The notes below the pieces were generated by a model that did no database searches, was not told the origin of the DNA, and saw only the letters and a program-made list of their open reading frames with translations. A stretch of 63,551 nucleotides of DNA, filler included, from Collodictyon triciliatum (lineage: Eukaryota), in the NCBI GenBank assembly GCA_043381765.1. It is 13 parts of 13 records of this genome, joined end to end, with 100 filler letters (N's around TTAATTAATTAA, not from the genome) between each part and the next. Parts side by side here need not be neighbours in the genome. Positions count along the whole stretch, not along the records: positions 1 to 4,800 come from JBHJMP010005746.1; 12 more parts are not named here. One strand, written 5' to 3'. Both the position numbers and the translations under genes were made by a program. Of this stretch, positions 1 to 63,551 are shown piece by piece (the stretch's first letter is position 1; every line of letters begins with the position of its first letter).

Positions 1-119
1 GTGAGAGAGTGAGAGAGTGAGAGAGTGAGAGAGTGAGAGAGTGAGTGAGTGAGTGAGTGAGTGAGTGAGTGAGTGAGTGAGTGAGTGAGTGAGTGAGTGG
101 GTGGGTGGGTGGGTGGGTG
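1..119. repeat. Compound microsatellite (GTGAGAGA)n-(GTGA)n-(GTGG)n
   Basis: Directly visible tandem units. Confidence 0.95.
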
Positions 120-146
120 AACGTAGAAAAGGTGAAAGAAGGATTT

Positions 147-3100
147 TTAGATATGATTTGAAGCACCATTATCATTAAATTTTTTCATCCTTTTTTCATT
201 TTTTAGTCCTTCCAATTTTTTCCCGGCTTTTTGAACAAGCGATGAGTTCAAAACAATTTCAATGATATAGTGTGAATAACCGTATATCATATCAAAGAGA
301 TAAATGATAAATTCCGGTCCTGCTTTCATCAAGGAGAATATAGCTATCATTAAATTGAAAAATACTATCAATGTGAAAAGGACAATATCATATTCATAAG
401 TAAATTCTACGTATCGAAATAGCAAACTGGCCATTAGTGTAAAATAGAGCACGTACATGGAAAAAATCTGTGATTTATGTAAAACTTTTGACATGAAAGG
501 TACAAAGTAATTTGATGATTCGATGCTTAGTGTCAATATCCAAAGACCAAAGTAAATTTGTAACGCGGGAGAAAAGAAGGAACTGATAACGACAATAAGT
601 AACTTTTGCATCATAGTCACGATTTCCCAATAATAGCATTTCTCCGTATAGCCATCAACCAGAAACCTTAGCAAATTATAAGTTTTGGATTTGGAGTTAA
701 CTAAGTCTGCCCTTTTATAAAACATGTATCCACCAAGAATTAAAGGTCCGCCAAAACAATACATAATGACATAGGCTAGAGAAATGCTTTTCCATGTGAA
801 ATAAACTGTATCGTTGCAACTAATTGACATGTCAGCTCTCAAGTAACTTTCATCACCCAGCTCTTCACAACCAAAGATACTCGATATTGTTGAAGTGATG
901 GTTGGATGGACAAAGAACAACATGACCAGTATTGAGTACGTAAATTCTTCTTTCAATTTTGAAAAAGAAACATCAGCTTTTTTCATTTGATTTGTGTATA
1001 ATTTCCATAGGATTTTGATGAAAATTATTAAAAGCAATACTAAAACTAAAGCGAGTGGCGTTATCATCGATACTAGAATTTTTTCATATATTGGTATTTC
1101 GAACTGGCATTCCATCGTATAACTGTCTATTGAGAGTGAAAATGAAAAAAAGGCTGGAATTTTCATTACCGATATTAAATCAGAGCTCCAATTAACGTCC
1201 AAGTTGCCCAAATAAGACAAAATCTGAAAATGAGTCGCAAGAGTCTTGAGAATTTGAATACCATCTGTTTTTGGTTTCCTCGATTGTTCCACTGTGTAAA
1301 TAATAAACATAAGTGGAAGAATGGTGCTTAAAAAGACCAAAAATCCATTTAACCTTTTTGAAGCACATTTCATGCAAAAGTATTGGCCTGTTTTTCCATA
1401 TCCTTTTTCACAAACGCCACACAAAACTCCTTTGTACCCTTCTGCACAAGTGTTGTTTCCTCCGGTGCAAGCTTCTTCGTTGAGACATTCATATGCGATG
1501 TAGACTCCATTGGAGCTTGGAGCTTGCCAGTATCCTGGTTCAACGTTAAGGTGACTGCTTCCATCACAAACAAATCCATTAGGACAGTCTTTGCACTGTC
1601 TAGAGCTTGATTCTAAATAAGTTGAACGAAGACACAAACAGTCGTTTATAGTTGTCGACCCCAATTTATCTCCATTCCAACCACTCCCACATGATATGCA
1701 TTCTTTTTGACCAGTTGAAGGGTTGTATGTTCCGGCTGTGCATAAAAGACAAGATTCTTGACCAGGTGATGGGTTGTATGTTCCCGCTGGACATGAAAGA
1801 CAAGCAGATTGACCGGGTAATGCATTGTATGTACCAGCTACACATGAGATACATGAATCAATACTGGTAGAACCGTTTGACGGATTGTATGTTCCAGATG
1901 CACATGAGAGACATTCACTTTGACCAGTGAATGGGTTGTAAGTTCCGGGTGCACATGAAAGACAAGCAGCTTGCTTTGAAGAGCCAGTCGATGGATTGTA
2001 AGTTCCAGCTGCACATGAAAGACAAGCAGCTTGCTTTGAAGAGCCAGTCGATGGATTGTAAGTTCCAGCTGCACATGAAAGACAAGCAGATTGACCGGGT
2101 AATGGATTGTATGTACCAGCCACACATGAGATACATGAATCAATACTTGTAGAGCGATTTAATGGATTGTATGTTCCAGCTGCACATGAAAGACATTCAC
2201 TTTGACCAGTGGATGGGTTGTAAGTTCCAGCTGCACATGAAAGACATTCACTTTGACCAGTGGATGGATTGTAAGTTCCAGCTGCACATGAAAGACATTC
2301 ACTTTGACCAGTGGATGGGTTGTAAGTTCCGGCTGCACATGAAAGACATTCACTTTGACCAGCATATGGATTGTACGTACCAGAAGGGCATAATTGACAA
2401 GAATTTGATGCTGAGTCATAAAACTGACCAGCAACACAAGGTCCCCAAATTTTAATTGTCATATCACTACTTCCAGAAACAATTTTTGAGTTATCAGGAG
2501 TAACAGCAACACTTAAAACCCAATTAGTATGGTCAATCAATGTGCGAACCAAAGCTCCATCAGAAAGATTCCAGATTTTGATTGCATTATCCCAACTCCC
2601 AGAAACAATATTTGAGCCATCGGGAGCAACAGCAACAACAAAAATTTCATTAGCATGACCAGTCAATGTGCGAACCAAAGCTCCATCAGAAAAATTCCAG
2701 ATTTTGATTGTACTATCAGAGCCTCCAGAAATAATATTTGAGCCATCAGGTGTAACAGCGACACTGCGAACATGGCCGGTATGAGCAGTAAATGTGCGAA
2801 TCAAAGCTCCATCAGAAAGATTCCAAATTTTGATAGTAGATTCGCCGCTTCCAGAGACAATATTTGAACTATCGAGAGTAACAGCAACACTGTTTACATG
2901 GCTACTATGACCTGTCAGTGTGCGAATCAAAGCTCCATCAGAAAGATTCCAGATTTTGATTGTATTGTCAGCGCTTCCAGAGACAATTTTTGAGCCATCA
3001 GGAGTAGCAACGACACTATTAAGCCATTCAGTATGACCAGTCAATGTGCGAATCAAAGCCCCATCAAAAAGATTCCAGATTTTGATTGTATTGTCAGCGC

Positions 3101-3416
3101 TTCCAGAGATAAAATTTGAGCCATCAGGAGTGACTGTAACACTGCGAACATGGTTACTATGACCATTTATTGTATGAATCAAAGTTCCATCAGAAAGATT
3201 CCAAACTTTGATTGTATTGTCATTGCTCCCAGAAACAATTTTTAATCCATCAGGAGAAACCGCAACACTGTGAACCCAATTAGTATGACCAGTAAGTGTG
3301 CGAATCAAACTATCCTGCTCTTCAGCGAGTCCCAATCCGCAGTGTAATACCAAACCTAAAAAAATGTCAATTTTTAAGTCTATGAATCACGGAGCAAATA
3401 CTCAAAATAATTAACA

Positions 3417-3512
<96 letters not shown>

Positions 3513-3565
3513 TAATGAATACCCAATAGCAACACGGCTACTAATGAGTTTGAATTCAATCTCAT
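147..3565 (-). CDS. Signal peptide + 7 WD40 repeats + Cys-rich (GCC2/GCC3, ephrin-receptor-like) repeats + multi-pass TM domain; 2 exons (3523-3565, 147-3355)
   Basis: ATG at 3565 and a GT..AG phase-1 intron at 3356-3522 give MRLNSNSLVAVLLLGLVLHCGLGLA (hydrophobic signal peptide). Then seven 42-aa GH...SGSxDxTIKIW repeats, CxxCxAGTYN repeats, and at least 7 hydrophobic helices in the C-terminal ~400 aa. Confidence 0.9.
1690..2440 (-). repeat. Coding tandem repeats of 51 and 60 bp (CLSCAAGTYNPSTGQSE / CLSCAAGTYNPSTGSSKQAA)
   Basis: Near-identical nucleotide units inside the receptor ORF. Confidence 0.9.
3417..3511. repeat. (AAT)n microsatellite inside intron 1 of the WD40 receptor gene
   Basis: Directly visible. 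Confidence 0.95.
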
Positions 3566-4737
3566 TCTATTAATGCGATGTGTGTTTAAATTTTGAAGTA
3601 CAATTTTTCTTTATAATCAATAAGATACTTTTTTTAATTTGATATTGGATGTTAAACTCGATTTTAATTGATTGGTTAAGAAATGCATTGGGAAGAATCA
3701 ACAGCAAAGTTTGAATCCAAATTTCATAAAAATTCAATATGAAGGTACTCTTATCCATAAAAATTGATCAAAGATTTACTATTTTATTTTATAACTTAGC
3801 GACAGGCTCAATTTATTCATTAAATTTTACAAAATTGCAACATCGCCTTTAATACAAAATGAATCGGGATATTTTTTAAGATTTTCTGATGAATATAAAA
3901 TAACAAAATAGTTCAATGTTTCAACATATATGTTTATTGATATATTTATTAATAAATAATTCTAATTATATTGAATCTTTTAATTAATATTTTAAAAAGG
4001 GCGTTTTTATCAAAAGTATTATATTTTGATTTGTGAATGGTACAAAAGTCTTAATAAATCGGTAAATCCTGTTTTTTAGTTATAATATATAATTTTAAGA
4101 CAGATGAAGAAAAAAAGACAAATTAAAAATGAAGCTCATGCAAATAAATCCCTATCACGAATAAATAAATGAATAAATAAATGAATATAAAAATAATGGT
4201 ACATAATTTGAGCTGAATTTTAAGAAGATTCTAATTGTTTGAGTTTAAGACCGAAATTATTTATTCTATAATTATCAATCAAAATAGCTGATGATCACAG
4301 CGAACCATTGTCTCAATTAATAGTATTCACTTTTAAATCAAAACATTATATCATAAAATATATATTAATATTATTTTCATTCTTCCTTTCAATAAAATAT
4401 ATTAATAAAATAATAAGAATTTGGTATATCATTAATTATTTACGCAATTTCAACAGTATTCGATTTTATCAAATCTATATACTATAGACACGTATCATTA
4501 AATTAAGTCTTATTCATATTTTGAATAAAACATATTATCAAGGATAATAATATTTCAATATTTTACTTTCATATTTATCAAATTTTACATGTAATGAAAT
4601 TTTTAGATGAAAATCATTAAAAGACAGTAAATTAGATCGGGCATTTTATGTATAGGCTTCCTAATATACAAAACGTCTCTTTATAATTGTAATGTTGGTT
4701 AATGCTCATAATAGATCAAACATTAAAACAGACCATT

Positions 4738-4740
<3 letters not shown>

Positions 4741-4797
<57 letters not shown>
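4741..4797. repeat. (CA)n microsatellite at segment end
   Basis: Directly visible. Confidence 0.95.
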
Positions 4798-4799
<2 letters not shown>

Positions 4800-4800
4800 A

Positions 4801-4900
4801 NNNNNNNNNNNNNNNNNNNNNNNNNNNNNNNNNNNNNNNNNNNNTTAATTAATTAANNNNNNNNNNNNNNNNNNNNNNNNNNNNNNNNNNNNNNNNNNNN
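4801..4900. other. Artificial contig linker N44-TTAATTAATTAA-N44 (first of 12; the others start at 9700, 14592, 19486, 24380, 29279, 34171, 39060, 43949, 48883, 53771, 58666)
   Basis: Identical 100-nt spacer with a six-frame stop palindrome recurring about every 4.9 kb. Flanking segments are about 4.79-4.83 kb, consistent with a size-sorted concatenation. Confidence 0.98.
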
Positions 4901-4902
4901 TT

Positions 4903-4950
<48 letters not shown>

Positions 4951-5269
4951 TGAGTGTGTGTGTGTGTGTGTAAAATCGCTCTGGAGTACTAGAAATAATT
5001 AAAACAAAATAATCTTATGATTCACAGAGATCTTAGTTTGTCAGGGTGTTCAATTTATCATATTATTATTCAAGAAAGAAAAAACGTCCTAACATATAAC
5101 AAAGAGTGAAAACCACCACCACCACCACCACCACCACAACAACAACAACAGGACTAAATAACTCGTATTCTCTAATCCAATCATTCGTTCTTTTGGCCTC
5201 CCGATTTCGGCCTTCGCACTTCGGGAATTGTTGGGGAGACCCCCCGAGCAGGGCCGCTTTTCTTCTTAC

Positions 5270-5810
5270 CTCTGCAAGTATTGGCACGTCGTACAATCAA
5301 AGGGAAGTATACGTGTAGGTTCGTGTGTAGAAAAGGAAAAAAAGAGGATGAATAAGATTAGAAGGAAAATGAGAAGAGAAAATATCAGGTCTTCCATTGT
5401 CCTAATATACTTGTCGCTATTATCTGCTTACGGCTTCGGTGCAGACGATGATGCTTGAGCTCCATCGCGAATGGCCACCTGAACGCGGTCCTATGTGAAC
5501 ACAAATCAATCAGACATCACCACAGAGTGCCAAACATATGGTTGATTGTACGGACAATCTGGACACATCCATAAATATTTATCTATCGAGAGATTATCAT
5601 CAAAGGTTTCCGCACGTCTCGTATGAAATATTACTGGATTGGTAAGACGTTTGACATTTGCTGCATCCACCATCAACATCTAATATACCAAGTAAATCGA
5701 ATGAATTAGCAACACTATGGTGATAATAGTAATAACGAACGCTACAGAATATAGACCTTGTATGCCACCCAAGAAACATGCGCGCTTGCTTTTTCACGAA
5801 GTAGCTAAAA

Positions 5811-5873
<63 letters not shown>

Positions 5874-8800
5874 ATGAAGCTACTCAGTTATCTGTATTTG
5901 AGAAATTGAAAGGAAAAGGAAAACCAATGTACTCATCAAATTTGCGGGCATGATGTAACCCTAACCTTAAGAAATTGTTCTTTCTTTTGTACTATGCGAT
6001 CATAATCTTGTGGCTTTCCGTTATCGCGACAATACTAATATTAAAAATTGTTTCAGTCCAAAAGGATTATTTATCTATTTTTTTTTTCAAAAAAAAAAAA
6101 AAACGTCCTAGAACCGAATCTTACTCTCAGACTATTATCGACGATAGCCTCAGACGCAGCCCAGCTTTGAGACAGAGAACCCAACTGGATGCATGTGGCC
6201 TTCAGTTATTATGTTCAAATAGGGACATACATATTCGTTTGATAAAATCTTGGGCGATTCAGAATGAGAAAATGATAAAAAAAAAAAAAATAATGCTATG
6301 GACTAAGTTTCAGAGTGTAGCGAAAATAAAAGCAAGTTTTAATGAAATTACCGCTCGTTCGGGAGTCACCTGGGGGTTTTCGTGGACAGTAGAACCAAAA
6401 TTCTGGTCTTTTGCAACCTTTTCAGAACTTAATTTAAAAAGAAAAAAGTGCATCTCGCTCTGTTCATATTGCTAAAGTGAAAGTTCACCAACATCAAGTA
6501 TACAATGTTCTACGGCTTACCTGAAGGAATGTCTGAAGGTCAATCCCTTCTTCAGAGGTCTTCAAAACATCCGAGAACATGCGAAATACCTATTATTCCA
6601 ATAAACTGTTCAACGTAAAACTACATCTGAATTCCTTCCACGGAATTGCGAGATATAGTAGGTATTATTTATATTTATATAATTTTTTTTAAAAAAGAAT
6701 TCAACATATGGTATTCCCTTCGATTAGTAAGCAGTGGCTAACCTGACGTTCAGAGCAAAACGGGTCCACATACTGGATTAAAGCATGAAATTCATCGGGC
6801 TGGAGAAGGCTGTGGGTGGAGTCATAGCAGAAGAATTAACGGTATATATTTGTAAGACTCAAAAGTCTATCTAAACTAACCCATCCCCGCTAGCATCCGC
6901 GGCATGAAAAACTGCTTCTAGATATGACAGTGTCCTTTTCGATTCGCTGTAAAATTATCTGAGGGTTAAACTTTGGATTAAATTGCACAAATAAATGAAA
7001 AAGCATTAGAGTTGAGTCTGTAAGGATATACTAACTTCGACCATTCGACCAGACAAAGCATGATGAATTCATCTACATCAACGAGCTATATGTAACATAC
7101 CCTGCTTTGAGATATTGATACATAGTCGCGATGAAAAGTGAAAAAAAGAAAAAGAAAAAGAAAAAGAAAAAGAAAAAGAAAAAGAAAAAGAAAAAGAAAA
7201 AGAAAAAGAAAAAGAAAAAGAAAAAGAAAAAGAAAAAGAAGGGGTTCAAATAAAACCTTTTCGGTTGGAATGCGTTTTTTCCCTGGACGTAACGTGATTG
7301 ACTCTGTATCTTCACCAACCTTCCTCGCCTTTATGGTCACCAATGTTGTGAGTTCCCTTAATATGAGCAGAAATGCTTAGCATCATAATGATTACTTGAC
7401 AAACCCCAGCTAGTTACCAAATATTACCACAACTATCGCCAGTATGGACAGTAACACCGTTATATTGTGTTTTGAATGAAACCGTACTCATTTACATCAA
7501 CAGCGAGGCTATTTAGTTTTGCCAAGAAAGCCTGTGCGACATCTGGCTCCATGTTATGTTGTACACTAAGTCCAAATATTAATTAGTATTATTACCCATA
7601 TTATGATTACTTTCTTAAAAATACATCAAATCGTGTTTGTACACAATGCCATCAATTTGTTATCGTTATTAAAGGAAAAATACAAATACAGTAAAGAGTG
7701 ATACAATAAGGAAGATAGTCTTACTTGTTGAATAGAGACAAAGCCCTCTGGTATGTAGTCCATATGACTCCGTCTTCTGTCTCTGCATATGTCACACCAA
7801 CTTGACTGTAAAACAATTGCTTATATACTTTCCTAATTTTTGCTTCGTGAGTATTTGAAGAATATTTTTATCTATCACTCTCCAACATCTCTTATATTAG
7901 GTTATTAATAAAGTCTTTCTATTCGCCTTGGGCGATTGGTATAGCAATGTTGGAATGTATGTGTTTGGAAAGACCAGTGCATACAAGTAAAAGTCGACAG
8001 CCGACTTAGGATAACTGATATCTCTGGGGAAGACCTAGTGTGCCGTAAGTTGTAAATTCCAACATTCAAGTAGTTCAATATAGTAGAAATGAATGATAAA
8101 AAAAAAAAAAGAAGCGTAAATTCAGTTTGCAAATTAAAATCGATGACAGACTGACCCCACAAAAGTTTGCAAAAACTCTAATTCTGGTTGTTTCATTTTT
8201 GTACTGCTTTAATGTGGACAGCATATTTACTAGATTCTGGTAGGTACAATTTGAATGCTCAAAGTCAAAGATTTCCAATATGATATTGTAACAGACAAGC
8301 TACATATTTGAATTGATATTTACAGATAACATATATGACATACCCCCTCTGCTAACTGTCTCAACCCGTACTTATTTATAAAGTAATCATAAACAAATTC
8401 GGTCATAGATTGGCGAGGATGATGCATTCTATTTTAAAAAAGAAAAGAAAAAAAGGTTTGAGAGCCACAGAAAATGCCATATCTCTACGGAAAACAAGAA
8501 AAAAAATGTTTGAATCGTTTTCCTATCGTCATTGGTTCATACTTATCGTCGATGTCATCTGCATTCATTTTTTCATGGTATATGCTGCTTATCATCTTCA
8601 TCAAGGTCTTCATACTTAATATATTTGATGATCCTAATAATTTTCACAAATAAGACAGAGTGATTTAACAAAAATAATAAACGATGGAGAGAGAGTTCTT
8701 TTTATTATTATTACCTTTGAGAAGTTTGGTGAACAATTTGGAATTAATAACACGAGCCCACATTCTTAAAGGTCGCTATATATGATATATAAATCGATCA

Positions 8801-9658
8801 GTCAAAGTGAAAGGGGGAAAAATGAAGGGCTAATTAAATATAGTTATATCGAAAGTAACTATGTATAAGGATTTATACATCAGCCAAGGGGGTCTTTGTA
8901 GCTTTTTTTAAATCAATAATTGAAATTAAAATTTTGTTAGGAGCTTCATTAGAAATAAATGTGTCTATTGATATAAAAGTCGATTTGAAGATTATCCTAC
9001 CCCTGTTATTAATAATGAAATAAACTTGGATGAGTTGAGACGTCATAAAAATACTTTATGAAACGCAAAAAGTGATCAGTATTAAGAATTAGAGCTCAAA
9101 GAACTAAAAAAAAAAGTCTGACCCCGCTCCGTCATCATTTTGGCCTGCGAGATCTTCAGATACTGGGTTGTGGAGAAAATGTAAGAAATTATGAATACAA
9201 TCATGAGAGAAAAATATACAGACTGGCTTCTTCGGATGGTCCTTCGTTTTCAAGGTCGATAACCTCAGTTTGAGTTCCCTTCACTGCCGTGTCCACAAGC
9301 ATGTCAGATTTCAAGTTTCGAAGTCTTTCAAGTTCTTACAGGTGCAATATTAATGAGGTATTTTTTTTTAAATCATTGGGCGTATTTTTTTTTTATGTTG
9401 CAAAAACGTAAAATTTAGGACACACTCAATATGTAAATAGTATTCATATATGTAACACTTGAGTAACTTCAGACAAGTATGTATATATAGTACAAGTATG
9501 ATTTTATAAACTACCTTCAATCAGCGATGCATTTAGCTTTTCTAACTGAATCATGCGCTGCAGCTTCATATTAAGATCTGGATCTGCTTTTGTTCTCAGG
9601 TGCTTGTTGAGATTTTTCAAGTAATCCAAGTCGTTCATGTAAGTAAAGATTCTTGCAC
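5270..9658 (-). CDS. Multi-exon EF-hand-containing protein, 5'-partial, boundaries approximate
   Basis: Hand-spliced exons read ...LKQYKNETTRIRVFANFCG|VFPRDISYPKSAVDFYLYAL...LVDVDEFIMLCLVEW...LEAVFHAADASGDG|LLQPDEFHALIQYVDP...VFRMFSDVL. DASGDGLLQPDEF is an EF-hand loop. Many GT-AG introns. Confidence 0.7.
7141..7240. repeat. (GAAAAA)n hexamer repeat, intronic
   Basis: Directly visible; the same unit recurs at 58766-58940. Confidence 0.95.
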
Positions 9659-10006
9659 CTAAAGCACTTCTGTTTGCGGGGGGGGGGGGGGGGGGGGGGN
9701 NNNNNNNNNNNNNNNNNNNNNNNNNNNNNNNNNNNNNNNNNNNTTAATTAATTAANNNNNNNNNNNNNNNNNNNNNNNNNNNNNNNNNNNNNNNNNNNNC
9801 TTTTTTTTTACTTTTGTAATTTTGTAATTTTGTAATTTTGTAATTTTGTAATTTTGTAATTTTGTAATTTTGTAATTTTGTAATTTTGCTCTTTATTATT
9901 ATTATTCTTTTTTTTTTTTTTTTTTTTGACAACAGCGTGTTACTAAGGCTACAGCGAAATCTTACACTAAATACACGCATATAAAAGTGGACTTCGTTAC
10001 CAATAC

Positions 10007-12613
<2,607 letters not shown>

Positions 12614-13010
12614 GCCCTATGGCCTGTTTCATGGCCCTTGTAAGCATATCGCCCTCGGACAGACCTCGAATCGTGTCCTTTGGCTTTTCGTTACGCAGCG
12701 GCATCCACGGCAATCGCCCCAGACAACACCGAGAGGCAGGGCAGCTTATTGTTTTCCACTATAAATTCCAGATTAGAATTCCAGATTTGCACCTTGGCGA
12801 GACCTGTCACACAAGACTGCTTGGGGCGAAATGAGATTGAACCAAGGGCGCTTGATTGGGTGCGCTGGGCACTGACATGCAGGGATATGTGGGCCGCGGC
12901 TTTATTGCTGCAGAGGTGCGGGCGACCAGAACAGGGGGTGGAGGAGGGAAGAGGAGGAGGAGGAGGAGGAGGAGGAAAGAGGGCGGATGCATTCGGAGAA
13001 GGCAGAGGCT

Positions 13011-13640
13011 TTAGGCCTTGCGGAAGACGCGCTTGACAGAGGCGGTCTGGCCCTCGACGGAGACGGAGGTCTCGGCAACAAGGGTCTTCCCGTCGTCCTC
13101 AAGGTGGCGGCGGATGGTGCGCTCCGAGGTCTTTCCGTTGGCGTTGGTGTAGCGGTGGGTGACAAGCAGGACCTTGCCGTCCTCCTCGAAGGTGGCCGTG
13201 ACCTTGGTCTTGTGGCCGTCCACGTCGTGCTCCTCCTCGGCGCCGTTGAGGTTGACAGTGCCTTCCTCGTTCTTGAGGGTCGTCTCCATCTTGATCGAGA
13301 ACGTCTCGGCTGTCTGGTTGATTGTCAGCTTGACATTGGTGGTGTTGGCGATGGCCTTGCGGGCGACCCATCCGCGTCCTGCAATGAGACAGACATGCGT
13401 GCAAAGACAAGGAGAGGGGATGACTGGTTAGGGCCTCTGTTTGTCGGGGTCCGAGCCCTTTTGGGCGGCTCTGAGCGGGTGAGTATGTCATAGGTATGTG
13501 ATCTTCTCAGTTTGTTTCTCATTTTGTTCGTGCATGTATGTGTGTGCGTCTTTCTCACCCTCAAGTTCAGCGACGGCTTCGGGGTTGCCAGAGGCGGCAG
13601 CATCGAGATTCCAGGTTCCAGTGAAGTCAGCGCGGGCCAT
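13011..13640 (-). CDS. Fatty-acid-binding-protein-like (FABP/iLBP, lipocalin-fold) protein, 149 aa; exons 13559-13640 and 13011-13378
   Basis: MARADFTGTWNLD (GxW motif) ...ELEG|RGWVARKAIA, followed by a beta-strand/turn pattern (TFSIK, GAEEEHDVDGHKTKVTATFEEDGKVLLV) and C-terminal VKRVFRKA. GT-AG phase-1 intron; strongly GC3-biased codons. Confidence 0.8.
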
Positions 13641-14195
13641 TGCGAGGAGTTTGTTGAGGCTGAGACGGCTGCGGAGGTAAAGGCGGCGGAGTTGTTGTGA
13701 GGCTTTGGGTATTAGTGGGTTTAAGAAAAAAAAAAGCTTTCCCATAACTCATAGTCCAAAGCGAGTCAATATATACTCTTCCCTATTACCCCAAGGCCTA
13801 TTTTGGCGAATTTATACCCTGTGTCCACGCGGTTTGGATTTTCGAGGTTGTCAAAGTTTGTGCAATCCTGCTTATATATGAATTATTTTGTTTGTGGGTT
13901 CGCTTGGTGACATCAAATGAGCCAGTAGGGAACGCACACGAAAATCGTACCGCAAATAGATATTTTCTTCTCAATTTAGATTCCAGAAATGATGCAGAAC
14001 ATTCAAGAATTTGCGGGCATTAACATTATTATGGAATATATAATATAATAACTTTATTAGAAATTCTGATGGATTGATATACTTAATTAGTCTAATTATA
14101 TAGTTAAATTACATAATAATAATCAGTAAACTCATATGAGGATTGTTCTGAAAAAGATGTCATACCATCTTTATGATACACTCGTTGAGTAATCA

Positions 14196-14331
14196 ATTTT
14201 CATAACAATCCACTTGCGGGTGTGAGAAGATGTCTGGTGCTGATCTGTGGTAAATCCTCCCACTGCTGGTGATCGCCCGCTGTTCAGGGCGCGCAGGGGA
14301 TTCGGTGTCGGAATGTCTCACCACCAGACGC
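14196..14331 (-). CDS. Possible terminal exon of an unknown gene cut by the linker
   Basis: GC-richer island after a tctcag acceptor, reading RLVVRHSDTESPARPEQ...CYEN*. Confidence 0.3.
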
Positions 14332-15029
14332 TGAGATAGACAGAGTATGAAGTTAAAGTAAAAACAAATGCTAAAGTAAAAATAAAAGCAAGAAGCTGAA
14401 TCGTAAATGGTAATAGTTGGTTTTCGTTGTTTGAATAGTTTCTTCTTATGTGTGTATCCTTTAACTGTGTGTTTCGTTTCAGATTTTCGTACTTTTGCGA
14501 CTTGAATTTTTTTGTTTTTTTTATCTTTTTGTTCTTTTTTTTTTTGTTTTTTTTGTTTTTTTGTTTTTTTTTTTTTTTTTTTTTTTTTTTTNNNNNNNNN
14601 NNNNNNNNNNNNNNNNNNNNNNNNNNNNNNNNNNNTTAATTAATTAANNNNNNNNNNNNNNNNNNNNNNNNNNNNNNNNNNNNNNNNNNNNCAGATCCTG
14701 GGAGCCCAAATCGTAACCTTGACAGCGGCTTTGAATACGCTTCCCCCCAAGTAATTGGAGCCGCGATGGATAGTCCCTCTAATTATCTAGAAGAAATACT
14801 CAGTGGTGAGCTTTGGCTTTTTTTTATTTACAAAACGATTTGACGTCCTCCAGGTTTGAATGCCCAAACGCATTTGTAGAGCTTCTACTCATGAAAGATT
14901 TTCATGGATTACAGTTTCTGTCCCAAGCATGATTCCAAGAGATGGCATCCAGCATATACTGTCTTCTCCAAACTCTGAGCAGCCAGAATCACGTAAGATT
15001 GACGAAAATGGTCACTATCTCAAAGCGTT

Positions 15030-28319: not shown

Positions 28320-29148
28320 GAAGAAATAATCGGGAATAAAAGCTATGCCTCAGGAGTTCCAAGGACCCAATCATGGACGTGGTCTGTGATGGCCTTTGCT
28401 GCAGAGGCGGCAGAGCTGAGTTTGCGAGCGGCAATGACTGCAGCACCGCGCTGCTGGACAATCTTGACAAACTCTGTTTGAAGCCATTGCGAGTCGTTGA
28501 TGGCGCTTTCAATCGAGACGGTAGCCTCACCCGAGCGGACAGTGCCGTGGGAGACATCAGGGTATTGTGTGGCAGAGTGATTGCCCCAGATGACGACGTT
28601 GTGGACTGCTTCAATGTCCACGCCGACGCGCTTGGCGATCTATAGAAAAAAAGAAAAAAAAGAAAAAAAGAAAAAAAGAAACAAAAACAAAAAAAAGAAA
28701 CAGAAAAAAGAAATAACGACTTAAGATGCTTCGAATCTAGGCTTTTTGAATCCGGTGCGATTGAGTCTGCACTCGAGAGGTCTACATAATGAAAGCCCAG
28801 CGAAAGAAGAGAAAGAAAGTGGATAAGGATAGGAAAAGAGAGGGAGAACCTGAGAGCGGGCGCGATTGTGGTCCAGGCGAGTGAGGGCTGTGAAGTTTTC
28901 GCGAGGAATGGAAGGAGCGCTCAAAGCAGCGACCATGCAGTTTGTGTTTGCCGGGTTTCCAACGACGCAGACTTTGACGTCCCGCGAGGCAAACTTGTCG
29001 AGGGCAGCGCCTTGGGCCTTGAAGATGGCCACGTTGGCCTTGAGCAGGTCAGCCCGCTCCATGCCTTGGCGGCGGGGCATTGCGCCCACAAGGAGGGCCA
29101 CGTCGACACTTTGGAAGCCTTCCTCCACGTTGGTTGTGGTGAGGACGC
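27948..29148 (-). CDS. MDH1: Cytosolic NAD-dependent malate dehydrogenase, 5'-partial; exons 28850-29148, 28349-28639, 27948-28157
   Basis: [86 protein letters not shown] motifs. Confidence 0.97.
28244..28319. repeat. (AAT)n microsatellite in the MDH GC-AG intron
   Basis: Directly visible. Confidence 0.95.
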
Positions 29149-29194
29149 CTGCATAGAGCAAGTATTAGCGCGGCTTTGTCTTTTTTTTGTTATT

Positions 29195-29278
<84 letters not shown>

Positions 29279-29378
29279 NNNNNNNNNNNNNNNNNNNNNN
29301 NNNNNNNNNNNNNNNNNNNNNNTTAATTAATTAANNNNNNNNNNNNNNNNNNNNNNNNNNNNNNNNNNNNNNNNNNNN

Positions 29379-29500
29379 AAGAGAGAAAGAGAGAAAGAGA
29401 GAAAGAGAGAAAGAGAGAAAGAGAGAAAGAGAGAAAGAGAGAAAGAGAGAAAGAGAGAAAGAGAGAAAGAGAGAAAGAGAGAAAGAGAAAGAGAGAAAGA
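29379..29500. repeat. (GAGAGAAA)n repeat at segment start
   Basis: Directly visible. Confidence 0.95.
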
Positions 29501-29556
29501 GAAAGGGAGGAAAGGATAGAACGGATCCGAACATAAGCCCGTAATCCTACAAACAG

Positions 29557-32221
29557 CTCGCACAAGGATCGCGCCTGCTGCAGCCGACCGCTTCATCCAT
29601 CGCCAAGCAGCACCGGCCCGCCACGGCCCACGCGCCCCAAACTGCGCGGCACGATGCCGCCTCCAAAGAAAACAACCCAAACACAGCGCAGAGGCCGCTC
29701 ACTCCAACAGCCACCTTTGTCCCGAAAGACCATCGCACAGCATTCCCGCTCGGAGTCAGCCGCACCATCCCAGGATTATCGGCATCTGTATTAACGCCCA
29801 CATCTACATCTACATCTGCTTCTGCATCTGCATCTGCATCCACTTGTACATCCACACGCCTTGGCCCAGTCCACAAGGCAGGCGACTCCCGCGCCCCAAA
29901 AGCCGCGTCGCTCAGCCTTTCGGCCCGGTCGCAGCCGAGTGCAGACAAGTTGCATCAGACACTGCCTCGTTATGACTCTGCTTTGCAGCCTGCCGGAGAC
30001 GACCCTACCCAGCAGACCAGCTTGGAGACGAGTGAGCCTGGCTTGGCCTCTGGTAATCCTGAAAAGACACACGGTTTGTTGGAAGATGCCCTTGATTCGC
30101 AAGCAGTTGCCACGACAACAGAGGAGAAGGCTGGTGCTGCCCAAGAAGGCCGTCGCTGGCAGTTATCTGACTTTGAGATAGGCAAGTCGCTTGGACATGG
30201 GAGATTCGGGAATGTCTATCTTGCAAGGGAGAAGCAGAGCAAGTTTGTGGTAGCCTTGAAGGTTTGTGCGTTATTGTAGGAAATAATTTCTGACTGGTTT
30301 TGCTGTCATTCTCTGGACTAATGTTCTTTGTGGTGGCTCTTGTATATAAGCATATTTGTACGAATTGTGTGAGGATGGAGTTTCTTTGCATATTACATAT
30401 ATGTATGTTGACTAGGAAATATTGATGATAAGTATTATACCTATTGCATGCAGGTTCTTTTTAAGGAGCAACTAATCAGCTGCAATGTCGAGAAGCAACT
30501 TCGTCGAGAGATTGAGATACAGGCTCACTTGAGGTCCTTGATTTCTATCATTTTGCATATATTCCTTCATTTGCACAGCACTTTCCCTCCTCCTCTATAT
30601 TTGCCTGCTATCTGATATACCTTACTACAAAGGCATCCGAATGTTCTTCGGCTGTATGGTTATTTCTACGACAACAAGCGAGTCTATCTGATTCTTGAAT
30701 ATGCCTCAAAAGGAGAATTATACAAAGAGCTAAAGAAATGCACCCGTTTTCAAGAACCCAGAGCAGCCGAAGTACACTCACCTGCATATTTAAATATATA
30801 TCAGAACGTATAATACGATTGAATGTCAATTTTGTTCGTACCGACTATAGCCCATATATTTTATGACTCTGGATTCGGCAAGCAAATATTTCTGGAGGTG
30901 GTTTCGCTACTATAAGCATACAGCTGCATTCTCAACTTTCCGGACTTTTCCCCCTTTTTTTCTTTTTGTTTTTAGTATATCAACTCTTTGGCGAGTGCCC
31001 TGAAGTATTGCCACGATAAGCACGTGATTCATAGGGATATAAAGCCCGAAAACCTCTTACTTGGGGTCAATGTAAGTATATTATCGTGCTGATAATTTGT
31101 CACAATCAAACAAAAAAAAATATCACCTGTGAACTTATTTTACCATCGCTAGACTCTCTTTTCTGAGTACCGCAATAGCCAAGTTTTATTGTTGCATTGT
31201 GTCTTACGCTTGTTAAAATACCTTATCTTGTCTTTTTCCTGATTTATATTGAGGATTTTCATATCATCCTAGAATTCTAAAAAAAAAAAAAATGCAGTAT
31301 GAGATACATCGTCATATGACCAGATAACATATTCTTTATGTATTCTCATCGGAACTAGGGTGAACTAAAGATTGCAGATTTTGGATGGTCTGTTCATGCT
31401 CCGAATTCCAGGCGAAGAACTTTTTGTGGCACCATCGACTACATGCCACCTGAAATAATCAAGAAAGAACCCTACGGCGCCAGTGTAAGATTCTACTCTG
31501 CAAATTAGGGTTTCTTTCATATTATGTCTGTCCATTAGTCTGGTTTCACAATTGGCCCTCTTTGTCTGTCAAAAAAAAAAAAAACAGCTGATAAAGCAAA
31601 TATTCGCTAACCGAAAAAAAAAAAGCGCACTTTTTTTTGGATCTGCAATTTGAACATAATAATACCATTCAGCTTCCCTATTTTCATTTGACTGCATTTC
31701 AATCATTCATCTGTTTTAGGTTGACTTATGGAGCCTTGGGATTCTGACATATGAGTTTCTTGTTGGAAAACCTCCATTTGAAGAGCCCAACTTTGAAGCC
31801 ACATACGACAGAATCTGTCGAGTAGCGTATGAAGTACCAGCGTTCGTATCACCGGAGGCCAAGGACTTAATATCTAAGGTAAAATAATGCTGGTCTTAAA
31901 TTCAACATTATTCTCTGCGATTGATGACTCACCCTCCAGCAGAAGTACGCACACGTTCAATTATATTTTTTTCTTTTTCTTTTTCTTTTTCTTTTTATTT
32001 TTAACTTGCTCACCGAAACATTGTGGTATCACGTGTTAAACTCTCCCTTATTTATGGCGTGTCGTCGACATAATACACAGCTTCTTGTTCGTGACCCGAA
32101 TGGACGCCTTCCGCTGTCTGACGTGATGAACCACCCACGGATTCTAAAGCACCACCCAGCAAAACATGTGATGGGCAACGTATCCTCCCCATCTATTGTT
32201 TCCCCTCCATCCTTGGATTGA
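29557..32221 (+). CDS. Aurora-family Ser/Thr kinase, 7 visible exons, 5'-partial, N-terminal KEN box (29665-29673)
   Basis: [27 protein letters not shown]...VALK|VLFKEQL...[28 protein letters not shown]...[10 protein letters not shown]...[29 protein letters not shown]...[17 protein letters not shown] is the Aurora signature. Confidence 0.97.
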
Positions 32222-32935
32222 TATCCCAATGGAAACCCTTTTGCCACTACCCCTCTTTTTCCCTCTCTGTGCCTTTCTGCCTTCCTCCATTTCCTTTCAC
32301 AAACAGAAGATTTCCGTAAATACTCATCGAACAAACATGAACATCGCACTCTACATTCAAATGGTTTCTCAGTAACGCACTGCTTCGCTCTGTCACCCAA
32401 CTTTTTTTGTTCGGGTCACTTTACCCTTCAGCCTCTTGATTTTGCTGGCTCATAAAAAAAAATACACAGCCATGGAGCGCATAAAGGTGCTTTATTATCA
32501 GGATGAAGCAGTCGAGCAGGATTCCCCAGTTAGGCGCTGTGTTCTGCCATATATTCCACAATAGTTGAAGCCTTCCGCACCTTCCACATGCAGATAATCA
32601 ACCAAATTAAGATAATGTATATTCCATTTTTATTCAATTCGTCCGTATTAGGACACACAAATAGACTCATGATTTTCCAAATAAGAATGATAATGCGTCA
32701 CTATTACCATATATGGATTAATTTGTCTCGAATGTGCAATCTATATCGTCATCATTGCGTCATCACAAGCTGTTGTCAGCATAAGTGACAGAAGGAATAG
32801 AACCTGCTTTTGTTGCTTTTTTTTTTGAACTGTTCGAAATGAAACAACCTGACAAAGAGAGACTAAACAAACCGAAACACAGCAGCAGTCACAAGGCCAT
32901 TTTATCCGCTGCAACCATCGTTCTCGCAACAAGTC

Positions 32936-33997
32936 ATGGAGCGGCCGAAGGGACAAAGACAAACGTCACCTCTTTTCCCACCAATCCCATCGAAACCCCT
33001 TCTGCGAATGCGAACGCCGCCGCCCGGGCTCCGATTGCCAGAACCGGGCGCAGGAATGCAGACAATCCCCATCGGCTTGCTTGGTGGCCGGATAAGGCCT
33101 GTCAGGCAAATCCGCGACAGCAGCCTGGCCCCAGAAGCTGGGTTGATAAGAGGCTCTATGAAGCAGGCAAGATTCTCTCCCACTCAGTTCTATGAAAGGC
33201 ATTGCAATCTTTTCCATCTCTTTTGCAAAGAAGTCTTTATTTTAAGTCATGAGATGCTTGTTGGGCAAGTTGGAATGGAGATTTGTTTTGTCACAATTTT
33301 TTCTATTCAATTTTTTTTCCCCTCTCTCCTTTGCTCGAATGGCAGCAAGAGGAATCTGGAGTCCTAGTAAATGGGGCTAAACAACTCGAGGTTTTGTGTT
33401 TTTTTTTTTGGACAATTTATAACACGAAATAATTCAATAAGGTTGAATCGGAATGCTGTAAGGTGTTTGAGAGTATCGTATTGCGAGTTGGTGACACGGG
33501 CACTATAAAGACGATTGTCGATTGTGGTTTTAATGATGAACTTCTTGGAAAAGGCCAGATATTCAAGTTCTTTGCAAACAGTGCTACAATACTCATTCTT
33601 GCCGCAGAGTTTATTCCGGACGTTATGTCAGGAGCAGCAATTTCATTCTATGTGGTAAGATTTAATTGCAAAAAAAAAAAAATACCCCCTGTCAGCTTTT
33701 ACATGGATATATAATTAAAAATACGCTTTGCAAAAGATAATAAACCAGTAATGATTAATGTAACTTTCTGAATAGGCACTGGCATTCTGTAATTTTAGTG
33801 AATCACAACATTCAATTGTAAGGTAGTAAACATCCCTCCCAATCAATTCGCTTGTTTATATTTCTGACTCTATATGTACAAAAAAAAAAAAAAAGACAAG
33901 AGGGCTAAAAATATATCATAACTAAATATTACTCAAGGTCGTCAAAATCTTTAATGGTACTCGGCATGTCCTCCCCAGTCTTTGGCGCTTACCTGTC
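32936..33997 (+). CDS. Hypothetical multi-exon protein, 3'-partial
   Basis: ATG at 32936 (MERPKGQRQTSPLFPP...); exon 33463-33654 (VFESIVLRVGDTG...ISFYV) ends at a gtaaga donor; further exon VVKIFNGTRHVLPSLWRLPV. Confidence 0.5.
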
Positions 33998-34019
33998 GTA
34001 CTGTGATAATCATGGTCTA

Positions 34020-34168
34020 AATTATTATTATTATCATTATTGTTATCATTATTATTATCATTATTATTATCATTATTATTATCATTATTATTATCATTAT
34101 TATTATCATTATTATTATCATTATTATTATCATTATTATTACCATTATTATTATTATTATTATCATTG
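34020..34168. repeat. (TATTATTATCAT)n / (TAT)n repeat
   Basis: Directly visible. Confidence 0.9.
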
Positions 34169-34407
34169 TTNNNNNNNNNNNNNNNNNNNNNNNNNNNNNN
34201 NNNNNNNNNNNNNNTTAATTAATTAANNNNNNNNNNNNNNNNNNNNNNNNNNNNNNNNNNNNNNNNNNNNACGAAACAGCATTTAGAAACAAAGAAGGCG
34301 CGCAACTTCAAAAAAAAAAAAGGGAAAACAGCTCATACAATGAGCCTCAGAATCCTACCTGCACAGAACAGAGACCCAAACGATATCCCGTCATTCGAAA
34401 GTCGGCC

Positions 34408-35106
34408 ATGGACGCTTCTTCACCCGCACACACAAGTCTTGTTAATCAAGCTGAAGACGAGAACGCCGCCCATCACAAAGACGCAGAGGAAAAAGAAGAA
34501 GCAGAGGAACAAGAAAAAGCAAAGGAAAAAGATGACGACAAGAGTGAAAATGAAGGGGCAGAAGCAGAAGCAGAAGCAGAAGCAGGCATGGACATCGTTC
34601 GCTTGTCTCGAGCAGCTTCGCTCGCAGCGCTCGGGCGGATTCCTTCCTGCGACGAACTTGCACAGGAGTTTGATGCACACTTCCAGTCACTGGCCGAGGC
34701 GGAGTTTGGGTCTGTGGACGACTTCGAGGCGGGAAGAAGAGTGCGCAAAGGTCTTGCCGAGACGCAAGGCGCTATCTCTGCCATAGGCGAAACGCTGCCA
34801 GAAACAAACAGACAAGGCCACGGGGCGCCTCTGCTGCGGCCTGACGGGGTTGCGCTTCCCACGATACGGCTGATTGTCAAGGAATCGAGTCCGCCCCCCG
34901 AGAAACAGGACCTGGGCCGTGGCGATGCAGACGAGAGCGATACCTTTGATGCAAATCGACCACTGCTGCATCAACCTCGCTCTGCGCCAAGCTTCGACCT
35001 GGTCTCGCGGAGAAGAAGCAAGGGCGTAATAGCTGCTCGTGCGCCTCGCTTTTCTGTAATTCTGCAGGACACCTTGAAAGACGACGATGCAAACGTATGC
35101 GATTGA
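34408..35106 (+). CDS. Terminal exon or ORF of an acidic low-complexity protein of unknown function
   Basis: 232-codon GC-rich ORF, E/A/K-rich; the frame extends upstream to a likely cag acceptor near 34366. Confidence 0.6.
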   Translation: MDASSPAHTSLVNQAEDENAAHHKDAEEKEEAEEQEKAKEKDDDKSENEGAEAEAEAEAGMDIVRLSRAASLAALGRIPSCDELAQEFDAHFQSLAEAEFGSVDDFEAGRRVRKGLAETQGAISAIGETLPETNRQGHGAPLLRPDGVALPTIRLIVKESSPPPEKQDLGRGDADESDTFDANRPLLHQPRSAPSFDLVSRRRSKGVIAARAPRFSVILQDTLKDDDANVCD

Positions 35107-35521
35107 GATATGATATCAAAGAACTACATATATGTTACGAATATGGATGTGTCATTTATGGCTGTTGTTCCTTTTTTTAAAAAAAAATAATGATTATTGG
35201 CGTACTTGTTAATCGCGAGCTACTTTGATATTTTGGCTCCCGTGTCATCTGAAAGCAGGTACAAAAACCAGACTTCCCATCCGCAAAAGCAAAAGCAAAA
35301 GTCACCGAGGCAGACCAGCGATTGGAGGAATTTTTCGTGAGTTTTGTTGCCATTTAACCTGGTTTTTCCTCCTTTTATTTTCCTTTTTTTTCTAAGTTCT
35401 TTTTTTATTTACATCCTATCTATAGTTAGAAAGATGCGACTTTCTATTGCGACCAATATGATTACATGATATGATAAAATGCTGTACTATATCTAATTAG
35501 TTTTTTATTTTTCCATCAAGA

Positions 35522-38416
35522 TGTTCATGAGCTCTATTATCAATGAAATCACGGAAGCGCGAGCAGTCATGGATGAAGAGTTTCTTGTCTATATGAAGGA
35601 TATGACAAGCCATATCTTAGGACAATTCTCTGCGCATCCATTGGTTTATATTATCAATTGACTTATCATATCGCTCAGTATTTTTTCTCTTCCTCTCGAG
35701 TAATTATGGTAGCTTAGCAAAAGTAAATATAACCATTCAACATACTCATATATTCACATTTAGGACAATAGTATTTTATGTACTCATCGTCCCTAATTAT
35801 CCACTTATGAACAAGCCATCCCACAAACATCTTGTTCCGATCGTGTATCCTACTCTTGTGGAGTATTTTGATAAGATACGTAACGTGATAAAGGTATTTC
35901 ACTTTATTTCTCACTCTTTTTCCGTCGTGTTCAGTTTAGTCCACATATTTGGAGGTCAGCCTTTTGTTAAAAAAATATAAAAAAATCATTTGACGGAAAA
36001 TAGGAAGAATTAAGCACAAGAAGACAGCAAGACTCAAAGCTGAATCATCAACTCGTCTATTTAATTTGTGAGGAGCATGAAAATATACTTCGGCACGAAC
36101 TTCAAACGGTATACACATACTCTAAATAAATTTAAAGAAGGTATTTTTCTTCTTACCTTCTCACATAAGACCACATAGCATACCAGCAAACGCTCATTCC
36201 AGCGTCAAGTCTATGACGATAAACTTGAAAATATACGAAAAGCAGCCCGAGTAGAATTACAGGCCTGTTTATTAAAGCAGGAATCCATATTTCGTGAGAC
36301 CTGGAAAGTAGCTGCCTCTTTCAGTTTTTTTCAGTGTTTACATACCCCTCATCACTTTTTTTCTTTTTGGTTGCACCTGTTTATTTCACAACTCAATATT
36401 TACATGTAATATTATTATGATGTAGTTGGCTTTTCAAGAGCACGAACAAGATTTGGTGAATCTTATCGAACGGCATCGTTCACAGATCGAGGAATTAAAC
36501 AAGAGACATAAATCAGAACTCAAGGAACTAGAAAATGAAATTGCAAAGTATTTTTTGCGGCAGCAAAATTTGCTTATCGAAATTCAGGATTTAAAATCTT
36601 ACCGTGAGGTAAAAGTTAATCTGCTAAATTTGATAATATTTATTTATTCTATATACCTAAAATAAATAAATAAATATCATTTGAAGTCGACATTACGAAT
36701 TCTTAATGGTCTTTATATTTGTATAAGATGAAGAATGTATATGATGTTGGTCATAATTCTTTTTTTTAATATATATTGTTTAAGCATATTACCCTTTTCT
36801 TTCTCTTCAACGCTTTAAATATATGTGTTAATATAAGGAATATACAAATATCTAATACGTATCACAGAAACTGATCCAGAAAGAGGCAGAGCATAAAGAA
36901 GCCCTTCTCCAAAAAGAAAACCAAAAGCAAGACCTCAGAAAAATCATAGCGAAACTCGACGATGAGGTTGGAACTCTGCTTATTTTCCATAAAGCTACCA
37001 CCTGTAAATCAATAGTACAATCATATTTCTTTCCTTAAAAAAAATTGCTAGATTTAGATAAGNNNNNNNNNNNNNNNNNNNNNNNNNNNNNNNNNNNNNN
37101 NNNNNNNNNNNNNNNNNNNNNNNNNNNNNNNNNNNNNNNNNNNNNNNNNNNNNNNNNNNNNNNNNNNNNNNNNNNNNNNNNNNNNNNNNNNNNNNNNNNN
37201 NNNNNNNNNNNNNNNNNNNNNNNNNNNNNNNNNNNNNNNNNNNNNNNNNNNNNNNNNNNNNNNNNNNNNNNNNNNNNNNNNNNNNNNNNNNNNNNNNNNN
37301 NNNNNNNNNNNNNNNNNNNNNNNNNNNNNNNNNNNNNNNNNNNNNNNNNNNNNNNNNNNNNNNNNNNNNNNNNNNNNNNNNNNNNNNNNNNNNNNNNNNN
37401 NNNNNNNNNNNNNNNNNNNNNNNNNNNNNNNNNNNNNNNNNNNNNNNNNNNNNNNNNNNNNNNNNNNNNNNNNNNNNNNNNNNNNNNNNNNNAAAAATCA
37501 ATTAATCTAGGCTACAAGAAAAATTTAAGGAGAGAGAGGAAAAATGCAAGTTTATTTGCCACCTTTTTTTTTCTCTTACCCCTTTTAATTATAGTATTCG
37601 GATAATTAATTCACGAATAATTAAGTAAAGAAAAAGCAGTGTATATGTATTGGAATTTTTGCGCTACAATGACATATTATTTCCCAAGTATCAATCACCG
37701 CATCGGAAGCCTGACTAATTAAAATTGGCTTGCTAGTAATTGAGCTTACCGAATCCTTGAAAGCGGCGGCCAAGTATACATCATCTCTTGAGAATGAAAT
37801 CAAGCGGCTTATGTCTGATGAGTCACAAGCAAGAACTCAATCCCAGCAGAATCCGTCCAAGCCTCTCCCTACTCAAGCCGCCAGCTCGCAACCCATCCGA
37901 CTCGACCATATTCTCCTTCAGCCACCGCAATTCGAGCCAGCGCATGACATCGACATATCTGATGCACAGGCACTGGAAAACTTGCAGCAAACATCGTTAC
38001 CGCCCCTCTATCCCATGTCCACATCCGCAGAAAACATCATTCATTTGACAAATCTCGCTGGACATCCCCACAGCGCCCCAGCTTCGCAGGCCGGCCTATC
38101 TGGCCCTCGCAGTGGTCCGACTATCCCTACTTTGCCTCTTGCAACTGAGCATCGTGCAAGCCCTCGTGTCAGCAGACTCTCCACCCCAAAGTCGTCAGCC
38201 TTGCTTCCTCACAACTCCGCCCCGCCGGAGGCCCCAGTATTCAATGCAGCCTATGGAATCCCCACTGGATACGTCTCGGCTCCATCCACTCGCTCCATCG
38301 TCTATGCCATTGCAAAATCTGCCCCTCAAATCTCCAGGCCGAAGGAACAGCGAGTGCCAGGGTACTCCAGAAAGCCTGCATTCAACCCAAAGTTTCACAC
38401 ACATTATTCTGACTAG
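35522..38416 (+). CDS. Multi-exon coiled-coil protein with P/S-rich C-terminus; start uncertain; spans an assembly gap
   Basis: Exons EELSTRRQQD...ELQT, RQVYDDKLENIRKAAR, LAFQEHEQDL...KSYRE, KLIQKEAEHKE...DDE, then the 37730-38416 terminal ORF. Confidence 0.65.
37063..37492. other. Intra-scaffold assembly gap (Ns, no linker motif)
   Basis: Run of N. Confidence 0.98.
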
Positions 38417-38909
38417 AATGACCCCATCCTTCCGTTGTTTTATAAAGATTAAGAGCTTCTTTCTTTTTTCTTTTTTTTTTTTTTTAATCCTTCCTTTCCA
38501 TTCCTGCAAGCTGGAGGAACTTTTGGTGTTGGTTCGCCAGTCGTCGTATGCATGGACGCTGCAATTATTGCGAGCTTTATCATGACTTAATTTTGTTAGA
38601 TTTTGATTCATAGCGTGTAACAAATGTAATTTGAGTCGACAAAGCCATGTTGGTTTGTGCTAGAGAATAATGGACTGGAAAAGTGCTGGTATTCCTCCTA
38701 AATAGCAGTGTTCTACTTAGTTTATAATTTCCAGAAATGGATAATTAGTTAAAAGGAATTATTATGGTAGTATTCCATGGTCGATAAAGAATAATATAAT
38801 TTCCATTTATGGAATGATTGAGTTTTGATCCTGTCGGGTTTGAATGTCCTGTGTCGTTCTCCATTTGGTTTTCTTCGAGCGTCGGCTTTCAACTTGTATT
38901 TTTTTTCTT

Positions 38910-39059
38910 TTCTATGCTTTTTATATGCTTTTCTATGCTTTTCTATGCTTTTTACATGCTTTTTATATGCTTTTTATATGCTTTTTATATGCTTTTTATA
39001 TGCTTTTTATATGCTTTTTATATGCTTTTTATATGCTTTTTATATGCTTTTTATATGCT
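38910..39059. repeat. 11-bp tandem repeat (TTTTTATATGC)n
   Basis: Directly visible. Confidence 0.93.
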
Positions 39060-39201
39060 NNNNNNNNNNNNNNNNNNNNNNNNNNNNNNNNNNNNNNNNN
39101 NNNTTAATTAATTAANNNNNNNNNNNNNNNNNNNNNNNNNNNNNNNNNNNNNNNNNNNNATATTTATTGTTATTATTATTATTATTATGATTATGATTAT
39201 G

Positions 39202-39293
<92 letters not shown>

Positions 39294-39443
39294 GATGATG
39301 ATGATGATCATCATCATCATCATCATTTTGACTATTTGCTATCATGTTGGGCAATAAATCTCAGTGGAGTAGTCAAAAACAGATTGATCGATACACGAAA
39401 GGTCATAAATATCTAATCGAATGTAAAATAAAACTGTGTTTAC

Positions 39444-42400
39444 TTCAGATATGCTCTCAGAGTCATGTCCATATAATTCCTTTGAAAGACATAATGCCTT
39501 GCCTAGTTTGCATAGAAATGATTCGAGGACATCTCGAATTATGCTTAGACATGAAATTTGGATTCCTGTCGTGGGTCATAACAACGAATAAATTAAAAGT
39601 AAAAGTAAATATATTTGTAATTTAGTTATTTTTTTCTTTTTTGACCTTAAAATTTAAATGCAATCATTATTTCCTGTGGCACAAGTTCTGCAATTATCAA
39701 TTATTCATCCCAAAAAAAAAGTACGAAATGTCACCAGTGAATCCATTATGCATCAACAAAGCAGTAATCGAACGGTTAAGATATTCGCGAGCAATCTCTT
39801 GGTCAACCTCCGTTTCTGATGCCACAAGTTGCCCCAAGATGTTTGCTGCCTGGGAGAAGCTGTCGGCCTTTGATTTAATTGTAATCATAAGAGAAAAACA
39901 ATAAAAATTCCAATATTTTGTCTTCTACATGTTGCATAATTTTCATTCAATAAATCTACATTCAAATTAGAATGCTTTTTTTTTTGTTTTGGATATCGTA
40001 TGATGAAAAATAGCAATATGTTAATAACATACATTTTCTTCGACAGGGTCTGCTATCTTCTTGATGGCAGAAATTAATTGGATATTTGCAGGAATGTAAC
40101 TTGAATCTGTGAATGCGCGAAGTCTATTTATGTATTGATGTGTCAATTTTTTCCAGGGAGAAATATAACAGTGGCAACAAATAAAAGTAATGAAGATGAG
40201 AGTGTTCATGTATATATGTTGTATGAAATAACTGATTTTTTTATTTACAAAAAAAATTTTTTTTAATGAGACAGGCAAGAAAAAAAATGAAACGATATTT
40301 AAAAATGAGTACTGGCTGCAAATAACATTACGTGACAATGTTTGCGTTGGGCTTTGTGGCTATAGGTAGCGCGGGGACAGTTGATGAAATTGACTCAAGT
40401 TCTGGGAAAAAGTGCGATTGATTTGGATGGTCATGGGTCTCTGTTCGCAGTTTCTTCGTCAAATAATTTATCATCTCGTTTGTCTCACGGTAGATATAGA
40501 TAGTTTCCCCTGGTGCCTTCGCACAGCGTTTTTTACGCAATATCTATGGAATATTGTCTGATTGAATAGAAGGCAGGATATTAAGTGGAAAATAAAGCTT
40601 AAAAAAATCGAAACTCTTTTGTCTTTTTGACTTATATCAAACCATCGAATTGATGTGTGTTTCACGATTCTTGGTTTTCCAAGCCATAATTTGTGTGTCG
40701 TTGTAGGTCATACATCTTTCATCGCCAGCATGAAGTGGATTTCCATCCTCCTATATTCATTCAAAAAATATTATGATAAAAATAATTATAATAATAAATA
40801 AATAAATAAAAATAGAAAAGATGCAGCAACTACTAAAGTTACAATAAAATGTGGTAAGAAAATTAACCAAGTCATCAAAAACATCTGTTGAGACTGATGA
40901 ATGGTTTGGATTATGATGAACGGCGGCATTATCCTGTATCACACTATCACTAATATTTCCCCCGAATAACGCATCCATGAAGCCATTGGATTGAATTAAA
41001 GGATCTGAAACAGAGTAAGCATTAGGAATCGAATGTACCCTAAAAATGGTGTGTTCAGCAATAAACTAAAGACTGATAGAACTTCTGAGATGGTGTAGAA
41101 AAAAAGTTTACCCGCCTGGGGCGTACTTTCTTGGGTTAGACAAGACGTTTCATCGAGAATGACTTGGTACCGCTGAATGAGTAAACCAGAGTCATCTTCG
41201 GGCGCAAGATTCACAGACACAAGGTCTATATACCGGCTGGTAATAACTGATTGCAGGTCGATTTCAAACTGTGTCCGCTCGAAATACCTGCAAGGATAAT
41301 ATTCGAAGTGACGTATTTTGCTAAAGCAAGGAAAGATAGTTCCTTCTTTTCCATCTTTCTTTTTTTATATAAAAATTTTAAGACATCTCGCATTTTTCAT
41401 ATTGAAGATATGATTCATAATTACTGTTTTTAAAATAATTATTATCATTTCGGCCTTTTTATTTGCGGTCAGTGAACGGAAAAAAAAAAAAAAGAAGAAA
41501 GAATATTACTCGCATGATTGAAGCTTTCTCTCGATGAAGCTAAACAGTTTTGCAGTTGGAAATGATTCTTCGTTCATGACAACCTTTTCCAAACAAAAAA
41601 AAAAGCCATTTAGAACCCTGTATGTTACAATATTTGAAATTGATTCAAAACAATATAATAGAAAATAACTGCGGTATAATGATTATTATCAGGACACGTA
41701 TTTGGATGTAAACATTATGATTGAATGGAGGAGCAAACATTTGTATCAGTGTTTTGTTTGAGGTCTTGGATAATTTTGTCCATCGCCTCGTACATCTGAT
41801 ATAGAGACTGAGGTAATGCCGCCTGACGAAAAAATTATACTTATATGAGCTAAAAGATACTTCAGTTGATATTTTTATAAACAACATTGAAATTTTTCTT
41901 CATTTACTCGTTGAATTTCAAGTCATACTGAGGTTTAAAAAATATCTAATTATCTGAAGGGGAAAATGACTACAAGTTGTAAATGAGGAATATTTGCGAC
42001 CAAAATCTATCGAATATACTTAAATACAAACCCATTCTTCGCGAGGTTTTGTCAAATTATATGAATCTGAATATATCGATGAATTGTTCTCCGCTGAATG
42101 ATTGAGCGAAAATTGAGGTTGTTGAGAAGTAATGTCATATTCTCTCAAGAATGAAAGTGCTTCGTGAGACTCTGGCAACTTGGTCAACCCCTGAATTAAA
42201 GAAAGGTTAATGTAAAATAGTCATCGTTCATCGAATCGCAGAAGACCATTAAATTTTGAAATTGATTTTTCGGAGATATTTGGATCCAAATCTATTTCTT
42301 ATCGTTTAGTTTTAATGATATTAATCCTAGAGTGTTACACTAGAGTCCAAAAGCTCAATAATACCGCTCATTGCATTCTATTCAAGGAAAATGGTGCAGT

Positions 42401-43578
42401 TAATAGGAATCGTTTACAAATAGTATAATTTTGTGAAGGCTTAGCCTTTTGTTGAATTTCTACTTTATCGATAGTTCTTCATTGCAGTATGTTTTAAATA
42501 TCAAATACAAACTTTGCTGCCATCTGATTTGGTAACATATGGAGTTCTTGGTTTCATTCTCTGTATAAAAAAAAAACATCGAACAAGTCAATAGATAGGG
42601 GGGGGCACTTAAATTACAATTGGAATTCAAATTACTGTAAAATTGGAACCACATCGTTCGTAGTCGGCATAGTTTTCAGCCTCATGCTCCAGAGTGTAGA
42701 ACATGTCATCATCAGGTTGTCTATTCAAATCTATATTTTCTTTATTTTAAAAATAAAACTTACCATCACCATGCAAGAAGTCAACATGATATTTTAAAAG
42801 GTGGTGAGTATATTCCTTCATTTTCTTGTATATCGATACATAAAACAAAAGGGGGAATATTAAAAAGAAATTAAAAAAACTATCGCTTCCTTTGTAACAT
42901 TAAACAGAGTGTAAATAAATGAAAGTATTAGCGGCCATGCGATTAAAGAACCTTCCATTACATCTCCATGATATGAAAGGGACTGTATGTTTGATAGTGG
43001 CTCATTCCTTTCATTCTGACGCATTATTTCTGAGATCATCTGCTCCGATATCCATGTCAGTTTCATCGAGTTGCAAATCATGAACTGGATGGCATCAAAA
43101 AGGATAGACCTAATCTTAAAATGAAGCAGGTCCTATGGTAGCATTAAGCCTATCAGTCCTGCTGTGGATTTACTAATGGAATGCACAAAACAATCCTGGG
43201 AGACCTTCGCGTGAATCTGAAGTGGCCCGAAAGTGTCTTCGACAGAAGGAGTCTCGCTAGGGGTCATAAAATGAAGCCAGCTTTCGAAGCAGCTAAGCTC
43301 CTGTCTGAGTTGTTGAAGAGATTCTTCGTCCAGCCGAGCACCCCAAAACTCTCTTGAATCCAAGAAGCGAGCGAGGCGATAGAAGAACGCGATATCTGAA
43401 GGGCTTTGTTGTGCATTCGTTATGTCCGAGTTCGATATAAGGTACGTACGAGTGTTGAGTTTAGCTTCGTTTTAGACTCTGGTGAAGTAAAGCGTTGGTG
43501 TTCGAGACAGCGAAGTTTGCTATGAAGACTAAATAACATATACGGTAAAAAGGGGTGTGTACCTTCCTTCGGGGACAT
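39444..43578 (-). CDS. SPT7: SAGA complex subunit Spt7-like (N-terminal conserved block, degenerate bromodomain, histone-fold BTP domain); 3'-partial
   Basis: MSPKE|DIAFFYRLARFLDSREFWG...SWLHFM...LQIHAK|VYPFD; LYQMYEAMDKIIQDLK; DTQIMAWKTK...IYRETNEM; FFPEL; AREYLNRSITALLMHNGFT|GIQISCLSIIRDVLESFLCKLGKAL (histone fold). Motif order matches fungal and plant Spt7 as I recall them. Confidence 0.8.
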
Positions 43579-43692
43579 CTTCGCTGCGGCCTCGCGAGAA
43601 GTCCTCCCAACCAGTAAACAACAGATCGTCCAGTTCTTCACTCATACTGTCTTCGCGGTTGGATTAGCAAGCTTTTATATTTAGGAAGGGCG

Positions 43693-43704
43693 ATGGCAAC
43701 AAAG
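43693..43704 (+). CDS. Possible first coding exon (MATK) of a divergently transcribed gene
   Basis: ATGGCAACAAAG followed by a gtgcga donor, 114 bp from the Spt7 ATG. Confidence 0.3.
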
Positions 43705-43845
43705 GTGCGAAGTACTATACGCTTGGGCTTTACAAGATCGCAACCATATCCCACAACTTGCACAGAGTTTCGTTTCTGCTTCTTAGATTCTGAAAGGCGG
43801 ATACTCGCAGCAGATTTTGTAAAAATAAAAATAAAAATTCACACA

Positions 43846-43948
43846 TATACATACATACATACATACATACATACATACATACATACATACATACATACAT
43901 ACATACATACATACATACATACATACATACATACATACATACATACAT
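43846..43948. repeat. (TACA)n microsatellite
   Basis: Directly visible. Confidence 0.95.
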
Positions 43949-44048
43949 NNNNNNNNNNNNNNNNNNNNNNNNNNNNNNNNNNNNNNNNNNNNTTAATTAA
44001 TTAANNNNNNNNNNNNNNNNNNNNNNNNNNNNNNNNNNNNNNNNNNNN

Positions 44049-44338
44049 AGGAGCAAGAGCAAACAGCACAAGTCGAATCCAAGCTTGGAACTTCACACAC
44101 TAAAGACAGTCCGAGCAAGCAGGAGCGTATGTTTCTAAAACCACAAACGCGTAATCATACTCCAGTTAAGCAAAGTCTACTGCCGGCTACCCACGATTCC
44201 GAAACCAGGGGACGGTCAAGCGCCACTACCGATAATTCCAGACAAACAACGATGTATCGCTTTTTGTCTGAATCTCCCAGCAAGAAACGCAAGGAAAGTG
44301 ACCCGTTGTCCCCTCAAAAGACTCATCCAGTGGAATGA
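44049..44338 (+). CDS. 3' end of a nuclear protein with C-terminal PIP-box-like motif and NLS
   Basis: Frame ends ...SRQTTMYRFLSESPSKKRKESDPLSPQKTHPVE*. Confidence 0.5.
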
Positions 44339-45792
44339 AATAGGATGTAAACCTTGTCTGAGATAGGCGGTTGAAAGGACTTATTGGAATCGACTTGATA
44401 AGTAACTGCCATGTATGTACTTTCATCGACCCGACAACTCTATCCGCCATTCTGTCAGTCTCGAATACAACCTGAAACCGTGTTGGAGCTGAATCACAAT
44501 TCGGGTAGAATAGACTGTGTGTGAGAACACTTTCTCTCCTTTCTTTTTCTTTTCCTCTCCACCCAAAACACAAAACCTCCAACCAAACAATCCAGGGTTT
44601 TCTACTGTCTTGTCCACAGCTCATTTCTTGTCCTAGAGGCGAAGGCGGTTTCCTCGGCTTTGTTTTCTCTCAATAAACTGTTGAAAAGAAGCAATAAAGT
44701 AAGTCCCCACAGGACTAGTGATAGAAAACTTTTGGTTTTTTTAGACAAGGTTAGATTAGATTCAGAGCATTCACATGGCTGCATCCTTTCGCTTTGTTGT
44801 GAAGCGTCTCAATCTCGGTAGAAAATTCTGCATATTATAGTTATGAGGGATTAAGCTGATGTGGTTCCTTAAGATGTGTTTTACAATGGTTTTAGATAAT
44901 GAACGAGTCGTGTAAATCCACGCCTTGGTATGGGCACCTCATAAAGAGTGCTTGATAGTTAATTTTTTTGTGGGTTGGACTTTATTCGGGCTCTGATGGT
45001 GTGTCAAGTATGATGTTATGAATTTTTGAAGAGATGGGTAGAGGTCTTTATTTTCTCTTTTTTTATTTTTTTATTCTAAAAATCTTACCTGTTGAGCCCG
45101 TCTTAACAATCTTCCATTCAACAATCAGGCAAGTAGTTCCAAAGTAGGTGGAGATATGTGGGAGGTGGAGTAGAATCAGGGATTTTTTCCCCTTTACATG
45201 GTTCGAAGTACAGCGAGGTTGTGCCACACAAAAAGGCGAGACAGGTGCGCATGGGAGAGAGCAAACGTGAGTAGGGGAAGACACTACCGTGGAGAGGGTA
45301 GCACTGGAAAGAAATCAGTGATAGCGAGTTGGTCAGGTGGGCGGCCCCACTGGTTGATTGGTTGCGTGGGTAGCAGGGGTTGGATATGCTGTGGGAGATA
45401 TCGCACGACACATTCCCACATCTCCGCTTGCAGTCAGAGTAGCGAAGAATGCGAGCGTGTTTCAGCAGGCTGTTCAAGAAGCTGTATTGCACGATGCTTT
45501 CAAGCCCGCATAACATGATATGTATCTATCTCTTAAAGTTCTACAGAGCAACTCGAGTATTTCCAAGACTGACACCAACTGAAAGGGAATATAATAATCA
45601 TAATAATAATAAAGTTCTATATAGCACAAGATAAATAGAGTAGCCTTTTGATTTCTTTATTCCGTTGTGTATTTGATTATCATGCAGGAGATTGGGGAAA
45701 AGGGCTCAAGAAAAGACTATGCAAACTCCAAACACCTGGGAATAAAACAACGGGAAATGCAGGTGCAGAATGCTACCTATGCAGAGTTGGGC

Positions 45793-47519
45793 TCAACAGC
45801 GTTTGGCCTCCTCGATAAGATTAAGGGCAGCTCGGATTTGAAATCTTTTTAAATTGAAGGGGCTAGATAACAAGTCTTCCTCGGTCAGCTGGACAAATTC
45901 CTCTCCAACCAACCCTACCTTTCGTACGGCATCGATAAACCTTGGGTGAGGATTCCTGCTCTGTAAATAATGTACGAGCTCTGCATCACTCATAAGCTCG
46001 ACGGGATTAGCCCGGAAACTGGGACAACAACGGGGTTACTGATGATACGCTTGATTTCGGCCTCCACTTGTTGAGAAGTGATGCGAGTCTTTTAATTTCT
46101 CTCCCAGCACTTGTGGATCAGAGCAGCAAGGTTAGGAGGGCATTTTTTTTTTTATTCTTCCTTTCAACTTTTGTGCAGGACCGAGGGGGGGGGGGGGGGG
46201 GTGTTGGCTTTGGTTCGCTAGCCATCGTTTGTATGGGCGCTACTTGTCGGTGGAGAAGTAGTCGGTACTCAGGATTGCATCCTGCGGTTTGGCCTGTGGC
46301 CTGGGTGTTACAAAGGGGTGTCTGGGGGACATGGGGGGTTTCCAAGAAGGGCAGACGTGGAATAGAGGGGGGACAATTCTGTGGGGTATGTTTTTGTGGG
46401 TCGAAGCTCGGCGTAGATATGGCATCTCATTCCTCTCTCATGGAAGCACTCTTCTGGTGACGTCATTTTCTTCGAAAGTTGTGGGGTGTGCTCCGTTGTC
46501 CGGCGAAGCACACCCCGACTGCCCTGGATTGGGTATAACTGAGGGCACAGGAGGAGGGCTCAGGGAATGCGTGATACAGGGCCGGAATCACACACACCGC
46601 GCACCCTGTGGGGTTCGAACCACGTTCGCGCAGGTCAGACGCTGTCCCATGCCAGCTGGACTACAACGTCTGCCCCTAAGGTTAGGAGGGCATATTGCTG
46701 GAAAGCAAGTAATTAACCGCTCACGATTCTTGCACAAACCTCCCTATCAGTCATACCCTCGTACGGATACTCGCCGCTCACCATGGACCAGAGGACCACG
46801 CCGTACGAGTAGACGTCGCTGGGCAGCCCCATGCTCTTGCCGATCTCGAAGGCCTCGGGAGGCGACCAGTTCTTCGGGCGGGTAAACCAGCTCATCGAGT
46901 CGACCGAGACGCCGCTCTTTGCAAGGCTGATGCCGGTCAGCTTGGCGATGCCGTTGACAAGGAGGACGTTCTCGGTCTTAATGTCACGGTGCTGGATGGG
47001 CCTTGGCCGCGTGTGCAGGTAGGCGAGGCCGCGGATGATGTCCAGTCCGTACCTGAGAGTCAGATCGGTTCCGAGTGCTCCTTGCTTCTCGATGAGTGAG
47101 CAGAGCTCCCCGCCGTCCGCAAACTCCATGACATAGAGCAGGTCTTTGCCGCGATACCCAAAGTCGTAGAGTCTTAAAATGTTTGGGTGTTGCAGATCGA
47201 GCATCATGTTGCCCTCCTTCTCGGGGTCTGAACCGTCGACAAGGGCGTGTATCTGCGCGTTCGCCACAAGCTTCACGGCGAAGAGGCCTGCTCTCAGCTG
47301 TGCCTTGAAGACCAGCCCGAAGCCGCCCTTGCCCAGGATGTTCTCCCGCTTCTCAAAGTCCGTGTCCAGCAGGTCGGCGTACTTGCCACGGGCCAGACGG
47401 CTTGTTGCTGAGGGGTTTTATAAAAAAAAAATGCTATTGAGAGGAACTCTGATACAAAAAAAGCTGCAGACACAATCTGCAGAGAAAGGTGTTGGACACT
47501 GTGTCTCGGTACCTGACAT
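45793..47519 (-). pseudogene. Degenerate protein kinase (TKL/STE-like) locus with a second kinase C-lobe remnant and a C-terminal SAM-like domain
   Basis: MS|ATSRL...LGKGGFGLVFK...FAVK...HRDIKTENVLL, but KLTGISLAK replaces KLxDFGLAK. TAA at 46713-46715 precedes subdomain XI, which continues in a shifted frame (PAICPPNL...QRLTCANV). Second remnant KCPPNLAALIHKCWERN*KTR near 46040-46146. SAM-like LVGEEFVQLTEEDL at 45793-45993. Confidence 0.65.
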
Positions 47520-48982
47520 CCTTGCTGTCTCAGAGTCCAGTCTGTGTTGCTTTGTCGGTTCTGCCTGTCTGACCTCGTTCGTCTCTATTCTCTATCTGCT
47601 CGGTGATGAAAAAAAAGTTGGTTCGATGCTGCGTTTATACCCGAAACGAAGATAAAGCCCAAAAAATTACAATAGAAAGGAACCCTTCGAAAATCCAAAC
47701 AATCCATTTCGTTGTGTTTTTGAAGACGGAGAATGTGCACCTTTGTTAAAGAGACGTTCCCTGTTGTATGATTGTTCAATTAGTCGAAAATAGTTTTCTT
47801 GCGTAACACCACGAAAGTATTTATCGATTTCATATGTCGCCTAACATTAATAATTTTTTCTTTTTCATTAAGAGTCTTTCTTCGCAGCGACCAAAATAAA
47901 AACAAAAAACCTCAAAAACACAAAATAGCTGACACGCGAGACGATAAAGAATTGTCTATTTGAAGATACTGCTTGTTTTACTTCGTGCACGACCTGTTGG
48001 TGCGGTCATAAACATGCCGGACGCTCCGAAGACTGGTTTTAAGCCACTCAGCTACTCTGCGCTTTGGCTGGAAAACATGTATTCTCGACAGATCTCTGCC
48101 TCTCAGAAGCGTTTATTTTTTTCATTTCATTTCATTTCTATTTTTTGTATGCTAGATTAACTGCAGACAAGTGGAGGCTTTGTTGAGTCACGAAAATAAA
48201 ACCGGATTATGAAATATAACCCAATACCAGTCTCAGGGCAAAATGAGAGTAAAAAACGAACTCGTGCTTTTCCCATTTTTTCTAACAACCCTGAGAACTC
48301 TATCCTTTTCGCATCTATCGCGCCTTTTTTTTTTCTGTGTTTAGGGGACTCCACTTAGTGAGTTAGATAGTTCGACATGTTGCGAGCGAAAGTCCAATAG
48401 CTGTATCCTCTTTGATGCACTGCAGCCTGCTCATTGCGAGAAAAAGAGGAAAAGCGCATAAAAAGCGATGTGCACATTAATTACCACTTTTGAATCACCG
48501 ATTATCTAGCAGAATCAATATCAGTCGCGTTGAGTATTATATGGAGCAGCCGAAGTTAGGGAAGAGACTCACGTGTATATCGAACTTCAAAGTTTCATGT
48601 CATATCTACTCGCGCTTTCATACAAGCTACCACTTCATCGAGCGTAGCTGTGTTTAAAGTGAAAAGTGTCATATTCCTAGTTAAAACTTTATTTGAACGC
48701 AGAAGACGAAGACACAAAATGTCATATTGAAATTGTTAGGGAATGAAGACCTTGCTAACTCTCTTGCGTTGCTTTGTTTTCAAGTAGGGAATGCTTTCAA
48801 CCGAAAACAAAGAACCAACACTATACCAATCATATGCTCTGCTTCTCTTTGGGGCTGTTGTATCGCTCTGGGCGTCTCAGAGNNNNNNNNNNNNNNNNNN
48901 NNNNNNNNNNNNNNNNNNNNNNNNNNTTAATTAATTAANNNNNNNNNNNNNNNNNNNNNNNNNNNNNNNNNNNNNNNNNNNN

Positions 48983-49075
48983 ACCCCCACATAAAACCCC
49001 CACATAAAACCCCCACATAAAACCCCCACATAAAACCCCCACATAAAACCCCCACATAAAACCCCTACATAAAAT
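48983..49075. repeat. 13-bp tandem repeat (CCCCCACATAAAA)n
   Basis: Directly visible at segment start. Confidence 0.93.
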
Positions 49076-49097
49076 ACATGAACCCATACATCTCAGC

Positions 49098-50586
49098 ATG
49101 CCGAAGAACAAACAGAAGCAAATGCCTATCCCAGCAACAATAGCGCCAAAGGGCGAATCTTTGGAACTTTTGGAGAAAAGTGGATGCCGCTTCGAGTCAA
49201 AGGATGGGACTCTTATCAATTGTACGCAATTGGTTCTGTCAACCACATATACTCTCGGATGTATCTCTGGATTTTCCTTACTGACAGGCCTTAGGAAACT
49301 TTACGTATGTAACCAACTAAACCAATCCATCTCCGACGCCTTTTGGTGTCTGCACAATCTCAAGGAGCTTCATATAGGGGATAACAACCTTGTTGTAATT
49401 CCAGGCTCCATGTGGTTCTTGGAAGGCCTTCAAGTATTAAGCATAGCAAAGAACCATATCACCATTCTGCCTGATGATATATCACATCTGACGAACTTGA
49501 AGGAAGTACGCGTCAAGGAAAATCTTATATCGTCGGTTCCATCTAATATTTCCACACTGATAAAATTGAAGGAGCTTTATTTGGATAGAAACAAGATAAC
49601 AAGATTGCCTTCAAAAATAAGGTTTCTGACAAATTTGAAAGAACTGAGTCTGTCTGGAAATAAACTCACTAGCTTGCCACAAGATTTGTCATTATTGACC
49701 AATATTAAGCTACTGGATATAAGCGGTAATGGAATATCCCGATTACCGATTTGTTTATCGAAACTGATAAACCTAGAAAGACTAGGGCTCTATGATGTTC
49801 CTGTGAGTATGTCTAAATTAAATGTTATCACATTTACGAGTTTTGATCGTTAATTTAAGCAGAATATCTTTCCAAAATATTGAAAATACATACCCGATGG
49901 ACAAGAATGGTTCAGAACTAATAACTTGGTACATAGATAGAGTCACTTCCCATGTGGATAGCATGTCTTCAAAAGTTTTCATCCATAAGATCAGATTTAG
50001 AGGGGCACGTTCTTATCAAAAGAGCACCAACAACGATATCAAATCTGCCATGCTGGAGAAACTCTTATTTTGAGAGTGTAGAATTATATGATGAAATTCT
50101 TGCTGCTAGTAGCCTTAAAGATGTGTCCTCTTTGACATCATCATGGATTCATATAACATCCTTGGACTTGTCTTCAAATTTTGTAAGCCCTCGTTGATCT
50201 ATCGATGTGTCTATCTCCGAGCTTTTTTTCTTGGAATACAAATCGTAAAATACCATTCGATTCCTTTGACAGATATCATTCCTTCCTGATTCCATGTCAC
50301 GTATCACAAAGCTGGTTTATCTGAACCTCGAAAACAACCAGGCGAGTAAATTAGCTTTGAATTTTGTGAGGGATTGGAGCCTACCTAATACTAACATACT
50401 AAAATTGTCCTAGTTCAAGGCGCTGCCCGACTGTGTGCTTTTTATGAGAGAATTGGAAAGGCTGGACATATCAGGAAACCAGGTAGAATACCGTGTACAT
50501 GTGGAATTTATTTAGGATATATTGGAGCTTTTCTAGCGCTCACTATTTTGTCATAGATTACCACGCTGGAGCTTGACGTTTTTTGA
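49098..50586 (+). CDS. Leucine-rich-repeat protein A; exons 49098-49802, 49937-50182, 50273-50341, 50414-50482, 50557-50586
   Basis: 23-aa LxxLxLxxNxIxxLPxxIxxL repeats; all introns phase 0; one GC donor at 50342. Confidence 0.88.
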
Positions 50587-50870
50587 CAAAAAGATCACTT
50601 CAAAAATTTATGCTAAATAATAAGCACTAGAAATCTAAAATAAACTCTCAAAATAAGGCTGTAAAAGGAGATATTTGATACATTCAATTCTTGTCAGTTA
50701 ATACGATTGCAAAGATGTCAACTGTTAAAGACAAGAGCGATTAATATGATCAAAAAATAAAATTATGAATTTACCATACAAAAAGCTTAAGTCATAGTGA
50801 GTGTATATGACTCCGTTTGTATATTCTTTGCTAAATTACAAACTGATTTAATAGTTACCTTCGTATAAAA

Positions 50871-52829
50871 ATGGGGAATTCTCTACGCAAAAAATCTAGG
50901 CCAGTAGAAACCAACGCGAATGATTTTCTGGAGTTGAAAGAAATCGCCGGAAATGTTTCCCATTCTGGTGGAGATGGCTCTCTTTGTAATTGCATTTCAA
51001 TGAACCTGACAAACCGAAGTCTTGATTTTGTCCCTGTTGGATTATCACACCTGACAAGACTTGAGATCCTGAGCATTGGAATGAATTATATAAGTGTATT
51101 ACCTGATGAAATGATGAATTTGATCAATATTCGTGAAATGGATATTGCATGCAACTCGATAGTTGCTATTACACCAAATATATCGAAGCTCTCTACTCTG
51201 GTAACAATTTACATGTACAGAAACCAAATAATCGAGCTCCCCAGGGAAATGTCACATCTTGATAATCTCACAAGCATCATGATGGGCGACAATCAACTTA
51301 GGATTTTCCCTCCCTCACTTATTTATTTGACAAACTTGTGCTGTATTGATGCTAGTGCAAACAAATTATCATACATTCCACAAGAAATCTCCCTTCTATC
51401 TCGTCTAAAAGAGTTGAAACTAGAAAGAAATAGTATAAGCACAACACCAGACGGCTTATTTGAGTTGACAGAATTAAAAATACTGGCTATTAATAGCAAC
51501 AGAATTTCTTTTATTCCTAACCGAATATCAGCCCTCAATCAACTTACTATTTTAAGTTTATACGACAATAAAGTAAGTTAGATGCGAAGAAGCACATACA
51601 AGTCACGATTGTTTGAAAAATACAGTGTCTTGGTTCAAATAAGTTTAACTTATGTATCTCTTCTTGAGAAATAGATTCAGACATTACCACAAGAAATCAC
51701 ATGTCTCTGCCGCTTGTACTTGTTTCAGATGAAGAGCTATGAGTCAGAGCAGATTAAAAGGGTCCCTAGAGACATAACCACCCTCTCTAGTTGGGACCCT
51801 GTGACTTTTCAATACATCGATTTTTACGACAGAATACACACAAATGAAAAAATCAAAGATGTTTCACAATACCTGCAAGGATGGACAAGACTTTGCTCGC
51901 TGGATTTATCCTACAATTTAGTACAGTGCATTAATTAATTTAATGATCATTTTGGGCTTTAAAATCTTGAAGAAAACTTACAGTTTCGATGCGTAATTAG
52001 ATTTGTGAACTCCCCGCCGATATTTCATGTCTAAGAGTACTAGAAAAATTATGTCTTGAGGGAAACCAGGTGGTCATAGTCTGACTCATTACTCGCATCC
52101 TTTTAAATTCTATGCAATTAGAAAATCTTGTGTCGTCGATGCGATTCTAAATCTCACCAAGCTAATTTCATTCTTTAATTAGCTCACCAGCTTTCCTTTG
52201 AATGTACACCTTATACCTTCACTCACTTACCTTAATGTGTCCCAAAATAAGGTAAAATCAATCAACAACATCGGAAATATACTATATGTAAAAAAAAAAA
52301 AAAATCATTTCACGTTCTGGAAAAAAAAAGATATCGTCAGCCCCTGAACAAATAACACTGCTGGTGAAACTGAAAGAATTAAACGCAGGCAGCATGGAGG
52401 TTGACATTAACCACGAGCTTTCATATGCTTTATCTTTTTTTTTTCAACCATCTTTCTTCTATTTGGGTGGGCATAGAGTAATTATGAGAGATATCACATA
52501 ACAGCACTCATCACGCTCTGAATTTTTCCTTCATTGCAGTGGCGCACAATCCCTTCTCAGATTTTTTCAATGACCTGGATTGAAAGCTTGGATATAAGCC
52601 ATAACATGGTTTTAACCTGAATTGTTTGAGCCACGACATTATTTTTTTTTTGTTAAATTGAAGCAGATAAACGAATATTTGTGATTTCACTATTAGTTTA
52701 TCACGCGCAAGACAGTATATCTTCATTTATATATTGCTAATGTTTCCTGCAAAATGTAGGTATCCTCAATAGAATAACCATCCATTAGCGTTGATAAAGC
52801 AAGAATTCCTCGACCAAAACGCTAAATAA
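50871..52829 (+). CDS. Leucine-rich-repeat protein B (tandem paralogue of A); exons 50871-51572, 51675-51920, 52001-52069, 52183-52251, 52331-52399, 52540-52608; last exon uncertain (52773-52829)
   Basis: 23-aa LRRs; exon 2 is 246 nt as in gene A, followed by four 69-nt phase-0 exons. Confidence 0.88.
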
Positions 52830-52879
52830 ATTCCTTCGTTATTAAAAAGCGATACAACTGCCCATGACTAAAAAAAATA

Positions 52880-53075
52880 ATAATAAAAATAACTAAAATA
52901 AAATAACTAAAATAAAATAACTAAAATAAAATAACTAAAATAAAATAACTAAAATAAAATAACTAAAATAAAATAACTAAAATAAGATAACTAAAATAAA
53001 ATAACTAAAATAAAATAACTAAAATAAAATAACTAAAATAAAATAACTAAAATAAAACAACTAAAATAAAATAAA
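52880..53075. repeat. 15-bp tandem repeat (AAAATAAAATAACTA)n
   Basis: Directly visible. Confidence 0.93.
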
Positions 53076-53427
53076 ATAGAAAAATAAAAATTAAGCTTTT
53101 GTTCGAATCAGAATGCAAATTAGAGTACTACCCAAATGGTTCATTCCTGAAGCATGTCAATATTTGTTGCATGCATGCTCTACCAAATAATATTCCTTCT
53201 TTCTGTTACACCAAAAGGTCGGACTATCCCATCAACGTTCAAAAGGCGCAAGGAATTCTCGAAGAGATGCGTCAATCTAATTTTTTTTTTAACTAATATG
53301 ATAAAGTCCCTATCTCGATTTCGAAAAGCCAAGAGCACGCCATGAGAGAATAAATATTTTCACTTTAATTTGAAGAATGAAAGGCAGAGAATACGAAGAA
53401 ACATGCAGAGCAAAGACGATGGGATAT

Positions 53428-53574
53428 TCATTGTTCCTTGTTTTGTTTGCTGGGCAAGGAATTATCCTGGCCATCTTGCGCATTGGGCCCTGTTGGTTTC
53501 GGTGGCTGCACCGCTGTCGTGATTCCACCCTGAATCTGCATTTGTAAAACTTCCTCATACTGCTGTCGAAGTAT
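53428..53574 (-). CDS. Probable terminal exon of an unknown gene cut by the linker
   Basis: ttgcag acceptor, then ILRQQYEEVLQMQIQGGITTAVQPPKPTGPNAQDGQDNSLPSKQNKEQ*. Confidence 0.4.
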   Translation of the reverse strand: MLRQQYEEVLQMQIQGGITTAVQPPKPTGPNAQDGQDNSLPSKQNKEQ

Positions 53575-54260
53575 CTGCAAAAGCGATTACACATCAGCAC
53601 GTTTATGATAATCATGAATAGAGAAAATCAATAAAAAGTTTATGCTAAAGTCCAAATGTTAAAGAGATGTTTTAAAACCGATACCCCTTAATTGAAAAGA
53701 AAAGAAAAGAAAAAAGAAAAGAAAAAAAGAAAAGAAAAAAAGAAAAGAAAAAAAGAAAAGAAAAAAAGAANNNNNNNNNNNNNNNNNNNNNNNNNNNNNN
53801 NNNNNNNNNNNNNNTTAATTAATTAANNNNNNNNNNNNNNNNNNNNNNNNNNNNNNNNNNNNNNNNNNNNTTGTTTTGTTCTTCATTCCTTCCAAAAAAT
53901 AAAAAAAATAAAATAAAGTATTTAAGCAGTGGCGCATAACAAATATTGGAATGGATCCCTTCAGCCTGATTTACTCTGTCACAACTTGAAAAGCTTGCTT
54001 TGCTCTTGGCAAGAGTTTTATGCGCACGAGAAACCCTCTCGGTAGCTGCATGAAGAGAAACGAAAAAGAAATATATAATGAAAAAGAACAACAACAAAAA
54101 AGCGAAAAACGAAAAATGAAGAAAAGAACAAGAAAAGAACAAGAAAAAATCAATAAGAAAAAAAAAATAAAACAACCACTCAAGTAAACTCAAAGCATCT
54201 TGTTCACAACAACGCAGGAGAGAAAGAAAGATAAAGAAGAGATAATTAAGGCGGGAAGGA

Positions 54261-58140
<3,880 letters not shown>

Positions 58141-58591
58141 GATTTGCATGCTACAATTTATTTGTCGAAGATAGAATAAAAACGATTGAGTTCCATGGGG
58201 AAAATCCCAACAACTATATCCATATATATGTGATTGTGAAGGAATATCTTAAGTATGGAGAAGAGCAATATAGCAAAAAATAATAAATACATTTAACCCG
58301 GTAATCGACTCCAATAAAAAAAAAAAAGCGAATTGAGTTCTCGTGAAGGACTTTTGAGCAAGATTCAACTACTGCTCCAACAACGAGAGAGAAAAAAAAT
58401 AAGGTCTTCAGTTGGTCGAGAGCCATATGTACTCCATTTTGGCACGAGGCTACCACAAGGTCACTGCTTTGCTCGGCCTACTAGTTCCTCTTTTTTTTTT
58501 CTTCCTTGCTTTTGGGAATCTCATGAATATAATTGGGCTGTGCTGGTTGGGTTTTGATATCTGCATGACGCATTGCATGTCCGTCTTTTTT

Positions 58592-58665
<74 letters not shown>

Positions 58666-58765
58666 NNNNNNNNNNNNNNNNNNNNNNNNNNNNNNNNNNN
58701 NNNNNNNNNTTAATTAATTAANNNNNNNNNNNNNNNNNNNNNNNNNNNNNNNNNNNNNNNNNNNN

Positions 58766-58940
58766 AGAAAAAGAAAAAGAAAAAGAAAAAGAAAAAGAAA
58801 AAGAAAAAGAAAAAGAAAAAGAAAAAGAAAAAGAAAAAGAAAAAGAAAAAGAAAAAGAAAAATAAAAAGAAAAAGAAAAATAAAAAGAAAAAGAAAAAGA
58901 AAAAGAAAAAGAAAAAGAAAAAGAAAAAGAAAAAGAAAAA
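58766..58940. repeat. (GAAAAA)n hexamer repeat
   Basis: Directly visible. Confidence 0.95.
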
Positions 58941-58950
58941 GGAAACCTAC

Positions 58951-59023
58951 CGCTGCCGTTTTCACTGAACTGCCCGGAGGACTTGTCACCAACCGACGGG
59001 CGGTTTCGAAGCGAGTTCATCAT
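58951..59023 (-). CDS. Possible first exon of an unknown gene (MMNSLRNRPSVGDKSSGQFSENGS)
   Basis: ATG followed by a gtaggt donor and an intronic microsatellite. Confidence 0.4.
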
Positions 59024-59680
59024 GCTCGCGGTCTGCCGATTCCTCCTTCTTTCTTCCTTCCTTCCTCTGTGAGATTGATATACAGTTGCGCCTCCCAGTG
59101 ATATTTGGTCGCTGCTGCGTGTCTGATTCGTGCAATAGTTTATTCAAGAAAACGAGACGAGAGAAACTTTGACAGGAGGACGCCTTTTGAGAAAAAGAAA
59201 AGGAATCAAGCACATAGACATATATAATCACATTTTTTTTTGATTGTCTGTGCACTAAAACCCCAGCCGCTCGACTTTTGCCAGTATCAATCATGCGTGG
59301 GCACCTCTTTGCACTTGGATGTATTCAATGGCACATTACACATGCACGCTTGATGAGACATGAAGTGTATTAAGGTGTTGATGAGTAATACACGACCTCT
59401 TGCGTGGGACTCGATTTAGAGTACAATTATACAGAGCACAAACGCGATGGGAAACTAAATCCGATAGTACAGAGTTGAATGAATTGCATCATTCTGATAT
59501 GCCTTTGTTCGGTTGGTTCTCACAGCAAGCGTAAGAAAAAGAAAAGTCAGGAACAGAGGCCATACAGGATGGACATCATTTATTCAAGAAAACCAATGAG
59601 ATGAAGCACAGTATTATACTGCAAAATGAAATAAAAAAAAAAAAAAGAGGCAGAAGGCAAAAGTCGAAAGGCATTCGGGT

Positions 59681-61621
59681 TCATCTTTTGATGTACCCTA
59701 GTCTGGAGTTTTCTGTAATAAACAAAATGCGGTTGTGATTTTTGTGATAGCTCCATAGAAAACGAATGAAGAAAATGCTGGACGAAATGGTGGACGATGT
59801 CAGTGATATTTTTGCAGAGGCCACTTCGATGTCTCCAATTCGAAGGAATCTTTCGTGCTCAAACGTCTTCCCAATATTGAGCTTGCACAGTATAGTCACC
59901 GCAAAGCACCACATAATCCCCATTATTGCGATGTACGATATCCTTCTGTGGTTGATGTGAAAGGTATCCATCATGAGAAACCAGATCAAAGCACATGCCA
60001 CAAAGAACCAGTAAACCATACCGTAGCTCCATTGACACAGAATCCCAGAAGACAGGAAGAGGTTAAAGACGAGAAACATAAGAAACCAAAAGTCAAAAGA
60101 ACGTATCATGTAATGGAACATGAAGAAATTGCATGTTATTGTTATTTGTATTATGATGTAGAGGGTGGCAGAGGTAATTACTGCCAGGCCAAAGTTTTCA
60201 CCAGCCTTTCCTATGGGTATTCCAGATGCGAGTGGCAACGATATTGCTGTAGATATGACATTGATAATGATGCCAAAGATGTTGTAATACTTTGATCTGA
60301 GTAGACGCGATGTGACAGGGTATTTCTTCTTTAAGATAGTATGAAAGAATGTTTGGTGAAGGTCATACTCGAGTGTGCTGCTTTCTATAACGCCCATGGC
60401 CATGCACCTTTGCGGATCAACAACTGCAAGTTGGGAATCAGAATAGGCCTTCTTTGGCTTTTCGCTTAACTGATTATTGCAGTGGATATTGGTATCTGGG
60501 TCGTTCCCTCTGATGCAACGAATGCTTTGATTTTTCTCTGCTTGCATTTCTACATCTTGACTTTGGCTGGCACAATTGTTGGGTCTGTGTTTTGAATCGT
60601 TGAAAGAAGTATGATACTTCCCTCCATTATATACACTTTCTTCGCCCAGAGCTATCCGGTAAAAGTTTGAGATGAAAGTAATCGTATCGGGCTTCTTTAA
60701 AATTATGTGTGTGTAAAGAATTCGAAAGAGGTACAGTATCATAGTTGCCGAGTTATCTATCGCCTGAAGCCTAAAGTCAGTCAGCAGTGTCGTCTCTTTA
60801 TAGTAAAGCCTCTCGTTTTGAAAGTCTACCAGGCGGAATATCAATATGGTGGCCATAGGGAAGTAAGACAACACCCCGTTTACAACAGCCAGTCTCATTA
60901 ACACATGCTTCTTTCCTGCATGAGCGTCAAAGAATATCAACAACATGAAGCTAGATAGCGAATGCATAGATGAGGTAAAGATTTCGTCTGTAAATCCCCA
61001 CAATATGGCCAAGCAAATGTGAAACGACACAAGATGCCAGATGGTAAACCAAAAGTTGAAGGTTTTTGAAAGCTCCTTCACAATGTCCACACGGATAAAT
61101 ACACTGTGGTGGAGACAGAAACTGATGGAGTAGAATATCTGGTAAGGCATAAAGTATCTCATCGGAATAAGGCTCTGGTGGTAGCAGCATGAAAATGAGA
61201 CTACAGTTCCGAAAAACCAAAGAACGGTGATGGCCCATGAGACTGTTTTGTTTTTTACCCACACCAGAACCTTTTTCTGTGCTGCTTCGTTTCTGATTAG
61301 CAAGGTAAAGAGTGTCTTGTTTTTGTCAACTATTTTTACATCTCTCTGAATGGTGAGCTTCACGACGGACGACCGCGTTTTCTCCTTGTTCAACCCTGGG
61401 CCATGTTGGTCATCGCCGTGTGACGACTCCGGCAAGCACTCTTGATCATCGACTGCATCTCTTTGCTTTTCATCACTTTCGCTCGCTTTCTTTGGTTGTT
61501 CATCATCATTCAGCTGCTTATCTGCGCTGGCACTTCCTGGGTCGATGTGCACCCAGGCGTCTCTTGTCTTGAGTGGCACAATCCCAAGAAGCTCCTCGCC
61601 CTGGAGCTCTTTGCCTTTCAT
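59681..61621 (-). CDS. Intronless 646-aa multi-pass membrane protein made of two homologous halves (about 6 TM each), unknown function
   Basis: Paired motifs KELSKTFNFWF/HYMIRSFDFWF, LIFFDAH/FLMMDTFH, ILYLFRILYTH...TITFISN/IFFIRFLWSYH...RILFITEN. Confidence 0.88.
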   Translation of the reverse strand: MKGKELQGEELLGIVPLKTRDAWVHIDPGSASADKQLNDDEQPKKASESDEKQRDAVDDQECLPESSHGDDQHGPGLNKEKTRSSVVKLTIQRDVKIVDKNKTLFTLLIRNEAAQKKVLVWVKNKTVSWAITVLWFFGTVVSFSCCYHQSLIPMRYFMPYQIFYSISFCLHHSVFIRVDIVKELSKTFNFWFTIWHLVSFHICLAILWGFTDEIFTSSMHSLSSFMLLIFFDAHAGKKHVLMRLAVVNGVLSYFPMATILIFRLVDFQNERLYYKETTLLTDFRLQAIDNSATMILYLFRILYTHIILKKPDTITFISNFYRIALGEESVYNGGKYHTSFNDSKHRPNNCASQSQDVEMQAEKNQSIRCIRGNDPDTNIHCNNQLSEKPKKAYSDSQLAVVDPQRCMAMGVIESSTLEYDLHQTFFHTILKKKYPVTSRLLRSKYYNIFGIIINVISTAISLPLASGIPIGKAGENFGLAVITSATLYIIIQITITCNFFMFHYMIRSFDFWFLMFLVFNLFLSSGILCQWSYGMVYWFFVACALIWFLMMDTFHINHRRISYIAIMGIMWCFAVTILCKLNIGKTFEHERFLRIGDIEVASAKISLTSSTISSSIFFIRFLWSYHKNHNRILFITENSRLGYIKR

Positions 61622-63104
61622 CGTGTCCTAATGCTGCGAGAAGAGCGTCAGTGAAAGTGTCTGGGAATGGTTTCCATAGTTGTTGATCGAGCCGAAGGGC
61701 AGAAACTGTGATCTGCAAGTCTTGGTTCAAGGTTTTATTTGCTGGCTGATTGATTAATTGGTTGGATTGTGAAAGATCGTGGGTGATATTGTTGAAGGTT
61801 TCGAGACCATAGTCAGCAAGCAGACTCAGTTATTCAAGCAGGTGGGAAAATGGGGGGTGGAAGAGGTAAACGAAGGGAGAGATCGGAGACGTGACCGCAC
61901 GGAAAGTAAGGCAAATGTCATTCGCCGCAAACTTGGCACTTTGTACTCGCATAACGCTCGTGTGATTTTTAAATACATGGCGTTATCACAAAGAATGATG
62001 AGCGTTAATGTGATGGCCATGAGATTGGCCCGATTTGGAGGTTATAATTAAGACATGCCTTATGAAGTTCAGTTCCTTGGAAAAAAATGCAAGAAATGCG
62101 GAGCAGAGAAACCTGGAATAGCGCCTGCCTCGGAATTTTCAGTCGCTGGGCACAAACGAGTGGGGGTGGCGTTGATGTTGCGAAGGGGTTCGTGATGCGA
62201 TGGCAAATGAACGTTAGATTCTGATTTGTGATGGGCGATGCGGGATATCAGGCGAATGGCTATATCGCTTGACGGGCGATGCTGGATAAAGCGTCTTTCG
62301 TGCAGATGGCAGAGTTAATCTACGCGGTTTACATACTCAGCTTGCTTGTGTGTTTCCGAAACATTGTGAGGCAGTGTCTATTATTGTCTTGCTCATATAA
62401 TTATCATACCAATAGTCTATATATAAACGACTTTCAGGTTTTTTTACAAAGGATAAAAAAGCACGCAGTTTTATTTTCCAGAAGTATTGCCGTTACTCAT
62501 TCTTCCAGGTGTGGAATATAATTTCCATATATATGGCATGAATACGCAATCAAGAGCAACAACGCAACGCACTTCCATTTGGCAAAAACCCATTCGCGTA
62601 ACGATTTTGTGAAGGCGTCAATGACACTCACCAAAGCACAGTCCCCATATTTTGACGGACAAATAAAAACATCCGTATTTCACACACATAAAAATATCAA
62701 AAAATATCAAAAATATCAAAAATATCAAAAAAAGAATAAAGAAAGAAAAACAAGCGAGAGTCCCTGAATCAGCAATACAGTCGATACACAAGGGGTGAGC
62801 CACGCGCGAGTAGCGAGTGCTTGGAATACTTGTATTTTCTGTGTTCCTTGTCTATCTTTTTTTCTTCATTTTTCTTGTCTATGCCTTCCGACTGGCCGTA
62901 GCAAACCCGTCAGAAGGAATATTAACAATAGCAAAAAAAGAAATAAAAAAGTAAAGAGGTCAGATTCGTCAATAAAATGTAGGCCAAATAAGAAAAGAAA
63001 AAGGGAGAGAAATAAGTAAAAAAAGAAAAAAAAGAAAAGAGAAATAAAAAATTAATAAACTGAACCTTTTAGTTTCACGAGCCTTTTCGAAAAGCAGGAC
63101 TCGG

Positions 63105-63378
63105 ATGGTCAAAACACAGTGCGACCCGGGCTTCCGTCTGTTTGTCTCTGTGGCGCTTCTCTGCTGTTTGGCTTCGGCTGCAGCGTCGCCCATGTGCTCA
63201 GCAAAGGCAAAGAGCCGCTCGACCGGACGCGCATTCGAAGCTATTCATCAAAGACCTGGAATACGCGCTCATACTCAGTTTCTCGGTGCAGAGAAGCTTC
63301 GTGGAGATGTGCATTCGAGCAGAGACAATGACCGTCCGGATTTTCAAGGAGGCTCATGCGGAACACCCATCACGAAAG
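63105..63378 (+). CDS. First exon of a putative secreted protein (absent from the ORF track because the frame runs off the window)
   Basis: MVKTQCDPGFRLFVSVALLCCLASAAASP (signal-peptide-like)...GGSCGTPITK, then a gtcgga donor. Confidence 0.55.
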
Positions 63379-63463
63379 GTCGGAAAGCCAAGCATCAATT
63401 TCGTTATGTTTTCATTGTTCTTTTTCATATCTTCATTTCATTTTTTTTCATGATTCATGCAGT

Positions 63464-63504
<41 letters not shown>

Positions 63505-63551
63505 AGGGGATAACCGCACCCCCCCCCGCGCACGACCCAACCCCACCAAAC

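Follow-up and report, generated by a model that had tools for sequence, protein, structure and literature searches.

A seven-bladed WD40 propeller on a Cys-rich stalk and a modelled nine-helix membrane core in Collodictyon triciliatum: a rare head in a large eukaryotic family

Our analysis indicates that Collodictyon triciliatum has a gene in which a seven-bladed WD40 propeller, a domain normally at work inside cells, stands behind a signal-like N-terminus and is followed by a Cys-rich stalk and a multi-pass membrane core. We show the gene, its domains, its membership in a family defined by the membrane core and the swapping of heads within that family. On balance we consider it probable that the whole product is a type-I-like multi-pass glycoprotein with an exoplasmic WD40 head, the core of the family and a ligand-sensing mechanism. 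The window, that is the whole stretch of DNA analysed (63,551 nucleotides), consists of contigs of ~4.8 kb chained by N44-TTAATTAATTAA-N44 linkers, and only positions 1-4800 lie on the same contig as the gene. Nowhere else in the window was another copy of the head, the stalk or the core found. The contig that carries the gene is just 4.8 kb long, flanked by microsatellites and rich in tandem repeats.

The coding sequence occupies 147..3565 on the minus strand, as do all the features given below, and its two exons yield a spliced translation of 1083 aa. Its greater part is an uninterrupted ORF (147..3353, 1068 aa) that spans both repeat arrays and the core. The first in-frame ATG of this ORF comes no earlier than its seventh WD repeat and unspliced read-through of the intron meets a stop after 17 codons; therefore, an upstream exon is required. 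The candidate exon 1 (3523..3565, 43 nt), placed by sequence reading and phase fit, opens with an ATG at 3565, contributes the start codon, one Arg and the first half of a hydrophobic signal sequence, and closes at 3523 next to a donor GT at 3522. The donor sequence, GTATTC, is a weak match to the usual consensus, GTRAGT. The intron (3356..3522, 167 nt, GT..AG), delimited by sequence reading and TRF, is mostly (ATT)n microsatellite, recorded by TRF as (AAT)35 at 3406-3512, and a T7 tract precedes its acceptor AG (3357-3356). Exon 2 (147..3355, ~3.2 kb), taken from the ORF and the spliced translation, begins at 3355 in the phase of exon 1 and holds the remaining coding sequence with the TAA stop at 149-147. 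The G+C content is ~37% in exon 1, 10% in the intron and 23% upstream. Among the 15 single upstream exons that would fit in phase, this candidate lies closest and yields the N-terminus with the highest hydrophobicity, and we infer the splice between exons 1 and 2 from these properties. GC3 is similarly low in the WD40 part (0.26), the stalk (0.22) and the membrane part (0.34), which argues against the WD40 head being a foreign insert or contaminant. As far as its sequence can tell, the locus is a real two-exon protist gene.

One RNA run with the gene was found, a lake-water metatranscriptome in which 0.06 of the sampled words were present. This library yielded two contigs of 151 nt, both 100% identical to the gene (1186-1336 and 1394-1544), and none over 3356-3565. 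RNA-library contigs of this kind could be DNA carry-over.

The propeller (2415..3323), which comprises a closing strand and seven repeats, emerges alike from Pfam, the repeat register, AF2 and Foldseek. PF00400 matched in seven stretches with an E value of 1.1e-73 and a score of 241 bits (cut-off 27). Each of the seven repeats is exactly 42 aa long and a canonical GH..WD unit, and TRF reports a 126-bp tandem array at 2445-3309. The AF2 model of the head has 28 strands at a pLDDT of ~98, the first of them at ORF residues 17-20, just past the predicted cleavage site. Foldseek matched this model to the seven-bladed design 7big (TM 0.97, rmsd 0.7), to WDR5 (~0.9) and also to 5yzv and 2ymu. As modelled, the head is a closed seven-bladed propeller with four strands per blade and a closing strand supplied from the other end.

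Across the blades the variable columns are repeat positions 5-7, 9, 19, 25 and 27, and the variation appears to cluster in two places, just past the GH dipeptide and near the Asp in the GS-x-D-x-T turn. In five of the seven blades the Trp is followed by an N-x-S sequon, against 52 of 1419 such sites (3.7%) in 119 homologues; since the blades arose as copies of one another, the five sequons do not count as independent. All seven blades lack Cys. The notion that a Cys-free propeller reflects adaptation to export was rejected, as 18 of the 119 homologous arrays are likewise without Cys. The 120 matches listed by the whole-length protein search (8000 candidates of 587-1869 aa scored) each span 22-35% of the query; in 119 the match is confined to WD40 and in one to the stalk, and no full-length orthologue is among them. 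The nearest relatives of the head among the matches listed are arrays joined to NACHT, TIR, caspase, AAA or kinase domains in cyanobacteria and fungi, with at most 57% identity. These matches place the head with the self-similar WD40 arrays that occur chiefly in the STAND/NLR sensors of bacteria and fungi.

The stalk (1491..2414; Pfam and TRF) is of the Ephrin_rec_like / GCC2_GCC3 type and consists of 13 CxxC..GTYNP units of ~17-20 aa together with degenerate Cys-rich modules; reading of the sequence gives 13 GTYN units plus one degenerate unit. PF07699 (Ephrin_rec_like) was found in eight stretches both in the first Pfam scan (E 1.8e-46) and in a scan of 761 aa (E 3.2e-48, 161.7 bits against a cut-off of 23.1), and TRF reports a 51-bp tandem array at 1707-2383. 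Right before the first membrane helix lies an EGF-like Cys module, DUF7630 (1365..1490). Its profile, PF24633, is a marginal match: a scan confined to the C-terminal 449 aa scored 28.3 bits (cut-off 27), and the 761-aa scan 26.4 bits; DUF7630 is also present in 13 of 31 relatives. The stalk and DUF7630 together contain 40 Cys residues.

The membrane core (309..1358), delimited by AF2 and hydropathy, has at least seven membrane segments by hydropathy and nine long helices in the AF2 model (pLDDT 88.6, pTM 0.85), with the N-terminus outside and the C-terminus inside. A conserved Cys pair sits in an outside beta-hairpin between helices 4 and 5, and C210, C227 and W290 are invariant in the core alignment A1. 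The core is followed by a Lys-rich tail (150..308; sequence and AF2), predicted to be cytoplasmic and helical in the model (helix 419-442 of the 449-aa model). No credible solved relative of the core fold was found with Foldseek (best E 0.036, TM 0.13), nor did a PDB sequence search with the core profile give a match below E 0.04. The best VIA result for the core, Hrd1 with a Z of 7.5, is within the noise for helical bundles. GPCR chains compared with the nine-helix model reached a Foldseek E of 0.27 or more with a TM of ~0.15, and VIA Z values of 4.2-4.5.

The second half of the signal sequence (3324..3355), read from sequence and hydropathy, ends in small residues (G-x-A) just ahead of an acidic mature N-terminus. 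The ORF's own 5' end therefore already encodes the hydrophobic and cleavage part of the signal sequence, and the closing strand of the propeller comes directly after it. The best 19-aa hydropathy, 2.31, falls on spliced residues 7-25, and the signal stretch is disordered in the AF2 head model (pLDDT <50, residues 1-15). A crude hydropathy test for signal peptides proved non-discriminating, being positive for 42 of 108 family members and for 30 of 110 cytosolic STAND WD40 proteins. No membrane segment lies between the propeller and the Cys-rich stalk. Since a signal-like N-terminus precedes the propeller and nothing crosses the membrane between the propeller and a stalk of disulfide type, we infer that the WD40 head and the stalk are exoplasmic, facing either the cell exterior or the interior of a secretory compartment. 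With nine helices and the N-terminus outside, basic residues of the core model come to lie in the inside loops and tail, and the invariant Cys pair in an outside loop. The original prediction had named a small exon at 3523-3565 that completes a signal peptide, seven WD40 repeats directly behind it, CxxC-GTYN stalk repeats and at least seven membrane helices, and all of this architecture was recovered, the exon as the in-phase candidate that is best in proximity and hydrophobicity. It had also called the head extracellular: the exoplasmic side agrees with the predicted topology, and the cell surface is a narrower claim than this topology yields.

Searches with the core returned 6643 family representatives at E<=1e-3, 1724 at 1e-10 and 56 at 1e-30. 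The core stands at the C-terminal end of the members listed, which reach lengths of 6588 aa; named members come from Rigifila, Mantamonas, Fabomonas, Rhabdomonas, Rhodelphis, Thecamonas, Diplonema, Stylonychia, Tribonema, Ectocarpus, Acanthaster, Anaeramoeba and Tetrahymena. The outside domains of 36 scanned members were Ephrin_rec_like (22), TIG (18), RCC1 (7), LRR (3), FG-GAP (2), PQQ (2) and Kelch (1), so that beta-propeller heads other than WD40 (RCC1, FG-GAP, PQQ and Kelch, at the counts just given out of 36) are common. A WD40 head was present in none of the 150 best relatives out of 6643. PF06011, the Pfam family to which we take S. pombe Pkd2 to belong, matched 6 of 31 relatives of the core (best E 2.6e-14) and 1 of 36 in the other member scan; it had no match in the Collodictyon protein at E<=0.1 (761-aa scan) or at E<=0.01 (C-terminal 449 aa). 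Atlas neighbours of the core are partly named 'TRP C-terminal domain'. A word-based protein search of the core gave 6 matches only, and a single-protein metagenome query picked out two loci through a 34-aa match (E 4e-4); neither has WD40 or stalk sequence in its neighbourhood, and we treat both as uninformative. No literature was found on DUF7630, PF24633, DUF8003 or PF26010, and no use of the phrase 'extracellular WD40' for a protist protein.

A second combination of WD40 and core occurs in Tetrahymena thermophila XP_001024939.2 / I7MAJ1, an uncharacterised protein of 2997 aa annotated as 'WD domain, G-beta repeat protein', for which we found no literature citing either accession. It aligns with the core profile over 428 columns (hhalign probability 99.9, E 3.2e-37). 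Its WD40-type matches span residues 164-1511, where PF00400 alone is above cut-off (30.4 bits against 27), and no hydrophobic segment lies between the WD regions and residue 2442. Like the Collodictyon protein it has a DUF7630-like module and the membrane core, with the WD40-type regions N-terminal to the core, and it starts with a hydrophobic stretch and a Cys-rich segment. Unlike the Collodictyon protein, it is three times longer, has several divergent WD-like regions and is without the GTYN stalk array. A phmmer comparison of its WD regions with the Collodictyon protein found nothing at E<=0.01; thus the two WD40 heads may be independent recruitments. By these comparisons a WD40 head in the core family is rare, not unique, and stalk, DUF7630 and nine-helix core appear as a large, old eukaryotic family with interchangeable heads. 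The exchange of heads on a common anchor had been anticipated, and the TIG, RCC1, LRR, FG-GAP, Kelch and PQQ domains of the scanned members bear it out. The proposal of a new receptor class, on the other hand, has to be withdrawn: the family is pan-eukaryotic, its architecture is of the CRMP type, and WD40 is joined to the same core in Tetrahymena.

What such a protein does is best considered by analogy, and by analogy it is probably a ligand sensor. The signal sequence, cleavable or anchoring, would send the N-terminus into the ER lumen, the nine-helix core would span the membrane and the Lys-rich tail would be cytosolic. The variable face of the propeller might then bind an external macromolecule, occupancy of the head might be relayed through the rigid stalk to the core, and the core might signal inward in the manner of CRMP exocytosis sensors or of Pkd2-type Ca2+-permeable proteins. 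A bolder version holds that a hypervariable NLR/STAND-type WD40 array was moved outside and wired to a CRMP/Pkd2-like core, that binding of prey, kin or pathogen gates Ca2+ entry or triggers exocytosis or phagocytosis, and that the N-glycan sites on the opposite rim of the blades are an adaptation to the secretory pathway. We regard this version as improbable; if it were true, the surface of a free-living protist would use the scaffold of fungal and bacterial cytosolic non-self recognition.

Three other explanations deserve weighing against the ligand sensor. The protein could be an adhesin or part of a structural coat, whose head and stalk bind substrate, prey or neighbour cells while the core is a mere anchor without signalling or transport. 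Proteins of the family are often very large, reaching 6588 aa, and contain repeats that are characteristic of adhesins (TIG, LRR, FG-GAP and beta-helix/PMP), and the source names of relatives include 'cell surface receptor IPT/TIG' and 's-layer protein-like'. However, a core of 400 aa that is kept from one eukaryotic supergroup to another, and in which Cys, Trp and further residues never vary, exceeds the needs of an anchor, and CRMPs of like architecture act in triggering exocytosis (PMC9670195); we hold an adhesin to be unlikely. A protein resident in an internal compartment (ER, Golgi, lysosome or secretory vesicle), with a lumenal head and a core that serves as a Flc/Pkd2-like transporter or channel, would suit a topology argument that yields 'exoplasmic' only, as well as the PF06011 matches of 6 of 31 relatives. 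Two reports point the same way, in that CRMPs are seen for the most part on vesicles inside the cell, with brief appearances at the plasma membrane (PMC9670195), and S. pombe Pkd2 is seen also in the ER (PMC11333956). A long rigid stalk with a variable binding head is nevertheless more typical of outward display, and internal residence seems unlikely to us.

Finally, the locus might be an artefact or a dead gene: a chance signal exon, a chimeric contig of a WD40 gene and a stalk-anchor gene, or an unexpressed pseudogene. The RNA contigs do not reach the splice junction, the short contig has microsatellite flanks and many tandem repeats, and 14 other in-phase upstream exons are formally possible. 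Yet a single frame of 1068 codons runs through both arrays and the core, GC3 is uniformly low over the domains, the 5' end of the ORF already holds the hydrophobic and cleavage part with the closing strand next to it, the identical sequence occurs in an independent RNA library and the Tetrahymena protein has the same combination of WD40 and core. We therefore consider an artefact very improbable, and a ligand sensor with an exoplasmic head remains our preferred reading.

Canonical eukaryotic GH..WD propellers are treated as intracellular scaffolds. The Collodictyon gene and the Tetrahymena protein would offer a clean case in which a propeller must fold and work in the secretory pathway, in Collodictyon even fused to a disulfide-rich stalk. 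They also draw attention to a very large pan-eukaryotic family of head-swapping stalk, DUF7630 and nine-helix core that is without a solved structure. If homology is confirmed, the CRMP exocytosis sensors of parasites would be the only studied members of this family in the literature we reached. If the core is a Pkd2-like channel or a CRMP-like trigger, the WD40, RCC1, Kelch, FG-GAP, LRR and TIG heads would amount to a catalogue of surface sensing in free-living protists.

In architecture, the Collodictyon protein resembles the CRMP exocytosis sensors of apicomplexans and ciliates, and also the putative nine-helix channels of the fungal Pkd2 type. The CRMP papers describe proteins with nine membrane helices, Cys-rich modules and a signal peptide; they show the N-terminus of TgCRMPa to be exoplasmic, propose a role as exocytosis sensors, and mention Dictyostelium homologues with a similar nine-helix core (PMC9670195, PMC9815656). 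The likeness is one of architecture, drawn from these descriptions: CRMPs of Apicomplexa and Tetrahymena (TgCRMPa/b, PfCRMP1-4, TtCRMP1/2) have, as here, a variable outside head, ephrin-receptor/EGF-like repeats, a membrane-adjacent EGF-like module, nine predicted helices and a cytosolic tail. The Collodictyon protein has the signal-like N-terminus, the Cys-rich ephrin-receptor/EGF-like modules and the multi-pass C-terminal core, and its AF2 model predicts nine helices, N-out and C-in, with a positive-inside pattern. Its head is WD40, whereas the CRMP heads described are lectin, Kringle or MAR. S. pombe Pkd2 is reported to have a signal peptide, an outside N-terminal domain, a nine-helix membrane domain of ~400 aa and a cytosolic tail (bioRxiv 10.1101/2022.08.11.503631), and to show a stretch-activated Ca2+ permeability (PMC9727806). 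Unlike the Collodictyon protein, the fungal TRP-like/Pkd2/Flc proteins have a small lipid-binding Ig-like head without a Cys-rich stalk or a propeller.

A propeller on a Cys-rich domain is also known from plants. The ectodomain of CRINKLY4 (ACR4) has, as here, a seven-bladed propeller at its N-terminus and a Cys-rich domain, TNFR-like in this case, behind it. That propeller is reported to be BLIP-II/RCC1-like, each blade having one disulfide and the N-terminal strand being buried, in a single-pass protein with a kinase (bioRxiv 10.1101/2020.08.10.245050). In contrast, the Collodictyon protein has GH..WD blades without Cys, a nine-helix anchor and no kinase domain in Pfam. The WD40 arrays of STAND/NLR proteins (e.g. 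Nostoc 2ymu) share at most 57% identity with its head, and its repeat pattern and variable positions match the consensus of 19 such proteins. Fungal HET-E-type proteins are presumably further examples of these self-similar arrays. The STAND/NLR arrays, however, are C-terminal sensors of cytosolic NTPases, while the Collodictyon array is N-terminal, stands behind a signal sequence and is fused to a stalk predicted to lie outside.

Apart from the splice, which is predicted, the observation behind the original prediction is confirmed: a minus-strand gene (147..3565) of Collodictyon triciliatum encodes a 1083-aa protein in which a WD40 propeller is followed by a Cys-rich stalk and a multi-helix membrane core. 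The open frame from 3353 to 147 comprises 1068 codons, has no in-frame ATG ahead of the seventh WD repeat and is preceded by an in-frame stop eight codons upstream; therefore, the start codon must sit on a separate exon. An ATG at 3565 starts a 43-nt stretch up to a GT (3522), which offers just 17 codons before a stop if read unspliced; the acceptor is a T7-AG with its last base at 3356, and the join of 3523 to 3355 preserves the frame. The 167-nt intron has 10% G+C and is largely (ATT)n, while the G+C content is 23% in the 1.2 kb upstream compared with 33-44% in the coding parts. Of the fifteen single upstream exons that would formally keep the phase, the proposed one is the closest and gives by far the most hydrophobic N-terminus (hydropathy of 2.31 over residues 7-25 of the spliced protein). 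The first ten residues of exon 2 resemble the end of a signal sequence, hydrophobic with small residues at -3/-1 and then acidic, and the propeller-closing strand starts directly after this stretch; no additional domain is missing upstream of exon 2. A hydropathy-based signal-peptide heuristic does not discriminate (42 of 108 family members compared with 30 of 110 in its cytosolic control). The only RNA run found, a lake-water metatranscriptome, contributes two contigs of 151 nt each, which match 1186-1336 and 1394-1544 without a difference, and in that one run none crosses the predicted splice junction.

The gene lies on the first contig (1-4800), and the sequence past 4800 is not its neighbour. 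The 63.5-kb window is a chain of ~4.8-kb contigs and not a single chromosome piece: 12 linkers of 44 N + TTAATTAATTAA + 44 N, a six-frame stop spacer, stand every ~4.9 kb (4801-4900, 9700-9799, 14592-14691 and onward), and the contigs end in microsatellites or homopolymers, thus the pieces are joined contigs and not genomic neighbours. A separate 430-N gap is found at 37063-37492. At 1-120 a (GTGA)30-type microsatellite (CACT/CTCA on the gene strand) begins 27 nt past the stop codon and reaches the contig end, therefore the 3' UTR/terminator region of the gene is truncated or repeat-filled. None of the other contigs in the window repeats any part of the gene. Two plus-strand ORFs with strong LRR_8 matches (49098-49853 and 50871-51581; E 6.7e-36 and 5.6e-20) share one contig, 48983-53770, and may be exons of a single LRR receptor-like gene. 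Also on the plus strand, an ORF at 25563-27290 starts with a C-terminal portion of RhoGAP (E 9.3e-11), which implies an upstream exon, and a 1121-aa ORF at 15030-18395 lies in a stretch of strong AT skew (0.33) and may be low-complexity; neither the latter nor a 646-aa minus-strand ORF (59681-61621) has a Pfam match at E<=1e-3.

The seven predicted WD40 repeats were recovered by Pfam at E 1.1e-73 as seven stretches; each unit is exactly 42 residues long with zero indels, the units form a 126-bp tandem array in the DNA, and blade-to-blade identity is 45-74% (mean 62%). The AlphaFold model of the head, based on a 19-homologue alignment, has 28 strands and a pLDDT of ~98, and its best Foldseek match is the seven-bladed design 7big (TM 0.97, rmsd 0.7), followed by the prokaryotic 5yzv, Nostoc 2ymu and WDR5. 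In a search that scored 8000 candidates of 587-1869 aa, and that gives a lead rather than a phylogeny, the top matches of the head were highly self-similar arrays fused to NACHT, TIR, caspase, AAA or kinase domains; identity among the matches listed is at most 57% to cyanobacterial and other bacterial arrays and at most ~48% to fungal ones. GC3 does not set the head apart: head (0.26), stalk (0.22) and core (0.34) share equally low values. The head has long been resident in the gene. Variation among the blades clusters at repeat positions 5-7 and 9, just past the GH, as well as at positions 25 and 27 on either side of the Asp in the GS-x-D-x-T turn, and the same columns are unconserved across the 19-homologue alignment. 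We take the variable loops to form the top face of the propeller, and the variable positions to be the hypervariable recognition positions of fungal HET-E-type genes. Five of the 7 blades carry an N-x-S sequon after the Trp, compared with 52 of 1419 (3.7%) in 119 homologues, a sequence pattern suggestive of glycosylation; since the blades are copies, these are not five independent events. The lack of Cys in the blades was rejected as an informative sign, as 18 of the 119 homologues are also without Cys.

The CxxC-GTYN stalk repeats likewise hold: 13 CxxC..GTYNP units follow the propeller (Ephrin_rec_like, E 1.8e-46) as a 51-bp tandem array, succeeded by degenerate Cys-rich modules and DUF7630 (28.3 bits, cut-off 27). 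"At least seven" transmembrane helices was right, and in our reading of the AlphaFold model of the C-terminal 449 residues with 30 relatives (pLDDT 88.6, pTM 0.85) nine long helices would fit an N-out, C-in path. This path puts the basic loops and the Lys-rich tail inside and the invariant Cys pair C210/C227 (core alignment numbering), located in a beta-hairpin between helices 4 and 5, outside. Searches for a solved relative of the core gave no credible match by Foldseek (best E 0.036, TM 0.13), a best Z of 7.5 by VIA, within helical-bundle noise, and nothing below E 0.04 by PDB sequence search. The propeller joins the stalk directly with no hydrophobic segment in between, the stalk carries 40 cysteines in regular CxxC spacing, and relatives bear plainly extracellular heads at the position of the WD40 head. 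To our knowledge, all studied proteins with TNFR/ephrin-receptor-like Cys modules have them disulfide-bonded and on the exoplasmic side. An exoplasmic stalk without an intervening membrane segment argues that the propeller lies on the same side and is probably exoplasmic, and this argument does not rest on the small exon alone.

In an exhaustive HMMER scan, DUF7630 and the core matched 6643 cluster representatives at a threshold of E<=1e-3; the number falls to 1724 at 1e-10 and to 56 at 1e-30, and the matched part is C-terminal in proteins of up to 6588 aa. Members occur across many eukaryotic supergroups (Rigifila, Mantamonas, Fabomonas, Rhabdomonas, Rhodelphis, Thecamonas, Diplonema, Stylonychia, Tribonema, Ectocarpus, a starfish, Anaeramoeba, Tetrahymena), and Atlas neighbours of the core add cnidarians, green algae, haptophytes and giant viruses, a hint that the latter bear members of the family. 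The commonest recorded phylum of the Atlas cluster with Ephrin_rec_like and a TRP-like core is Nucleocytoviricota, the phylum being known for 4 members only. The exchangeable heads that had been proposed for this anchor were found among 36 of 150 listed relatives, those of 800-2200 aa: Ephrin_rec_like modules in 22, TIG in 18, LRR in 3, FG-GAP in 2, PQQ-type propellers in 2 and Kelch in 1. RCC1-type propellers head 7 of the 36 (scanned members P0128-P0195). Beta-propeller heads as such are thus common on the family. RCC1 is usually regarded as an intracellular domain, and its presence on the same anchor makes the WD40 case part of a wider pattern in which "cytosolic" propellers are displayed.

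The WD40 head itself is a different matter. Its frequency was judged from the best 150 of the 6643 representatives, none of which matched the WD40 region, and no full-length orthologue was present among 120 listed whole-length matches (query cover 22-35%; 8000 candidates scored, 587-1869 aa in length). Among longer proteins, a profile search led to the 2997-aa Tetrahymena thermophila XP_001024939.2, annotated as "WD domain, G-beta repeat protein", which ends in a DUF7630-like module and the nine-helix core (residues 2328-2803 against the core profile: hhalign probability 99.9, E 3.2e-37). Its WD40-type matches lie at 164-314, 910-1061 and 1370-1511; PF00400 scores 30.4 bits against 27, other propeller models staying below their own cut-offs. 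There is no hydrophobic segment ahead of 2442, but the N-terminus is hydrophobic and Cys-rich. Its several WD-like regions fall on the exoplasmic side. We found no papers citing this accession in the searchable literature. The combination of WD40 and core therefore already exists in a public proteome, as one uncharacterised precedent. The WD regions of the Tetrahymena protein have no phmmer match to the C. triciliatum protein, and the two heads may be independent recruitments. Of the original interpretation, the head-swapping anchor stands, but the new receptor class does not, because proteins of the CRMP (cysteine repeat modular protein) kind are known and Tetrahymena offers the precedent; what is new is the WD40 head, on CRMP-like, DUF7630 plus nine-helix, head-swapping membrane proteins that are known but poorly characterised.

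As a whole, we lean towards reading the C. triciliatum protein as a sensor: the variable face of the outward-facing propeller would bind a macromolecule and the conserved core would relay this binding onward, the signalling step, drawn by analogy, being the more tentative part. A pure adhesin would keep the binding and dispense with the relay, and we consider it unlikely. An exoplasmic propeller is not equal to one at the cell surface, and a lumenal protein of an internal compartment would have its head on that side too; this seems to us slightly less likely still. That the gene is an artefact or dead is very improbable: the metatranscriptome contigs place the organism and the gene, not the junction, in an RNA library.

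The sensor reading has its closest studied architecture in the CRMPs, the likeness being one of architecture and not a comparison of core sequences. As described in PMC9670195 and PMC9815656, a signal peptide and a variable head are combined in CRMPs with ephrin-receptor/EGF-like repeats, nine helices and a cytosolic tail. The N-terminus of TgCRMPa was shown to be exoplasmic; in Toxoplasma rhoptry discharge depends on the proteins, as does normal mucocyst discharge in Tetrahymena. Their authors propose that an outside cue is sensed and exocytosis triggered, and point out that a similar nine-helix core occurs in Dictyostelium proteins (PMC9670195, PMC9815656). The fungal Pkd2/TRP-like family is a second lead, with a PF06011 match in 6 of 31 core relatives (best E 2.6e-14) and none in the C. 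triciliatum protein itself; S. pombe Pkd2 is described as a nine-helix protein with a signal peptide and an outside domain (bioRxiv 10.1101/2022.08.11.503631), and is reported to be Ca2+-permeable under membrane stretch (PMC9727806). Finally, the ectodomain of plant CRINKLY4 is described as placing a TNFR-like Cys-rich domain after a seven-bladed propeller, the propeller being BLIP-II-like with a disulfide in each blade and the receptor a single-pass kinase (bioRxiv 10.1101/2020.08.10.245050). This layout is analogous to the propeller and Cys-rich stalk of the C. triciliatum protein, whose anchor is different and whose blades are Cys-free units of the canonical GH..WD type.
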